Assembly (NCBI GenBank): GCA_963787445.1
Contig: CAWBCT010000005.1
Location: forward strand, 288,001 to 352,000
DNA length: 64,000 bases
Reading direction: 5' to 3'
DNA from: an uncultured archaeon
GTDB taxonomy: Archaea > Micrarchaeota > Micrarchaeia > Micrarchaeales > CABMGC01
The notes beneath the pieces were generated by a model that was not told the DNA's origin, did not search any database, and worked only from the letters and a program-made list of their open reading frames with translations. The translations under genes and the position numbers were made by a program. Shown piece by piece: positions 1-64,000 of the stretch (within the stretch, counting starts at the first letter, position 1; the number at the start of each line of letters is the position of its first letter).

Positions 1-299
1 GCAATCACTATGTCTATCTGCGCCGGATCTATCTCGTGGGGTTCAAGCTTGAAGAAGTCGCCGGGAATCAGGGTCAGGTTGTCGAACTTCAGCATCACGT
101 CAAGGAAATCATACAGCTTCGGGTCCTTCTCCACCGCGATTACGCTCTTCGCGACAGCGCAGAGCCTCTTCGTGAGCATCCCGCGGCCCGCCCCTATCTC
201 AAGCACGCGCTTGCCGTTCGCATGCGCTGCCTCGGCCTCGGCTACCCCCGTATTTGTCAGGAAGTTCTGGCCCAGACGGCGTCTGGCTTTGTGACCCAT
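1..299 (-). CDS. ksgA: 16S rRNA adenine dimethyltransferase KsgA/RsmA/Dim1 (5' part; runs off the window start)
   Basis: Not in the ORF track. Manual translation from ATG at 299 gives MGHKARRRLGQNFLTN...VLEIGAGRGMLT...VIAVEKD, i.e. the KsgA GQNFL motif plus SAM-binding motif I. Confidence 0.93.
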   Translation of the reverse strand, partial: MGHKARRRLGQNFLTNTGVAEAEAAHANGKRVLEIGAGRGMLTKRLCAVAKSVIAVEKDPKLYDFLDVMLKFDNLTLIPGDFFKLEPHEIDPAQIDIVI

Positions 300-354
300 A
301 AAATCATTATAAATATTGCACAGACCTATATAAATCTTCAAAAGGTGCAGGCCA

Positions 355-969
355 ATGAACATGACTTCAACGCTCTCATCCTTGCTGGGATTGGGTTCGG
401 TAAACACATTCATCTTGCATTATGGCTACCTAGCCATACTCGTGCTTATGGCCCTAGAGGCCGCCTCCCTGCCAATACCGAGCGAGGTGATACTTCCAGT
501 GGCGGGATATTTCATCGCACAGGGAACCCTGACTTTTCTAGGCGTGCTCGTTGTCGCACTCGTGGGCGAGATCATAGGTATGTCGATAGACTACTTCATA
601 GCCTACTACCTGAACAAGGCCGTGGTTTACAAGCACCTTGGGTTCTTCCACCTGACGGCATCAAGACTTGACGCGTTCGACAGGTGGTTCCAGAGGAACG
701 GGAGCTTTGCGGTTTTCTCACTCAGGCTTGTGCCCATAGTCAGGGGTCTTATAAGCTTCCCCGCGGGCTTCGCAAAGATGCCGAAGAAACAGTTCTACTT
801 CTACTCCATACTGGGCTCTCTGATCTGGAACATGCTTCTGATCGGGTTCGGCTACTACGCGCTCAGCCAGAGCAGCATAGGCCTGGCGGTGATCCTGATG
901 GCTGTGCTAGGGGTGTTTCTTTACATATTCTACGAGATCGTGGTCAGAAAAATAAGAAAGCGCGCCTGA
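355..969 (+). CDS. DedA family membrane protein
   Basis: LEAASLPIPSEVILP, RLVPIVRGLISFPAG, multiple TM segments. Confidence 0.93.
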   Translation: MNMTSTLSSLLGLGSVNTFILHYGYLAILVLMALEAASLPIPSEVILPVAGYFIAQGTLTFLGVLVVALVGEIIGMSIDYFIAYYLNKAVVYKHLGFFHLTASRLDAFDRWFQRNGSFAVFSLRLVPIVRGLISFPAGFAKMPKKQFYFYSILGSLIWNMLLIGFGYYALSQSSIGLAVILMAVLGVFLYIFYEIVVRKIRKRA

Positions 970-1305
970 TTACTCCTCTTCCTTCTTCGGTTTCTCTATG
1001 ATGTACTTCTCGACTATCTTGATTACCTGGTCGATGGAGCGCTTGATGTCCGCCTCGGTCTTCGAGCCTGCGCAGATCACCTTCCCGTTCTTGAACAGAA
1101 GCAGGGCGGTCTTCGGGTCGGCTATCTTGCAGATCGCGCCCGGGAACTGCTCGGGCTCGTAGTCCACGTCGGGCGAGTTCTTCGCTATGGCGTAGAGGTC
1201 CAGCTCGACGCCCAGGTCTGCGCTGGCTACGATGTTGACTATCTTAAAATCAGGGTGAAGCAGCGCCTTCATGTTCGGCTTCTTTGGCTTCGGTTTCGCT
1301 ACCAT
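970..1305 (-). CDS. Single-repeat TATA-box-binding protein (half-TBP)
   Basis: IVNIVASADL...YEPEQFPG...LLLFKNGKVICAGSKT is exactly one TBP repeat; 111 aa. Confidence 0.9.
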   Translation of the reverse strand: MVAKPKPKKPNMKALLHPDFKIVNIVASADLGVELDLYAIAKNSPDVDYEPEQFPGAICKIADPKTALLLFKNGKVICAGSKTEADIKRSIDQVIKIVEKYIIEKPKKEEE

Positions 1306-1311
1306 GGTGAT

Positions 1312-1331
1312 CCTTTATAAACCTTTATAAA
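1312..1331. repeat. Tandem 10-bp direct repeat CCTTTATAAA x2, each containing palindromic TTTATAAA
   Basis: Seen directly at 1312-1321 and 1322-1331 in the divergent half-TBP/rpl21e intergenic region. Confidence 0.7.
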
Positions 1332-1404
1332 TAGACGTGAAAGGTATATATATGTTTTTCTGTCAAACTATCTTGAGCTATTTATCTATCAGCGGAGGAG
1401 CTAC

Positions 1405-1698
1405 ATGACCCAGCGTTCACACGGATTGTTCTCAGGCAGAAGCAGGCACCTTGCCCGCCACAACATGCCTTCCAAGTTAGGCATAACCAAGAAGATCAAG
1501 CAGTTCGAGATAGGGAGCAAGGTGCAGGTGATGCCCAAGGGCAACTTCAGGAACATCCCGCACCCCAGGTACAGGAACAAGATAGCAACAGTCATAGGCA
1601 AGCGGGGAGAGGCCTACGTCGTAGAGATAAAGGTCGGCAAGTCGATAAGGCGAAGGCTGATAGTGCCGCAGATACACCTGGACTACTTCTCCGCATAG
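1405..1698 (+). CDS. rpl21e: 50S ribosomal protein eL21 (L21e)
   Basis: RSHGLFSGRSRHL, PHPRYRNKIATVIGKRGEAYVVEI, LIVPQIHL. Confidence 0.93.
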   Translation: MTQRSHGLFSGRSRHLARHNMPSKLGITKKIKQFEIGSKVQVMPKGNFRNIPHPRYRNKIATVIGKRGEAYVVEIKVGKSIRRRLIVPQIHLDYFSA

Positions 1699-1733
1699 CT
1701 TTCGGCAGTTCTAGAAAAAAATAGGGCTTAGCC

Positions 1734-2531
1734 TTAGCTGAAGGTGAGCGACTGGGTTGCGGAGCAGCCCTTTAGGAACATGGCATTGACGGTCAGGCTT
1801 GTCGGGGTGGAGGCGGTTATGTAGGTGGTCGCTGTGCCGTTCGCATTCGAGAGAGTATAGGAGGGGGCGATCACGCCGAGAGCGCTCGAGGAGGTGAAGT
1901 TCACCGTCGCACCGGCTATGGTGGTTCCGCCGTAGGCTATTATCGCGGTGAGCATGTCGGGGGTGCCGTGCACAGGGGTTGCCGTTGCGGCGGTGAGGCC
2001 GATGCTGCAGGTGGAGATGGCGGTGTACGGGCCTGTGCGGGTTGAGAAGGTGCCGTTAAAGCTCTCAAGGACGTTTGCGGTGCAGCTTGCAGTCCCGATC
2101 TGGGTGCAGACGGTCTGGTTGTAGACCATGAAGCCGGTGAGGGTTGTGCCTATGGTGAACGGGCTGGCACCTGTTGCGTTGCAGATTACCGAGCCGCCGC
2201 TTAGGACGAAACCCGGGCCGCAGCGGGTGCGGATGTTGCCGTAGGAGCTGACGTTGATGTATAGGGTGGGATTGACTATCGCATAGTCCTGCCCGTTTGT
2301 TATGAATACCTGGTAGATGGAGTTCGCGGTGTTGGAGGTTATGACTATGTCGCTGCACGGGACTGCGACCGAGAACGTGCATTGGGAGGGCACGGCAACA
2401 AGCAGCTCGTTGAGCAGGAAGTAGACCACCGCCATGGCGCCGACTATTATTATGATTGCCCAGCTGTAGGTGGTGAGAAATTCCACCGCGGACTGGCCGC
2501 GCAGGGCCTTGCTCTGAGCCTCGTTGTCCAT
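1734..2531 (-). CDS. Class III signal-peptide (pilin-like) surface protein with C-terminal Ig-like (Big-1) domain
   Basis: RGQSAVEFL cleavage motif plus hydrophobic helix; C-terminal GATVNFTSS...SNANGTATTYIT. Confidence 0.75.
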   Translation of the reverse strand: MDNEAQSKALRGQSAVEFLTTYSWAIIIIVGAMAVVYFLLNELLVAVPSQCTFSVAVPCSDIVITSNTANSIYQVFITNGQDYAIVNPTLYINVSSYGNIRTRCGPGFVLSGGSVICNATGASPFTIGTTLTGFMVYNQTVCTQIGTASCTANVLESFNGTFSTRTGPYTAISTCSIGLTAATATPVHGTPDMLTAIIAYGGTTIAGATVNFTSSSALGVIAPSYTLSNANGTATTYITASTPTSLTVNAMFLKGCSATQSLTFS

Positions 2532-2584
2532 CGCATCCTATCGGGACTAAGTCCTTTTAACGCTTTTGGAATAGCGAGAAGTAT

Positions 2585-2605
2585 GTGGGCCCGGAGAGAT
2601 TTGAA
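2585..2605 (-). repeat. att-like duplicate of the tRNA-Ile 3' end
   Basis: Identical 21/21 to 3161-3181. Confidence 0.9.
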
Positions 2606-2612
2606 TCTTTTA

Positions 2613-2990
2613 TTATTTTCTGCTCTCTTTATTCTCAATTCTTTTTACAAATTGACAGTTCATACAAAGAACTTGATATCTGTTTGGATAGTTATTGTTT
2701 CTAAGCCACCTGTAAAATGGGTGTCCTGACGATAATGTGTTTCCTAATTCCTTGCGTTGCTCTGCACCATTCCCGTACACATGATCAATTGTTAATACTC
2801 TTATGTCTATTATTGGGCTTTCTAAAGGAAAATATTTGTGATGGAGTGCACATTTGATATTATTATTACTATAATGCATTAAAACTTCTTTTTTAACTTT
2901 TATAACATATTCTTTGTGAAGAGAATGACGGTGTGTAGCAGTTCTAATACGATATTTCTTCATGTAAGCTCTTTTGTTTTCCAATTCCAT
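2613..2990 (-). CDS. HNH-type (His-Me) endonuclease-like protein
   Basis: LTIDHVYGNG...YQVLCMNCQFVK. ATG at 2990 overlaps the upstream stop (TGATG); the ORF track starts it at GTG 2993. Confidence 0.75.
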   Translation of the reverse strand: MELENKRAYMKKYRIRTATHRHSLHKEYVIKVKKEVLMHYSNNNIKCALHHKYFPLESPIIDIRVLTIDHVYGNGAEQRKELGNTLSSGHPFYRWLRNNNYPNRYQVLCMNCQFVKRIENKESRK

Positions 2991-3109
2991 CACTTCATTC
3001 TTCTAATTATAACATAGTCTCCATTCTTTATTTTGGAGCTCGCAGGTATAGTTATCAAGAGTTGTCCATTAGACTTATTTTTCCAAACTTTCATTATTAT
3101 TCTCTCCAT
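2990..3109 (-). CDS. 39-aa putative AbrB/SpoVT-like DNA-binding protein
   Basis: Manual translation MERIIMKVWKNKSNGQLLITIPASSKIKNGDYVIIRRMK; GQ-xx-ITIP...GD-x-V pattern; stop overlaps the HNH start. Confidence 0.6.
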   Translation of the reverse strand: MERIIMKVWKNKSNGQLLITIPASSKIKNGDYVIIRRMK

Positions 3110-3161
3110 ATTTTAATATTAATTAATATTAAACTAAATACTTTTCTATTGAATGTTTAGG

Positions 3162-3298
3162 TGGGCCCGGAGAGATTTGAACTCTCGGCCTCCCGATTTC
3201 CGCGTTGAAAAGAATCAACACATATCAGTCGGGTGCTCCAACCAGACTTTCAGCCTTGCACAATAATCTAAGTTACTGTACAAGAAAGCTACGGGCCC
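3162..3298 (-). tRNA. tRNA-Ile(GAT) with two introns (13/14: 3249-3285, 37 nt; 37/38: 3198-3222, 25 nt)
   Basis: Removing both introns gives GGGCCCG TA GCTT AGTCTGGTTG GAGC A CCCGA CTGATAA TCGGG AGGCC GAGAG TTCAAAT CTCTC CGGGCCC A; both introns form hairpins. Confidence 0.92.
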
Positions 3299-3365
3299 AC
3301 TTCTTTTACTCAGAAGGAGCAGTAGTATTTAGTAATAAAAACCTCTTTATGCATATCGTATGTGA

Positions 3366-4856
3366 TTATTCCGCATGCGAAGTAACCTTGTTTACGATGC
3401 AGTAGCCGTTCATAACCCCATGCAATATATTCGGGTTGGCAAAGTAGGTGACAGGCAGATATTTCCAAGCAGATTGTGAGGCACAGTTGCTGGATATGAT
3501 GGATGAGTAGGGCACTACGAAATAGAAGTCCACCAATGAGTAGGTGCTGTTTGAGAGCAGGTAGGGGATTGTGGTGTTGTAAACCAGGAAGGCCGTGCCG
3601 TTAGAGTAGAGATACTTGGCATAGACCGTGCTGGTGCTCCCCAAGAACTCAAACGTTGCGCTCGCCGTGCCGGGGCTCTGCAAAGACTCCGGAAGCGGGG
3701 AGCCGGCGTAGCCAACATAGGCCAGAATGGATGCGCTGAGCGTGTTATTCTCTATTGTCAGCGTTGTGCTGGTGCCGCTTCTGGACACGAATGTTGAAGG
3801 ATACCCTGGAAGCGTGAGCAGTGAGGTCTGCAGACCCGCCATTAGCGATGTGGATCCCGTACTGTATCCAGTATTCAGCAGGTAGGGGGAAACGTAAACC
3901 ACGTTCGTATAATTTAGGGTGAGAAGCAAATAGGCAAAAGAGAACGCGATCACAGCAGCCAGGAAGGGCGTCATGTAACTCGCTCTTGCCTGGTTTTTCC
4001 TTTGGCTGCGCTTGAGTTCAAGGCCGTATCTCTTGAGGAGCAGCACCATCAGGACTATCACTACATAGAAGACGATTATCCCTGCAAAAAGGTGCAGAAG
4101 GGACAGGGCGGAGCTTGGGCCGTAGGCTATCCAGAGCGCTGCAATAAGGCTCATCCTGGCAAGGTTGAGCACGAAGAATAGTACAATCGCGCTGAGGATC
4201 CACAGCGCTTTGCGTTTTATCTCTCCGTCAAAAAGATAGGCCAGAGGCAGAAGCAGCATCACCGTCGCCAGGAGAAGGCCCACTCCTACGCAGCTCTCAC
4301 CGATTCCTATCCTATAACCGGCTGCAAGGATGGTTATTGGCGGGGAGTAGGCGATGTGCGGGACTGCTGTGCTGAGTATGTAATAAACAAGCCGGGTGTT
4401 AGCCGATGCGAAGGCGGCGTTTAGGTTTAGGAGTGGCGTAAGAAGCAGCGGTGAGGCGAAGAGCGCATAGATTAGAAGCGGCGCGAAGCGCTTGAGGGCT
4501 TTTGCCCCGAATATCAGGCATATCAAAGAGGCCAGAAGGATCGGCATCAGCAGGAGGTCAACTCGGTAGCTGAAGAAAAGGTACGAGAGTGTCAAACGCA
4601 GGAAAAAGTACGCAAGCAGAAAGGCGGCGAAAAGCCCTATGCCTATTGCAAGGTCCTGCGCCTGGGCGTCCGCCTCCGGCGGCTTGCGCAGGTAGAACAG
4701 CGCAAAAAGAGGCAGCATCAGCAGAGGTATGACTGCGTAGGTGGATGGGTCGGTGTCGCTGATGGTGAGCGGCGTCAGGAAAAGGGAGCTCGCGAGCACC
4801 ACGGCCATGAGCACCGCAAGCAGCAGAACTCCGATAGTTGCGCGATCGTGCCTCAC
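3366..4856 (-). CDS. Exosortase/archaeosortase-family membrane protein with C-terminal extracellular domain
   Basis: IGESCVG (Cys), NLARM (Arg), LHLFAG (His) in a polytopic membrane protein. Confidence 0.75.
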   Translation of the reverse strand: MRHDRATIGVLLLAVLMAVVLASSLFLTPLTISDTDPSTYAVIPLLMLPLFALFYLRKPPEADAQAQDLAIGIGLFAAFLLAYFFLRLTLSYLFFSYRVDLLLMPILLASLICLIFGAKALKRFAPLLIYALFASPLLLTPLLNLNAAFASANTRLVYYILSTAVPHIAYSPPITILAAGYRIGIGESCVGVGLLLATVMLLLPLAYLFDGEIKRKALWILSAIVLFFVLNLARMSLIAALWIAYGPSSALSLLHLFAGIIVFYVVIVLMVLLLKRYGLELKRSQRKNQARASYMTPFLAAVIAFSFAYLLLTLNYTNVVYVSPYLLNTGYSTGSTSLMAGLQTSLLTLPGYPSTFVSRSGTSTTLTIENNTLSASILAYVGYAGSPLPESLQSPGTASATFEFLGSTSTVYAKYLYSNGTAFLVYNTTIPYLLSNSTYSLVDFYFVVPYSSIISSNCASQSAWKYLPVTYFANPNILHGVMNGYCIVNKVTSHAE

Positions 4857-4976
4857 GGTTGCACCATTTTGTCCTCCGTCGATATAGGCTTCATCAAGTA
4901 TCAGCAGTTACTCTTGTCTTCACAGGACGGTATTTATACTCCTTACGCCTATAAAGACTTTATCTTGGGTTTGGAG

Positions 4977-5417
4977 ATGGAGAAGCGATTCAGGTACATT
5001 CCACACACGGCGGACATAGGCTTCATAGCCTACGGCAGGACTTTCGGCAAGGCTATTGAGAGCTCAGTCTTGGCCATGATAACCATCATGTTCGACATGA
5101 AGAAGCTGGACAAGCACAAGGCGAGGGTGAAAAGCATCACGATAAAGGAGAAGGCCAAGTCGGAGGAGGACCTGGTGTGGTTCACCTTGCAGAGGGTTTT
5201 GCAATCAATCCAGATTAAATCACTAAGTCCTTTGGAATTCAAGGTCGGGTCAGTCAAGAAATCAAAAGAGGGCCTGCAACTAAGTGGAAAGCTTCTTTAC
5301 GCGGCTACGGACAGTGAAAAGTACGGTTTGCTGGAGGTGAAGGCAGTAACGCCGCACGAGCTCTCGGTAACCAGGAAGGATGGCATGTTCAGGATAAAGG
5401 TAATCGTCGATATTTGA
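4977..5417 (+). CDS. Archease (RtcB cofactor)
   Basis: FRYIPHTADI, EVKAVTPH, C-terminal IVDI; start moved to ATG 4977. Confidence 0.92.
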   Translation: MEKRFRYIPHTADIGFIAYGRTFGKAIESSVLAMITIMFDMKKLDKHKARVKSITIKEKAKSEEDLVWFTLQRVLQSIQIKSLSPLEFKVGSVKKSKEGLQLSGKLLYAATDSEKYGLLEVKAVTPHELSVTRKDGMFRIKVIVDI

Positions 5418-5426
5418 TGTGATTTC

Positions 5427-5927
5427 TTGGACGAGAAAGATGTAATTGCAAAGATTAAGGAGCTTGGAAGAAAACTGCCAAAGTTCCCTGATGGAAGAAT
5501 AAATTATAGGGATACAGACTACGCCCCAGTAATAAATGTTTTCATCGCTTATGGCGATGAACTGCTGATGTTCAAGAGAAGTGACAAGGTTGGGACATAT
5601 AAGGGAAAGTGGAATACAGTTGCAGGTTATCTTGATAGGCCAGAACCTCTAAGGAATAAGGCACTTGGAGAACTTAGAGAGGAAACAGGAATCACGATTG
5701 ACGATATATCACTTCTGATCCAAGGGGAGCCTCATGAGGATTATGACGAGGAAATCTACAAGACCTGGCTCGTTTGCCCCTTCCTAGTTGAACTCACTAA
5801 GAAACCAGATGTGAAACTTGACTTTGAGCACACAGAGTGCAAGTGGGTGAAGGTTAATGAGCTTCATAAATTAGATCTGGTGCCTGGAATGGAACAGAGC
5901 TACAGGATGCTTTTGGGTAAAAAGTAG
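5427..5927 (+). CDS. NUDIX hydrolase
   Basis: Nudix box AGYLDRPEPLRNKALGELREETG; EHTECKWV. Confidence 0.88.
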   Translation: MDEKDVIAKIKELGRKLPKFPDGRINYRDTDYAPVINVFIAYGDELLMFKRSDKVGTYKGKWNTVAGYLDRPEPLRNKALGELREETGITIDDISLLIQGEPHEDYDEEIYKTWLVCPFLVELTKKPDVKLDFEHTECKWVKVNELHKLDLVPGMEQSYRMLLGKK

Positions 5928-5929
5928 GT

Positions 5930-6460
5930 TTAAACATCAAGCTCTTTTAGGATGAAGTTTACTCTTTCCGGAACTGGAAGTTTGGGCACTGGAACTATCT
6001 CGTATCCAGAATCAACATATGCATTTTTCATATGCCTAGTTATTGTAAGCGCCAGGCTAAAGGGCTCCTTGCGCTCAGCATCGTTGGCGTATATCTCTTC
6101 CCATGGCTCTGTAAAGAATACTTTTTTGTTGAAACGGTATTTTTTGACAGTCTCGATAAGGCGTGGGAACGGCGGGATGTTGGAGCTATGGAGATAGCCT
6201 ATGTTGTCCACAAAGCTCCTGTCAAGAAAGCAGATGTCCTCAGATGCCGATAAATACTGCTTAACCTGCCGTTCAAGAAGTAGCTCGTTGAATGAGAGCA
6301 GGTCTATCCACGGAAGGGATTTGCTATTCGCTTCCGTGAGTTCTTTTATCAGTATTCGGCTCTCTTCTGGAAAGCATTTGAACCCTTTCTCCATGAGCCC
6401 GTTGAGTATGGAGGTTTTGCCTCCGCCCGGGGCGCCGGTTATTACAAAGACGTTGCTCAT
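5930..6460 (-). CDS. AAA_28-type P-loop ATPase/kinase
   Basis: VITGAPGGGKT, FLDRS, IYANDAERKE. Confidence 0.82.
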   Translation of the reverse strand: MSNVFVITGAPGGGKTSILNGLMEKGFKCFPEESRILIKELTEANSKSLPWIDLLSFNELLLERQVKQYLSASEDICFLDRSFVDNIGYLHSSNIPPFPRLIETVKKYRFNKKVFFTEPWEEIYANDAERKEPFSLALTITRHMKNAYVDSGYEIVPVPKLPVPERVNFILKELDV

Positions 6461-6467
6461 CCAATCA

Positions 6468-7727
6468 TTAGGTGCCTTCTTTCCAGCTGGACTGGTACTT
6501 TATCTGCTCAGCTGTCTGCGTGTCTATCTTGATTCCCATGGCCTGGAGTTGGAGTTCGGCAATCTGGTCATCTATCTCAACAGGCAGGGTGATCACGTCT
6601 GGCTTGAGAGTGGATTTGTTTTTTACTAGGTACTCGCAGGCGAGCGCCTGGCCGGCAAAACTGGTAGCCATGACCTCGCTTGGGTGCCCTTCGGCGGCTG
6701 AAAGGTTTACGAGCCTGCCTTCGGCGCACACATAGATCCGGTTCTTGCCAATTGTGTATTCGTCCAACGCGGGTCTTATCCTCCTTTTCTTTCCAGCCTT
6801 GTTGAGACCGAGGACGTCTATCTCGACGTCGAAATGCCCGGAGTTCGCGACTATCGCGCCATCCTTCATCAGCTTTGCGTGTTCGGTCGTTATGACATTC
6901 TTGTTTCCGGTCACCGTTATGAATAGGTCTCCGAGTTTTGCTGCATCGGCCATTGGCATTACCCTAAATCCATCGAGCGCTGCCTGGAGTGCCTTGAAAT
7001 TGTCTATTTCGGTGACTATCACATTTGCGCCCAGGCCCTTGCCTCGCAGCGATACCCCCTTGCCACAGCTGCCATAGCCCGCGACCACCAGCGTTTTCCC
7101 TGCTATTAGGACATTGGTCGCTCTAAGAACACCGTCGAACGTGGACTGGCCAGTACCATAATAATTGTCCAGCAGATGCTTCGTCAAGTTGTCATTGACG
7201 GCGATTACAGGGTACTTTAGATCTCCTTCGCGCTTCATCGAATGGAGACGTATTATGCCGGTGGTTGTCTCTTCGCACCCGCCAATTATACCACTTATCT
7301 GCCCTTGATGCTTTGTGTGGATTCGCGTTACAAGATCGCATCCATCGTCAATGGTGATGTTGGGCTTTTGCGCAATTACGTTGTCTATGTAGCGGTAGTA
7401 ATCTTCGACTGTCTCTCCCTTATACCCATAGACGCTGATGCCCTCTTTTGCAAGGGCTGCTGCTACGTCATCTTGTGTGGAAAGCGGGTTGCAGCTCGCT
7501 ATCGCAACGTTTGCACCGCCAGCTCGCAGCGTTTTTACCAAAACGGCGGTTTCCTTGGTCAGGTGGAGCGCCATTCCTATGGTTAGACCCTTGAAAGGCT
7601 TCTCCTTTGCAAACCGGTCTCGTATCTTCATGACTATTTGCATCCTGCTCTCAGCCATCTCTATATTCAGCTTGCCCTGCTCTGCGAGAGAGAGATCTTT
7701 AACCTCATAACTAGCGTTCTTGTCCAT
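6468..7727 (-). CDS. ahcY: Adenosylhomocysteinase
   Basis: SCNPLSTQD, EETTTG, KHLLDNYYGTGQS, GRLVNL, GHPSEVM. Confidence 0.97.
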   Translation of the reverse strand: MDKNASYEVKDLSLAEQGKLNIEMAESRMQIVMKIRDRFAKEKPFKGLTIGMALHLTKETAVLVKTLRAGGANVAIASCNPLSTQDDVAAALAKEGISVYGYKGETVEDYYRYIDNVIAQKPNITIDDGCDLVTRIHTKHQGQISGIIGGCEETTTGIIRLHSMKREGDLKYPVIAVNDNLTKHLLDNYYGTGQSTFDGVLRATNVLIAGKTLVVAGYGSCGKGVSLRGKGLGANVIVTEIDNFKALQAALDGFRVMPMADAAKLGDLFITVTGNKNVITTEHAKLMKDGAIVANSGHFDVEIDVLGLNKAGKKRRIRPALDEYTIGKNRIYVCAEGRLVNLSAAEGHPSEVMATSFAGQALACEYLVKNKSTLKPDVITLPVEIDDQIAELQLQAMGIKIDTQTAEQIKYQSSWKEGT

Positions 7728-7805
7728 TATATCACAGCGAATTTATTTGGTTACATAAAGGCTAAATAACAATATCTCCGTTGGAAAATTTTACTCTGAA
7801 ATATA

Positions 7806-7876
7806 AGCCAGGAGAGGGAATCGAACCCCCCTTTTCCGCTCTGCAGGCGGACGCATAGCCTATCTGCCATCCTGGC
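7806..7876 (-). tRNA. tRNA-Cys(GCA)
   Basis: GCCAGGA...TCCGC CTGCAGA GCGGA...GGGGG TTCGATT CCCTC TCCTGGC T. Confidence 0.93.
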
Positions 7877-7956
7877 GTTATTGTTACTTATTAGAAGATT
7901 CAGATTAACATAACTATTTAAACATAAATATCTACACATATCTGTTGGTGACTTTT

Positions 7957-9096
7957 ATGAAGATAGCATTTGAATCAGTACCCAGTGAATTCGTCTCGGA
8001 AACCTCTTTTTATGATTACAAAGTTCCTGTAACAGAGTCTCTTGCGAGCATAAGCAAGAACGGCTCGGTGGTCGTGACAAAGGATGGCGAGTACTTCGGC
8101 GTGGTGGACAGCAGAACCGTGGGCAGGAAGGGCGTGAAGATAGGAAAGGGCTCCACGATAAGCAAGTTCGCGGTGAAGGTGCCGGTGATCGACAGCAGCA
8201 CGAGCATTGAGAAGGCGGTGTACCTGTTCTACCACTCGGGCTCGAAGGCGCTCCCGTTCTACGAAGGGAAGAAGATAACAGGAATAGTGAAGCGCGAGAC
8301 GATCCTCAAGGCTGTCCTCTCGCTGCACCTGCTTTCAGATTACAAGGTAAGGGAGATAATGTCTACGCCGATAGTTGCGGTCTCGCCGCAAACCCAGGTC
8401 ACCCAGGCGCTCTCGATAATGAACAAGGGGAACATCAACAGGCTGGTCGTCATGAACGGCGACAGGGCAGAGGGGATGGTCACCTACAGGAGCATACTCC
8501 AGGAGACAGGTGGACTTGAGAACCGTTCCGCTGACCGGAAGGACAGGGTGGGAAGGAGCCAGGAGGTGGGCCAGATCATAGAGAACGAGCCGATCTCCAT
8601 AGACCAGGACAAGGGAGTGGACGATGCCATAAGGGAGCTCGTGGAGAAGGATATCTCATGCCTTCTGGTTAGGAAGGTTGGAAAACCGATAGGAATGCTT
8701 ACCATAAGGGACCTCTTTGAGGTTGTCACAAAGGGATCGGCCGCGGGCAGCGACGAAAACATAGTCATCTCGGGCCTCGACGACTGGACAACCGAGTTCA
8801 AGGATGACATCATGGAGGAGCTCAAGAAGCTCGAGGAGAAGATCAACAGGTTCAACAAGCTCGATGTGGAGAGCATAAGCGCCAACGTCAAGAGGCACAG
8901 GGCCAAGAACTACGAGGTAAAGCTCCGCGTCTGGCTGAAGCGCCGGGGCGTCGTCTCAGCGGCATCGTCGGGCTTCACGCTCAACAAGACGCTTGATGAC
9001 ACGATCAGCAAGGTCTACAACTCCATAGTGGAGAAGAAGGAGATAGTCTACAGCGAGCAGCGGGGCTCGCGCGGGGAATACGATGATACCGAGTAG
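7957..9096 (+). CDS. Tandem CBS-domain protein with C-terminal HPF/RaiA-like domain (putative ribosome hibernation factor)
   Basis: Four CBS repeats (e.g. VREIMSTPIV, INRLVV, GMLTIRD), then IVISGLD...ELKKLEEKI...NVKRH...YEVKLRV...TLDDTISKV, an HPF-like beta-alpha-beta-beta-beta-alpha pattern. Confidence 0.7.
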   Translation: MKIAFESVPSEFVSETSFYDYKVPVTESLASISKNGSVVVTKDGEYFGVVDSRTVGRKGVKIGKGSTISKFAVKVPVIDSSTSIEKAVYLFYHSGSKALPFYEGKKITGIVKRETILKAVLSLHLLSDYKVREIMSTPIVAVSPQTQVTQALSIMNKGNINRLVVMNGDRAEGMVTYRSILQETGGLENRSADRKDRVGRSQEVGQIIENEPISIDQDKGVDDAIRELVEKDISCLLVRKVGKPIGMLTIRDLFEVVTKGSAAGSDENIVISGLDDWTTEFKDDIMEELKKLEEKINRFNKLDVESISANVKRHRAKNYEVKLRVWLKRRGVVSAASSGFTLNKTLDDTISKVYNSIVEKKEIVYSEQRGSRGEYDDTE

Positions 9097-9565
9097 CATC
9101 CGGCAGGAAAAAAGGGGCCAGTCAAGCTTCGAGCTACTGATAACGCTCTCGGTGGGGCTTGCGATCCTCCTTCCGCTGGTCATAATAGCGTTCATCCAGC
9201 TCAGCAACGCGAACATCTCGGCAACGACGATCGAGGCGCAGCAGGCGGCGAGCAAGCTCGGGAGCGTCGCGGGCATACTCGGCAGCGAGGGGGCGCTCTC
9301 AAAGCAGTTCGTCCAGATACAGGTGCCTCCGGGGGTGCAGAACATCTACATCGGGGGCCTGAACAACACGCTGGGCCACTCCATCATCTTCGTGCTGCGG
9401 GCGCCGGGCGGGCCGAGCTACGTGACCGAGTACACAACCGTGAACGTCAGCGGCAACATCGGAAGCCTGGTGAATCCCGGAACCTACCTGGTGAACCTCA
9501 CTGCGCAGGGGGCATGCCCAGCGAACACGAACTACTTCTGCGTGTACATGCTGCCGGTCATATAG
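9083..9565 (+). CDS. Class III signal-peptide pilin-like protein
   Basis: KRGQSSFELL plus hydrophobic helix. Confidence 0.78.
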   Translation: MIPSSIRQEKRGQSSFELLITLSVGLAILLPLVIIAFIQLSNANISATTIEAQQAASKLGSVAGILGSEGALSKQFVQIQVPPGVQNIYIGGLNNTLGHSIIFVLRAPGGPSYVTEYTTVNVSGNIGSLVNPGTYLVNLTAQGACPANTNYFCVYMLPVI

Positions 9566-9577
9566 CGCAGGGATGCC

Positions 9578-12500
9578 ATGAAACTCCAGATAGCGTTGGA
9601 ATTCGTAATAATGCTTGCGTTCATAACCGTGGTGTTCATCTTCCTTTTTGACGTGATAGCGACCCAGACCTCCCTCGTGATCAACCAGCAGGACTTCTCC
9701 CAGCTGCAGCTGATCGCCCAGAACATCGCGCAGCAGATAAACGTAGCCGCCAGCGCCGGCAACGGCTACTATGCCAACGTCCCACTGGTCGGGACTGTAG
9801 CCGTGCCCGTTTACAGCGTCAACATAACAAAGAACGGCGTGCTGACCGTGGGCACGCAGATCGGGTTGCAGACAACCTACGCCACGGTGTACACGAACGC
9901 CCGCAACATACTGTTCCAGGGCCCGGTGATCTCGAACTCGTTGAGCGCGAACTACATTGCCATTCAGAACTACTACGGCGCCATCTGCATCGACTACTCC
10001 TGCCCGCAGAACCAGACCCAGGTGGCGAGGTTCGGTGGGAGTGCGGGAGCCGGAATCATCAGCACCGGAGTGACCCTGATCCCCAACACCGCCACCCAGT
10101 TCTCTGTCTCGTTGTGGGTGAACCCCACGGCGAGTAGCCTGACAAGCGAGGGAATCCTGGCGGGTGAGAATACGGGCGTGGCAGTGACGGGTTATGGCGT
10201 ATTCGCTCTGGATGACGGCAGCGGGATAGTCTACTGTGGGCATGTTGGATACTCAAACGTTAATTCGGGTGCCAACACCCTAACGCCAGGAACCTGGTAT
10301 AACCTGATTTGCACCTGGTCCAGCACCGCGGCCACGTTGTACCTTAACGGCAGGGTTGTGGGCACGTCTACATTCACGCTGGGTTATCCAAACCTGCCAT
10401 TCACCATGGGGGCGGCAACGGGCCTGTCCGACTTTTTCAACGGTTCGATAGCGAATGTTCAGGTCTACAGCACCGCCCTATCTTCAACGCAGGCGTCACA
10501 GCTCTACCAGGGAGGCATTGCGAGTAGCCCAGTCAGCAACGCGATCCTCGCCGGCTGGTGGCCGCTGAACGGAAATGCGAACGACTACAGTGGCAACAAG
10601 AACAGCGGCGTTGTTCAGAACGCGTACTTCGAGCCCGCATTGCAGGCCAGCCTGGTTGGCTGGTGGCCGCTCAGCCAGAACTACGGCAGCAAGGCCTACG
10701 ACCTCAGCGGCTACAATAACACGGGATTCCTGACGAACACGGCGTGGTCCTATCCGCAATACGTTGGAAATTTCAACGGGACTAGCGGATATATTAGTGT
10801 TGCAAATAATGCGAATTTGCATTTTTCAGGACCTTTTACGGTTTCGGCGTGGGTTTACATACCGGCTTCGCAGGTGTATAACGCGATGAGCGCAGACCCC
10901 ATGATCATCGGTGACTATAATGGCGAGTGGGAGGGGTATAAATTATCTATAATCTCAGGTAGAATCCCGTATTTCGAAGTAGGTAGACTGAGTGACCATA
11001 CTGTTAGCGGGGTGTATCAACCGTCCGAACCGTTAGCATTGAATACTTGGTATTATATTGTCGGCGTTTATAATGGGACAGGACCAAGCATCTTTGTTAA
11101 CGGTGTGAAAGTTGCGGGAGCAACTTACTCGCCCATACAAGCTGAAGTTTCAGGTACGACTATTGGAAAGGCACAGTGGTATAGCTCATATTTCAATGGT
11201 TCCGTAGCAAATATTCAGTTGTACAATGCGGCCCTTACCAACAACCAAGTGTACAGCCAATATAAGGCTGGAATTTCGGGTGCCCCTATCGGTGGTGTAG
11301 GAAACGTAGCTTGGTGGCCACTTAACGGCGATGCAAAGGACTACAGCGGATACAATGACAATGGAGTGACTAATGGTGGTGCTTACTTTGCTCAACCGAA
11401 CTTGGCTTTGACCAACCCGAATACAACAACCTTCTCTGCGGGCGTTTTCAACGGTGTGAACAGCTATGTGAGCACTGGCACAAATGGTTTGCCGCTTGGC
11501 TCTGCCCCGAGGTCCGCTTTTGCCTGGATATGGATAGCTGACTCTGCAGAGCATAACGTTTTTACCTATGGAAGTCAGGCAACGTCCGGATGGGTCGCGC
11601 TTGAAATTCTGGCTTCCGGAGGCGGCCTAACCTTCAACGAATACAGCTACGCGTTTACGAGCGCGTTGGTACCCACAATAGGTGCATGGCATTTTGTGGG
11701 CTACACTTACTCTGGAGGGACTTCTGTAACACTTTATCTTGATGGCCAATCTCAAACGGGAACAATAAATACGCTAAATACGGTCTTGGGTTCAGATCCC
11801 TCAGACATAGGAAAAATATCGAATAACTACCCGGGCCCTTATTGGTTCAAGGGCCTTATCTCCAACGTCCAAATCTACAACACCTCACTATCCGCAAGCC
11901 AAACAAAGCAACTGTATAATGAAGGTATTCAGGGGCCTCCTGTGCCTGGTGCAGGATTAGTGAGCTGGTGGCCATTGACCGGAAGCGCGGCGGATTATGG
12001 ACTCCGTGGGAATAACGGCGCTGCGACTAACGTGATATACGGCTCTTACTCGCTTCCGCAGCCCGGACTGCTTCAAGGTTCTCTGGCGGGAAGCGGCGCA
12101 AACTTCAACGGTGCGAACAGCCTCATGAACCTTAAGCAACCGCAGAACGATGAACCGACCAATGCCATGACTCTATTCGCTTGGATAAAGCCCGCGTCCA
12201 CGGCAGTAGGGACAATCATCTCAAGAAATGGGCCGTTCTATCTCGCCTTCGGAAATTCCCAGATCGGTGGTTCAGATTGCGTTGGAGGAGGCGTATACAC
12301 CGGAGTCTGGACATGGCTGTGTGGAAATACCAAAATACCAATAAATACCTGGTCTCAGGTTGCTGTAACCTACAATGGCGCTAAAGAGGTTGTGTACCTA
12401 AATGGGATTGCAAACGGTGCAGTATCCGTTCCGGGTTCGACATGCGGGGGCCTATGTCCTACTGGCTCGGTTCTTTGGATTGGTTGGGGTGATCCCGGTT

Positions 12501-13591
12501 ACAACCAGTACTTCAACGGCTCGATAGCGAACGTCCAGATGTACGATACCGCGCTCTCGCCACTCCAAATATATGCACTATACAAGGGTGCGATTCTCTC
12601 GCCAAACACACCCTCGGGCAACAAGGCGATATACACGGTGCCGATAGAGCTCACAAACTCCCAAACGTCTGCGACAGGCGGCGACTTCCAGCAGATGCTT
12701 ACGGTAAACAGCCTAGCCTACCAGAACTATATAACTCCGGGCTGGACGAACGTCGAGTTCACGACCGGGCCGCAGGCGACCGGTGCCGTGTTGCAGGCGT
12801 GGGTTGAATCTAATGCAACCAACACCGCAAAAAACACGATTGTCTGGGTCAACGTCTCGGGAGGCATCCAGGCAAGCTCTAGCATCGTGATATACATGAA
12901 CATTATGGCGAACCCGGTGATGTCTGCGCAGGGCCCGACGGGAGAAGCACCTCAGCTTTCTTTGATCTATGGGCAGAACGACAACGGCGCTGGTGTCTTC
13001 AACTTTTACGATGACTTTGCCGGAAGCTCCCTAAATCCGAGGTGGTCAAGCGTTGGCTCGTTCAGTGTGAATAACGGTTTAACACTAACCTTAGGCGAAG
13101 GGGAGTACGCGGCCATTGCCCCAAACGCTGCAGGCATGATTTTGGAGTCAAACTACAAAGTCGGTGTGGTTTCAACCGACACGGATTATGAAATTGGGCT
13201 TGGCTTTGGCGGAGTGACCAGCGGATTTCAGACGAGTGGATATTCAGGATATAACTTCGGGTCGGCATCTGACAACGTTCAGGGCGAGCTGAAGTATCTT
13301 GGTGGTCAAAACGTGGTTAGCTCGTCGACCACACCGACTCCGACGAGTGGCATCACCTATAAAAGTACTTTCCAGTGGGCTGGAAGCACGCAGACAGGCA
13401 CTCTCACAACTCCGACGAATGTGTATTCGTCGTCAGGATCAGACTCGACTTACACACTCGGACAAGTGACAACGATCTATCTTATGCAGTACGGCATAGG
13501 AAGCCCGAGTACCACTACCTATTGGATTAGAGCCAGAGCCTACCCGCCCAACGGAGTGATGCCCACAACAACCTTCATCGCAAGCTCCTAG
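9578..13591 (+). CDS. Large pilin-anchored adhesin-like protein: four LamG/ConA jelly-roll domains plus C-terminal DUF2341-like domain
   Basis: KLQIALEF N-terminus; repeated FNGSIANVQxY and WWPLxG motifs; C-terminal LQAWVES...GEAPQLS...FNFYDDF. Confidence 0.82.
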   Translation: MKLQIALEFVIMLAFITVVFIFLFDVIATQTSLVINQQDFSQLQLIAQNIAQQINVAASAGNGYYANVPLVGTVAVPVYSVNITKNGVLTVGTQIGLQTTYATVYTNARNILFQGPVISNSLSANYIAIQNYYGAICIDYSCPQNQTQVARFGGSAGAGIISTGVTLIPNTATQFSVSLWVNPTASSLTSEGILAGENTGVAVTGYGVFALDDGSGIVYCGHVGYSNVNSGANTLTPGTWYNLICTWSSTAATLYLNGRVVGTSTFTLGYPNLPFTMGAATGLSDFFNGSIANVQVYSTALSSTQASQLYQGGIASSPVSNAILAGWWPLNGNANDYSGNKNSGVVQNAYFEPALQASLVGWWPLSQNYGSKAYDLSGYNNTGFLTNTAWSYPQYVGNFNGTSGYISVANNANLHFSGPFTVSAWVYIPASQVYNAMSADPMIIGDYNGEWEGYKLSIISGRIPYFEVGRLSDHTVSGVYQPSEPLALNTWYYIVGVYNGTGPSIFVNGVKVAGATYSPIQAEVSGTTIGKAQWYSSYFNGSVANIQLYNAALTNNQVYSQYKAGISGAPIGGVGNVAWWPLNGDAKDYSGYNDNGVTNGGAYFAQPNLALTNPNTTTFSAGVFNGVNSYVSTGTNGLPLGSAPRSAFAWIWIADSAEHNVFTYGSQATSGWVALEILASGGGLTFNEYSYAFTSALVPTIGAWHFVGYTYSGGTSVTLYLDGQSQTGTINTLNTVLGSDPSDIGKISNNYPGPYWFKGLISNVQIYNTSLSASQTKQLYNEGIQGPPVPGAGLVSWWPLTGSAADYGLRGNNGAATNVIYGSYSLPQPGLLQGSLAGSGANFNGANSLMNLKQPQNDEPTNAMTLFAWIKPASTAVGTIISRNGPFYLAFGNSQIGGSDCVGGGVYTGVWTWLCGNTKIPINTWSQVAVTYNGAKEVVYLNGIANGAVSVPGSTCGGLCPTGSVLWIGWGDPGYNQYFNGSIANVQMYDTALSPLQIYALYKGAILSPNTPSGNKAIYTVPIELTNSQTSATGGDFQQMLTVNSLAYQNYITPGWTNVEFTTGPQATGAVLQAWVESNATNTAKNTIVWVNVSGGIQASSSIVIYMNIMANPVMSAQGPTGEAPQLSLIYGQNDNGAGVFNFYDDFAGSSLNPRWSSVGSFSVNNGLTLTLGEGEYAAIAPNAAGMILESNYKVGVVSTDTDYEIGLGFGGVTSGFQTSGYSGYNFGSASDNVQGELKYLGGQNVVSSSTTPTPTSGITYKSTFQWAGSTQTGTLTTPTNVYSSSGSDSTYTLGQVTTIYLMQYGIGSPSTTTYWIRARAYPPNGVMPTTTFIASS

Positions 13592-13594
13592 AAT

Positions 13595-14293
13595 CTACTT
13601 CCGTGCCTGGCGCTTCTTGGGCTTCTTGTCAATCTTGGCGTAGAGCTTCTTCACTTCGTCCTCGTCGGGCCCGTCCTGCTTCTTTTTAGACATGAACATG
13701 CCGAAGACGAGGACGAAGATCGCGGCTATGAAGAGGAGCGCAGGGGCGATGCTGCCCTGGAGCGAGGTCTGGAGTCCGGAACCGGCAACCGACGAAAGAG
13801 GTATTACGGTGTAGGAGTAGCTGACGTTTACAGGAACGGCCCTGGCATTCGCGAAGAGGAAGTAGTAGGTTCCCCGTAGGAGGACGCTGGAGTTGCCGCT
13901 TGAGAACGTTGGAGGCGCAATCCCGTAGGAGGAGTAATTGGACACGTAGGGGGTGCTGCCCTTTGTTGCGTTAAGGGTCGCACTGATAAGGCCAGGTACG
14001 CTCAGGTTCTGTGAAACCCGATAGTACAGCGAACCCGCCCCCTGGGCGGTCAGGTAGTTTGCGCCGGATGAGTTGAGCAGGTAGAAGTTTATCGTGTTTG
14101 ACGAGGCGTAGGAGAGGACCAGCAGGCTGGACTGGTTAAGGGCTACCTGGCCGGAGGCGTAGCCGTTTGACGCCACTGAGACGGTGGAGCTGGAGGTGGC
14201 ATTGAACGTCGGGAGCGAAGGTGCCGATGATACCCCCCAGAGAAGCGAGGCTAGGATCATAAGCACGCCTAGCGCGAGTACTCTCCTGTCCAT
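13595..14293 (-). CDS. Hypothetical membrane-anchored protein (signal peptide, C-terminal TM plus basic tail)
   Basis: N- and C-terminal hydrophobic segments, Ser/Asn-rich middle. Confidence 0.7.
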   Translation of the reverse strand: MDRRVLALGVLMILASLLWGVSSAPSLPTFNATSSSTVSVASNGYASGQVALNQSSLLVLSYASSNTINFYLLNSSGANYLTAQGAGSLYYRVSQNLSVPGLISATLNATKGSTPYVSNYSSYGIAPPTFSSGNSSVLLRGTYYFLFANARAVPVNVSYSYTVIPLSSVAGSGLQTSLQGSIAPALLFIAAIFVLVFGMFMSKKKQDGPDEDEVKKLYAKIDKKPKKRQARK

Positions 14294-14366
14294 GCATTAT
14301 CACGAGTATACTACCATGTAAAGCATAATAAATTATACGCACACTAAAGTATGTTTGTGTGTTCCC

Positions 14367-15518
14367 ATGCCTTCCGCTAAAGAAAACCCACTGCGCAGCC
14401 TGTACAAAAAAGAGCCGCAGCTCATTAACTACGGGATAATAGCCCTCGCCCTTGTGGTAGTGGCGGTGGTGCTCACTTTCGCCCACGGGGGCGGAGCCGG
14501 GGTGGGCCAATGCAACGGGATCCTGCTTTCCTCATATCGGTACGGGTGCCTAGGCGCCCTTGCTATCTCGTCCAACAACTATACGCTGTGCAGCGGACTC
14601 CCGTCGCAGTACTCCGACGCATGCTTCACTGCAATAGCGCAGAACACGGAGAACCAGACGCTATGCAACAGGCTCTCGACTCCGCAGGGCTCTTACAATT
14701 GCGCGTACGGGATCGCCAACGAGACCGGCTCCTACTCCGCGTGCACATCCCTTTCAGGAGGATCGGAGGACAATTGCCTCACATCCATCGGCGTCGCAAA
14801 GGCAGACGTAAACGCGTGCAACGACATTACAAACGCCTCGAACTCAATGGCCTGCAGATACTCCGTAGAGTTGCGCTCGGCATTGACGGCGGGCAGCCCG
14901 ATGGGATGCATACAGGTGACCAACAGCACCAACTCCTCCCTGACCGCAAGCGTGGCAGCCTACTCCGGCATATACCAATACAGCGGCGCCTCGGGGCGGA
15001 GTTCCGGCCTCGGCGGGGCGCTCTCCTCTTTCCAGCAGTCCGCAGACTACGTGCAGTTTCTGCCCAACGTGTCCTACAGCCCGCGGGACCTCTGCTATCT
15101 TTATTTTGCATCGGCAACAGGGAACGCCACCTACTGCGGCCGCGTCCCGAATTTCACAGTTTCAAGGCTGTGCAACGAGAGCGTCGAGTCGCAGCTGGCG
15201 CAGGAGATAACGCAGTCGAACCTTGGAGGTAAAGTCGGGGTCAACTCGACCGCCCTAGGCAATCTGACCAACATATCGGCCGCAGAGTGCGCAAACCTTA
15301 CGCTGTCAAAAAGTACCTGCAACGCGCTTTCGAAGATCTACAACGCGGTCTCCACGCGAAACCAGAGCGCCTGCGCGGCCCTTGCCGGAACGTACCAGTA
15401 CCAGTGTTACTCGTCCCTGGCGAGGGCCTACCAGAACTCAACCTACTGCGGCTACATAAGCAACGCCAGCGCGAACGGCGCGTGTGTCGACGATGTATAT
15501 TACAATAATACAATTTGA
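14367..15518 (+). CDS. Cys-rich repeat surface protein
   Basis: N-terminal TM, about 20 regularly spaced Cys, many NxS/T sequons. Confidence 0.75.
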   Translation: MPSAKENPLRSLYKKEPQLINYGIIALALVVVAVVLTFAHGGGAGVGQCNGILLSSYRYGCLGALAISSNNYTLCSGLPSQYSDACFTAIAQNTENQTLCNRLSTPQGSYNCAYGIANETGSYSACTSLSGGSEDNCLTSIGVAKADVNACNDITNASNSMACRYSVELRSALTAGSPMGCIQVTNSTNSSLTASVAAYSGIYQYSGASGRSSGLGGALSSFQQSADYVQFLPNVSYSPRDLCYLYFASATGNATYCGRVPNFTVSRLCNESVESQLAQEITQSNLGGKVGVNSTALGNLTNISAAECANLTLSKSTCNALSKIYNAVSTRNQSACAALAGTYQYQCYSSLARAYQNSTYCGYISNASANGACVDDVYYNNTI

Positions 15519-15527
15519 GCGGATTGG

Positions 15528-16928
15528 ATGCATGCGGTAGTCAGTTGCATAAAGCAGGTAGGGGGAGGCAGGCGCTATTACTGCGTGGCCTCCGATGGGA
15601 GCAGCATAAGGACGCTGGAGATAGCCTGCGCGGCGGAGCTGAAGCTGGGCGACCTTGTGGATGTATTTGAGGAGGGCACCGGGAAGTACCTGGCGGAGGG
15701 CTACGCCGAGGCGGCGGAGATTCTCAGGTCTGTTGACAAACTGCTGAAGGAGACGATGAAGGTACGCCCCTACAGCTCGGGAATTGGGAATGCTGACCCG
15801 GTGATAAAGGCGATGTGGCCGCAGCTGACCCTGGGCGCCCAGCTCCTGCTGAGGAAGCTCGTGCTTGGCATCCCGATCATCGTCAGGTTCCACAACGACG
15901 CGGACGGGGCTACCGGGGCATATGCGCTGTACAAGGCGCTGCTCTCCCTGCAGCAGGGTGGAGCCGTCTCTGGAAAGCACAACATCCGCTGGCTGATGCA
16001 CAAGAGCGTGGTCTACGACACGACCGACGCAAGCTATGACATGATGGCGCTGAACGACTACTCTGCGCTGGAGAAGCCGCTGCTGACGATCATAGACTTC
16101 GGCACTTCGGAGGGGAGCAACAGGGGGATCAAGGTCCTGGAGGGCAGGCCCGAGGTGCTGTGGCTTGACCACCACCCGATAGAGCAGGGGTTCATCGGCC
16201 CCACGCTGCAGTACTACATGAACCCGTGGCAGTTTGGGGGCGACTCAAACATAACAGCGGGTTTCCTTGTGGCGGTCTTCGCAAAGACCTTCTCAAACAT
16301 CGATACGAAGGAGATAGAGAACGCCTCATTCATAGGCGATTACAGCTCCTACGCTGACAAGCGCGCGCCCGGGGCGGAGCTCTCCGCGTTTCTTGACATG
16401 GTCACTAGCGACGTCCGGATTGCGGTGGGGGGCACCTCCAAGAACATAACGCCGAGCGAGATAGACGCCATAGTCTCGGACAGGGCAAGGTACGCCGAGC
16501 TCCTCGAGTACGCAAGAGGCAAGATGGCCGAGGCGATAGAGAATGCGAAGAAGGAGATGAAATCCCATAACGCGGGCGCCGGAACCATCTACGTCTCCGA
16601 CTTCGAGACCCTGCGCGATGACAGCACGCGCTATCCGCTTCCGGGGAGGTTCTCCTCAAAGCTCCTCGAGGCGCTTAGCCTGGAGAGCAGCAAGCCCTGC
16701 GTCCTGCTGCTCCACTTTGGCTCCTTCATCTCCGTGCGGGTGGACAACCGGATCTCCGAGAGGGTGAACATACTCCAGATAATCTCAGGGCTGAAGGAGA
16801 CCCATCCGGATGAGATAGACAGCGGGGGCGGGCACAGGAGCGCGGCGAGCATAAAGCTGGTGGAGGGGACGGACAAAAAACAAGCTATAAAAGAGCTTGT
16901 TTCCATAATAAAGTCGAAGCTCGGCTAG
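15528..16928 (+). CDS. RecJ-like DHH phosphoesterase
   Basis: HNDADG, IIDFG, LDHH, SGGGH motifs. Confidence 0.85.
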   Translation: MHAVVSCIKQVGGGRRYYCVASDGSSIRTLEIACAAELKLGDLVDVFEEGTGKYLAEGYAEAAEILRSVDKLLKETMKVRPYSSGIGNADPVIKAMWPQLTLGAQLLLRKLVLGIPIIVRFHNDADGATGAYALYKALLSLQQGGAVSGKHNIRWLMHKSVVYDTTDASYDMMALNDYSALEKPLLTIIDFGTSEGSNRGIKVLEGRPEVLWLDHHPIEQGFIGPTLQYYMNPWQFGGDSNITAGFLVAVFAKTFSNIDTKEIENASFIGDYSSYADKRAPGAELSAFLDMVTSDVRIAVGGTSKNITPSEIDAIVSDRARYAELLEYARGKMAEAIENAKKEMKSHNAGAGTIYVSDFETLRDDSTRYPLPGRFSSKLLEALSLESSKPCVLLLHFGSFISVRVDNRISERVNILQIISGLKETHPDEIDSGGGHRSAASIKLVEGTDKKQAIKELVSIIKSKLG

Positions 16929-16946
16929 TCTGGTGAAAGTGATACG

Positions 16947-17786
16947 ATGAGTGAGGAAGTCGCACAGGTGAACAAGCAGAAGAGGCGCAGGAGGGAGGTC
17001 TATGTGGCAATTCTGGCCATCATAGTCATAGTCGCAGCGGCGCTCATACTTACGCAGCAGCAAAAGGTCGACATCCAGGCGGCGAGCTATGATAATCTCC
17101 TGGTGCCGAGCGGGTTGCTCGCGCAGCTCAACATCTCCAACAGCATGGCCAACCAGGTGGGCATAGGCACGGCAAACTACGAGGGACTGGTAAGGATAAG
17201 CGGGAAGAACCTGACTACGCTCAACGGGAAGCCGGAGATACTTTACCTTGGTGCAGATTACTGTCCGTTCTGTGCTGCTGAACGGTGGGGGGTGGTGATA
17301 GCCCTGATGCGCTTCGGCACCCTGACGAACCTCCACTTCATGACCTCCTCGGCAACCGACTACTCGCCCTCAACCCCGACCTTCACCTTCTACAACTCGA
17401 GCTACTCAAGCCCGTACATCTCTTTCGTGAGCGTGGAGCAGACCACGAACCAGCCGCAGGGCAACAACTATGCGCCGCTGCAGCAGCCGAACCAGTCTGA
17501 ACTCAACCTTGCCGCTGTCGGCGGCTATACGGGCAGCATCCCATTCATAATGTTTGCGAACCGGTCGGCGATAACACTCTCCAACTACGACCCGCTCACC
17601 GTGCTCGGAGGGAAGAACTGGACGACCATAGCCCAGGATCTCTACAGCCCGGGCTCGCTCCAGTCAAGCTCGATAATAGGGACCGCGAACCTGATCACGT
17701 CGCAGATCTGCAGGGCCACGAACGAGACGCCTGCGTCCGTCTGCGACCAGCCCTATGTGACGCAGATACAGAAGCTAGTGGGATAG
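16947..17786 (+). CDS. DUF929-family membrane-anchored thioredoxin-like protein
   Basis: GKPEILYLGADYCPFCAAERW...ALMRFG, TPTFTF, SIPF. Confidence 0.85.
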   Translation: MSEEVAQVNKQKRRRREVYVAILAIIVIVAAALILTQQQKVDIQAASYDNLLVPSGLLAQLNISNSMANQVGIGTANYEGLVRISGKNLTTLNGKPEILYLGADYCPFCAAERWGVVIALMRFGTLTNLHFMTSSATDYSPSTPTFTFYNSSYSSPYISFVSVEQTTNQPQGNNYAPLQQPNQSELNLAAVGGYTGSIPFIMFANRSAITLSNYDPLTVLGGKNWTTIAQDLYSPGSLQSSSIIGTANLITSQICRATNETPASVCDQPYVTQIQKLVG

Positions 17787-17796
17787 GGACGAGCGA

Positions 17797-18213
17797 ATGG
17801 CAATAAAAGTAAAACACGTAATGATGGTCCTGGCGGTGCTGGGGCTGCTGGTCTCAGTCTACCTCACGCTCTACCACTACGCGGGAATACCTCTGCTCTG
17901 CTCGGAGAGCGGGATTATTAACTGCAATAACGTGCTGAACAGCTCCTACTCAATACTTTTTGGCGTGCCGATAGCCGTCTACGGGATAGTCTTCTTCGTT
18001 GTGGAGATCCTCCTGCTCCTCAAGCTCCACAGCAGGCTGAAGGACAAGGACCTGATTGTCATATACAACACGCTCGGCATAGCCTTCGTGGTCTATTTCG
18101 TCTACACCGAGTACGTCATAGGCAACGTCTGCATCTTCTGCACAGCAGTTCACGTGATAACGGTAGCCCTGTTCATCCTCTCATTCTTCGAGAACGAGCG
18201 GATCCTGCTATAG
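17797..18213 (+). CDS. Vitamin K epoxide reductase (VKOR) family protein
   Basis: C-x7-C loop (LCSESGIINC), VLNSSYSILFGVP, CIFC active site. Confidence 0.9.
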   Translation: MAIKVKHVMMVLAVLGLLVSVYLTLYHYAGIPLLCSESGIINCNNVLNSSYSILFGVPIAVYGIVFFVVEILLLLKLHSRLKDKDLIVIYNTLGIAFVVYFVYTEYVIGNVCIFCTAVHVITVALFILSFFENERILL

Positions 18214-19758
18214 GGTGTGCTGGCTGTTGGAGGCGGGGACGGGATTCTTCAGTGCAAGCGCCCGGTTTGCGGAGCGTATCAGCTCCATCATCCTGAGCTC
18301 CCTGGTGCGCGAGATCTGCAGGTACACCTCATCCTTCGTGTTCCTCGCAATCAGTATGTAAACATCACCGTCCCGGAAGCGGCCTGTTCGCCCCTTTCTC
18401 TGTATGTTGCGTATCTCGTTCGGGATGGGCTCGTAGAAGATGACCGCGTCGACGCTGGGAATGTCAAGGCCCTCTTCGGCTATGGAGCTGGCAATGAGTA
18501 CATCGAAAACTCGGTTGCGAAAATCTGTTATTATTCCTTTCTGGATCTCCTGGGTTACACCTTCTCCCTTCCCTATGAACGGCCTTGCCCTGAAGCCGTT
18601 GTTTGAGATGAACTCGGTCAGCATCTTCACCGTGGAGCGGTACTGCGCGAAGACTATCACGCTCTTGCCGCGATACTGGCGGAGCGTGTCCAGCACTGCA
18701 AAGACCTTCGAGTGCTCCTCACCGCGTTCAATCGCAGCCTTCGCCAGGGCGCGCGCCTTGACTAGGTTGGGGGTCTTGAGCAGGTTCTCGATGCCGCGGC
18801 TCTTCTTCTCCCTCTTCTCAAGGCCGTCGAAGTAGAGCGAGAACGGGTAGATGCCCTCGCTGCGAAGCAGGTCGTAGGCGTGCGTCAGGTTAAGCAGGCG
18901 GGTGTAGCTGAACATCGCGCCGTAGCGGTAGTTTATGTCGCGTATCTTGCATATCTGGTCGCCCGCCTGGAGTATCCGGCCTTTCGGTATGGTGTCAAAG
19001 TTCCTGAAGCGGAGCAGTCCTACCTTGTTCAGGCTCCTCAGGCTCTGCTCTGCCTCCGGCGCCAGAAGGGCTGAGATCTCGCGTATGCTGTCGTTAAGGT
19101 CCACGTAGGCGGTGTGGATGTTGTGCGCCATCACGTACGGAGCAACGTCAGGGTCGCTGGAGATCTTCACCTCGATGTAGCGGATGTTCAAAGAGGCCAC
19201 CAGCGCGTCTATTCTCTCCTTCTTGCTGCCGGGAGAGGCAGTAAGGCCGACTATCTGCACACTGCGCAGGGTGCACTCATTTGCTATGTAAGTATAAGCA
19301 TAGCGCCCTACTGCGCGGTGGCACTCGTCAAATATCACGCAGCCGAACTCCTCAAGCGAGACGGTCGCGTCTTTGAGGTCGTTTGCGAACGTCTGCGGCG
19401 TTGCTATGATGACTTTCGCGTTCTTTTCAAGCTCCTCGCGCTTCTTCTTGTTTACGCTGCCTATCAGAAGTAGCAGTTCCTCGGGCTTTATCTTCAAAAG
19501 TTTCGTAAAGGTAGTGTGATGCTGCTCTGCAAGGGGCTTGGTTGGCGCAAGGAAGAGCACCTTCTTCCCTTTTGAGAGCGTGATGGAGGCCATGATTGCT
19601 GCAATCATCGTTTTTCCAAGACCAGTTGGAAGCACGACGAGCGTGTTGCCGTGCGCGAGTATGGAGTTCACTATGTTCAGCTGGTAGATTCTGAGTTCTA
19701 TTCCCTTTGAATCAAGATAATGCGAGGCTGCACCAATTTTGCCCCATTCGTCGCCCAT
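18208..19758 (-). CDS. Hef/FANCM-like SF2 helicase (no C-terminal nuclease)
   Basis: LPTGLGKT, DECHRA, GLTASPG, EEGLDIP, QRKGRTGR. Confidence 0.9.
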   Translation of the reverse strand: MGDEWGKIGAASHYLDSKGIELRIYQLNIVNSILAHGNTLVVLPTGLGKTMIAAIMASITLSKGKKVLFLAPTKPLAEQHHTTFTKLLKIKPEELLLLIGSVNKKKREELEKNAKVIIATPQTFANDLKDATVSLEEFGCVIFDECHRAVGRYAYTYIANECTLRSVQIVGLTASPGSKKERIDALVASLNIRYIEVKISSDPDVAPYVMAHNIHTAYVDLNDSIREISALLAPEAEQSLRSLNKVGLLRFRNFDTIPKGRILQAGDQICKIRDINYRYGAMFSYTRLLNLTHAYDLLRSEGIYPFSLYFDGLEKREKKSRGIENLLKTPNLVKARALAKAAIERGEEHSKVFAVLDTLRQYRGKSVIVFAQYRSTVKMLTEFISNNGFRARPFIGKGEGVTQEIQKGIITDFRNRVFDVLIASSIAEEGLDIPSVDAVIFYEPIPNEIRNIQRKGRTGRFRDGDVYILIARNTKDEVYLQISRTRELRMMELIRSANRALALKNPVPASNSQHTL

Positions 19759-19832
19759 GCAACCACACAGCTTTTAATATTATAGAACATATACATTAAA
19801 GCCTAAATAGTTTAGATGGTAGGCACTATTGC

Positions 19833-19906
19833 GCCGCTGTAACTCAGCCCGGGAGAGTGTCCGGCTGAAGACCGGACTGTCGTCGGTTCAAATCCGACCA
19901 GCGGCA
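19833..19906 (+). tRNA. tRNA-Phe(GAA)
   Basis: GCCGCTG...TCCGG CTGAAGA CCGGA...GTCGG TTCAAAT CCGAC CAGCGGC A. Confidence 0.95.
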
Positions 19907-19923
19907 ATTATTTTATCTGCCCT

Positions 19924-20625
19924 TTACGTTGGCGTGTACGCAAAGGTTACCTGGACGGTTTCGGTAAGGGACTGCTTGCCTGAGAAGAACAGCGGGCTTG
20001 CCGATACCGCCGCAGAGGCGTAGTTGTTTATCCCTACCGGGTAGAAGATGCCGGAACTTACGGTTACGCCGGTTACCTTGAGCGTTGCGTTGTTCGTGAG
20101 CGCCTTGGCCTGGGCGGTCGCATTCTGCATCGCCAGCTGCAGCGCGGTGTTTGTCGCAGCGATTCTCTGAGCGGTGGAAAGCTGCGCGCTTGCGCCCGAC
20201 ACAAAGACGTTGTTGTACACGGCCAGCGCCTGCAGCAGCGGCGTGATCGAGCTTGCGCTGTTCAGGTTAACGGAGACGTACTCGCTTGCGCGGTAGAGGC
20301 TGCTGTTGTAGGCCTTCCAGAGCGAGTAGGACTGGGTGTTTATGCTGCTCGCGTTGGTGTACTGGATGAGGGTGTTGTTGACCTGCGCCAGTGTGGTTCC
20401 CAGGTTGCTGGTCGCCAGCGCTGCGGTGATGCCTGTCGCATTTATGTAGAGGGTTACGGTGCCGGCCTGCGGGGCGAGGCTTGAGCTTCCGGAGGCGCTT
20501 ACCATAAGCGTGGCCTGGTTGCTTGGGAGTATGCCGCTCGGGTATAATATTGGAAGTATGAGGACCGAGCCCATTATCAGGATGGCGAGCACTGCAATTA
20601 GATAAACTATGTGATCAGAGCGCAT
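19924..20625 (-). CDS. SIMPL (DUF541) domain protein
   Basis: N-terminal TM, LMVSASGSSSLAP, ALQLAMQNATAQAKAL, C-terminal TVQVTF. Confidence 0.78.
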   Translation of the reverse strand: MRSDHIVYLIAVLAILIMGSVLILPILYPSGILPSNQATLMVSASGSSSLAPQAGTVTLYINATGITAALATSNLGTTLAQVNNTLIQYTNASSINTQSYSLWKAYNSSLYRASEYVSVNLNSASSITPLLQALAVYNNVFVSGASAQLSTAQRIAATNTALQLAMQNATAQAKALTNNATLKVTGVTVSSGIFYPVGINNYASAAVSASPLFFSGKQSLTETVQVTFAYTPT

Positions 20626-20731
20626 TGGATTACCGCGTATATAGTAAATGGAAAAACTTATAAGCGATGCGCAAATAACGAGAAGCCAAACCTTTATTTA
20701 TTTGCTTCTTTAATAACTACTTCAAACTCAT

Positions 20732-20804
20732 GCGAGCGTAGTCTAGTCTGGTAGGACTTTGCCTTGCCAAGGCAAGAACCCGGGTTCAAATCCCGGCACT
20801 CGCA
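20732..20804 (+). tRNA. tRNA-Gly(GCC)
   Basis: TTGCC TTGCCAA GGCAA anticodon arm; CCGGG TTCAAAT CCCGG; C6-A67 mismatch in the acceptor stem. Confidence 0.93.
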
Positions 20805-20873
20805 CCTCTTCTTCAACAGGTTCGACAGGACAAGACTTTTAAATCAGTGTGTCCTTAGAGATAATGTGAGCAT

Positions 20874-21512
20874 ATGCTGTTCTGGGATGAGACAAGGAAG
20901 GCAATAGACATTATAACGCTCAAGAACAAGAGCCCCAAGGCGCTGAGCATCGGCGATGCCCTAAAGTTCTATTATAAGGCAACGCTGATACCCCTGGTGC
21001 TGGCCATAATCCTGGGCGCGATAGTTGCGGCCGTTGGCTCCCAATTCATCTCGCCGTTCTTCTCATTCGGCATCGCTGGCGCGGCCGCGTTAGGAATCTT
21101 GTCGCCCATACTCCTGATCTGGGTGTTCCAGCCCCTGGGCGCCCTGGTATTGGCGGGGGTGTACCATCTCTTCGGAAAGCTCTTCGGCCAGTTCAAGCAG
21201 GATTACACCAAGACGTTCAATGCACTTCTTTATGTTGAGTTCGTCACAGCGCTGGTGGCCTGGATAACGGTCATACCCATACTGGGATGGATAGTCCTGA
21301 TAGTTGCGTCGGTCTGGTCGTTCGTGAGCATAATCGTGTGGATCTCCAGATTCCAGAAGATAAGCCTCCTGGCTTCCTTCCTGGTGATAATAGGGACTGT
21401 GATAGTAATAGTGATAATAGTGTTCGCCGTGGTGTTTGCGATTGCAGCGGCGGTTCCGGGCTGGTTCCTGAGCCACTTCCCCAACGCTACCATGAACAGC
21501 ACCTATGGATGA
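20874..21512 (+). CDS. Yip1-family membrane protein
   Basis: About 5 TM helices, YHLFGKLFG...YTKTF, IPILG pattern. Confidence 0.7.
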   Translation: MLFWDETRKAIDIITLKNKSPKALSIGDALKFYYKATLIPLVLAIILGAIVAAVGSQFISPFFSFGIAGAAALGILSPILLIWVFQPLGALVLAGVYHLFGKLFGQFKQDYTKTFNALLYVEFVTALVAWITVIPILGWIVLIVASVWSFVSIIVWISRFQKISLLASFLVIIGTVIVIVIIVFAVVFAIAAAVPGWFLSHFPNATMNSTYG

Positions 21513-21774
21513 CAAGGTTAAGGGCGGCAAAAATCGCCTTTACATCCCCACTCCCAACGGTGATGCAGAGCTGCTTTACGAGCTTGGCGGCGGGGTGATG
21601 CGCATCTACCACACATTTGTGCCGGAGCTGGAGCGCGGCAAGGGGCTTGCCGAAAGGCTTGCGCTGGCAGGATTTGAGCTTGCAGAGGAGAAGGGGATGA
21701 AGGTGAAGCCGGACTGTGACTACCTAAAGCGCTTCGTGGAGAAGCACAGCGAGCTCTCGGGAGCTTGCGTCTGA
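21505..21774 (+). CDS. GNAT acetyltransferase (YjdJ type)
   Basis: IYHTFVPELERGKGLA...VKPDCDY. Confidence 0.88.
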   Translation: MDDKVKGGKNRLYIPTPNGDAELLYELGGGVMRIYHTFVPELERGKGLAERLALAGFELAEEKGMKVKPDCDYLKRFVEKHSELSGACV

Positions 21775-21863
21775 TTATAGATTTATATAGTAGTACATTT
21801 CTAGTATTTCAGATACCGGCAGATGCAGGATAACTGCCCTTGCGGTACTCGTCAGTTGATCAG

Positions 21864-23126
21864 ATGGGCAAATCCAATAAACCGCTTGCGCTCGCCTCGG
21901 CTGTGCTAATCGTCGTGCTGGCAGTCATGATCTATGAAGGCGGCGGGCTGCAGACAATGGTGAGCCACGGATACACCGTAACCACCGTCAACCAGACCCA
22001 GATAGGAGGAACATCGGCTACGCAGTCCGGTGGCAAAGTTTCGGTTTCAACATACCCAGTGATAGCTGGGACCGTGTCCGGAAGCGGAACCTACGCCGCA
22101 GGAACACACCTAATCATCTCGCAGACTCCTAACCACGGGTACGTGTTCAGCAACTGGAGCTGCACCGGCCAGGGTTGCTACAGCGGGACAAACTCTTCAC
22201 AGCCGTTGACGGTAAAAGACAACATCGTTGAGGTGGCAAATTACAAGGTCACGATAACCACCGGCACCTACCAGGGTGGAGGCGTCGTCTACGGCGGCGG
22301 CAACTACAGCTACAACTCATCGGATGTGATAATTCAGGCGGTGCCGAACCCGGGCTACAGCTTTTCCAAGTGGGTATGCGTGGGCATAGACTGCTACGCC
22401 GGAACTAATTCGACCGTCTCGCTGGGAACCCAGTTCCCGGTTAGCCAGATAGCGCAGTTCGTGCAGCTGCCTCCGCCCTACAACTACACCTCGGGAGGGG
22501 TGTACTCCATCCCCCAGGGCTTCAACTACGCAAGGCTCCACCTCAACGGGAACTACAGCGAGTACGTGTGTGGCGGGGCGAGCGGCGGGCCGAAGCTAAG
22601 TCCGGGAATAAAAAGCGTCTCCTGGATCCAACTCACATCGGTGCAGGGTTACACTTCTAGCGGAGTCAACTCAAACAGCACCTGCTTCATATACACCAAC
22701 CACAACGCAACAGACGCCGCGATTGTCGGGATAGGCGTTGATGCCAAGACCTACGGGCTGTACAACTACTCAACCGCGCCAAGGGCCTCGTTCTACCTCT
22801 CGGTCAACAACTCGCTGCTTGCGGTCATCGTAAGCGGACTCTACCACCTGACCCTCTCATCGAGCAACCAGAACGCATCTGCATTCAGCTGCGGCCCTGG
22901 CCTGCCGGATGCGTGCGGGAGGGGGCTCAGCTTCCCCGCGCCAACGATAGACTACCCGCAGCAGAGCAACTGCACGATAGCCCAGATCTCGAGCAACACG
23001 AACGGCAACAAACAGAGCAGCCTGGCCGAGATGTTCGTGTGCAACCCGGCGGTCAGCGGCGAGTATTCGGTGAACCAGTCGGTGCTCTATAACGGCTCGG
23101 TAACGAGTTACGTGTTCAATAAGTAG
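21864..23126 (+). CDS. Secreted protein with two InlB-B/Listeria-Bacteroides-like repeats
   Basis: GSGTY...PNHGYVFSNWSCTGQGCYSG repeated as GGGNY...PNPGYSFSKWVCVGIDCYAG; N-terminal TM. Confidence 0.7.
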   Translation: MGKSNKPLALASAVLIVVLAVMIYEGGGLQTMVSHGYTVTTVNQTQIGGTSATQSGGKVSVSTYPVIAGTVSGSGTYAAGTHLIISQTPNHGYVFSNWSCTGQGCYSGTNSSQPLTVKDNIVEVANYKVTITTGTYQGGGVVYGGGNYSYNSSDVIIQAVPNPGYSFSKWVCVGIDCYAGTNSTVSLGTQFPVSQIAQFVQLPPPYNYTSGGVYSIPQGFNYARLHLNGNYSEYVCGGASGGPKLSPGIKSVSWIQLTSVQGYTSSGVNSNSTCFIYTNHNATDAAIVGIGVDAKTYGLYNYSTAPRASFYLSVNNSLLAVIVSGLYHLTLSSSNQNASAFSCGPGLPDACGRGLSFPAPTIDYPQQSNCTIAQISSNTNGNKQSSLAEMFVCNPAVSGEYSVNQSVLYNGSVTSYVFNK

Positions 23127-23129
23127 AAG

Positions 23130-23203
23130 TGCGTCAACCGGGATTTGAACCCGGGTTATTGCCTTGGGAAGGCAAAGTCCTAACCAGGCTAGACTATTGA
23201 CGC
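23130..23203 (-). tRNA. tRNA-Gly(CCC)
   Basis: GCGTCAA...TTGCC TTCCCAA GGCAA...CCGGG TTCAAAT CCCGG TTGACGC A. Confidence 0.95.
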
Positions 23204-23223
23204 ATTAAAATTTTGTGGGACGC

Positions 23224-23736
23224 TTACGCTTTCTTCTCATCCTTCTTGTCGAGCAGGCGCTTGCCCAGCTCGGCCCTGCCTTTCAGGTCCCGGTCAACCT
23301 TCGCGAAGTCCTCCTTGCTGAGCACCTTTCCGAGTATGTACTCGGAGTAACTGACAGAGATGTTCGAGATGTCAAGAAGCAGGGACTGCATCTCGCTTAT
23401 CTTCAGCCGGAGGTCCTTTGTGGGCTTCAGTATCTCTATGCCCGCGGGTGCGAAGTTGAAGACCACGTTCACCATCGAGCCGAAATTCTTGAAGAGCAGG
23501 GTCAGCTGCGCGCTTGAGGAGTACACCTTCTCCTTCTGGAGGAGTATGGGCTCGTCTATGGCGCCGAAGCAGTACAGCACGCCAGGAGTCTTCAGCAGTC
23601 GGTTGTCGATCAGGTCGGTGAGCAGCGGCTGCAGCTCTTCGGATGACTCGCTCTGCATGTCGAAATACATCTGCGCTAGCAGCCCGCCATCGTTTATCGT
23701 CTTCTCGGTCAGTTCCTCCACTTCGCTCTTTCCCAT
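23224..23736 (-). CDS. Hypothetical protein
   Basis: Host-like codon usage, directly downstream of hisS; NFAPAGIEILKP motif. Confidence 0.7.
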   Translation of the reverse strand: MGKSEVEELTEKTINDGGLLAQMYFDMQSESSEELQPLLTDLIDNRLLKTPGVLYCFGAIDEPILLQKEKVYSSSAQLTLLFKNFGSMVNVVFNFAPAGIEILKPTKDLRLKISEMQSLLLDISNISVSYSEYILGKVLSKEDFAKVDRDLKGRAELGKRLLDKKDEKKA

Positions 23737-23740
23737 GGTA

Positions 23741-25018
23741 TCATTCTTTTAGTTGTTTTATGCACTCTTCAATGCTAAGAAGCTTCTCGTCCCCTGTCGA
23801 CATATCGCGGAGCTTCAGCTTCTGCGCCTCCCTTTCTATGTTGCCTATTATTATCGTGTAGGGTACGCCCAAGGAGTTTGCATACTCCATCTGCTTGCCG
23901 ATGTTCCTTGAAGTGAGATTGAGGTCAACGTACATGCCCGAGTTGCGCAGCGTGTTTGCAACCTGCGTCGCGTACTCCAGGTTCTCCTTCTTGATGTAGC
24001 CCACATAGACCTTTGCGTAGCTCTTCCTGCCCGCACCCCCCTTGATCACCTCGAAGATGCGCCCTACGCCAAGGGAAGAGCCGACCGCGGGTATGTCCTT
24101 CTTCAGGTAAATCCCGATCAGCTTGTCGTAGCGGCCGCCGGACCCGATGGACGGGAGGCGCTTTCCGTTTTCATAGGCAACAAACTCCCATACCGCGCCC
24201 GTGTAGTACTCAAGTCCGCGGGCGAGTGAGAGGTCAATCGTTATCGTGCCCCTAATTCCATAGGTGCCCAGTAGGGCAAGCAGCTGCTTGAGGGACTCGG
24301 TCTCCTGCTTTGCCCCCGGCAACGAGACCAGGAGAGAGTCAAGCAGTTCGCCGTTCTCTGCCTTGTTGGTTATGAAGCCGAGCAGCCCGTCGCAATCCTT
24401 CTGCGAGACTCCGAGCTTCCTCATCTGCGCTCCGACCTCTGCGGCGCCAATCTTTGCCATCTTGTCTATGGTGCGTATGGCCACGTCATGGGAGGCCTCG
24501 GGCACATTGAACAGGTTGAGTATGGCATTGAGCAGCGGTCTGCTGTTTATCAGTATTGAATAGTTTTCTACCTTGAGCGCGTCAAGCGCAAGCGCGGTGG
24601 CAGCTATCACCTCGGCCTCGCTGGAGATCTCCGTGCTCCCGACAACATCAACGTCGGCCTGCAGGATCTCCCTGGAGCGCATCTTCTGCGGCTCGTCCAT
24701 GCGCCAGACCTTTCCAATCTGATAGCGCTTGAACGGAAGAGGAAGGTCCTTGTTCATGGCTATGTAGCGGGCAAGCGGCACGGTAAGGTCGTACCTGAGG
24801 GCATCAACGCCCCCATCTATGACATAGAGTTCCTTCTTCGACTCCTCCCCGTACGCCTTTACGTCAAGGGTCTCGAGCAGTTCTAGAGAAGGAGAGTCTA
24901 TAGGATAGAATCCAAAGCGCTTGAATATCTCCTCGATTACAGCCTTTATCTCGCTGAGCGCGATGGCATCGCTTGGCCCGTATTCGGATACGCCTCGGGG
25001 AAGAGATAGTGCCATCAA
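23741..25018 (-). CDS. hisS: Histidine--tRNA ligase
   Basis: ALRYDLTVP, ARGLEYYTG, GGRYD, anticodon-binding domain. Confidence 0.96.
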   Translation of the reverse strand: MMALSLPRGVSEYGPSDAIALSEIKAVIEEIFKRFGFYPIDSPSLELLETLDVKAYGEESKKELYVIDGGVDALRYDLTVPLARYIAMNKDLPLPFKRYQIGKVWRMDEPQKMRSREILQADVDVVGSTEISSEAEVIAATALALDALKVENYSILINSRPLLNAILNLFNVPEASHDVAIRTIDKMAKIGAAEVGAQMRKLGVSQKDCDGLLGFITNKAENGELLDSLLVSLPGAKQETESLKQLLALLGTYGIRGTITIDLSLARGLEYYTGAVWEFVAYENGKRLPSIGSGGRYDKLIGIYLKKDIPAVGSSLGVGRIFEVIKGGAGRKSYAKVYVGYIKKENLEYATQVANTLRNSGMYVDLNLTSRNIGKQMEYANSLGVPYTIIIGNIEREAQKLKLRDMSTGDEKLLSIEECIKQLKE

Positions 25019-25032
25019 ATCAGCATATTTTA

Positions 25033-25347
25033 TCAGAGATTCTTCTCAAGCCACTTTCTGAAGGTTTCCTTCGGCAATGCGCCGACGGAGGTGGACTTGA
25101 CAATACCCTTGTCAAAGAGAAGCACCGTGGGTATACTCATTATGTTGTACTTTGTGGCTATGTTTGGGGCCTCATCGGTGTTTATCTTTGCGAACTTGGC
25201 CTTTGAACCCAGGTCTTTTGCCACCTCTTCTATGGTTGGAGAGAACATTCTGCAGGGGCCGCACCAGGGCGCCCAGAAGTCAATCACTACAGGAACGGTT
25301 GATTTAAGCACTTCGCTATCAAAATTACTTTCGGTCAGCTCTATCAT
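25033..25347 (-). CDS. trxA: Thioredoxin
   Basis: DFWAPWCGPC, SIPT. Confidence 0.96.
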   Translation of the reverse strand: MIELTESNFDSEVLKSTVPVVIDFWAPWCGPCRMFSPTIEEVAKDLGSKAKFAKINTDEAPNIATKYNIMSIPTVLLFDKGIVKSTSVGALPKETFRKWLEKNL

Positions 25348-25431
25348 TAAAACACCATTGCTTTTTGGTATTTTGATTATTTATACCTTCTGATAAGTTC
25401 GAAGCAATAGTTTGTGATGTACTTTCTCCTT

Positions 25432-26172
25432 CTAAACGGCGACGCTCAATCTCTCACTTTTTCTTAGGAGTCGTGCATCTATAGCATCTTCGCTTGAATA
25501 CAAAGCACGACGGACACGCCATATAGATATGTGGAGTAATTTGGCTATCTGCTTGCGCTGCAATTTTGATCCAAGTGCTTTTATTTTTGCTTCGCGAGCT
25601 TTTCTTGCAGCCCGAACCTTTTGGAAGTAGGAGGCCGTTTTAGCCGTCACCTTTGCTCCCCTTAGGATTAGGCTAATTTGTTTGACAGATAGACCATAAC
25701 GTTTAGCCAGCTGCTTTTGTTCATAATCTGGTGCGTCTGCTAATATTCGCTCATTGCGCGCCTCTAGTTCCTCCTTCGTAGGCACTCGTCTATGTCCGTT
25801 CGCTATGGAAACCCTGCTTATCGTCTGTTGTGTTACGCCGACAGCTGCAGCTATTGTCGCTTGACCTAGTTGGTCTTTTCCGTTCCGTTTAGCAAGTTTC
25901 AATACTTCTGGCAGAGAGCCATTCACTCTAGGAAAGCCCATTCCAGAATCAATTAGTATGTTAGATATACTGCCTGTTGAGATGGCGCCGTTGAGCTCCT
26001 GATGTATCTGCTTCTCTTGATAATTCGCCTTCCTCAAACTTAGTACTATCGGAGCAAATTCAAGTGTTCTCGGAGAATAACCTTTGGCGCTTAATCTCGA
26101 TACAAGCGTGTCTACATTTGTCTTTAGGTTTGGAAGTGTTGGATGAGTAAGTCTAACCTTTGTATTTGACAT
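25432..26172 (-). CDS. Basic orphan protein with several putative HTH motifs
   Basis: QATIAAAVGVTQQTISR, QKQLAKRYGLSVKQISLIL, RKQIAKLLHISIWRVRR. Confidence 0.65.
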   Translation of the reverse strand: MSNTKVRLTHPTLPNLKTNVDTLVSRLSAKGYSPRTLEFAPIVLSLRKANYQEKQIHQELNGAISTGSISNILIDSGMGFPRVNGSLPEVLKLAKRNGKDQLGQATIAAAVGVTQQTISRVSIANGHRRVPTKEELEARNERILADAPDYEQKQLAKRYGLSVKQISLILRGAKVTAKTASYFQKVRAARKAREAKIKALGSKLQRKQIAKLLHISIWRVRRALYSSEDAIDARLLRKSERLSVAV

Positions 26173-26212
26173 AAGATAAATTGTCGTCTGGTTAGGTATA
26201 AATGCCTGCCGA

Positions 26213-26241
26213 ATTAGTGGACAATTAGCGTGTCCACTAAT
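26213..26241. promoter_or_regulatory. Perfect 11-bp inverted repeat (operator or terminator hairpin)
   Basis: ATTAGTGGACA-N7-TGTCCACTAAT between the parvulin stop and the TATA box of the HTH orphan. Confidence 0.55.
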
Positions 26242-26263
26242 CCCTCTTTTACGAGATTAATTG

Positions 26264-26539
26264 CTAGGCTAGTCGCTTTATTATATGATACCCGAACTGG
26301 GTCTTTACCAGGCCAGAGATCTCGCCGGGTTTTAGCTTAAATGAGGCCTCCTCAAAGGGCTTTACCATCATTCCGCGGCCGAAGGTTCCTAGATCACCTC
26401 CTCGTCTCCTTGATCCGTCTATGGAATACTGCTCGGCGAGCTTTGAGAAGCTCTCGCCAGCCTGCAGTTTTGCTAGGATTTCCTTCGCTAGAGACTCTTT
26501 CTCGACTAGGATGTGTGCGCAGCGAACTTGTTCTGACAA
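26264..26539 (-). CDS. Parvulin-type peptidyl-prolyl isomerase
   Basis: [25 protein letters not shown]; TTG start. Confidence 0.93.
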
Positions 26540-26547
26540 GAGATTAC

Positions 26548-26904
26548 CTACTTGTAAATAGACTTGTAGACGTTGTTAGAGTCGTCGGTTATTACGATGC
26601 ACTCGCCTTCGCACTCTATCAGGCAGGCCTGGCAGAGTATGCACGAAGGGCCGTTGACCGCGACAGAGATGCCTCCGCTGCCGCCCTCGAACTTCTCTGC
26701 GAAGTGGTGGTGCCCGTCCTGCACGTTGGCCCACTTGGCTGTCACCTCAGGTATGTGGGAGCCCTTCCACTTGGCCTCCTCTGGAGCGACGTCCGCGTTG
26801 ACATCAGGGCTTGCCCTGTCCTTCATCTCGAATACCGCCACCGGGCAGACGTCAAAGCAGTGCGCGCATCCGGTGCACTTCGGCTTGTCAACATACACTT
26901 GCAT
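26548..26904 (-). CDS. 2[4Fe-4S] ferredoxin with long insertion
   Basis: [12 protein letters not shown] and [11 protein letters not shown]; start moved to ATG 26904. Confidence 0.85.
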
Positions 26905-27053
26905 AATAACACCGTATAGTCGTAGAAAGATATCCACATAGCTATTTATAATATGCACTAGCGGAGTTCGGCATTACTGAAAGTTTTGGGGTTAAAATTG
27001 CCCCAGGGTCGTCCACAGTTAATATAATATATCTGGCAAAATAAAGGGAAATC

Positions 27054-27791
27054 ATGGAGGTCGTTACGAGAAGTGCTGCAACCCCTAAAAAGGTGTTTGG
27101 CGGGGTAGCCAGGCCGGGGATAGTGCCCAGAGATCCTGAAACAACCGTGGAGATAAGAGAGCATGACGTTCAGGAGCTAAGCGATAGGTTTCTAAGCTGG
27201 CGAAGAAGGGCAGGCATGAATGGCGTAGAAAAAAGCGCGCAACAAAAGCCAGCGCAAAGACCCGCACCCACATTCGAGAAACCGAGCCACTCTGAACTTT
27301 CGCCCAGGTTATTCTTTAGCGAGTTAAGGCCTTTGCCGGCGCCTGTCAGGCCCGCAACGCCGGAACCTTTACCCGTAAATACAATTCAGCCGGAGCCATG
27401 GAGAAAGAGAAAGATTATGCCTTCGGATAGACAGTATATCAAGGCACACAAAAATCCAGTTAGGCTTTCGCTCACCCAAGCGGGCAGGCTGCTGAACGTA
27501 AGCGAGACCACAGTATTTTTAAACTGGAAACGGCTTGGGCTTGCGCCGCACGGGCTGCTGCACCGGAAGGACGGCAAGAGCTGGCCTTCTGAACAGGAGT
27601 TCAGGCAGGCGAAGGAGGACGGACTCACCCAGAAAGAGGCGGCCATAAGGCTCGGCGTCAGCGCCGCGAAGGTGGGGGTTGTTTGGAGAGGCCCTAGGCT
27701 GAGTCCCAACTCCAGGAAAATCATGGCGGAAGAAAATAGGTGGTTGGCGCAGAAAAGTCTGGAGGGAGAAAGCTACCGAGCCCATGGCTAA
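27054..27791 (+). CDS. Orphan protein: Pro-rich N-half plus two putative HTH motifs
   Basis: LSLTQAGRLLNVSETTV, LTQKEAAIRLGVSAAKV. Confidence 0.6.
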   Translation: MEVVTRSAATPKKVFGGVARPGIVPRDPETTVEIREHDVQELSDRFLSWRRRAGMNGVEKSAQQKPAQRPAPTFEKPSHSELSPRLFFSELRPLPAPVRPATPEPLPVNTIQPEPWRKRKIMPSDRQYIKAHKNPVRLSLTQAGRLLNVSETTVFLNWKRLGLAPHGLLHRKDGKSWPSEQEFRQAKEDGLTQKEAAIRLGVSAAKVGVVWRGPRLSPNSRKIMAEENRWLAQKSLEGESYRAHG

Positions 27792-27880
27792 AAGACCGGA
27801 CGGGTTACCTGGTTTGGGCGGGCTTCAGTATGATTTATATAGCTTGGTTTTCAATTATAACTGGCTAATATTAAGGTATT

Positions 27881-29839
27881 GTGATGGATGAAATAAATTC
27901 TAAGATTGGGGAAATCACGACTAATGGGATGACACAGAACGTAGTCATCGGGACGAAGGCGCCCACGAGAGAAGACATGCTGCTTGCTCCCTATCGCAGG
28001 ACCATAGAGGAGGTCTCTAAGATGCCTGTGCTGGAGCGCACAAAAACAGTTTGTCCGGAGTGCAAGCTCATAGTCGACGGTACTATTTACAAGGACGGCG
28101 ACAACGTGATGATCAGGAAGCAGTGCCCTGACCACGGATGGTCGATGGAGAAGTACTGGGAAGATTACGAGATGTACATGCGCATGAAGAACTACAACTA
28201 CTTCGGCCGCGGATTCGACAACCCGAATTATATTAACAAGGGAGAGAACTGCCCGTTCGACTGCGGAATATGCGAACGACACAAGTCGCACACAGGACTT
28301 GCAAACGTAGTCATAACAAACCGATGCCACTTAAGCTGCTGGTACTGCTTCTTCTACGCGAAGGAAGGCGAACCGATCTACGAGCCCACCCGTGCGGAGC
28401 TCAACAAGATCTTCGTTGAGTTGAAGAGCCAGAAACCTATCCCTGCAAACGCTCTCCAGATAACAGGAGGGGAGCCGCTTATGCGCAGCGACATAATTGA
28501 GATAGTCGGCATGGCTAAGAAGGCCGGTTTCGACCAGATACAGATGAACACAACCGGCATTATAATGGCCCAGAACCCAGAGCTTGCAGTCAAGCTAAGG
28601 CACGCTGGAGTCAGCACGCTTTACATGAGCTTCGACGGAGTGAGCAAGAGGGCAAATCCGAAGAACCACTGGGAAGCCCCTGCCACGTTCGATGCGGCAC
28701 GCAAGGCCGGAATCGGAGTCGTTCTAGTGCCCACAGTGATCAGGACGATAAACGACCACGAGCTTGCAGACATCATCAACTTTGCACTGAACAACAACGA
28801 CGTCGTAAAGGCGGTCAACTTCCAGCCTGTCTCGCTGGTGGGCAGAATGCCCACAAGGCAGAGAGAAAGGCAGAGAATCACGATACCTGGCGCAATTAAG
28901 CAGATAGAGGAACAGACGGGCGGCGTGATAACCAAGGACGACTGGTTCTCAGTGCCCTACGTCGGCGGAATCAACAAGTTCATCGAGGCTTTGACGGGAG
29001 AGTACAAGTACGACCTCTCGATACACTTCGCCTGCGGCGCAGGAAGCTACATCTTCCAGGACAAGAACAACAAGATAGTCCCGTTGACGAGATTCGTCGA
29101 TGCGGCTGGCCTGTTGGAGCACCTGCAGGAGGCGGTCAACGAGATGGGCGGAAAGTCCAAGTTCCAGCGCAGGCTGATCGCGCTGCGTGCGGTCACAGGA
29201 TTGCGCAAGTTCATAGACAAGGAGAAGCAGCCTGAGGGAGTGAACTTCAGCAAGCTGCTCATGTCCGTCATCTTCAAGCACGACTTCCAGACCATGGGAG
29301 CGTTCCAGCTGAAGAGCATGTTCCTTGGCATGATGCACTTCCAGGACGAGTACACCTACGACATCAAGCGCGTAGAAAAGTGCGACATTCACTATGCGAT
29401 GCCTGATGGACGAGTACTTCCGTTCTGCACGTTCAACGTCTTTCCGGAGGTCTACAGGGACAAAATCCAGAAGCAGTACAGCATCCCTTCAAACGAGTGG
29501 GAGAGCATGCACAACGACTGGACCTACCGAAGCGACAAGTACATGCGCAACGTGAAGGAACTGGAAGCCAGCGAACCTTACCAGCGCACCTACGTAAAGT
29601 CAACAGACTACTTCAAGCTGCCGGTGAATGTGGCAGAAGCGGCCTCGATCCGCGCGGCAAAGGCTGCGAGAACCGGAGTCGTTTCAGCGCCTACCGTACA
29701 GAACCTAGTTGCGGCTGCTGCAGCGCCCAAGCACTCCCATGGGGAGTCGGGCGAGGGCTGCGCATGCGGCAAGGGCGCGGGCTCTGAAGCAGGATGCGGC
29801 GGCAGCGGAGGCTGTGGCTGCGGAACAGGCGGAGTATAA
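27881..29839 (+). CDS. tes: Radical SAM protein of the tetraether synthase (Tes/GDGT-MAS, MJ0619) family
   Basis: CPEC...CPDH rubredoxin-like site, CPFDCGICERH, CHLSCWYC, NFQPVS, HFACG, MHFQD, CDIHY, PFC. Confidence 0.82.
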   Translation: MMDEINSKIGEITTNGMTQNVVIGTKAPTREDMLLAPYRRTIEEVSKMPVLERTKTVCPECKLIVDGTIYKDGDNVMIRKQCPDHGWSMEKYWEDYEMYMRMKNYNYFGRGFDNPNYINKGENCPFDCGICERHKSHTGLANVVITNRCHLSCWYCFFYAKEGEPIYEPTRAELNKIFVELKSQKPIPANALQITGGEPLMRSDIIEIVGMAKKAGFDQIQMNTTGIIMAQNPELAVKLRHAGVSTLYMSFDGVSKRANPKNHWEAPATFDAARKAGIGVVLVPTVIRTINDHELADIINFALNNNDVVKAVNFQPVSLVGRMPTRQRERQRITIPGAIKQIEEQTGGVITKDDWFSVPYVGGINKFIEALTGEYKYDLSIHFACGAGSYIFQDKNNKIVPLTRFVDAAGLLEHLQEAVNEMGGKSKFQRRLIALRAVTGLRKFIDKEKQPEGVNFSKLLMSVIFKHDFQTMGAFQLKSMFLGMMHFQDEYTYDIKRVEKCDIHYAMPDGRVLPFCTFNVFPEVYRDKIQKQYSIPSNEWESMHNDWTYRSDKYMRNVKELEASEPYQRTYVKSTDYFKLPVNVAEAASIRAAKAARTGVVSAPTVQNLVAAAAAPKHSHGESGEGCACGKGAGSEAGCGGSGGCGCGTGGV

Positions 29840-29883
29840 GTATTAAATACTCCGTGCTACCAAGCACTAATTAGGTAAAGCGC

Positions 29884-30591
29884 ATGGACCATAGAGAGAA
29901 TCAGGACCAAAATACTTACCAGAAGGAGCTTGAGCAGAGCAAGAAGGAGGACCCGAACAAGTATGACGACAAGGTCATGATTGACGGCCATCCGTTCCGA
30001 ATTCCCTACAAGATAATAAAGGAGGCCGTCTGGTCAGGCGTGAGCAAGGATGAGATGGTCAGCATGGAACATGCGGCCAGGATCCAGTACCGGTTGATGC
30101 TCCTCGAGCCCATAATCAGGGCCAAGATAGAGTTCATGAAGCAGAAGGTAACGATAATCTACAACCCCGACACTGCGGTGAATAGAAAAGAGAAGATCAG
30201 CATGGAGGAGCTGGTGAAGTTCATGGCGACAGAGGGGGTGAAGCTTGACCCGAACAAGGCCGAGATGCGCGACTTTGATTATGTTAACGAGATGTACAAG
30301 TACCAGTTCGACCCTCCGACAGTAAGGGAGAGACCGCCCTACGGCTATACCATGGAGGAGTGGAAGAAGATGAAGGGAGAGTACACCACCAAGATAAACG
30401 AGTCCAAGGTGGCGAGCGAGAGCAAGTTCAAGGGCTGGCAGGACAGCTATGCGGGCCAGCACCCGGAGGTCTTTGGCCAGAGTGTTGTTGCTGCGGCACC
30501 AGCAAAGAAGCCAACGCTGATGCAGAAACTTTTTGGCAAGAAAGATGGGAAGAAGAAAGACGAGAAGCAGTTTTGGTTCCACGGAGTCTAG
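29884..30591 (+). CDS. Hypothetical protein with possible HMA/ferredoxin-like core
   Basis: Host-like codon usage; AARIQYRL...IIRAKIEF...VTIIYNP...ISMEELVKF. Confidence 0.65.
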   Translation: MDHRENQDQNTYQKELEQSKKEDPNKYDDKVMIDGHPFRIPYKIIKEAVWSGVSKDEMVSMEHAARIQYRLMLLEPIIRAKIEFMKQKVTIIYNPDTAVNRKEKISMEELVKFMATEGVKLDPNKAEMRDFDYVNEMYKYQFDPPTVRERPPYGYTMEEWKKMKGEYTTKINESKVASESKFKGWQDSYAGQHPEVFGQSVVAAAPAKKPTLMQKLFGKKDGKKKDEKQFWFHGV

Positions 30592-30624
30592 AATAGTTAA
30601 TTTAGTAATCTCTAGACGGCCTTA

Positions 30625-31038
30625 TCAGTTACCTAATAGTTTTGATAAATAACTTGTCTTAAATGTTTTAAGTTGAACTTTGTTGTCATAATCAAGATCA
30701 TTTGTCCAGATGCCATCGCAATTCAATGCGAGATAACAAGCAACATAGGGAACATCGGTTAAGTCGTTTCCCATTATTTCTTTGGCCTCTTCAATCTTGG
30801 CCTTGTAATCACTTAACTGTATTGTGCGGATTCTTTTTGACAGCAATATTATTAATAGGTCCAATTCTGTAACTGAGATTTTTGCTTTCTTAGCTATGTA
30901 GTTTTTATGTTTATCCAGTTCGTCGCGTATATAATCTGGTGAAATTAAAGTAAATTTGCCGCTAGTAATTATTTCCCTAGCTTTGCTATCTTTAATCAGC
31001 GCTGCAATTATACTATTTGCGTCTACAACAAGGATCAT
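30625..31038 (-). CDS. PIN-domain (VapC-like) toxin
   Basis: LVVDANSII, DLTDVPYVA, IWTNDLD. Confidence 0.87.
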   Translation of the reverse strand: MILVVDANSIIAALIKDSKAREIITSGKFTLISPDYIRDELDKHKNYIAKKAKISVTELDLLIILLSKRIRTIQLSDYKAKIEEAKEIMGNDLTDVPYVACYLALNCDGIWTNDLDYDNKVQLKTFKTSYLSKLLGN

Positions 31039-31259
31039 AGTAACCCGTGTCGTTTGGCTATGCCTTCTTTTATTCTTCTACCAATTTCTAGGGCATCTTT
31101 TTCTGTTAATTTACTCTTTGAAAGTATTTCGTCCATAAGTTTTAGTTCTCCGGCCTTCTCTATCATCGCCTGCCTTGCGACTTCACTCCATTTTATTTCT
31201 TTGTGTTTTTTCATCACAGCAGTTAGCTCTGTGGGTATTGCTAAGGTCATATTTGTCAT
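31035..31259 (-). CDS. RHH-type antitoxin
   Basis: MTNMTLAIP...KEIKWSEVARQA; 4-bp overlap with the PIN gene. Confidence 0.82.
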   Translation of the reverse strand: MTNMTLAIPTELTAVMKKHKEIKWSEVARQAMIEKAGELKLMDEILSKSKLTEKDALEIGRRIKEGIAKRHGLL

Positions 31260-31389
31260 ATCATCACTAGTGAATGTAATACGTAGAATAAGTATAAATA
31301 CTTATCTATGTGGGTCTATTGTTTCGGAGCAGGGACGACATATTTATTAAATCATCGTGAGAAGAGAGTACGTTACACAAGGCGTCAGA

Positions 31390-31911
31390 ATGAACGTAGC
31401 AGTACTCCTAACCCCTAAGGACTTCCGCGACGAGACCATGGCAAAGGCCATGGAGCTCATGCAGAAGTGGGACATAGGGATCTTCGTAGCGGGCTACAAC
31501 AAAGACGAGTGCGTCGGCTACCATGGCGCAGTCTACACCCCGAAGATTCTCGCTTCAGAGATAACCACGGACAACTTCGACGCAATGTTCATACCGGATG
31601 GGGCAGGGATAGAGACATTCAAGCTGTACGACCAGCGTGCTCTGCTGGACATCGTAAGGCACTTCAAGGAGAAGGGGAAGGTGCTCGCCTGCGTGAACAA
31701 CGCGATAAAGGTACTCGCACGGGCGAACGTCATAACGAACACCAAGATTGCCTGCGTGAAGGATGCAGAGACGGCGAGGCTGGTCCAGCTCTTCCACGGA
31801 AAGATAACGGCAAGCCCCGTCGAGTCGGACGGCAACATACTTACCTCGGCGAACAGCGAGAACACCTACGAGCTGATCGACCTTCTTCTGGACAAGCTCG
31901 GCGCAAGATAA
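31390..31911 (+). CDS. DJ-1/PfpI family protein
   Basis: DFRDET, FDAMFIPDGAG, VESDGNILT. Confidence 0.8.
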   Translation: MNVAVLLTPKDFRDETMAKAMELMQKWDIGIFVAGYNKDECVGYHGAVYTPKILASEITTDNFDAMFIPDGAGIETFKLYDQRALLDIVRHFKEKGKVLACVNNAIKVLARANVITNTKIACVKDAETARLVQLFHGKITASPVESDGNILTSANSENTYELIDLLLDKLGAR

Positions 31912-31945
31912 GGTTATTAAGTCTGCGTGGGGCAAATACTACTGC

Positions 31946-32058
31946 GCCGGGATGGCAGAATCCGGTATCGCGCCAGTAACATTTTGGCGAAACTCGAGAT
32001 CTGGTGGCCTTCGGGCCTTTTGGGTTCAAAATAACCGATGAAAATCCCAATCCCGGCG
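31946..32058 (+). tRNA. tRNA-Ser(CGA) with two non-canonical introns (30/31: 31977-31991, 15 nt; 59/60: 32031-32044, 14 nt)
   Basis: Spliced: GCCGGGA...CCAGA CTCGAGA TCTGG, long variable arm GGCC TTCG GGCC, TTGGG TTCAAAT CCCAA TCCCGGC G; BHB-type motifs at both junctions. Confidence 0.9.
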
Positions 32059-32059
32059 T

Positions 32060-32701
32060 TTACTTTTTGTTAGAATAGAGCTTCCAGTGCCCTTCTGAGA
32101 CTATTTTTACTTTTCCGTCAATAACCAAGACGGCGGTGTTGTCGTCTACAGCGTAGGTGTCTTCCGGAAGTCTTTTCGCAATACCGTGAAGAGTCTTCTC
32201 TGTAAGCACTTTGAAGTATGGAGAGTCAAGATGCGGCCTGAAATTGAACGGAACATATCCGAGACCAGCGGGTCTTGGCCCTTTCTGACCACCGTAGAAG
32301 GTTTCAAAAGAGCCAAGGAGCTTCTTGCTCGCTATCACGCTGCCGGCGCTCATTCCAATATACACCCTGCTCTTCAGCAGTTTGGGGAGTTCTTTCTCTA
32401 AGCCCGATTTAGTGATGCAACGCATCATATAAAGAGGGTCTCCGCCTCCGAATGCGATTACGTTTGCTGCCCTAAGCCTAGGGAGCCAGGACTTCTTATC
32501 CATCGCAGAGATATCGACTATGTCGACAGAACCCAACTCTAGAAAATCGTTAAAGCTCTTGATCATCCAGCTCTTGTCCCCGGGCTCCAAGTTTGCTGCT
32601 GTGGGAATGAAGGCCGTACTTATCTTACCGCCGGCTAGCTTTTTGAGTGTTTTAACTATGGTGGCATTCCTGAGTCCGGCGGATGTTAAAAGCAATTTCA
32701 C
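32060..32701 (-). CDS. Peptidase S51 (dipeptidase E) family
   Basis: MKLLLTSAG, FIPTAA, GGGD, GMSAG, RPH. Confidence 0.9.
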   Translation of the reverse strand: MKLLLTSAGLRNATIVKTLKKLAGGKISTAFIPTAANLEPGDKSWMIKSFNDFLELGSVDIVDISAMDKKSWLPRLRAANVIAFGGGDPLYMMRCITKSGLEKELPKLLKSRVYIGMSAGSVIASKKLLGSFETFYGGQKGPRPAGLGYVPFNFRPHLDSPYFKVLTEKTLHGIAKRLPEDTYAVDDNTAVLVIDGKVKIVSEGHWKLYSNKK

Positions 32702-32713
32702 TATGGCACCCGC

Positions 32714-33772
32714 TTACACAAACAACTTTTCAATCTCCTTGCGCTCGCTGCTGAACTTGCTTGCGATAGGGTCGACAAGCTTGACCAGGCTCTCCGCAAC
32801 CGCATTCTTTAGGTCAACAGGATGCAATTTCTTCTCGGTGAATGCGCTTTCCAGTTCAGCATAGGAGGTGTACTCGGCATCGCCGCCGTACTTGCTGGGG
32901 CGCTCGATCTTAAGTACTGAGAAATGTGGAAATATTATGTACTTGCATACGCCCAGAATGGAGTTCTCATGCGCCATGCCCTCTGGACACCAGCCCCCCT
33001 TCACAATTTTTCTTATCTCTTCGTTGTTTGCAAGTATGGAGATCGTTGAGTTGGGCTTTGACTTGCTCATTTTCATGGCTACGACCAGTTCCTCCTTCTC
33101 TGCGTTTGCTTCGGTCTTGGGCGGCTCATTTAATGATTGGAGCAGATGTGTGTGGAGCAGCGCCAGCGGCCTCTTGTTTCCGAGCTCCTTGAAGGCCTCC
33201 CGCGCAAGCATGTGAACCTTGCGCTGATCCATCCCCGCCTGGGCTATGTCCGCCTCAAAGGCATGTATGTCTACAACCTGCATTAGCGGGTATAGGTACT
33301 GTGAAACATGAAGTGTGTCTTTCTCGCTCCTGCCCTGAATAATTAGGGTGCGTGTCGCTCGCGCCATCGTGGTTTTCGTTGCGACCTTCATGACCTCGGT
33401 CCAGTACTTGTCATTGTTGTGGTAAAGGTCTGAGCCTAGCACAATGTTTGTCGAAGGGCATGCGATTGAGAATAGGCGCCTGTAGAACTCTGCTGCTTTT
33501 TTTATTCGCTCCCAGTCCCCACCTAGCTTCTGATTTGCCATTGTATGCCAGTCCGCAAGCAGTATCTGGGTTTCAACGCCGGCCTTGGCAAGGTCATTAA
33601 CCTTCTTTCCCGCAACCAGAATGTGACCTATGTGGGGTATCCCGCTTATCTCAAAGCCGATGTAATGCTTTGGCTTCTTGTTAGTCTCAAAAACAGTGCG
33701 CAAATCATCCTCAGTTATGACCTCCTCCGTCGGCTCTGAGTGCACAATTGATAGCTTGGTCTCTACATCCAT
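32714..33772 (-). CDS. tyrS: Tyrosine--tRNA ligase (archaeal type)
   Basis: YIGFEISG, HIGH, YPLMQVVD, GMDQRK, KMSKS, LHPVDLK. Confidence 0.96.
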   Translation of the reverse strand: MDVETKLSIVHSEPTEEVITEDDLRTVFETNKKPKHYIGFEISGIPHIGHILVAGKKVNDLAKAGVETQILLADWHTMANQKLGGDWERIKKAAEFYRRLFSIACPSTNIVLGSDLYHNNDKYWTEVMKVATKTTMARATRTLIIQGRSEKDTLHVSQYLYPLMQVVDIHAFEADIAQAGMDQRKVHMLAREAFKELGNKRPLALLHTHLLQSLNEPPKTEANAEKEELVVAMKMSKSKPNSTISILANNEEIRKIVKGGWCPEGMAHENSILGVCKYIIFPHFSVLKIERPSKYGGDAEYTSYAELESAFTEKKLHPVDLKNAVAESLVKLVDPIASKFSSERKEIEKLFV

Positions 33773-33907
33773 CGCATCGCAATAGGAGATTTGCTAAAAG
33801 ATTTAATAAGTCTTGTGTGACAAAGTCCATTCTTGATTTTGAAGGGGAAAAATGGTAATAATAGTAAGATTTATATACCTACTTTACGTAGTATTATTGG
33901 TAGTTTC

Positions 33908-34132
33908 ATGGAAACAGTTACGATATCGGTAAAAATAACAACAGGTCAGAGGGCTAAAATGAGGCAATTAGGTATTAAACCGACTGAGGTGTTAAAGACG
34001 GCGGTGGACAAAGAAATTAGAAGGCGTGAGATAGAGAGAGCAGTGAAGAGGGCCAGCAAATTGATGAAAGATATAGATTTACCGATTGACAGAGTTGTCG
34101 CAAGTATAAGAGAGGACAGGGATTCTAGATGA
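33908..34132 (+). CDS. VapB-like antitoxin
   Basis: METVTISVKI...SIREDRDSR; ATGA overlap with the PIN gene. Confidence 0.8.
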   Translation: METVTISVKITTGQRAKMRQLGIKPTEVLKTAVDKEIRRREIERAVKRASKLMKDIDLPIDRVVASIREDRDSR

Positions 34133-34515
34133 CATTCGTGTTTGACGCATCGGCCATATATGCGATAATCGAAAGCGAGGACGCTGACCTATTGTATAGG
34201 GGCATAACAATAGGTTTGGCATCTTATGAGATAGGGAACACCCTCTGGAAGGAACACACCATTCATAAAAATAAATCTTATTCTAAAATAATGGAACTCC
34301 TTGCCGCCATAAACGAAGTAATAGAAAATATGGAACTCTACAATTCCAAAGAGACTCAGAAAGAGACACTCGATATAGCAGCGAAACTTCACATTTCATA
34401 CTACGATGCATCATATGTGGTTGCGGCCAAAAATACAGGCGGCGTACTCATAAGCAAAGACAAAAAACTCATAGCAAAAGTTGGAGAAGTTGTTGATGCG
34501 AAGGAGTCGGTCTGA
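34129..34515 (+). CDS. VapC-like PIN toxin
   Basis: FVFDASAI, YEIGNTLW, ISYYDASY, LISKD. Confidence 0.9.
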   Translation: MTFVFDASAIYAIIESEDADLLYRGITIGLASYEIGNTLWKEHTIHKNKSYSKIMELLAAINEVIENMELYNSKETQKETLDIAAKLHISYYDASYVVAAKNTGGVLISKDKKLIAKVGEVVDAKESV

Positions 34516-34563
34516 CGGGAAACGTTTTTATGTTTTTGTGGGTATCTATAAGTAGGCGACATT

Positions 34564-35655
34564 ATGGCAGATGCAGTTAAGGATATCATGAGTTCACCGG
34601 ATGACGAGGAACTTTTGAAGTTTATTGAGTCAGCTAAGCCGAAGATCTACGTTGTGGGTGCAGGCGGCAGCGGCTCGAACACGATTACACGCATGTCAGA
34701 GGCAAACATAGACGGGGTTCACCTCATCGCGATGAATACAGACGCCTCTCACCTGGCGAAGACGCGTTCGCATAGAAAAGTGCTACTGGGCAAGAAGGTT
34801 TCAAGGGGTCTCGGTGCAGGCAGCGACCCGAAGCTCGGAGAGGAGTCGGCGATGGAGAGCAAGGAGGAGATAAGGCACCTGCTCGGCGATGCCCAGCTCG
34901 TTTTCGTGACGTGCGGCCTTGGAGGCGGCACGGGCACAGGCTCTGCCCCGATAATAGCCCACGAGGCGAAGGAGGCGGGCGCGCTTACAGTGGGAATAGT
35001 CACCCTGCCCTTCTCAAGCGAGGGGAAGGCGCGCATGAGGAGCGCGCTGGAGGGCCTTTCACGGCTTAAGAGGGTTACCGATACAACGATAATAATACCG
35101 AACGACAAGCTTCTCTCGGTTGCGCCGGACCTGCCATTGAACATGGCCTTCAAGATAAGCGATGAGGTTCTCGCAAACGCAACCAAGGGGATCATAGAGA
35201 TGGTGACGAAGCCGGGCATGGTAAACCTTGACTTCGCGGACCTGAGGAGCGTGCTCAAGGACTCCGGCTATGCGGTGATAGGCATAGGCGAGGCCAACTC
35301 GACCCAGTCAACGGACAGGGCGACGATCGCCATAAGCAACACGCTCAGCAGCCCGCTTCTCGATGTGGACCTGTCAAAGGCCAAGAAGGCGCTGGTCAAC
35401 ATAGTCGGAGGGGACGACCTCACGCTGCGCGAGGCCGAAAAGATCTTCCAGGAGGTCGCGGGCCGCATAAGCGAGGACGCGATGATGAAGTGGGGCGCCA
35501 GGATAGACAACTCCATGCAGAAGAGCGCGGTCAAGATCATGGTCGTGATGGGGGGCGTGGAGTTCGCCGACTACTCGGACACGGGCATCAGGCAGAAGCT
35601 GGAGCAGTCCAAGAACTTCGACCTCGACAAGATCTTCGACGATGAGGGCAATTAG
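34564..35655 (+). CDS. ftsZ: Cell division protein FtsZ
   Basis: GLGGGTGTG, NLDFAD, IPNDKL. Confidence 0.97.
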   Translation: MADAVKDIMSSPDDEELLKFIESAKPKIYVVGAGGSGSNTITRMSEANIDGVHLIAMNTDASHLAKTRSHRKVLLGKKVSRGLGAGSDPKLGEESAMESKEEIRHLLGDAQLVFVTCGLGGGTGTGSAPIIAHEAKEAGALTVGIVTLPFSSEGKARMRSALEGLSRLKRVTDTTIIIPNDKLLSVAPDLPLNMAFKISDEVLANATKGIIEMVTKPGMVNLDFADLRSVLKDSGYAVIGIGEANSTQSTDRATIAISNTLSSPLLDVDLSKAKKALVNIVGGDDLTLREAEKIFQEVAGRISEDAMMKWGARIDNSMQKSAVKIMVVMGGVEFADYSDTGIRQKLEQSKNFDLDKIFDDEGN

Positions 35656-35706
35656 CCTTCAGCAAAGTTTATAAGACAAGAATAGCAATACTATAGAGGT
35701 AGTTAA

Positions 35707-35892
35707 ATGCAGTTTAACCCTGTAAAGAGCCTACGGTCGTTCTACTCAAACTCGTTGCACATACTGAGCGTAAGCTACAGGCCTGACGTCAAGACCTTTA
35801 CCAGGACTGTGAAGGTGGTGCTGCTTGGAACCCTGCTGCTGGGAGTGCTCGGATTTATTATTTCCCTTATTATTTCATTCGTAGCCGGCTGA
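35707..35892 (+). CDS. secE: Protein translocase subunit SecE/Sec61-gamma
   Basis: HILSVSYRP...LLGVLGFII; conserved position after ftsZ. Confidence 0.85.
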   Translation: MQFNPVKSLRSFYSNSLHILSVSYRPDVKTFTRTVKVVLLGTLLLGVLGFIISLIISFVAG

Positions 35893-35917
35893 TGCCTGGC
35901 TTAAAACAGCGGAGCAC

Positions 35918-36694
35918 ATGGAGATAGAAGTAGACTTTACCAAGAGCGCCCAGATGAACGCCAAGGACTACTTTGGGGAGTCGAAAAAGGCAAAATGGAA
36001 GATGGAGGGCGCAAAGAAGTCGATCACGGACCTCCAGAAGAAGCTGAAGGAGGCGGAAGCGCTTGAGGAGAAGCGGAAGGAGATGAGAATAGTCCAGAAG
36101 CGCGAGTGGTACGAGAAGTTCAACTGGTTCTTCACCAGCTCGGGCATGCTGGCTGTGGGAGGGAGGAGCGCGGACCAGAACGAGGAGCTCAACAGCAAGC
36201 ACTTTGAGGCGCACGACCTGTTTTTCCACGCCGAGATCTTCGGAGCGTCTGTCGTAATACTAAAGGACGGGACAAAGTCAAAGAAAGAGGATAGGGAGGA
36301 GGTGGCGCAGTTCGCAGCCTCGTTCTCGAAGGCCTGGGAGAACGCCCAGGGGATAGTTGACGTTTATTCACTTAACAGAGAGCAGGTGACAAAGTCGAGA
36401 AATGCCGGATCGCTGGCCAAAGGGAGCTTCGTGCTCAAGGGAGAGAGGGAGTGGTACAGAAGCACTGTTCTGGGACTGGGCGCCTTCGTTCAGGAGATCG
36501 GGGAGGATAAGCACAAGGTCATCGCCATAGCGCCGCTCCTTACCTGTGAAAGGAATGGGGGCAGCTACGTGAGGATAGGCACAGGAAATACGAAGAAGTC
36601 TGACGCCGCGAAGCAGATAGCAAAGAAGCTGCAGCAGGACGAGGTCGATTACATAATGCAGCATATGCCGACCGGCCCATTCTCAATCAAGTGA
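35918..36694 (+). CDS. NFACT RNA-binding (DUF814) domain protein, C-terminal part of the Rqc2/NEMF family
   Basis: EWYEKFNWF, GGRSADQNE, FHAEIFGA, GSFVLKGER. Confidence 0.88.
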   Translation: MEIEVDFTKSAQMNAKDYFGESKKAKWKMEGAKKSITDLQKKLKEAEALEEKRKEMRIVQKREWYEKFNWFFTSSGMLAVGGRSADQNEELNSKHFEAHDLFFHAEIFGASVVILKDGTKSKKEDREEVAQFAASFSKAWENAQGIVDVYSLNREQVTKSRNAGSLAKGSFVLKGEREWYRSTVLGLGAFVQEIGEDKHKVIAIAPLLTCERNGGSYVRIGTGNTKKSDAAKQIAKKLQQDEVDYIMQHMPTGPFSIK

Positions 36695-36698
36695 ACCT

Positions 36699-37346
36699 AT
36701 GGAGGGTAAGGAGAACATACTTTGGTGGGAGGCAATACTGAAGATTAGTCCTGCAGCATACAAAACATGGTTTGAAGAAGAAAGACGTTTTTTGAGAGAG
36801 AATGTTAGAAAAGGGTCAAGCCTTCTTGATGTGGCCTGTGGTGATGGGCGGACATTGTTAGATCTAGCTAGTCTCACCGACAATCTGACCGGCATTGACT
36901 ATAATGAGAATGCAATAAATCACGCAAAGCTTAACCTAAAGAGATTTCCGAAAGTAAAACTGCTTGTTGCAGATGCGAAAAACTTGCCATTTGAAGAACA
37001 GTCTTTTGATTATGTAACATGTTTAGCAACACTAGGAAACTTCGAAGCAGACAAGCTCCACATATTGAAAGAGATGAAAAGAGTACTCAAAAAGGACGGA
37101 ACAGTTCTAATAGGTGTCTATTCGGAGGACGCATTGGAAGAGCGGTTAAGTGCATACAAAAATATAGGACTTGGAATAAAAGAGATAACACCGGAAGGGA
37201 CTGTAATATTTGAGAAATCAACCCAGGCGGGAGTATCTGAACAGTTCTCAAAAAAGCGACTTATTGAGATTTTTAAAGAAGCTGGATTTAAAGTAATAGG
37301 TATGAAAAAGGTAAGTATAGCTTATCTTTGCAAGCTTTCCAAGTAA
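36699..37346 (+). CDS. Class I SAM-dependent methyltransferase
   Basis: LLDVACGDG, DAKNLPF, EMKRVLKKDG; AT-rich. Confidence 0.88.
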   Translation: MEGKENILWWEAILKISPAAYKTWFEEERRFLRENVRKGSSLLDVACGDGRTLLDLASLTDNLTGIDYNENAINHAKLNLKRFPKVKLLVADAKNLPFEEQSFDYVTCLATLGNFEADKLHILKEMKRVLKKDGTVLIGVYSEDALEERLSAYKNIGLGIKEITPEGTVIFEKSTQAGVSEQFSKKRLIEIFKEAGFKVIGMKKVSIAYLCKLSK

Positions 37347-37386
37347 GCTTTATAAGCGTAATCCCTCTATTTCTAGCCGTGATATA

Positions 37387-39378
37387 ATGCAATTCTATTA
37401 CTATAGCCTACTGGCAGGCATCGGAGCGCTAATCATTGCTATTGTGGCTGCTTTCTCGATCCTGAAGAAGGAGGAAGGCACAGAAAAGATGAAGGAGATT
37501 GCCAAGGCGATAAGGGAGGGGGCGAGCGCCTACCTTAACAGGCAGCTAAAGACAATCCTCATATTTGCAGTGATAATTGCTATACTTCTATACTTCCTGC
37601 TGCCCAGCGGCGGACAGATAGTGGCGGCGTTTGCGGTGGGAGCAGTAGCATCCTATCTCACGGCATTCTTCGGAATGAACGTTGCAGTAAGATCTAACCT
37701 AAGAACCGCGAAGAGCGCAGAGAAGGGCGTCAAGGAGGCCTTCTGGACCGGAATACTCGGCGGATCGGTCACTGGATTCGCAGCTGTGGGCTTCTCGCTC
37801 ATCGGGCTAAGCCTACTGCTTGCATATCTTTCTGTTTCTGGAATTGCAATACTTATAGGATTTGGATTCGGAGCCTCTCTGGTCTCGCTGTTCGCGAGAG
37901 TCGGAGGCGGCATCTTCACCAAGGCGGCTGACGTAGGCGCAGACCTGGTCGGGAAGACAGAGCTTAACCTGCCTGAGGACGACCCAAGGAACCCGGCAGT
38001 CATAGCGGACAACGTTGGGGACAACGTGGGCGACTGCGCCGGAATGGCAGCCGACGTCTTCGAGAGCTACTCGGTAACCCTTGTTGCTTCGTTGCTCATC
38101 GCTGCAACGCTTGCGGTGACCATGACCTTCGCAAGTTCGTTCTCCCTTCCGCTTTACATAGCGTGCGTTGGCCTGGTCGGCAGCTTCATCAGCGTGCCGG
38201 TCATGAAGAAGTTCGGCAGCCATCCGAACAGGGCACTCTACTGGGGAATAGGATCCGCAGTGGTCGTCTCGGCGGTGCTGGACCTCATATTGATATACCT
38301 GAAGGCTCCGTTTGTGCTTGTGGTTCCGGTATTTGCCGGGCTTGCGCTTGCGATACTGCTCTTCTGGGTGGCTGATTACTACACCGGAGGAAAGAGCAAG
38401 TCTGTTCTGAAGATAGCCAAGGCCTCAACAACAGGAGCGGGCACCAATGTGATAACAGGCCTCGCAGTGGGACTTATGAGCACCTGGATGCCGGTGCTGT
38501 TCATAGTGATCGCAATATTGGTAAGCTACTTTGCTGCAGGCGTATACGGAATAGCGATTGCAGCTGTTGGAATGCTCTCAATAACCCCAACCATACTGAC
38601 CATAGACTCTTTCGGGCCTATAACGGACAATGCGGGTGGAATAGCGGAGATGGCTGGACTTCCTGCCAAGGTAAGGACTGTTACAGACCACCTTGACGCG
38701 CTGGGCAACACGACCAAGGCCACCACAAAGGCCTACGCCATAGGCGGCGCGGCACTGTCTGCCACCGCCTTGTTGGTCGCATTTGCATCGGCTGTGCACC
38801 TGCCGGCCATAGACGCCCTGAACCCGGTCGTCCTGGTGGGCATATTCATAGGAGCGCTTCTGCCATTCGTCTTCTCGTCATTCCTGATGGGAGCTGTGGG
38901 ATACACGGCAAACCTGATGGTGGACGAAGTGAGAAGGCAGGTCAGGACAATAAAGGGTCTGATGACGGGCAAGGCGAAGCCGGATTACGCAAGGGCTGTT
39001 GACATAGCCACGGTGAACGCGATAAAGTCGCTGGCTGTGCCTGAGCTCATTGCCATAGTCACTCCAATAGCTGTAGGATTGATACTTGGAGTAGAGGCCC
39101 TGGGAGGGCTGCTGGTCGGGATGATACCCGCGAGCCTGATGCTTGCGTTATTCATGGCCAATAGCGGTGCCGCAATGGACAACGCCAAGAAGTACATCGA
39201 GTCGGGCAAGTACGGCGGAAAGGGCAGCGATGCCCACAAGGCCGCGGTGGTGGGAGACACGCTTGGTGATCCTCTCAAGGACACCGCAGGGCCTGCGCTC
39301 AACTCAATGATAAAGGTGGTTAGCACGATTGCGATCCTGCTGGCGCCCGTCTTCCTGAGCGTTGTGCTGCTGCACTGA
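37387..39378 (+). CDS. hppA: Membrane-bound ion-translocating pyrophosphatase (probably K+-independent H+-PPase)
   Basis: GGIFTKAADVGADLVGK, DNVGDNVGD, GNTTKA, GDPLKD. Confidence 0.95.
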   Translation: MQFYYYSLLAGIGALIIAIVAAFSILKKEEGTEKMKEIAKAIREGASAYLNRQLKTILIFAVIIAILLYFLLPSGGQIVAAFAVGAVASYLTAFFGMNVAVRSNLRTAKSAEKGVKEAFWTGILGGSVTGFAAVGFSLIGLSLLLAYLSVSGIAILIGFGFGASLVSLFARVGGGIFTKAADVGADLVGKTELNLPEDDPRNPAVIADNVGDNVGDCAGMAADVFESYSVTLVASLLIAATLAVTMTFASSFSLPLYIACVGLVGSFISVPVMKKFGSHPNRALYWGIGSAVVVSAVLDLILIYLKAPFVLVVPVFAGLALAILLFWVADYYTGGKSKSVLKIAKASTTGAGTNVITGLAVGLMSTWMPVLFIVIAILVSYFAAGVYGIAIAAVGMLSITPTILTIDSFGPITDNAGGIAEMAGLPAKVRTVTDHLDALGNTTKATTKAYAIGGAALSATALLVAFASAVHLPAIDALNPVVLVGIFIGALLPFVFSSFLMGAVGYTANLMVDEVRRQVRTIKGLMTGKAKPDYARAVDIATVNAIKSLAVPELIAIVTPIAVGLILGVEALGGLLVGMIPASLMLALFMANSGAAMDNAKKYIESGKYGGKGSDAHKAAVVGDTLGDPLKDTAGPALNSMIKVVSTIAILLAPVFLSVVLLH

Positions 39379-39383
39379 GCATT

Positions 39384-39429
39384 TTGTGGACATCAGCACA
39401 CGACAATTAGTCGTGTGTTTATGTCACAA
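39384..39429. terminator. Long hairpin after hppA (terminator or operator)
   Basis: Core CACACGAC-AATTA-GTCGTGTG extended by TTGTGGACAT/ATGTCACAA. Confidence 0.5.
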
Positions 39430-39457
39430 GATGAAAAATGATAATATAAAGGTAGCG

Positions 39458-39476
39458 TAGCCTATGGAATAGGCTA
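39458..39476. promoter_or_regulatory. Perfect 8-bp inverted repeat just downstream of a TATA-like box
   Basis: TAGCCTAT-GGA-ATAGGCTA upstream of the orphan at 39509. Confidence 0.4.
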
Positions 39477-39508
39477 AATATCATAATAGACGATATAACA
39501 ACGATGGT

Positions 39509-40753
39509 ATGAAAGAACCAGTGCCTGAAATCGTGGTTCAGGACGTCGATGAGTTAATCTTTTCGTATAAAGCATTGCTTGAGAACTTAGATACTACGGA
39601 TGTATCGGACAAAAATGAACTTGATAAGATTGAGAGCCATTTAGATCGGATGCTGTACTTCACAAATTACTTGCTTGATAAGCCTGCTTTTGAGTCGGCG
39701 GTTTTGTTAGAATTAGAGGTCTTAAACAAGAGATTAGGTGCTAAAATGGGGCAAAAGTTTGGTAAATCCAGCAGGACTATCAGTAACTTAAGAGTAATTA
39801 CTGCACATCAGGCGCACAAGGTTGTGAATAAGAATCAGGAAGTCGATGGCAACATAGCCCGCTTGAAAGATGCGGCCGTGGTTGCAAAAAGAGGCAATAG
39901 TGCAGAGGGTAGAGAGACGACGGGCGCGGGTTTCATCGAAAAGCTTCGCAGTGTAAATAGATGGCTAATGTTACCAGTGCTCGCCATAGCTGGGACCATT
40001 ATTTACAACGATGTCAAATCTGGTAAACCAGAAACAAACTACTATACTCAATCTTATGTTAGTATCGCATCCACTGATTTTCAAAGTGCAGAATTGGAAT
40101 ACCAGACCACCGCAACAAAAAATAAAAATGCCGAGCAAACTGGTTACGAAGTTAATGGTGTGACTGATGCAAAATGGTGGTACCAGACGGGACTTAAGTA
40201 CACATCAAGTAACAGTAAGTTTTCTCTTCTTTACGAAGTATGGAACGATAAATCTGTGTCAGTTATACCGAGTAGGGGGGTCTCAGGTGATGTCAGTTTT
40301 GATGGTCAGGTAAATGAAGGGGACACAATTACTATAAAAATAGGTATGGAAAGTGGTAAGGTTCATATGAGTGCTATCGACCTTAATACCAAAGCTAAAG
40401 CTGAGATAGGATTTGATGCACATGGTTCTGTTTTTGTAGGTAGTCCTTACACAGGTGTTATGACTGAAACGGTTTCTTCCAAAGATTCACATCAAGAACT
40501 TCTAATACAGAAGTATGTTGGTCCGATTGGTGTTCTAAAAAGCAGTGCCTCTCATCAGGTAACTCTAGGGAAATTAGATTTCGTAGAAGTAGATAAGACA
40601 GTACCACATAGGGAAATTACATCACAAAGTTTACGGGTGAGGGAGGAGAAGACCATTCATCCTTTACCAAACATATGTTATGTTGTTGATGGCATTCAAT
40701 ATACCCATAATGAAGGAACTCCGGACGTAGTTATTACTGCTACCAAACGATAA
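39509..40753 (+). CDS. Hypothetical single-TM protein with beta-rich C-terminal domain
   Basis: 414-aa ORF, AT-rich, TM at WLMLPVLAIAGTIIY. Confidence 0.65.
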   Translation: MKEPVPEIVVQDVDELIFSYKALLENLDTTDVSDKNELDKIESHLDRMLYFTNYLLDKPAFESAVLLELEVLNKRLGAKMGQKFGKSSRTISNLRVITAHQAHKVVNKNQEVDGNIARLKDAAVVAKRGNSAEGRETTGAGFIEKLRSVNRWLMLPVLAIAGTIIYNDVKSGKPETNYYTQSYVSIASTDFQSAELEYQTTATKNKNAEQTGYEVNGVTDAKWWYQTGLKYTSSNSKFSLLYEVWNDKSVSVIPSRGVSGDVSFDGQVNEGDTITIKIGMESGKVHMSAIDLNTKAKAEIGFDAHGSVFVGSPYTGVMTETVSSKDSHQELLIQKYVGPIGVLKSSASHQVTLGKLDFVEVDKTVPHREITSQSLRVREEKTIHPLPNICYVVDGIQYTHNEGTPDVVITATKR

Positions 40754-40849
40754 ATACATTTCGAGAATAAATTGACGGGCTTGCTATCGTGCTCTTTGGA
40801 GTTAGAAGCAAGCTATATAAATCTAAAAGCAGCCATTTGTAGTGATAGG

Positions 40850-41320
40850 ATGGCTGTAGAAAAACAGAAAGAGGATAAAACAGCAGTGATAGCGCCACTC
40901 CAGCGTGAGGCATCGAAGATTACACTATTATCAGACAAACTAATGTCATATTCTGATGCGGAAAGGGGAGCTAAGGATAAAGGACAGGGATTAATTAAGA
41001 CGATTGAAATCGCACGCAAACTGAGAGAATGGGATGACTTCAATGGAGCTTGCGGAAAGAAATATTGGATAGGAGACATACCTGGCATCCCAAATCATCG
41101 TGAATACAAAATAGATTATGAAACAGGGGAGATAACGGCTGTGACTACGAGGGAGTTTTACGAGCTTCCAATACAGCAACGGATTATGATAGAAAGAGGG
41201 GAAAGCACACATTACCCGCTTGCTCTCGAAGTCATGGAGAAGTCAAGGGTCGAACGGTTCAAGGTTACTCAACAGGTAGATAGTGCTTTGGCAGCCTTAT
41301 CCGACGAGCCCGTAGTATAA
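40850..41320 (+). CDS. Hypothetical protein
   Basis: ORF with TATA-like TATATAAA about 30 bp upstream of ATG 40850. Confidence 0.55.
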   Translation: MAVEKQKEDKTAVIAPLQREASKITLLSDKLMSYSDAERGAKDKGQGLIKTIEIARKLREWDDFNGACGKKYWIGDIPGIPNHREYKIDYETGEITAVTTREFYELPIQQRIMIERGESTHYPLALEVMEKSRVERFKVTQQVDSALAALSDEPVV

Positions 41321-41396
41321 TTTGTTGTCTCAGTTTTATACGGAATGACTTATATTATTATCGCTACATATAGATAATTACTGTTGGAGTGGTGTT

Positions 41397-42140
41397 ATGT
41401 TTGAGCTTAAGATAGATAATGCGAAGTACTGGAAAGACTGCGTTGCGGCCATAGGGAGCCTGGTTGACGAAGGGCTTTTCATAATCACCAAGGAGGGAAT
41501 AGCCCTTAAGGCGATGGACCCCTCCAGCATCAGCATGATCTCGTTCTTCATGCCCAACAAGGCGTTCTCCAAGTTCAACATAGACAAGAACATGAACGTG
41601 GGCCTCAACATCGACAACCTGAACAAGATACTTTCAAGGACCAGGGACAACGAGTCGCTGGTCATGAAGGACACGGACAACAAGCTCTCGCTTGAGTTCG
41701 TGGGAGAGGGGAGCAAGAGAAGGTACAAGATGCAGCTTATTGACGTGAAGAAGAGCGTTGAGAAGGAGCCGAATGTCGAGTTCGATGCGCACGTCGAGAT
41801 AAACGGCGAGCCGTTCAAGGACATCATAAAGGACGCAAGCCTGATTTCATCCTACATCGGGTTCAAGGCCTCCAAGGAGCAGTTCTCAGTGAGCGCCAGG
41901 GGTGATTCTGGAGAGCTGGAGGAGCTCCATGAGGGAGACGGCAACATCGTCAAGAAGATAGACGCGAAGAAGGGCGCCGAGTCGACATTCAACCTCGAGT
42001 TCCTTGAGAACATGGTAAGGGGTTGCCCCATAGGCAGCAACATCTCCATCGCACTGAAGTCCAGCGAGCCGATGAAACTGAGATACAATATCGGGGACGC
42101 GGAACTCTCATACTTTTTGGCCCCGTACATGGAAGAGTAA
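41397..42140 (+). CDS. pcn: DNA polymerase sliding clamp PCNA
   Basis: ALKAMDPSSISM, C-terminal YFLAP. Confidence 0.96.
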   Translation: MFELKIDNAKYWKDCVAAIGSLVDEGLFIITKEGIALKAMDPSSISMISFFMPNKAFSKFNIDKNMNVGLNIDNLNKILSRTRDNESLVMKDTDNKLSLEFVGEGSKRRYKMQLIDVKKSVEKEPNVEFDAHVEINGEPFKDIIKDASLISSYIGFKASKEQFSVSARGDSGELEELHEGDGNIVKKIDAKKGAESTFNLEFLENMVRGCPIGSNISIALKSSEPMKLRYNIGDAELSYFLAPYMEE

Positions 42141-42157
42141 CCCGGATGGGCCGTTCC

Positions 42158-43279
42158 ATGAAGACAATCAAGGAGGGTTCGGCAACAATAGCGCTGTCAG
42201 AGGACGTTTTCTACAATCCTAGGATGAAGGAGCTTAGGGACCTCTCCGTACTTTTTCTAAAAGCAGTTAAGGCAAAAGGTCGATTACTGGACGCGACCAG
42301 TGCAACAGGCATAAGGGGCATCAGATATGCAAAGGAGGTCGGAATGAAGGATGTGGTCTGCCTTGACATTAACGAGGCTGCTTACAAAAACATAAAGAGC
42401 AATGTGAAGAGGAACAGGCTTTCACTGAAAGTTGCAAACACAAGCATCCATGAGTTCACCGCGCAGGGCAGGCCGGACAACCTCTTTGATGTAATAGACC
42501 TGGACCCGTTCGGATCGCCGATGCCCTACCTGGATGACACGCTCAGAATGTCGAATGACGGCGCAATTTTGATGATCACCGCAACCGACACTGCAGTCTT
42601 GTGCGGCGCCCATACAAAGGCCTGCATAAAACTCTATGGTTCAAAGCCAATGCATAACGAATTGTGCAAGGAATCCGGGATAAGGATTCTGATAAACTAT
42701 GTGATACGCGCAGCAGCGCGGTTCAACTTCGGCGTGGAAGTTTTGCTGTCCGTGTCTGATAGGCACTATATGCGCATCTTTGTGAGAGTGAAGAAAGGTG
42801 CCGACGCCGCTGTGAATTCAATAAAAGAGTGTGGCTTTGCAACATTCTGTACAAAGTGCCATAGTTTCAGTTATGCTAAGGGCCTTGCCCCAATCTTAAT
42901 CAAGAATTGCACAAAATGCAAAGCGCATGTAGAGGGTTTTGGACCGATGTTCCTTGGCAGGCTGTATGATGGGGATTTGCTCAAGAAAATGGTGCATGAA
43001 AATGTAGGTACACCAGTTAAATTCCCTGAAGCAGGCAGACAGTTGCAACATATTTACAATGAATTTGATACTCATTTCTTTTACGCAATACCAAAGCTCA
43101 CTAGGAATCTAAAAATAAGTTCAGTGGGCACAGACAAACTTATTTCTGCCCTAGAAAAGAAGAAATTCAAAGCAACCAGAACGCAATTCAGCGTCGATGG
43201 GATAAAAACAGATGCGAGTTTGGACGTGATCCTTGGCTGTATAAAAGTATTGGGCAGAGAACAAAAAGCGAAAGAATAA
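42158..43279 (+). CDS. trm1: tRNA (guanine26-N2)-dimethyltransferase
   Basis: VFYNPRM, SATGIRGIRY, DLDPFGSP, TATD; start 42146 or 42158. Confidence 0.95.
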   Translation: MKTIKEGSATIALSEDVFYNPRMKELRDLSVLFLKAVKAKGRLLDATSATGIRGIRYAKEVGMKDVVCLDINEAAYKNIKSNVKRNRLSLKVANTSIHEFTAQGRPDNLFDVIDLDPFGSPMPYLDDTLRMSNDGAILMITATDTAVLCGAHTKACIKLYGSKPMHNELCKESGIRILINYVIRAAARFNFGVEVLLSVSDRHYMRIFVRVKKGADAAVNSIKECGFATFCTKCHSFSYAKGLAPILIKNCTKCKAHVEGFGPMFLGRLYDGDLLKKMVHENVGTPVKFPEAGRQLQHIYNEFDTHFFYAIPKLTRNLKISSVGTDKLISALEKKKFKATRTQFSVDGIKTDASLDVILGCIKVLGREQKAKE

Positions 43280-43461
43280 ATATGGCTATCCGGGTTTCTT
43301 TTATCAACATATATTTTCTCGTAAATTTGGATTAAATCGACGACAAGATCGCGGGGTATCTTTTCTGATATCGCTTTACTAATTTCAAAATGGAGTGTTT
43401 AAAAAGACTAGTGTCCAATAAACAATTCGCTGAATTTCAAAAAGGGGAAAAATAGCTTATT

Positions 43462-46404
43462 GTGGTGGTTTGGGTGGATGAGGACGTGCATGCTGGTGGG
43501 TTTAAAACAGTCAAGAAGAGAGACGGCTCGGTGGTCGACTTTGATGAACAGAAGATCAAGGACGCTATCGGGAAGGCGATAACAGCTACGAGGGGGAGCA
43601 CCGACAACGTGGACCTCGGCGGGCTCACAGAGCACGTGATTAAGGGGATAGAAAACAGGTACGCAGGCTACAAGACCCCTGACGTTGAGGGAATACAGGA
43701 CATAGTGGAGAGGACCCTGATGGAGTTCGGGCTTTACGATGTCTCGAGGTCTTACATACTTTACAGGGAAAGGCACCGCGAGCTTCGCGAGACGCAGCAG
43801 CGGGAGATACTTCAAAAGATAGAGAAGGGGCAGATACAGGTCATCAAGAGGGACATGAAGAAGGAGGCGTTCGACAAGAACAAGCTGAAGGCTTACATAG
43901 CCCGTGCCTGCAGGGGATACGAGGGGATGGTTAACGTTGATGAGCTCGTCAGGCAGTGTGAAGTTGGCGCGCATGAAGGAATGAGCACCGCTGACATTGC
44001 GAAGCTTGCAATACTTTCATCAAGGACATTCATAGAGTTTGAGCCAAATGCCTACTCAATGGTGACATCAAGACTCTTCCTCTCGGCGCTTTACAAGGAG
44101 GCTCTTTCAATACCGTTCACCCCAGGCAACGTGAACCAATCGTATAAGGTCTCGTTCCCAAAGAGCGTAGAGGTCGGCGTGAAGCAGGGGATACTTGACC
44201 CGGAGATGCTCAATTTTGACCTGCAGAGGCTCGCCCAGGCACTCAACATAGGCCGCGACGAGCTGGTCACCTACAGGGGGCTTCAGACCCTTTACGACAG
44301 ATACTTCATCAGGGACAGGACAAGGGACGTCCCTATCGAGACCCCTCAGTTCTTCTGGATGAGAGTGGCGATGGGGCTCTCGATCAGGGAGAAGGACAGG
44401 GAAGCCAGCGCGATACGGTTCTATGAGGTCCTTTCGACCCTCAGATTCGTCTCTTCCACCCCGACGCTGTTCCATTCGGGCATGACGAGGCCGCAGCTAA
44501 GCTCGTGCTACCTGACAACGGTCGAGGACTCGCTTGACCATATCTTCAAGTGTATTGGAGACAATGCGCAGCTGTCAAAGTGGTCAGGAGGGCTAGGAAA
44601 CGACTGGACAAACCTGCGCGCAATGGGCGCCAACATAAAGGGAACAGGGGTTGAGAGCCAGGGCGTAGTCCCATTCCTGAAGATAGCAAATGATACTACA
44701 GTCGCTATAAACAGAAGCGGCAAGAGGCGTGGCGCAACCTGTGCATACCTCGAGACATGGCACATGGACATAGAGGACTTTTTGGACCTACGCAAGACGA
44801 CCGGTGACGAAAGAAGACGCACGCAGGACATGGACACCGCGAACTGGATACCAGACCTGTTCATGAAGCGCGTGATTGCCGATGGGGACTGGACACTCTT
44901 CTCTCCAGACGAGGTGCCCGAGCTGCACCATATTTATGGGAGGGCTTTTGAGGCCAAGTACGCAGAGTACGAAGAGAAGGCCAGGAAGGGAGAGATAAAA
45001 ATGTTCAAGGTCATCAAGGCCCAGGCGCTCTGGAGGAAGATGATAACCTCCCTGTTCGAGACTTCACACCCGTGGATGGTATTCAAGGACCCGGCGAATG
45101 TGCGCTCCCCGCAGGACCACGTAGGTGTGGTTCACAGCTCAAACCTCTGCACAGAGATAACGCTTAACACCTCAAAGACGGAGACGGCGGTCTGCAACCT
45201 CGGCTCGGTCAACCTGGTAAAGCATGTAAAGGCGGGCAAGCTGGACAAGGAGCTGATAAAGGATACGGTCACCACTGCGATGAGAATGCTCGACAATGTG
45301 ATAGACATCTGCTTCTACCCGACCCAGGAGGCGAAGTACTCAAACTTCAAGCACAGGCCGGTAGGACTGGGGATAATGGGCTTCCAGGACGCACTTTACC
45401 TGATGGACCTCAAGTTCGACTCGGAGGAGGCTGTACGCTTCGCCGATGAGAGCATGGAGATCATCTCCTACTGGGCGATACTCGGCTCGACAGAGCTTGC
45501 AAAAGAGCGCGGAGCCTATGAGACCTTCAAGGGCTCAAAGTGGGACCGTGACATTCTTCCGTTGGACACGCTGGGCCTGCTCGAAACCGAGCGCGGGATG
45601 GAGATAAACGTCAACAAGGGGTCGCAGCTCGATTGGACGCCTGTCCGTGAGGCGATAAAGCAGCATGGGATGAGGAACTCGAACTGCATGGCAATTGCTC
45701 CAACAGCAACAATCTCGAACATAGCAGACGCCTTCCCATCAATAGAGCCTATTTACAAGAACATTTATGTGAAGTCCAACATGAGCGGAGAGTTCACGGT
45801 CATAAATCGCTTCCTCATAGACGATCTTAAGAGATTGGGCATCTGGAACAGGACGATGCTTGAGAAGATCAAGGAGGGAGACGGGAACATCCAGAACATA
45901 CAGATAATACCGAAGGCGATACGCGAGAAGTACAAGGAGGCGTTCGACATTGACCCGGAATGGATGATCCGCCAGGCGGCGGCAAGGGGCAAGTGGATCG
46001 ACCAGAGCCAATCGCTGAACATCTTCACGGCAACGAACTCAGGAAAGAGGTTGGCGGAGATCTACACCTACGCCTGGAAGATGGGTCTGAAGAGCACTTA
46101 CTACCTGAGGACAATGGCGGCAACTTCGGTGGAGAAGAGCACCCTGGAGATAACGAACAAGGTGAAGGTCGGCGCTGCTGAGTCGGTAGTGGCGATGGCA
46201 GCAGACCGGGTTGCTGCAGAACCAGTTCCAGTAAAGGCGGCGCAGAAAGTCGAGGCAGCTCCTGAAAATGTGAGGGAGGTCAGCAGTGGAAGCAATGTTG
46301 TCCAGATGCAGGTCGAGCCGCAGCAGGAGGAAGCGGTGGGCAAGGTCTGCAAGGTGGACGGGCATGGGATGAGCGAGGACGAGAACTGCGAGGCCTGCCA
46401 GTAA
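43462..46404 (+). CDS. nrdA: Class I ribonucleotide reductase alpha subunit with two ATP-cones
   Basis: VKKRDG and VIKRD cones, QLSSCYL, SNLCTE, VCNL, TYYLR, C-terminal CEACQ; exact start uncertain. Confidence 0.96.
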   Translation: MVVWVDEDVHAGGFKTVKKRDGSVVDFDEQKIKDAIGKAITATRGSTDNVDLGGLTEHVIKGIENRYAGYKTPDVEGIQDIVERTLMEFGLYDVSRSYILYRERHRELRETQQREILQKIEKGQIQVIKRDMKKEAFDKNKLKAYIARACRGYEGMVNVDELVRQCEVGAHEGMSTADIAKLAILSSRTFIEFEPNAYSMVTSRLFLSALYKEALSIPFTPGNVNQSYKVSFPKSVEVGVKQGILDPEMLNFDLQRLAQALNIGRDELVTYRGLQTLYDRYFIRDRTRDVPIETPQFFWMRVAMGLSIREKDREASAIRFYEVLSTLRFVSSTPTLFHSGMTRPQLSSCYLTTVEDSLDHIFKCIGDNAQLSKWSGGLGNDWTNLRAMGANIKGTGVESQGVVPFLKIANDTTVAINRSGKRRGATCAYLETWHMDIEDFLDLRKTTGDERRRTQDMDTANWIPDLFMKRVIADGDWTLFSPDEVPELHHIYGRAFEAKYAEYEEKARKGEIKMFKVIKAQALWRKMITSLFETSHPWMVFKDPANVRSPQDHVGVVHSSNLCTEITLNTSKTETAVCNLGSVNLVKHVKAGKLDKELIKDTVTTAMRMLDNVIDICFYPTQEAKYSNFKHRPVGLGIMGFQDALYLMDLKFDSEEAVRFADESMEIISYWAILGSTELAKERGAYETFKGSKWDRDILPLDTLGLLETERGMEINVNKGSQLDWTPVREAIKQHGMRNSNCMAIAPTATISNIADAFPSIEPIYKNIYVKSNMSGEFTVINRFLIDDLKRLGIWNRTMLEKIKEGDGNIQNIQIIPKAIREKYKEAFDIDPEWMIRQAAARGKWIDQSQSLNIFTATNSGKRLAEIYTYAWKMGLKSTYYLRTMAATSVEKSTLEITNKVKVGAAESVVAMAADRVAAEPVPVKAAQKVEAAPENVREVSSGSNVVQMQVEPQQEEAVGKVCKVDGHGMSEDENCEACQ

Positions 46405-46452
46405 TAAGTTTTATTCAGAAGCGTTAAAAGATTTTAGCAACTAGTGTTATAC

Positions 46453-47454
46453 ATGGCAAAGCAGATACTCAACGCCTCGGAAGTGGACCCGAACAAGATA
46501 CTTCCAATAAAGTACGACTGGGCTAGAATGCACTACAAGTCCGGGGTCGCCAACAACTGGGTCCCTGACGAGATACCCATGCAGCAGGACATCGAGCTCT
46601 GGAAGAAGAAGGACGGGCTGAGCGACGATGAGAGGCGCATGATAATGTGGAATCTTGGCTTCTTCTCAACCGCAGAGAGCCTCACGGCGAACAACATCGT
46701 CCTCTCGGTCTACAAACACATAACCAACCCCGAGGCACGCCAATATCTTCTAAGACAGGCCTACGAGGAGGCTGTGCACACGGAGACCTTCCTTTACTGC
46801 TGCGACTCCCTGGGACTAAACCCGGAGGAGGTCTACAATATGTACATGACGATTCCAAGCATCAAGGCGAAGGATGACTACGTTGTGGACCTGACAAAAT
46901 CCATACTTGACCCGAATTTCAGCACCGTAGGAGATGAAAACATTAAGAGATTCGTCTACGACCTGGTCGGCTATTATGTGATCATGGAGGGGATCTTCTT
47001 CTACGCCGGGTTCGCCATGATGCTTTCGCTCCTTAGAAGCAACAGAATGGTCGGGGTGGGAGAGCAGTTCCAGTACATACTTCGCGATGAGACAGTTCAC
47101 CTGGCCTTCGGCGCAGACCTCATCAACACGATAGTAGCAGAGAACCCGCAGATCTGGACAGAGAAGTTCAAGCAGGAGCTCACCGACTCGATAAAGAAAG
47201 GCGTTGATCTTGAGGTAATGTACGCAAGGGATGCGTTGCCTAGGGGAATTCTTGGCCTTAACGCAGAGATGGTCAAGCAGTACATGGAATACATTGGAGA
47301 CAGGAGGCTTGAGCGCATCGGACTTAAGCGCCTTTACAACGCCGAGACCCCGTTCCCCTGGATGAGCGAGATAGTTGACCTTAAGAAAGAGAAGAACTTC
47401 TTCGAGACCCGCGTTACCGAGTATAAACAACGTGGAGATCTTTCTTGGGAGTAA
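46453..47454 (+). CDS. nrdB: Ribonucleotide reductase beta subunit, class Ic (Mn/Fe) signature
   Basis: FFSTAESL, EEAVHTETF, EGIFFY, RDETVH, NFFETRVTEY. Confidence 0.93.
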   Translation: MAKQILNASEVDPNKILPIKYDWARMHYKSGVANNWVPDEIPMQQDIELWKKKDGLSDDERRMIMWNLGFFSTAESLTANNIVLSVYKHITNPEARQYLLRQAYEEAVHTETFLYCCDSLGLNPEEVYNMYMTIPSIKAKDDYVVDLTKSILDPNFSTVGDENIKRFVYDLVGYYVIMEGIFFYAGFAMMLSLLRSNRMVGVGEQFQYILRDETVHLAFGADLINTIVAENPQIWTEKFKQELTDSIKKGVDLEVMYARDALPRGILGLNAEMVKQYMEYIGDRRLERIGLKRLYNAETPFPWMSEIVDLKKEKNFFETRVTEYKQRGDLSWE

Positions 47455-47458
47455 TAAT

Positions 47459-47806
47459 TTATTTGGATCTGTAGATTCTCTCGCTGCGCTTGAATGGAGG
47501 ATAGGATATGGCAAGTAGGGTAAGCCCTGAAAGGTTTCTGTAGGGTGTTCCTTTAGGTATTATTATCCAATCACCCTTCTTTACCTGGTGTTTTTTGCCA
47601 TTGATTATTGAAGTGCCTTCTCCTTCAAGAATGTAGTAGGCAACATTGCTTACCTTGTCAATTCCTTGCTTGCCGGAATCAACGTTGAATTTTTTAACTT
47701 GGGCTATGCTAAATGGCCAATCATTTGCATTTATTATGTCGGTAACAAGTTTGTCCTGAAACTGTTTCGACTTTAGCTCTGACGTTCGGATTATCTTGGC
47801 TTTTAT
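47459..47806 (-). CDS. Cupin-domain protein with ATA start (or start-loss pseudogene)
   Basis: Not in the ORF track. 116 codons including the stop: (I)KAKIIRTSEL...YYILEGEGTSIINGKKHQVKKGDWIIIPKGTPYR...LAISYPPF. Confidence 0.75.
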   Translation of the reverse strand: MKAKIIRTSELKSKQFQDKLVTDIINANDWPFSIAQVKKFNVDSGKQGIDKVSNVAYYILEGEGTSIINGKKHQVKKGDWIIIPKGTPYRNLSGLTLLAISYPPFKRSERIYRSK

Positions 47807-47814
47807 TTAATCAC

Positions 47815-48054
47815 TTATTCTCTACCAACTACTACGTTTTCAGAAATCTTCTTGACGCGCTTGAATGCAACGCTTCCCTTCTGGAGATCAACGCGGGGGT
47901 TGGTGCTCCTTATGAGCCTTTCAGCATCGGTCAGAAGCAGGTGAGATACGGCCCCGTCTTCGAGGTTTATCATTATGCCCTTAACTTCGCCGACTATGTT
48001 TCCCTCATTAGAAATAATCTTCTTCCCATAAAGTTCAGAAATCATTACGCCCAC
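47815..48054 (-). CDS. PRC-barrel domain protein
   Basis: SELYGKKIISNEGNIVGEVKGIMINLEDGAVSHL. Confidence 0.85.
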   Translation of the reverse strand: MGVMISELYGKKIISNEGNIVGEVKGIMINLEDGAVSHLLLTDAERLIRSTNPRVDLQKGSVAFKRVKKISENVVVGRE

Positions 48055-48058
48055 AAAA

Positions 48059-48607
48059 TCACTCGTTTATTACAATCTTATGTATCCTTTTGGAAGCAAA
48101 TATTCTTATTATGTACTCATTAAGGGTGTTTATGAAGGTCTCTCTGTCTTTCCTGAGTTCCTCAAGCTCTTTTTCGTCAAAAAGTTCCGCTTTCCTATCC
48201 ACAAGGCGCTCAAGGTAGGTTCGCGTGATGGAATAGAAGCGCTTGTCGCACTTTGTGCACCTGAAGATCGGCGCCACCGGAACCTCCTCTATGAGCTCCG
48301 GTTCGACAAAATCCAGTTCCCTGATCAGTTTGGCCCCACAGGTTGGGCAACCAACTGAGAGCGTAGTGCGCGGCAGCTCTTTTGTGGGAACCAGCTTGAA
48401 GTTGGTGCCCATTAATTTGCTTATCGCCTGCTCTGGCGTGGAGGTTTTCAGATATTCCTGGTCAAGAACGCCCTTTTTGGGGTCCAGTTCCGTCACAAGC
48501 ACGCCGCTCGCTGTCTTCTCGAAGATGAAACTGCTGGGAAAAGAGCCTCCGGCATCCGCTTTGTACCTGTTTCGTCTTACCAGGATCGTCCGCTCTTCTT
48601 TACTCAT
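48059..48607 (-). CDS. Hypothetical zinc-ribbon protein
   Basis: CPTC...CTKC. Confidence 0.7.
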   Translation of the reverse strand: MSKEERTILVRRNRYKADAGGSFPSSFIFEKTASGVLVTELDPKKGVLDQEYLKTSTPEQAISKLMGTNFKLVPTKELPRTTLSVGCPTCGAKLIRELDFVEPELIEEVPVAPIFRCTKCDKRFYSITRTYLERLVDRKAELFDEKELEELRKDRETFINTLNEYIIRIFASKRIHKIVINE

Positions 48608-48815
48608 CCAAGCCCTTTATTAGGTACTCCTTTATGTCGTCCTTGGTTACCTTCTCGCGGCCCTTGCTCTTCGCGTTGCGCACCGCAAAGCCTGCGATGT
48701 CCTTCGCCTTCTTCTCTATTATCCGGGCGAGCTCGTTTGCTCCGTCCTCCGTTATGTTGGCCCCGTAGTAACGCTTCACGAGCGTCTTGATGGAACTTTT
48801 GGGTATGTTGGCCAT
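48600..48815 (-). CDS. Archaeal histone-fold protein (divergent)
   Basis: IPKSSIKTLVK...ITEDGANELARIIE...AVRNAKSKGREKVTKDDI. Confidence 0.82.
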   Translation of the reverse strand: MANIPKSSIKTLVKRYYGANITEDGANELARIIEKKAKDIAGFAVRNAKSKGREKVTKDDIKEYLIKGLDE

Positions 48816-48820
48816 CGAAA

Positions 48821-48870
48821 TCAGTACTCAAGATCCTCATCACCAAGTCAGAGATTGAGATCATCACACA
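48821..48870 (-). ncRNA. C/D-box methylation guide sRNA
   Basis: GTGATGA(C)-TCTCAATCT-CTGA(D')-CTTGG-TGATGA(C')-GGATCTTGAGTA-CTGA(D); TATA-like TATAAATA about 25 nt upstream. Confidence 0.85.
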
Positions 48871-48932
48871 AGGGTAATGATTCGTTTGCTTATTTATACT
48901 TGATTGTGGGCTGCCGTTGCCCCAGAAGCAGA

Positions 48933-49613
48933 TTACTCGCTGTTGTTCTTCTTTTCCTCCTTCTTGTCCTTTATTATCGCCATGTCGTACAGGCTGGTCT
49001 CGATGGGTGTTGGTTCTGAGTGCTGCTTCTTCTGTATGGGCGCGCGCTTTCTGGACTCCCCTCCTATCTGGCGAAGCTCCCCGTACAGGGTATCCAGCTT
49101 CTTCTCTATCTCCTCCAACGCCTTGCTGCTCTCCTCTATCTTCTTGTTCAGCTCGTTAATGTCATTCTCCAGGAACTCGGCCTTGCGGCGGGTCCTGTAG
49201 CTCTTTATCGCCTCCTCCAGCTCTGCATCGATCGCATTCTTCTTGCGTATGAGGTCCTTCTCCGCATCGAGCGTGAATGCCTCGGTCGCTATGCGGAACT
49301 CTATCTGTTCCTTCCTCCTGCGCAGGTAGCCTATGTTCTTGGTTGATTTCTTCCCGGCATTGGCGTTCTTGATTGCAGCCTCCTTCTCTGACATTTTGTA
49401 GGCGAGCCGGCGCTTGCACCCCCTTATGTCGTTGAATATGACCGACTTCTTCTTCCTCTCCTCCTCGATGGCTATTGCGAGCTCTTTCTGGCGGGGCGTG
49501 GCGTTGTCAGGAAGCTTCACGCTGAAGTCCATGGGCTTATGTTCGGTGTGATGCTGCGGCCTCCCTTCCTGCTTTGCAGGGGCTTTGGCAACTGCAGGCT
49601 TGCTGGCAGGCAC
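48933..49613 (-). CDS. Coiled-coil protein
   Basis: Heptad-rich, IEFRIATEAFTLDAEKDL; may extend to CTG at 49682. Confidence 0.75.
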   Translation of the reverse strand: MPASKPAVAKAPAKQEGRPQHHTEHKPMDFSVKLPDNATPRQKELAIAIEEERKKKSVIFNDIRGCKRRLAYKMSEKEAAIKNANAGKKSTKNIGYLRRRKEQIEFRIATEAFTLDAEKDLIRKKNAIDAELEEAIKSYRTRRKAEFLENDINELNKKIEESSKALEEIEKKLDTLYGELRQIGGESRKRAPIQKKQHSEPTPIETSLYDMAIIKDKKEEKKNNSE

Positions 49614-49768
49614 CTCCTTTGCCTTCTTCTCCGGGCTCTGCTCAACAGTATTAATTGCTTGATTTTTCTTTTCTTCTTCCAGTGTATCGCCTTTCCGTTA
49701 ACTCGTTTCCTTAGCCTTATGGTTTGATAGTATTCTTTGCACGATGTATTTAGACTTGCGCTATAGCG

Positions 49769-50923
49769 CTATAACAGCGAGTTATAGACATCAACTAGCT
49801 TGTCCGTAACAACCTTTGGAGAAAACTTCATCGCGGTTTGCACCGCTCCATAATTATATGTATCTACGTTATTTAAAGCTTTTTCTATCTTCCTAGAACA
49901 CTCGTCATAATCGCCCGGGCGGAACTTCTCTCCGTTTTTGCCGTTGACTATCAGGGTCTTCAATGCGAGGTAATCCGCGCAGACCACCGGCTTGCCGGTG
50001 GCCATGGCCTCCAGTGCTACTATTCCCTGGGTTTCGAAGGTGGATGGGATGCAGAAAACATCCGACGCAGCATAGACGCGCGGGAGGGCCTGCCTGCTTA
50101 CCGGTCCCAGAAACTCGATGTTGTGCAGTCTTAGCTTGCGGGCCATCTCCCTATAGTATGCGTCTGCTGGACCTCCGCCGGCTATGACAAAGCGCAGGTC
50201 GTCCCGCCTTGAGTTAAGCTGCTTTGCCGATTTGAGCAGGGTCTCTATCTTCTTCTCTTTGCTTAGCCTTCCCACATAAAGCACTACCTTCTCATCATCG
50301 CGTATTTTATGCTCATCCCTAAAGGCATCTCCGCTGACCCTGGTGTTGAACTGCTCCGGATCGACGATGTTGGGTATCATCACCGTGTTGTTGACCCCGT
50401 GGCGCTCCAGCATGCTCGTTATCGCTTCGGATGGGGCGGTGGTGACGTCGCAGCGCCTGTAGAAGAACTTCACGTACTTCCAAAGGTACTTTATCGAGAG
50501 CCTCTTGAGCTCCGGGTTCTTCGGGTAGTACTCGTTGATTATCGCCTTGTTGTTCACCATCGTGTGGAATGAGCCGACTATGGGATAATGGCCGATTCCG
50601 GCGTTGATGAGCGCGGAGAAGCCCATGAAGAATGGGGTGTGCGCGTGCACCAGGTCGATCTCCAGCTTGCTGAGCTTGGTGATTGAGGTGTAGGGGAAGA
50701 GGGCCACGTTGTACTGCGGGTACGCCTTGAGTCCTATGCCCGGGTAGAGAAAGAGATCTTTCCTATGGGACTTCGGCGCGTCGTACCTGCCGCTCGCGAA
50801 GATGTAGACCTTGTGGCCGCGGCGCTCAAGCTCCTTCTTGAATGCGTTTATGGATGTGACTACGCCGTCTATTGCTGGTTCGTAGGTGTCTGTATAAAAA
50901 GCGAGGTTCAGCTTTCCCATCAA
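49769..50923 (-). CDS. Glycosyltransferase family 4
   Basis: TDTYEPAIDGV, HTPF, VGRLSKEK, ETQGIVALEAMA. Confidence 0.93.
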   Translation of the reverse strand: MMGKLNLAFYTDTYEPAIDGVVTSINAFKKELERRGHKVYIFASGRYDAPKSHRKDLFLYPGIGLKAYPQYNVALFPYTSITKLSKLEIDLVHAHTPFFMGFSALINAGIGHYPIVGSFHTMVNNKAIINEYYPKNPELKRLSIKYLWKYVKFFYRRCDVTTAPSEAITSMLERHGVNNTVMIPNIVDPEQFNTRVSGDAFRDEHKIRDDEKVVLYVGRLSKEKKIETLLKSAKQLNSRRDDLRFVIAGGGPADAYYREMARKLRLHNIEFLGPVSRQALPRVYAASDVFCIPSTFETQGIVALEAMATGKPVVCADYLALKTLIVNGKNGEKFRPGDYDECSRKIEKALNNVDTYNYGAVQTAMKFSPKVVTDKLVDVYNSLL

Positions 50924-50924
50924 G

Positions 50925-51323
50925 TCACAGCGTTACGGCTTCGCCGCCGGCCTGCTTGATCTTCTCGGCCGCCTTCGCAGAGAATGCGGTCGCCTTGATC
51001 AGCGCAGCCTTCTTGAGCGTGCCGCTGCTTAGTACCTTGTAGCCTGGCAAAACTATTGCAGGCTTTGCATCCTTGGATAGCATGATTTGTGCAGAAAGCT
51101 TGTCCAGGTTTATCTCATCGAGCTTCGTCTTGCCCCATCTGGTGAAGCCGTGCGAGCCGATGCTCTCCTTGTCGTACTTGACCGTCCAGGTCCACTTGTG
51201 CTTCTTTCCGCCCCTTCCGACTCCGCCGCGGTCTCCTGCGCCCCTCCTGTTCTTTATGTTGCCCGCGCCCCAGCTCCTCATGCCGAGGTACTTCCTGTTG
51301 TGCTTCTTTGATCGTAATACCAT
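50925..51323 (-). CDS. rpl15: 50S ribosomal protein uL15
   Basis: RSWGAG...RRGAGDRGGVGRGG, GYKVLSSG, AAEKIKQAGG. Confidence 0.95.
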   Translation of the reverse strand: MVLRSKKHNRKYLGMRSWGAGNIKNRRGAGDRGGVGRGGKKHKWTWTVKYDKESIGSHGFTRWGKTKLDEINLDKLSAQIMLSKDAKPAIVLPGYKVLSSGTLKKAALIKATAFSAKAAEKIKQAGGEAVTL

Positions 51324-51332
51324 GTGATAACC

Positions 51333-51758
51333 TTACATCATTCTCTTGATGAGCTTGCCCATCTCCTCTCCGCGGTAGCCGAGCGCGCCGCCGATGCTGT
51401 AGCCCTTCTTGATGCCCTCATAGCCGCGCCTGGGCGGGTGCATCCTTATGGGCTTCTCGATTATGTGCTTAAGCGTCTTCTTTCCGGTCACCACCTGCTC
51501 GATCTCCTCATTCTTGAGCTCAAAGCCCTTGCTCTTGAGCAGCTCCACCATAAGCTCCGGACTTATCTCCCCGAAGGTGACGTGGTCGTTGACCGCGTGG
51601 ATCATGCCTAGGTTGGTCTTGTTTCCGTAAAGTATTGCCAGGTTGTTCACCTTCTTGAGGTTCAGCCTGATGAGCGTGTGGTTTATGCTTTCGCGGGTGC
51701 CTACGTGTCCGCGTATGCGTACCACTGCGAGCAACTTGTTTTCAGCTTTTGACTTCAT
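51333..51758 (-). CDS. rpl30: 50S ribosomal protein uL30
   Basis: LAVVRIRG, RMHPPRRG, GALGYRG; start moved to ATG 51758. Confidence 0.95.
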   Translation of the reverse strand: MKSKAENKLLAVVRIRGHVGTRESINHTLIRLNLKKVNNLAILYGNKTNLGMIHAVNDHVTFGEISPELMVELLKSKGFELKNEEIEQVVTGKKTLKHIIEKPIRMHPPRRGYEGIKKGYSIGGALGYRGEEMGKLIKRMM

Positions 51759-51894
51759 TAAAATCACTTCAGAACATAGCAGCAATAGAGTGCCTACTGA
51801 TACTGAGTAAGTATGTAGATATGGACAAATAAGGTATTTAGACCTTTCGCGGGGGCGTAACATTCTCTACAAAAAGGGCGTTTTTACGTCCAGC

Positions 51895-52446
51895 TCAGCC
51901 GTACTTCAGCTGGTGTTGCCTCGCTTTGGCGTCAAAATCAGACTCTGAGAGCACTTCGGGGTAGTTAGCCGCAACCGAACGGAGTGTGAAATCCACCACC
52001 GTGGAGTTTACACCCATCTCGCTCAGCTTCGCCAGTCTGGGCGCCAGGGAGGCGAGGGCCTGTTCGGAGACCAGCGCCTTTGGGTCGTAGGACGTTTCCG
52101 AGACAAATTTTAGGAGCGGCAGGGTGACGTTTGGGCTTAACTTTCCTAGCAGCTCAAGGAATGAGGGCCTTGTAAGCGCTTCCAGCAGCTCCTTGGCAGC
52201 TGTTTCACCGTAGACCTTGCCTATGGAACCGTTTGGTTCTGCGGCATCGATGGCGAAAACGTAGGCCAATCTTGATTCAGAATCTAGGCGCGTGTTTGAA
52301 GATGAATCGGCAGGCCGTAGCGTAGGGGCAAGATGTAGATGGGTGCTGGGAGTGTTTGCATCAATCTTTCTTACGGAGTTAATCAGTGGTAACCTGGGTC
52401 GACCGCGCTTTCGCTCACGCTCTCTAGCTAGTGACATGTATCCCAT
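51895..52446 (-). CDS. Hypothetical protein
   Basis: 183-aa ORF with basic N-terminus, no recognised motif. Confidence 0.55.
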   Translation of the reverse strand: MGYMSLARERERKRGRPRLPLINSVRKIDANTPSTHLHLAPTLRPADSSSNTRLDSESRLAYVFAIDAAEPNGSIGKVYGETAAKELLEALTRPSFLELLGKLSPNVTLPLLKFVSETSYDPKALVSEQALASLAPRLAKLSEMGVNSTVVDFTLRSVAANYPEVLSESDFDAKARQHQLKYG

Positions 52447-52532
52447 TCAAATCCCCGCTAATAATTCTCATGTTAATTATTTATAACTATGCAATAACGG
52501 CGCGGCAGAGCTATGCTGGGAGGTGCAAAAAG

Positions 52533-52607
52533 CGGGCCCGGTGGGATTTGAACCCACGACTTGTTGGTTAAGAGCCAACCACTCTGACCAAGCTGAGTTA
52601 CGGACCC
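52533..52607 (-). tRNA. tRNA-Lys(CTT)
   Basis: GGGTCCG...GTTGG CTCTTAA CCAAC...GTGGG TTCAAAT CCCAC CGGGCCC G. Confidence 0.95.
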
Positions 52608-52750
52608 AAAAAAGCGCCTAGAAAAGGAGCCATCTAATAGATACCCTTTCATGTTTATAATACTTAGCGATTTATGCCTTTTTCCATCTACATTTTTTGC
52701 TTCCAGAAAAGGTTTATATGCTTTAAAATGTCATCAATAATGTGGGTTCT

Positions 52751-54664
52751 ATGGAAGATGTTGGGGGCGAGTATGAGGCTTCGAAAATACTCGTTTTGGA
52801 GGGTCCCCAGGGTATCAGAAAACGTCCAGCAATGTACATCGGATCGACAAGTTCTCAGGGTGTAATGCACCTGCTTGTTGAAATTCTTGACAATGCGGTG
52901 GACGAAGCGATGGGAGGCTACTGCAACAACATCTCAATCCGCCTATACAAGCATGAAAACGGTGATGTGGCCCAGGTGAGCGATGATGGAAGGGGCATAC
53001 CAGTAGGAATAATGCCCAAATACAACAAGAGCGCGCTCGAGGTCATCATGACAACGCTCCACAAGGGAGCAAAATTCGAGAGTGACTCCTATAAAGTCTC
53101 GGGAGGCCTGCATGGCGTGGGCCTCACTGTCGTAAATGCGCTTTCGGAGTTCACAGAGGTGCAGGTAAGGAAGAACGGGAAGGTTTACCGGCAGACTTTT
53201 AGCCGTGGCGCCCCCACCTCGCAGATGGAAGTTGTCGGCGAAACTACAGGAAAAGGGACAACAATAACATTCAAGCCCGACGCTGAGATATTCAAGACAA
53301 CCGCATTCGACTCGACACTTCTAAAGGAGAGATTGACCTACACAACATTCCTGAATCCAGGGCTCAGTATAACCCTCAGGGATGAAAGATTTGAGCAACC
53401 TGAGGAAAGTATTTACAAATCAGTCGAAGGAATAAAGGATTTCATAAAGTTCCTGAATAAGGGAACGACAACCATAACAGACATAATGCATGCGAAGAGC
53501 AAGGAGGGCAATTTTACAATCGATTATGCAATTCAGTATAACAACAGCTATGAGGAGAGGCTTGAATCCTTCGTAAACACTATCAAAACCACAGGTGGAG
53601 GAACGCACGTCTCCGGTTTTCATGCGGCGGTCTCGCGTGCCCTGATCAACTACCTGTCGAAGAACAGCAAGATGAATAAGAACGAGATAAAGATTACGGG
53701 AGACGACGTTCGAGAGGGCATGTGCGCGGTCATTTCCGTATGGATGCAGAATCCGGAGTTCGAGGGCCAGACAAAGGAGAAACTGGGTAATGTTCAGATA
53801 AAGTCAATGATTGAAACAGAGGTTTACGCTTCATTCTCAAGATACCTTCAGGAGCATCCTGCAGATGCACATGCGATAATAGAGAAGGCAGTTATGGCGG
53901 CGAATGCGAGAGAGAGCGCTCGCAAGGCAAGGGAGCTTTCTAGAAAACGCAGCCTGCTTGAGAGCACTGTGCTCCCCGGAAAACTCGCCGATTGCATTGA
54001 GAATGACCCATCAAAGACAGAGATCTTCATAGTCGAAGGCGAGTCGGCCGGTGGTAGTAGCAAGATGGGTCGCGACAAAAACACGCAGGCGATATTACCG
54101 CTACGCGGAAAGATCCTTAACGTGGAGAAGGCCAGCTATGATAGGATATTCGACAATACGGAAATAAGGTCAATGATAACCGCTTTTGGAACAGGGATAA
54201 GGGAGACGTTCAACACGGAGGGCGCAAGATACCATAAAATAATAATAATGACAGATGCGGATGTGGACGGCAGCCACATCCGCACTTTATTGCTGACTTT
54301 CTTCTACAGGTACATGAAGAAGCTGATCGAGGTGGGCTATGTTTACATCGCCCAGCCGCCACTTTACAAGGTAAAGATTGGGAAGGAGGAGAAGTACGTT
54401 TACAGCGATGAGGAGTTAAACACATTGCGCGTTGGAGAGGATAAGGAGGCTGAGACGCAACGCTACAAGGGACTTGGAGAGATGAATCCTGAACAACTTT
54501 GGGAGACAACGATGCACCCGGAGAAGAGGATGCTGAAGAAGGTGCACATAAAGGATGCGCAGATGGCGGACAGCCTCTTTACGATACTTATGGGCGTTGA
54601 CCCGGCGCAGAGGCGCAGATTCCTGCACGACCATGCAGAGGAAGTGAACTTCCTCGATGTCTGA
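52751..54664 (+). CDS. gyrB: DNA gyrase subunit B
   Basis: RKRPAMYIG, SGGLHGVG, EGESAGG, PLRGKILN, DADVDG, RYKGLGEM. Confidence 0.96.
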   Translation: MEDVGGEYEASKILVLEGPQGIRKRPAMYIGSTSSQGVMHLLVEILDNAVDEAMGGYCNNISIRLYKHENGDVAQVSDDGRGIPVGIMPKYNKSALEVIMTTLHKGAKFESDSYKVSGGLHGVGLTVVNALSEFTEVQVRKNGKVYRQTFSRGAPTSQMEVVGETTGKGTTITFKPDAEIFKTTAFDSTLLKERLTYTTFLNPGLSITLRDERFEQPEESIYKSVEGIKDFIKFLNKGTTTITDIMHAKSKEGNFTIDYAIQYNNSYEERLESFVNTIKTTGGGTHVSGFHAAVSRALINYLSKNSKMNKNEIKITGDDVREGMCAVISVWMQNPEFEGQTKEKLGNVQIKSMIETEVYASFSRYLQEHPADAHAIIEKAVMAANARESARKARELSRKRSLLESTVLPGKLADCIENDPSKTEIFIVEGESAGGSSKMGRDKNTQAILPLRGKILNVEKASYDRIFDNTEIRSMITAFGTGIRETFNTEGARYHKIIIMTDADVDGSHIRTLLLTFFYRYMKKLIEVGYVYIAQPPLYKVKIGKEEKYVYSDEELNTLRVGEDKEAETQRYKGLGEMNPEQLWETTMHPEKRMLKKVHIKDAQMADSLFTILMGVDPAQRRRFLHDHAEEVNFLDV

Positions 54665-54673
54665 GGCCTGAGC

Positions 54674-57127
54674 ATGAGCAAGATAATCGATATTAACTTG
54701 GAAGATGAGCTGCAGTCCAGCTACATCGACTACGCCATGAGCGTCATCATAGGCAGGGCCATACCTGATGCCCGCGATGGTCTCAAGCCCGCCCAGCGAA
54801 GGATACTCTATGCGATGTATCGCATAAACAACACCCACAGCCAGCCCACAAAGAAGAGCGCGAGAATAGTCGGAGAGGTCATAGGTAAGTTCCACCCGCA
54901 CGGCGACACGGCAGTGTACGAAGCGATGGTGCGCATGGCTCAGGAGTTCTCAATGAACCACATGCTCGTGGAAGGCCAGGGCAACTTTGGATCGGTTGAC
55001 GGGGACCCGCCTGCAGCGATGAGATACACAGAGGTGAGGCTTACAAAGATTGCAGAGGAGATCCTGGAGGATCTTGACAAGGAGACCGTAGAGATCGTCC
55101 CCAACTTCGACAATACTGAGAAAGAGCCTAGCGTTCTTCCGGGCAAGGTTCCCAACCTGTTGGTCAACGGCGCTTCCGGGATAGCGGTGGGTGTTGCGAC
55201 CAGCATGCCACCGCACAACTTGGTTGAGGTCTGTGATGCGATAACGCTCAGGCTGAAGAGCCCTGAAGTAACGCCAGAGGACATTCTCAAGATAATAAAG
55301 GGTCCGGACTTTCCGACAGGCGGAATTGCGATAATGTCGGGGAACTCCTACAATGGTTACAGGACGGGAAGAGGGCAGCTTACAATCCGCGCGAAGGCAG
55401 AGATAGACGAGAAGAAGAACAGGCTCGTGATAAGCGAGATCCCCTACAACGTGAACAAGTCAACGCTTATACAAAACATCGCGGGATTGGTGCGCGACAA
55501 GAAGATAACCGGGATAAAGGACATACGCGACGAGACCGGGCGCACTGGAATGAGCATTGTGATCGAGCTGAAGAGTGGAGAGGACCCGAACCAGGTGCTG
55601 AACATGCTGTACAATCACACGCAGCTGCAGGTCACCTACCCGATAATCAACCTCGCGGTCATCGGAAAGAGCCTGAAGAGCCTCAACATACTGCAGCTCA
55701 TAAACGCATTCATTGACCATCGACTGGACGTCATACTGAAGCGCAGCAACTACGAGCTGAAGGTTGCGACGGACAGGCTGCACATAGTGGACGGGCTTGT
55801 GATAGCGCTGGCGAGCATCGATGAGATAATAAAGACGATAAAGAAGAGTGAGGAGCTGGGCGACGCGAGAAAGAACCTGATTGCGCAGTTCAGACTGTCG
55901 GAAAAGCAGGCGAACGCCATACTTGAGATGAGGCTGAGCAGGCTCACACACCTTGAGAGCCAGTCCCTGGCCAGGGAGAAGGTGGAGCTGGAGAAGAAGA
56001 TAACCTATTACAATGAGCTCATCGCGAGCAAGCCGAAGCAGGAGGAACTCATAGTCAACGAGATGGCCGACCTGAGGAAGAGGTTCGGGAAGCCGAGACG
56101 CACGGAGATAGTCCAGGCGGAGGATGGCCTCGACATAAGTGACGAGGACATGATAACCAATGAGAAGGTCACGGTCATACTCACAAACGCAGGGTACATC
56201 AAGCGCATCGCGACGAGCAACTACAAGGAGCAGGCGCGCGGCGGAAGGGGAGTGATCTCGATAAACCTGAAGGAGGGCGACTTCGTAAAGCAGATAATCA
56301 CCTGCAACAACAAGAACTACATACTATTCATCTCGGACAAGGGCCAGGCCTACTGGCTGAAGGCCTACAACATACCGGAAGGAGGGCGCTATTCAGAGGG
56401 GAGGGCGATAGTCAACCTGCTCAACATAAAGGACGAGAAGATCGTGAGGATGCTGGATGTGACAAGCTTCACCGATTCGAAGATGGTCTTCCTCACCGAG
56501 AAGGGATTGGTCAAGAAGACCGACGCAAAGTTCTTCTCCCACCCGCGTTCGAATGGAATACGGGCAATAACACTCAATAACGATGATAAAATAGTGGACA
56601 CGATAATGTACTCGAAGGAGAAGTACCTCCTAATAGTCACAAAGAAGGGCAAGGCGATAAAGTTTGAGGAGAAGGAGCTGCGCTTCACTGGAAGGGCAGC
56701 CATGGGGGTTAGAGGAATAAGGCTCAAGGGAGATGAGGCAAAGAACATAATCGCGGCAAACGATGCAGGCCTGGTGCTAACGGTAACGCAGAAGGGCTAT
56801 GGAAAGATAACCGATGTCAACAGGTACAGGACCCAGGGCAGAGGAGGAGGAGGCGTCATAAACATAAAGGCCAACGACAAGACAGGCCCGGTCTCAAAGG
56901 CGATCTTCGTTGAGAAGGAGGAGATGCAGCTGATACTGATAAACTCGCTTGGGGTCAGCATCAACATCCCGATCTCTTCCATAAGGGTCACGGGTAGGGC
57001 AGCGAGCGGGGTCAGGCTGATGAGGCTTGACGAAAAGGCTATGGTATCAGACGCAAGGCTTCTTGAGGCGGAGCAAGAGGCGCCGGCTGCTCCGCCGGTC
57101 GTTCCAGTCCAGCCAACTAACCCCTAG
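54674..57127 (+). CDS. gyrA: DNA gyrase subunit A
   Basis: HPHGD, AAMRYTE, GyrA-box QARGGRG, beta-pinwheel repeats. Confidence 0.96.
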
Positions 57128-59880
57128 GCTTTCTTCCAGAACTTGCTGTTGCGTATGAACAGGCGCTGGGCCCTCAGCACATCCTCTATGAACGGCTTGT
57201 CGCTCTTCCTCACATGCTTTAGCAGCCTGCCTGCGGTAATCAGGCCAACGCCATAGGTGGTTAGCGCAGCTATCGCCCTGTCCCCATGGGCTTCAAGGAG
57301 GCCCGCCTCGTTTATCGCGTTCCTATAGTCCTCGCCCTCCTGCTTGGTAAGGCGCTTCCCCTCCCGCTTTTTTGAAACGGCGTCGTAGTACTCCTGCCTG
57401 AACGTGGAGATCATGGGGCTCTTGCACCGCATGCACAAGATCTTCTCGCTGCTCAGGTCCCGTGTGTTTACCTCTCGTGAGAACATCAGGGTGCAGTAGG
57501 TGCACAGGAGCTGGACCGGCTTCCTGGCGAGCTTGTGCTTCAGCTCCTCCACGTCCGCATCGGGTATGTCCGTGGAAAGCAGCTCCCTGTAGCCGAAAGC
57601 GCCGCGTATTGCCTCCCTGGAGAAGGGAGAACCCGTGGAAACCTCTTTTATCAGTATTTTTCCTTGCTTCAGGTCTGAGATGAACCTTGAAACGGCGTCG
57701 TAATCAACATAATTCTTCTTTAGGTCGCGTATGGTCTCATCCTGAAGGACGGTTCCATTGTAGAACTCTATGAGTTTGGTGAGTGAGCCCTTGCTCAGGG
57801 TCGCTTTCTTCTCCAGTATCCCGAAAAGCTTGGCCACATGGACAAACTTGTGCCTGTACAGCTCTGATCCCGAGAGTATCTCCTTGGTGTAGGCCTCAAG
57901 GTCTGTCTCGCACAGGGTCTTGATGAGCTTCCTCATGTCCGGCCTGCGCCTAGTATTTCGCAGCTCCACTATTATCGCGTAGGCGGTGGCGCGGATGAAC
58001 ACCTCGACTCCGCTCTTTCTCAGAAGGTAAACGAAGGACTTTGCGATGAACTCGTTGGCGAGCTTGCCGAGCGGCATGAAGAGCACGGTGTAGTCCTCCA
58101 GCTCCTCTATGAAAATGTTGTCCGGAGAAGGGATGAAGAAGCCGCGCTGCTTCTTTGAGAACTCCGCAACCGCGTCAAAGGAGCCGCGCTCGGTGAACTC
58201 CTCCATCGGTTTCGGTTGGGCAAGCAGCTTCATGGCATTCTGTGCAATGTCAAGTGAAACAGGGATGTCCTCCCCTTCCCAATCTGGTATCGAGGCTTCA
58301 AGGTCGGCGCCCGGCTCGACGAAGATTGTGTCATCGGTTATGCTGACAACCTTCCAGGGCACGCCCTTGGTTATGAACGAGGCGTTCTCATCAAGGCTGT
58401 TGTACACGAACCACTCGTCAAGCGTGGAGATTATCTTGTTGTTTGAGGCTCGCTTGACAAGATACCTTCGCGAGTCGGGAATCACGCTTATGTTCTCGAT
58501 GAAATAGGTCCTTGTCCTCCCGCCAGGGACTATCTTTCTCTCATTCACCCTGACAAGGCCCAGTGTTGTGCAGAACTCAAGGACCTTCCTGAACTGGGAG
58601 CGTTCAAGCTGCGCATAGGGAGCGGCCGACTTTACGATCGCGTAGGCCTTCTCCAGCTCTATCCCCCTGTACTCGAGCGCCATCCCGCAGAGCTGATTTG
58701 CAAGGACGTCGCTGGCCAGGTTCTCCGCCCTGCGCGACTCCAGCCTCCTATTTGAGGCCGCAATCACCGTTGCGCCAGACTCCAGGGCCTCCAGCGGCCC
58801 GGAAACGACGATGTGCCCCTTCGATACAGCGCCTTCCCGGTGCCCGCTGCGCCCGACCCGCTGCAGAAGCCTGTTCGACTGCCTCGGCGAGCCGTACTGG
58901 ATCACCGTCTCTATCCTTCCTATGTCTATGCCCAGCTCGAGCGAGCTCGTCGCTATTATGCAGTTGAGCTGGCCCTGCTTGAACCGGTTCTCAATCTCTA
59001 TGCGCTCGTTGCTGTCCAGCGAGCTATGGTGTATCCCAACGTAGTCAAAACCTTCGAGCCTGCTCAGGTACAGGAGCTTGCTCCCGATGGCCTCCACCAC
59101 CTGCCGGGTGTTGGCGAACACCAGGGTCGCCTTGGAGCTCTTTATGGTGTCCTCGATGTACTCTATCCTGGCGAGCGCCTGCTCGTCAAGGTTGAAGGTG
59201 GACTCGAACTCGGGGTGGCGCCTGAGGGGCAGCATCGGCATCACCACCTTTATCTCAAGCCTTTTCTCCAGTCCGGAGGCTATCGTCCGGTAGGGCAGCT
59301 CGCCGAACAGGAACCTTGCCGCCTCTGCCTCGTTGCCGATGGTCGCGCTTAGGCCTATGCGCGTGAACCCCTGCCTCATCTGGGCTATCCTCTGGAGCAC
59401 GATCGAGAGCTGGGCGCCCCTCTTGTTGTAGTAAAGTTCGTGCAGTTCGTCCACAATTACAAACTGCAGGTTTGCCAGCGAGGTTCGGAGCCTTGGGGAG
59501 AGAAGGAGGTTCTGAAGGGTCTCCGGAGTGGTTATCAGAATCTGGGGCGGCTTTGCGGCCTGGGCCTGTCTCTCCTTCTGGCTGGTGTCGCCGTGCCTCA
59601 CGCCTATCGTTATCTCAAGAGTCCCGCACATCTCCTCGAGCCGCTTCATCAGGTCGCGGTTCAGTGCGCGCAGAGGGGTTATGTACAGCGCCTGTATCCC
59701 CTTCTTCTCCGCGGAGCTAAGTCGCTCAAGGATGGGAAGCATCGCCGCCTCGGTCTTGCCGCTGCCGGTGGGCGCGACTATCAGGCAGTTCGAGCCCGCT
59801 GTTATCTCGGAAAAGGCCTCTCTCTGCAGGGGGTTAAGTTCACCCACCCTTTCGGAGAAGAGGGTTCGGGCGCTTTTCAT
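57124..59880 (-). CDS. Lhr-like SF2 helicase
   Basis: [34 protein letters not shown]-terminal CTYC...CMRC. Confidence 0.92.
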
Positions 59881-59887
59881 CTCAACA

Positions 59888-61507
59888 CTAGACTATGTAG
59901 GCGCCGCCGGTCGCCTTGTAGCTGCTCCCGAGCACTGTGTAATTCATATTGATATTCAGGCCCAGACCGAGCGGCACGCCGGTTATCGCCTTCGCGTTGT
60001 TGAAGCAAGGCAGCGTGACGTTCCTGTAGGCCAGGGACGGTATTATTGTGTTCACCGCCGAGAACTTTGCCGTTCCGACCTCGGTGCAGGCCATCGTGTT
60101 CAGCACAAACGTCTGGTTCAGCTTGTTGTAGAGCCTTAGGGTGAGGTTTCCGTTTGTGAAGTAGGGCGAGTAGCAGGAAAGGCTGGCGTTGAGCCTGCAG
60201 CTGCTGTTTATGCCGCTTATGAACGGCTGCGTCGCACCCGAGATATTGAACCGGTTGAGAAGGTTTATGCTGGCCTGCGCCTCGTAGGGCACGTCAGAGG
60301 TGTTGACCAGCGCCATCACCGTCAGGTTTTTCTGCCCGATAAAGCTGCTGGTGCTTATGAGGGCGAGCGGGCCTATCGTGTTGGAAGCTGTGGGGAACAG
60401 GTAGGTTGTGCAGTAGCTCCTGTTGGATTCAATGCTGATCAGCCCATAGCAAACATAGTTCGGGTTGGTGTTCGGCGTCACCGCTTCGTAGACCGCCGAG
60501 CTGTTGACAAGGAGCAGGTTGCCGTAGCCCGCACCCACTATGGAGCGTTCGCTGAAGTTGGCAAGAAGCCTGCTGTTGTTGATTGAGGGCAGGTATCCCG
60601 AGGGCGGGGTTGAGTTTTCTGGGGTGGCGGCGAGGGCCGAGATGCAGCTCTGGTTCCCTTCATAGGCGAGGTTCTTCAGCCATCCGCCCGAGTACCAGCT
60701 GCAGACCGTTGTGTTATGATTCAGGGTGACGACCGCTATGCTCTGCCCGTTGAGGGTCTTGTTTGTCGAATTGAGCTTTGCTCCCTGCGCCCAGATGTTG
60801 GTGACGTTTGGCGAGAGCGAGCTCTGGATCCAAAGTGAGTAGGCGCTGGCGCGCGGGTAGGTCGCGGATGCGGAGTACAGGTTCTCTAGGTAGCTGTAGG
60901 TGAGGTTGAAGAGAGGGTTGAAGAACGAGCTCACAGCCGGTATCTGGGAGGTCTGGAATGAGCCTAGGCCGTAGTCGTTGGTGAAAATGGTGTAGTAGAT
61001 GTAGCCCCCTACGCTTGAGTAGGACTCCTTCTGCCAGGTGGAGTTTGAGGGTAATGTCGAGTAGGGTGCAGGGGTCGAGGCGCTTTTAACGGCCACGTCG
61101 AACTGCAGCCTTGATTGGCTCCTGTTTTGTAGGGTGTACAGATTGCTCGGGTCGGCAACGTAGCTTATCACGAACGTGCCCGGGCTGCTGAACTGCTTGC
61201 TGAAGTTGAGGAACAGCGTCTGGCCGGCAGGGATTGAGACGTTATATATTGTGCTGAGGTTGCCGTTCATGAATATTCCAACCCCCAGGTCTCTTACGTA
61301 GGAGCGGCCAAGATTGGTGATCTGCACAGGGACGAACACGCTCCGGTAGGGGTATATGGAAACAAGGCTGTCGGTTGAGTTGAAGCTGAACTTGACGCTT
61401 ATCGGGCCGTTCTGGCTAGCCGGCGCGTTCTCCAGGTAGATGAAACCTATCGCCACTATCGCAACAACAGCGATGATTATCCAGGTATACAGCTCTTTTC
61501 GTTGCAT
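59888..61507 (-). CDS. Membrane-anchored secreted protein (CARDB/Ig-like N-terminal domain)
   Basis: N-terminal TM, VQITNLG...SIPAGQT...SPGTFVI; many NxS/T sequons. Confidence 0.7.
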   Translation of the reverse strand: MQRKELYTWIIIAVVAIVAIGFIYLENAPASQNGPISVKFSFNSTDSLVSIYPYRSVFVPVQITNLGRSYVRDLGVGIFMNGNLSTIYNVSIPAGQTLFLNFSKQFSSPGTFVISYVADPSNLYTLQNRSQSRLQFDVAVKSASTPAPYSTLPSNSTWQKESYSSVGGYIYYTIFTNDYGLGSFQTSQIPAVSSFFNPLFNLTYSYLENLYSASATYPRASAYSLWIQSSLSPNVTNIWAQGAKLNSTNKTLNGQSIAVVTLNHNTTVCSWYSGGWLKNLAYEGNQSCISALAATPENSTPPSGYLPSINNSRLLANFSERSIVGAGYGNLLLVNSSAVYEAVTPNTNPNYVCYGLISIESNRSYCTTYLFPTASNTIGPLALISTSSFIGQKNLTVMALVNTSDVPYEAQASINLLNRFNISGATQPFISGINSSCRLNASLSCYSPYFTNGNLTLRLYNKLNQTFVLNTMACTEVGTAKFSAVNTIIPSLAYRNVTLPCFNNAKAITGVPLGLGLNINMNYTVLGSSYKATGGAYIV

Positions 61508-61511
61508 GACA

Positions 61512-61982
61512 TCACACCGTTGATCCCTTGCCCTTCAGCACGGTCACGACCTCTCCAAGCTTGGTCGCTGTGCTCTTGTAGAAGCTCTCGAACAGGCCGA
61601 GGCTCCAGGAGTAGGGGTCGTACCGGTCGCCCACTGCGGGCGGCTTGAAGTAGAACTTGCTCTGGCTGTTCTCCACGAAGCCCATGTTCTTCAGGCGGAG
61701 CAGGTGGTATCTCAGGGTCTTCTCGTTGATCTGCTCCCAGTTCGTGTTTATGTATTCGGTCAACTCCTTCACGTTTGGGTCCTGCCTCTTCGAGAACTGG
61801 AAGTATACGAGCGCGTCGAGCACCGCCACTGCGCTGAGGCGCGACTCGCCCGGGTTTATCACTCCGAGGGAGAGCGCAAGCCACCTTGCGGCAGCCCGCC
61901 TTGTGTCAAGGACCTCCTTGCTTATGCGGAGGTCGCGGATGGTGAGCTCCCGCTCGATGAGTTCGGCTTCGTTGAGTTCCAA
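61512..61982 (-). CDS. Winged-helix transcriptional regulator-like protein
   Basis: NEKTLRYHLLRLKNMGFVE. Confidence 0.72.
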   Translation of the reverse strand: MELNEAELIERELTIRDLRISKEVLDTRRAAARWLALSLGVINPGESRLSAVAVLDALVYFQFSKRQDPNVKELTEYINTNWEQINEKTLRYHLLRLKNMGFVENSQSKFYFKPPAVGDRYDPYSWSLGLFESFYKSTATKLGEVVTVLKGKGSTV

Positions 61983-62025
61983 AGAATCACTACTATTGCC
62001 CAGAGGTTAAATTTAAACCTTTCCA

Positions 62026-63507
62026 CTAGATATTCAGGGCCCAGGGCAGCCAGGGGAGCGCCAGTATGAAGAGCAGGAGGAGTATGATCAGGCCTGCGGC
62101 GTGGAGCTTCCTCCTGTCGGCTATTAAATTCTTGTAGATCTGCCACCCGTCGAAGCTCGGGAGGGGCAGCAGATTTATGATTGCGACTATCAGGTTGAGC
62201 GCGAAGGCGAGCACGAAGAACTGGTACAGGAACTCCAGGAAGCTGTTCGAGTAGCTGATTTTTGAGGTGACGTTCTCCTCGTCAAGGTTCACGCCTATCT
62301 TTCCGGTGGCATTCGCGATTACGGTGTAGTTTCCGGTGGAGGTGGAGAGCGTGACGGAGGTGTTTGGAGCGTCCTGGACCGCGACCTGCTCAAGTGCGGT
62401 CAGGTTGCTGATTGGATACCCGTTCCAGGAAAGCAGGAAGGCGGGGGTGGCGACCACGTTCGCGGCCGGAGAGCCCGGCACTGTGGAGTATATCACAACG
62501 TGCGTCTGGTAGAGGCCTGGGACGACAAAGGTCAGCATCAGGAATGTGAGCGCGAAGAAGACGAAGGTGAGCAGGAAGTTTGCGGAGACGCCCGCAACGA
62601 GTATCTTGTTCTGCTTTTCGGGGCTCAGCTTCCTCATCTTCTTCTCGTCGGGCTCCACGAAGGCTCCTACGGGGATTATGCCGAACATCACAAGCCCCAC
62701 CTTCTTCACCTTGGTCTTGTACATGGTGGCGGCGATCCCGTGGGAGAACTCGTGTGCCACAAGGATGACGGCAAGCGCGAGCAGGCCTGCCAGGAGCGGG
62801 ATCGTCAGCCCGGGTATCACCGGCTCCAGCCCGGGAACCTGGGTGCTAAGCGCCCCGATGACGGCGTTGCTGGTCATGCCGGCGGGCGCCGTTGCAACGA
62901 CAGAGAGCAGCCCAGCCACCAGGCTGCCAGCCCCCACAAAGAGAAGGGCTACCATAAAGAAGCTGAAGCCTCCAACCAGGGTTACCCCATAGAGTAGATA
63001 GCCGACCGGTGAGATCTGGAAGGGCGAAGGCTGGGCTCCGGCAAATGCTGAGATGTTGGGTGCCTTTATGAACTGCAGGACCAGCACGGTGTAGGGGTAG
63101 ATCACAAACAGGAGAATCAAGATTAGCACGATGCCGAGGACGAAAACGCGGGGGCGTATCTGCTTCCTGAAGATGAACCAGGAAAGTAGGCCGAAGCTCA
63201 TCACCAGCCCGAGCTCGGTGATTGTCTTCCACAGCCCGGAGTGGTTCCTTGCGATGCTCTCGATGGTCGAGATTCCGGTCCTTCCGCCGAAGACGTACAG
63301 GCCGATTGCGCCGGGCAGGCCGTTCAGCTTCTGTATGATGAGCCCGGAGCAGAAAAGCGCAACGAATGCGATCACTATGCTTGCGGGAAGGCCGAGGAGC
63401 GCGGAGTTGTAATAAAGAAGTATCAGGAGCAGGAGCACGGCTAGGGCAAAAACTGCTGAAATTGCCCCGGCGTTCTTTACGACTCTCTGGGACTTCCGCT
63501 TCGCCAT
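62026..63507 (-). CDS. Site-2 (M50) intramembrane metalloprotease with PDZ-like domain
   Basis: HEFSH, GAFVEPDE, AGVSAN, NLLPLPSFDG. Confidence 0.93.
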   Translation of the reverse strand: MAKRKSQRVVKNAGAISAVFALAVLLLLILLYYNSALLGLPASIVIAFVALFCSGLIIQKLNGLPGAIGLYVFGGRTGISTIESIARNHSGLWKTITELGLVMSFGLLSWFIFRKQIRPRVFVLGIVLILILLFVIYPYTVLVLQFIKAPNISAFAGAQPSPFQISPVGYLLYGVTLVGGFSFFMVALLFVGAGSLVAGLLSVVATAPAGMTSNAVIGALSTQVPGLEPVIPGLTIPLLAGLLALAVILVAHEFSHGIAATMYKTKVKKVGLVMFGIIPVGAFVEPDEKKMRKLSPEKQNKILVAGVSANFLLTFVFFALTFLMLTFVVPGLYQTHVVIYSTVPGSPAANVVATPAFLLSWNGYPISNLTALEQVAVQDAPNTSVTLSTSTGNYTVIANATGKIGVNLDEENVTSKISYSNSFLEFLYQFFVLAFALNLIVAIINLLPLPSFDGWQIYKNLIADRRKLHAAGLIILLLLFILALPWLPWALNI

Positions 63508-63571
63508 ACGAGTATCTTAGCTACAAATGTATTTATTAGTTAATACTCCAATGCTTCTGTTAGGTGTGGAA

Positions 63572-64000
63572 ATGTACGACTGCGAGATTTGCGGCAAGAA
63601 GACCCCAACGCTGTACGTGATAGACGTGGAAGGCGCGGAGATGACGACCTGCGCGAGCTGCGCTGCCGGAAAGAACATCGAGGACACGATCGAGGCTGCG
63701 GATGTCAACAAGAAACCAGTCCATAGGACAGCCGCGCAGGAAGAGCCACAGGAGGAGATGGTGGAGGACTTCGGAGGCACCATAAGGAAGGCGAGGGAGT
63801 CGATGGGCATAGCCCTCAACGTGCTTGCGGAGATGATAAACGAGAAGGAGAGCACGTTGAACAGGGTGGAGCAGGGGAAGATGCAGCCGACAGTCGCGCT
63901 GACCAAGAAGCTGGAGAAGCAGCTCGGCATAAAACTTACAACAATTGCAGAGGGTTCCGGCGGCAAGGAGAAGGCAGGCAAGGATGCGCCGATAACGCTG
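63572..64000 (+). CDS. Multiprotein-bridging factor aMBF1 (runs off the window end)
   Basis: Not in the ORF track. MYDCEICG...VEGAEMTTCASC...IRKARESMG...LAEMINEKESTLNRVEQG...KLEKQLGI. Confidence 0.92.
   Translation, partial: MYDCEICGKKTPTLYVIDVEGAEMTTCASCAAGKNIEDTIEAADVNKKPVHRTAAQEEPQEEMVEDFGGTIRKARESMGIALNVLAEMINEKESTLNRVEQGKMQPTVALTKKLEKQLGIKLTTIAEGSGGKEKAGKDAPITL

What the first reader, a model, noticed from the sequence alone, without database searches (positions are those of the whole stretch)
970..1305. Stand-alone single-repeat (half) TBP, possibly a symmetric homodimeric basal or alternative transcription factor
Seen: the 111-aa ORF holds exactly one TBP repeat. It keeps NIVAS, the acidic stirrup YEPEQFPG and both DNA-intercalating Phe (EQF, LLF). 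There is no room for a second repeat: the stop abuts the DedA stop and only about 100 bp separate its start from rpl21e, so it is not a frameshifted full TBP. Codon usage is host-like. Known: canonical TBPs have two fused repeats (about 180 aa) thought to derive from a homodimeric ancestor, and single TBP domains are mostly known in RNase HIII, glycosylases and divergent monopartite proteins. Inference: this near-canonical half could homodimerise into a fully symmetric saddle with two TFB stirrups, or pair with a second half encoded elsewhere.
Basis: partly seen in the sequence, partly recalled or inferred. Interest (0 to 1): 0.75.

Follow-up and report, generated by a model that had tools for sequence, protein, structure and literature searches.

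The report
Single-lobe TBP that likely works as dimer
This Micrarchaeota genome, like most of its class, encodes the essential TATA-binding protein as a free-standing half that probably pairs with itself or a second half, a living version of the homodimeric ancestor long proposed for TBP.

Summary
Window 970-1305(-) encodes a 111-aa protein with exactly one full TBP repeat (Pfam 2.9e-28). It is flanked as described and is contiguous in per-run assemblies.

It is not a broken TBP. The genome holds only two TBP repeats: this one (A) and an unlinked 105-aa half (B) about 175 kb away. All 41 genomes of the order carry only single-lobe genes. In a 101-genome sample of the class Micrarchaeia, 22 have a tandem TBP, 46 have one lone lobe, and 31 have 2-3 unlinked lobes. 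Five high-quality genomes have a single lobe even at E<=10.

Half A sits at the same rpl21e-divergent locus as the tandem TBPs of sister families. It is under strong purifying selection (dN/dS about 0.07). It keeps both intercalating Phe and the TFB-binding EPE stirrup.

A homodimer model passes its controls (0.54 vs 0.02) through S1-S1' strand pairing. Micrarchaeial lobes form one clade, are neither N- nor C-type, and were re-fused at least once.

Best reading: a non-covalent, two-fold symmetric basal TBP. Binding is predicted, not shown.

The parts
970..1305 (-). Half-TBP 'A' gene: 111 aa. It has a basic N-terminal tail (about residues 1-16) followed by one complete TBP lobe (about 19-101). 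The stop codon is at 970-972.
   Evidence: ORF. Pfam PF00352 at 98 bits, profile 1-85/85. PDB phmmer hit at E 8.6e-42. Fold check. Invariant N24 I25 V26, Y49-G56 (YEPEQFPG), F54 and F71 across 50 halves.
1306..1404 (.). 99-bp divergent intergenic region shared with rpl21e. Two tandem palindromic TTTATAAA boxes lie at 1314-1321 and 1324-1331; the distal one is at about -26..-19 from the half-TBP ATG. A conserved GGTATATATAT box lies at about 1343-1353 facing rpl21e, with a GGAGGAG Shine-Dalgarno-like run at 1394-1400. All are putative promoter elements.
   Evidence: Sequence. TTTATAAA occurs only twice in the 64-kb window, both times here (12 of 100 shuffles give at least 2, so the count alone is not significant). 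Among 76 distinct upstream regions of A-type loci, 20 contain TTTATAAA and 30 contain TTTATA. Many of the 45 upstream regions printed carry the second box, read on the half-TBP strand as ...ATATAAATACCTTTCA; this was judged by eye and not counted. Function is inferred only.
1405..1698 (+). Ribosomal protein L21e gene, the conserved divergent neighbour that marks the ancestral TBP locus.
   Evidence: Pfam PF01157 at E 1.2e-11. An L21e ORF is present in 96 of 105 A-type loci, on the opposite strand in 95 of 96. It is also next to sole halves of many families and next to 8 of 10 Micrarchaeial tandem TBP loci.
355..969 (+). DedA/VTT-domain membrane protein gene, convergent neighbour; its stop abuts the half-TBP stop.
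   Evidence: Pfam PF09335 at E 8.2e-21. A DedA-like ORF is present in 82 of 105 A-type loci.

Best explanation
The ORF is this organism's basal TATA-binding protein in single-lobe form. One polypeptide supplies half of the TBP saddle. Two chains associate non-covalently by antiparallel pairing of their first beta-strands (residues about 20-29) around a two-fold axis, backed by helix H2. This rebuilds the ten-stranded saddle of a canonical TBP. Each chain brings two DNA-kinking Phe (F54, F71) and one acidic EPE stirrup (E50, E52). The dimer therefore has four Phe and two identical TFB-docking stirrups. Transcription direction would be set, as generally in archaea, by the single TFB reading a BRE on one side of the TATA box. 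In this genome the main species is most likely the A2 homodimer. The unlinked paralogue B (105 aa, 51% identical) would give B2 and/or A:B dimers, acting as an alternative TBP. Shown here: the sequence, the fold, the genome-wide absence of a tandem TBP, conservation, synteny and purifying selection. Predicted: the dimer interface. Inferred: DNA binding, TFB recruitment and which dimers form in the cell.
For: (1) The genome (82% complete) has only two TBP repeats, both in ORFs of about 105-111 aa and about 175 kb apart. (2) In 41 of 41 genomes of the order the matches are single lobes in separate frames. 33 genomes have two matches and 8 have one; none has a tandem. (3) In the 101-genome class sample (>=85% complete), 22 genomes have a tandem, 46 have one lobe only, 31 have 2-3 lobes in separate short frames, and 2 have none (my tally of the tables). 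G117 (one contig), G013, G045, G064 and G055 still have only one lobe at E<=10. TBP is essential in archaea (established knowledge), so a lone lobe must be enough. (4) Half A occupies the rpl21e-divergent locus that also holds the sole halves and 8 of 10 tandem TBPs of other families. (5) Purifying selection: median NG86 dN/dS is 0.066 for A (586 pairs with 0.1<dS<1.5, out of 1333 pairs and 70 unique sequences) and 0.115 for B (5 pairs). At least 80 species carry orthologues at 72-88% identity. (6) F54, F71 and YEPEQFPG are invariant in 50 halves. The EPE.FP stirrup motif is typical of the C lobe in ordinary TBPs (59 of 85 C lobes against 10 of 85 N lobes). It is present in 79 of 80 halves and in 40 of 40 Micrarchaeial tandem lobes. 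Ravarani 2020 (PMC7221094, passages read) assigns these two acidic loop positions to the TFB/TFIIB contacts. (7) The homodimer prediction gives ipSAE 0.54 (three runs: 0.39, 0.55, 0.54) against a best control of 0.02. Partner pLDDT is at least 76 and the runs share at least 75% of contacts. The mark was reached by 20 of 30 proteins solved as pairs of one chain and by 1 of 23 solved as single chains. The tightest contacts are 25-25', 22-26' and 27-21'. (8) Natural tandem TBPs P0001 and P0002 consist of two A-like lobes that are 84-90% identical to each other. This shows that two A-type lobes do make a TBP. (9) There is one TFB gene per genome in 14 of 15 relatives searched, and TFB-BRE sets polarity in archaea (PMC7289017, passage read).
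Against: There is no biochemical or expression evidence; no RNA run holding the locus was listed. The complex score may come from the model's memory of the intramolecular lobe-lobe interface of solved TBPs, and my own alignment was used, so the calibration holds only roughly. The own genome is 82% complete and 5.4% contaminated, so absence of a tandem TBP here rests mainly on relatives. 33 of 41 genomes of the order keep both A and B, so an obligatory A:B pair in this particular organism is not excluded. This genome's only TFB gene carries a frameshift between its cyclin repeats, so either the assembly or the gene is imperfect. The one-lobe state cannot be distinguished computationally from a monomeric, non-saddle mode of action.
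Confidence: 0.78

Rival explanations
1. Split TBP: A and B are the two obligatory halves of one heterodimeric TBP, a gene fission, and neither works alone in this organism.
For: Exactly two halves are present in this genome and in 33 of 41 genomes of the order. Both are under purifying selection. Both keep every invariant DNA- and TFB-contact residue. B matches the C-lobe half of all 10 NCBIfam TBP models, whereas A matches the N half in 5 of 10.
Against: B groups with the A-type lobes of the same order (57 rows, SH-aLRT 92), not with C lobes. Lobe-specific HMMs score both A (N 101.6, C 93.2) and B (N 97.1, C 93.2) as undifferentiated. In the same family, genus g4 (G013 at 97% complete; G117 on one contig) and G020 and G021 have only A. 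46 of 101 class genomes have a lone lobe. B is not at the conserved rpl21e locus. Positions 20 and 27 touch across the modelled interface. They co-vary as F/Y+A in 61 of 64 non-B halves and as I+V in 15 of 16 B halves. That fits self-complementary interfaces, though this is a weak inference.
Confidence: 0.15
2. Accessory single-lobe TBP-domain protein, like haloarchaeal TbpA or the Thermococcales monopartite proteins, with the true two-lobe TBP simply missing from an incomplete MAG.
For: The genome is 82% complete. Single TBP-domain proteins that coexist with full TBPs are known (PMC3597702, passages read).
Against: No tandem TBP is found in any of 41 genomes of the order, 25 of which are at least 90% complete, nor in one-contig genomes. 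The protein is near-canonical (98 bits) rather than divergent. It sits at the locus of the tandem TBP of sister families.
Confidence: 0.03
3. Artefact: a misassembled, truncated or decaying remnant of a full TBP.
For: Coverage is low, about 5x word depth. The assembly has at least one frameshifted essential gene, TFB.
Against: Contigs from separate runs bridge the whole locus without indels. Loci of A type from many independent assemblies show the same gene length and neighbours. dN/dS is about 0.07. There is no room for a second lobe and no relic of one at E<=10.
Confidence: 0.01

Closest known systems
Canonical archaeal TBP (two fused lobes, about 180-190 aa; e.g. PDB 1pcz/1ais Pyrococcus woesei, 2z8u Methanocaldococcus jannaschii, 1mp9 Sulfolobus acidocaldarius)
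   Same: Same Pfam repeat and same lobe fold (rmsd 1.0-1.8 A), with 41-43% identity per lobe. The Phe pair per lobe and the EPE stirrup are retained. The gene is presumed to have the same role with TFB, BRE/TATA and RNAP.
   Different: There is one lobe per polypeptide, so the saddle must form between chains. The resulting dimer would be perfectly two-fold symmetric with two TFB-type stirrups. In contrast, 85 ordinary tandem TBPs have N and C lobes only 22-62% identical (median 36%), and EPE.FP is present in 10 of 85 N lobes against 59 of 85 C lobes.
Tandem TBPs of other Micrarchaeia families (f5, f10, f13, f14, f16, f19; P0001-P0004, P0016 and others)
   Same: They share the clade, the rpl21e-divergent locus in 8 of 10 loci, and the YEPEQFPG motif in both lobes.
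   Different: The lobes are fused, and they are unusually alike (45-90% identity between N and C lobe). In P0001 and P0002 both lobes nest inside the family-f1 A clade, implying a recent duplication-fusion of an A-like half.
Haloarchaeal TbpA, a single-domain TBP paralogue (as described in Brindefalk et al. 2013, PMC3597702; passages read)
   Same: It is a single TBP lobe close in sequence to bona fide TBPs.
   Different: TbpA coexists with several full-length TBPs and is reported there as not essential. Here no full-length TBP exists in the genome or in the order.
Monopartite TBP-domain proteins of Thermococcales and other Euryarchaea (Brindefalk et al. 2013, Table 3; passages read)
   Same: They are stand-alone proteins of about 91-96 aa with one TBP-like domain.
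   Different: Those are strongly diverged from TBP, form a separate sequence cluster, and coexist with a normal TBP; their function is unknown. Half A is near-canonical and replaces the TBP at its own locus.
TBP-like single lobes inside other proteins (RNase HIII N-domain, DNA glycosylases)
   Same: They share the helix-grip lobe that binds double-stranded nucleic acid (PMC3597702 and PMC7221094, passages read).
   Different: They are distant in sequence, lack the stirrup and Phe pair, and are not transcription factors. OGG1 appears only at E about 0.2 in the fold search.

Membership tests
TBP (Pfam PF00352; NCBIfam TATA-box-binding protein models) | TBP repeat matched above the curated threshold | tested here: met
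   98 bits against a cut-off of 22.9, over the full profile 1-85.
TBP (Pfam PF00352; NCBIfam TATA-box-binding protein models) | Two tandem repeats in one polypeptide (about 180 aa saddle) | tested here: not met
   One stretch only in 111 aa. All 10 NCBIfam full-length TBP models score 66-91 bits, below their cut-offs of 181-347. No second repeat is adjacent in six frames.
TBP (Pfam PF00352; NCBIfam TATA-box-binding protein models) | Lobe fold S1-H1-S2-S3-S4-S5-H2 | tested here: met
   The model has E25-30, H37-43, E47-49, E57-61, E66-70, E75-81 and H84-101, with mean pLDDT 83.9. All 44 top PDB matches are TBPs.
TBP (Pfam PF00352; NCBIfam TATA-box-binding protein models) | Pair of DNA-intercalating Phe per lobe | tested here: met
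   F54 (EQFPG) and F71 (LLFKNGK) are invariant in 50 halves. The assignment of these positions to the kinking Phe is recalled from yeast and human TBP structures.
TBP (Pfam PF00352; NCBIfam TATA-box-binding protein models) | Acidic stirrup (E-P-E) that contacts TFB/TFIIB | tested here: met
   E50-P51-E52 are invariant. The motif is enriched in C lobes of ordinary TBPs. Its role is taken from PMC7221094.
TBP (Pfam PF00352; NCBIfam TATA-box-binding protein models) | Binds and bends TATA DNA and recruits TFB and RNAP | not testable with these tools
   This needs EMSA or FRET and in vitro transcription.
TBP (Pfam PF00352; NCBIfam TATA-box-binding protein models) | Saddle formed by two lobes joined through central S1/S1' strands | tested here: inconclusive
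   The homodimer model pairs S1 with S1' (contacts 25-25', 22-26') with score 0.54 against a best control of 0.02. This is a prediction and may reflect memory of solved TBPs.
Monopartite TBP-domain proteins of Euryarchaea (Brindefalk 2013) | Single domain that is strongly diverged from TBP and coexists with a full TBP | tested here: not met
   It is a single domain, but near-canonical, and no full TBP exists in the genome or order.
Split gene (two complementary halves of one ancestral ORF) | The two pieces correspond to the N and C parts of the fused homologue | tested here: not met
   A and B are paralogues of the same undifferentiated lobe. An AU test rejects N-with-N and C-with-C orthology for Micrarchaeial lobes (p 0.00016).

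The most novel reading that the evidence does not exclude
The Micrarchaeia descend from an ancestor whose only TBP was a single, undifferentiated lobe working as a symmetric homodimer. The tandem TBPs seen in some of their families re-arose several times by in-situ duplication and fusion at the rpl21e locus, and can collapse back by recombination between the near-identical repeats. On this reading the founding event of TBP evolution (homodimer to fused pseudo-dimer) is being replayed and reversed in a living lineage. Natural intermediates of every stage are available: lone lobe, two or three paralogous lobes, freshly fused 84-90% identical lobes, and older 45-75% identical lobes. A bolder extension, that the lone lobe is a relic older than the TBP fusion in the archaeal ancestor, is not excluded but unlikely (about 5%).
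Probability: 0.4. Interest if true: 0.92.

Novelty: new variant of a known kind. Interest (0 to 1): 0.85.

Why it matters
TBP is the textbook case of a pseudo-symmetric protein thought to derive from a homodimer by duplication and fusion, but no organism was known to run basal transcription on an unfused lobe.

If these proteins dimerise as predicted, they give a natural, conserved, experimentally tractable homodimeric TBP. Several questions then become directly testable:
- How does a perfectly symmetric saddle with two TFB stirrups achieve promoter polarity?
- What does lobe asymmetry (N against C) actually buy?
- How easily does the fold switch between fused and unfused states?

The finding also matters for annotation. 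Full-length TBP models score these proteins below threshold, so the basal factor of a whole archaeal class can be missed or called partial. In addition, 2-3 paralogous lobes could combine into several dimers, a cheap way to diversify promoter recognition in about 1-Mb genomes.

Tried and rejected
Literature. Six full-text searches found no paper describing single-lobe TBPs as the sole TBP of Micrarchaeota or DPANN:
- single-domain, half or monopartite TBP, DPANN;
- TATA-binding protein, Micrarchaeota, homodimer, single repeat;
- TBP, DPANN, split gene;
- Micrarchaeota, TBP, TFB, ARMAN, Mancarchaeum;
- homodimeric or ancestral TBP, TBP lobe;
- Micrarchaeota + TATA, 7 papers.

PMC8407392 (passages read) only says TBP is conserved in about 89% of DPANN genomes. 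Subscription journals and supplements were not searchable, so prior mention, for example in arCOG tables, cannot be excluded.

Expression. The look-up of sequencing runs listed no RNA holder. The 9 holders are DNA metagenomes from 6 studies, and only 4 runs of one study hold at least half of the words. This says nothing about expression.

Simple fission hypothesis (A = N lobe, B = C lobe). Rejected by the trees, the lobe HMMs and the A-only genomes.

Palindromic TATA boxes as a genome-wide signature of a symmetric TBP. Not supported. TTTATAAA occurs only twice in the window, both times upstream of this gene, and 12 of 100 shuffles reach 2.

The search for homologous proteins. The 120 proteins listed are dominated by tandem TBPs, because two stretches add up in the score. 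It therefore gives no census of halves; I used it only for P0001-P0120.

A:B heterodimer and B2 models. DNA and TFB could not be included.

The phylum-level search returned only genomes of the same class, so nothing is known here about other DPANN phyla.

Genome G038 is flagged unpublished. It is counted among the 41, 101 and 41 genomes, and its lobe L029 is one row of the tree. No conclusion depends on it.

Full report
**1. The observation**

Window 970-1305(-) is an ATG-started ORF of 111 aa. Pfam finds a single TBP repeat, residues 19-101 covering profile positions 1-85 of 85, at 98 bits and E 2.9e-28. Against PDB chains it matches both lobes of archaeal TBPs about equally well: 1pcz 65.7 and 78.3 bits, 2z8u 73.5 and 72.1 bits. 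An AlphaFold2 model built from a 50-row alignment (mean pLDDT 83.9) has the lobe topology. It superposes on one lobe of solved TBPs at rmsd 1.0-1.8 A, and all 44 Foldseek hits with E<=0.001 are TBPs.

- NIVAS, YEPEQFPG, EQF and LLF are present.
- The stop abuts the DedA/VTT stop at 969|970.
- 99 bp separate the start from rpl21e.

Contigs assembled from single runs bridge the locus without indels or joints: X2 covers 676-1663 and X3 covers 870-1589. Those runs may be the MAG's own samples.

**2. Not a fragment: the genome and its relatives**

The window is G000:C5:288001-352000, in an assembly of 1.05 Mb, 19 contigs, 82% complete and 5.4% contaminated. A six-frame search of the whole assembly with PF00352 at E<=10 gives exactly two matches. 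One is this ORF (A). The other is a 105-aa ORF (B) at C5:463677-463994 (L002:1447-1764), about 175 kb away and outside the window. A and B are 51% identical over 89 residues.

In the 41 genomes of the same order (3 families, 28 genera), every match is a single lobe in its own frame. 33 genomes have two matches at unlinked places, for example G032 on one contig at 119 kb and 882 kb. 8 genomes have one match. None has two matches in one frame.

Record titles of 80 related loci, 72-88% identical to A, name the lineage as Candidatus Micrarchaeota/Micrarchaeia.

**3. Class-wide picture**

I tallied the table (101 genomes of the class, each at least 85% complete), resolving G068:

| State | Genomes | Notes |
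|---|---|---|
| Tandem TBP in one frame of 187-223 aa | 22 | families f5, f10, f13, f14, f16, f19 |
| A single lobe as the only match | 46 | frames of 92-182 aa |
| 2-3 lobes in separate short frames | 31 | own order, plus genus g52 of f8 and a few others |
| No match | 2 | |

For G053, G075, G088 and G101 only one of the two matches is listed. G094 additionally carries a canonical, asymmetric tandem on a 3.7-kb contig; this looks like contamination, and I used it as an outgroup seed.

Five high-quality one-lobe genomes were re-searched at E<=10 and still show one lobe: G117 (one contig), G013, G045, G064 and G055. The phylum sample contained no genome outside this class.

**4. Same locus as the real TBP**

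Of 105 A-type loci, 96 hold an L21e ORF, on the opposite strand in 95 of 96, and 82 hold a DedA-like ORF. The same divergent L21e neighbour is found next to the lone lobes of many other families. It is also next to 8 of the 10 Micrarchaeial tandem TBP loci I fetched. B-type loci lack it. Half A is therefore the positional orthologue of the TBP gene of the class, and B is a dispersed paralogue.

**5. Selection and key residues**

Median NG86 dN/dS is 0.066 for A, based on 586 pairs with 0.1<dS<1.5 out of 1333 pairs from 70 unique sequences. For B it is 0.115 from 5 pairs. dS is high, so these values are approximate.

In 50 aligned halves, N24 I25 V26, D36 L37, Y49-I58 (YEPEQFPGAI), F71, G74, I77 C78 and G80 are invariant. 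All halves carry a basic N-terminal tail of about 5-30 residues.

The stirrup motif EPE.FP is present in:
- 10 of 85 N lobes and 59 of 85 C lobes of ordinary tandem TBPs;
- 20 of 20 N lobes and 20 of 20 C lobes of Micrarchaeial tandems;
- 79 of 80 halves.

Ravarani et al. 2020 (PMC7221094, passages read) assign these two acidic loop positions to the contact with TFB/TFIIB.

**6. Origin of the lobes**

In a tree of 122 Micrarchaeial lobes (87 columns, SH-aLRT only), three sets group together with support 92:
- the f1 A set, 33 rows with support 93, which includes both lobes of the tandem proteins P0001 and P0002;
- the f3 A-like set, 8 rows with support 95;
- the B set, 16 rows with support 98.

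I then added N and C lobes from outgroup tandem TBPs. These came from 85 unnamed tandem TBPs of 172-200 aa, taken from the 50%-identity representative library. Thirteen of them went into the tree (30 into the tree), and all 85 served for the identity and motif statistics. In the tree all 53 Micrarchaeial rows (halves, tandem N, tandem C) fall on one side of a branch, with SH-aLRT 94 and length 0.44 under LG+C20 PMSF. The larger LG+G4 tree shows the same split with weak support of 55.

An AU test rejects the classical arrangement in which Micrarchaeial N lobes group with outgroup N lobes and C with C: delta lnL 106.5, p 0.00016. This was run after seeing the tree, although the hypothesis is the standard one.

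Identity between N and C lobes is 22-62% (median 36%) in the 85 outgroup proteins. It is 45-90% in 20 Micrarchaeial tandems, and 84% and 90% in P0001 and P0002.

Lobe-specific HMMs trained on half of the outgroup separate held-out N lobes (median C-minus-N of -13.5 bits; 41 of 42 negative) from held-out C lobes (+11.6 bits; 37 of 42 positive). Every Micrarchaeial group lies between, at -2 to -7 bits. A scores N 101.6 and C 93.2; B scores N 97.1 and C 93.2.

So these lobes are undifferentiated: overall slightly N-like, but with a C-type stirrup. A and B are not the N and C halves of a split gene. Two histories fit. Either the class ancestor had one lobe and fusion recurred, or the repeats are homogenised by recombination and one copy is often lost. 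At least one re-fusion, P0001/P0002 inside the A clade of half-only genomes, is the simplest reading.

**7. Mechanism**

The homodimer job (A x 2, with my 50-row alignment) gave ipSAE 0.39, 0.55 and 0.54 (median 0.54), against a best control of 0.02. Partner pLDDT was at least 76 and at least 75% of contacts were shared between runs. The mark was reached by 20 of 30 proteins solved as pairs of one chain and by 1 of 23 solved as single chains.

The interface comprises residues 15-31, 76-78 and 84-95. The best-defined pairs are 25-25', 22-26' and 27-21'. This is antiparallel pairing of strand S1 about a two-fold axis, backed by helix H2. From my recollection of TBP structures, this is where the two lobes of a fused TBP meet. 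The tool warns that such a pass may come from memory of solved structures; it shows likeness, not binding.

With two identical stirrups, polarity cannot come from TBP. [quoted passage not shown] 1999). A symmetric TBP is therefore mechanistically tolerable.

Relatives have one TFB gene in one frame of 337-428 aa. The exceptions are G003 with two copies and G027 with a 228-aa frame that starts at a contig edge.

Positions 20 and 27 touch across the modelled interface. They co-vary as F/Y+A in 61 of 64 non-B halves and as I+V in 15 of 16 B halves. This is a weak hint that B has its own self-complementary interface.

**8. Verdict**

This is the basal TBP of a whole archaeal class in unfused form. 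It most likely acts as a non-covalent symmetric dimer, with B as a paralogous alternative lobe.

I found no description of this in six literature searches. The nearest published cases are haloarchaeal TbpA and the divergent monopartite proteins of Thermococcales (PMC3597702, passages read). Both coexist with full TBPs.

Supplements of papers were not available.

Noticed in passing
outside the window: G000:C5:463677-463994 (+) = L002:1447-1764: Second single-lobe TBP gene (B, 105 aa, Pfam TBP 85.5 bits), 51% identical to half A. It lies convergent to a GT4-type glycosyltransferase gene and not next to rpl21e. It is conserved in both families f1 and f3 of the order.
   Followed up: yes
outside the window: G000:C5:575677-576592 = L172:1138-2053: The genome's only TFB gene is broken into a 228-aa ORF (Zn ribbon + first cyclin repeat) and an overlapping 85-aa ORF in another frame (second cyclin repeat). 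In 14 relatives both repeats lie in one frame. This is therefore an assembly indel or a strain-level frameshift, not a conserved split.
   Followed up: partly
P0001, P0002 (195 aa, from short metagenome contigs): Tandem TBPs whose two lobes are 84% and 90% identical to each other and 68-74% identical to half A. Both lobes nest in the family-f1 A clade, so they look like recent duplication-fusions of a half gene.
   Followed up: partly
L070:2-412 (contig edge of a Micrarchaeota MAG record): A partial lobe followed in frame by a complete A-like lobe. The last 33 residues of both are identical. This is either a very recent tandem duplication or an assembler artefact at a contig end.
   Followed up: no
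G063:C1 (one 1.18-Mb contig): 448260-448502, 893905-894144, 1045410-1045655; also G069, G072, G111, G118 (genus g52, family f8): An independent expansion to two or three unlinked single-lobe TBP genes in another family. One copy is next to rpl21e and the extra copies form their own clade (SH-aLRT 97).
   Followed up: partly
G094:C77:2653-3174 = L168:445-1011(-): A 3.7-kb contig in a Micrarchaeial bin carries an ordinary asymmetric tandem TBP (N and C lobes 40% identical, not next to rpl21e). It is probably contamination from another archaeon and was used as the seed for the outgroup search.
   Followed up: partly
G068:C12:15512-15856: In a family that otherwise has tandem TBPs (f16), this genome shows only two weak partial matches (profile 1-39 and 41-85) in one 146-aa frame. 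That looks like a single, divergent or interrupted lobe.
   Followed up: no
window 1314-1331 and about 1343-1353: A compact divergent promoter region between the half-TBP gene and rpl21e. It holds two tandem perfect-palindrome TTTATAAA boxes, the only two in the 64-kb window. A second TATA-like box faces rpl21e; many of the 45 relatives' upstream regions printed carry it (by eye, not counted).
   Followed up: partly
L062, L064, L067, L081, L090, L097 (record titles): Contigs carrying A-type half-TBP genes are filed under 'Candidatus Marsarchaeota', 'Candidatus Saccharimonadales bacterium' or 'bacterium'. These are likely mis-binned or mislabelled Micrarchaeial contigs.
   Followed up: no
window 1734-2531 (-) and 3366-4856 (-): A 265-aa Thr/Ser-rich protein has a weak Ig-like (Big_1) match below the Pfam threshold (27.4 bits against 34.9). 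A 496-aa multi-pass membrane protein lies next to the locus. Neither was examined further.
   Followed up: no
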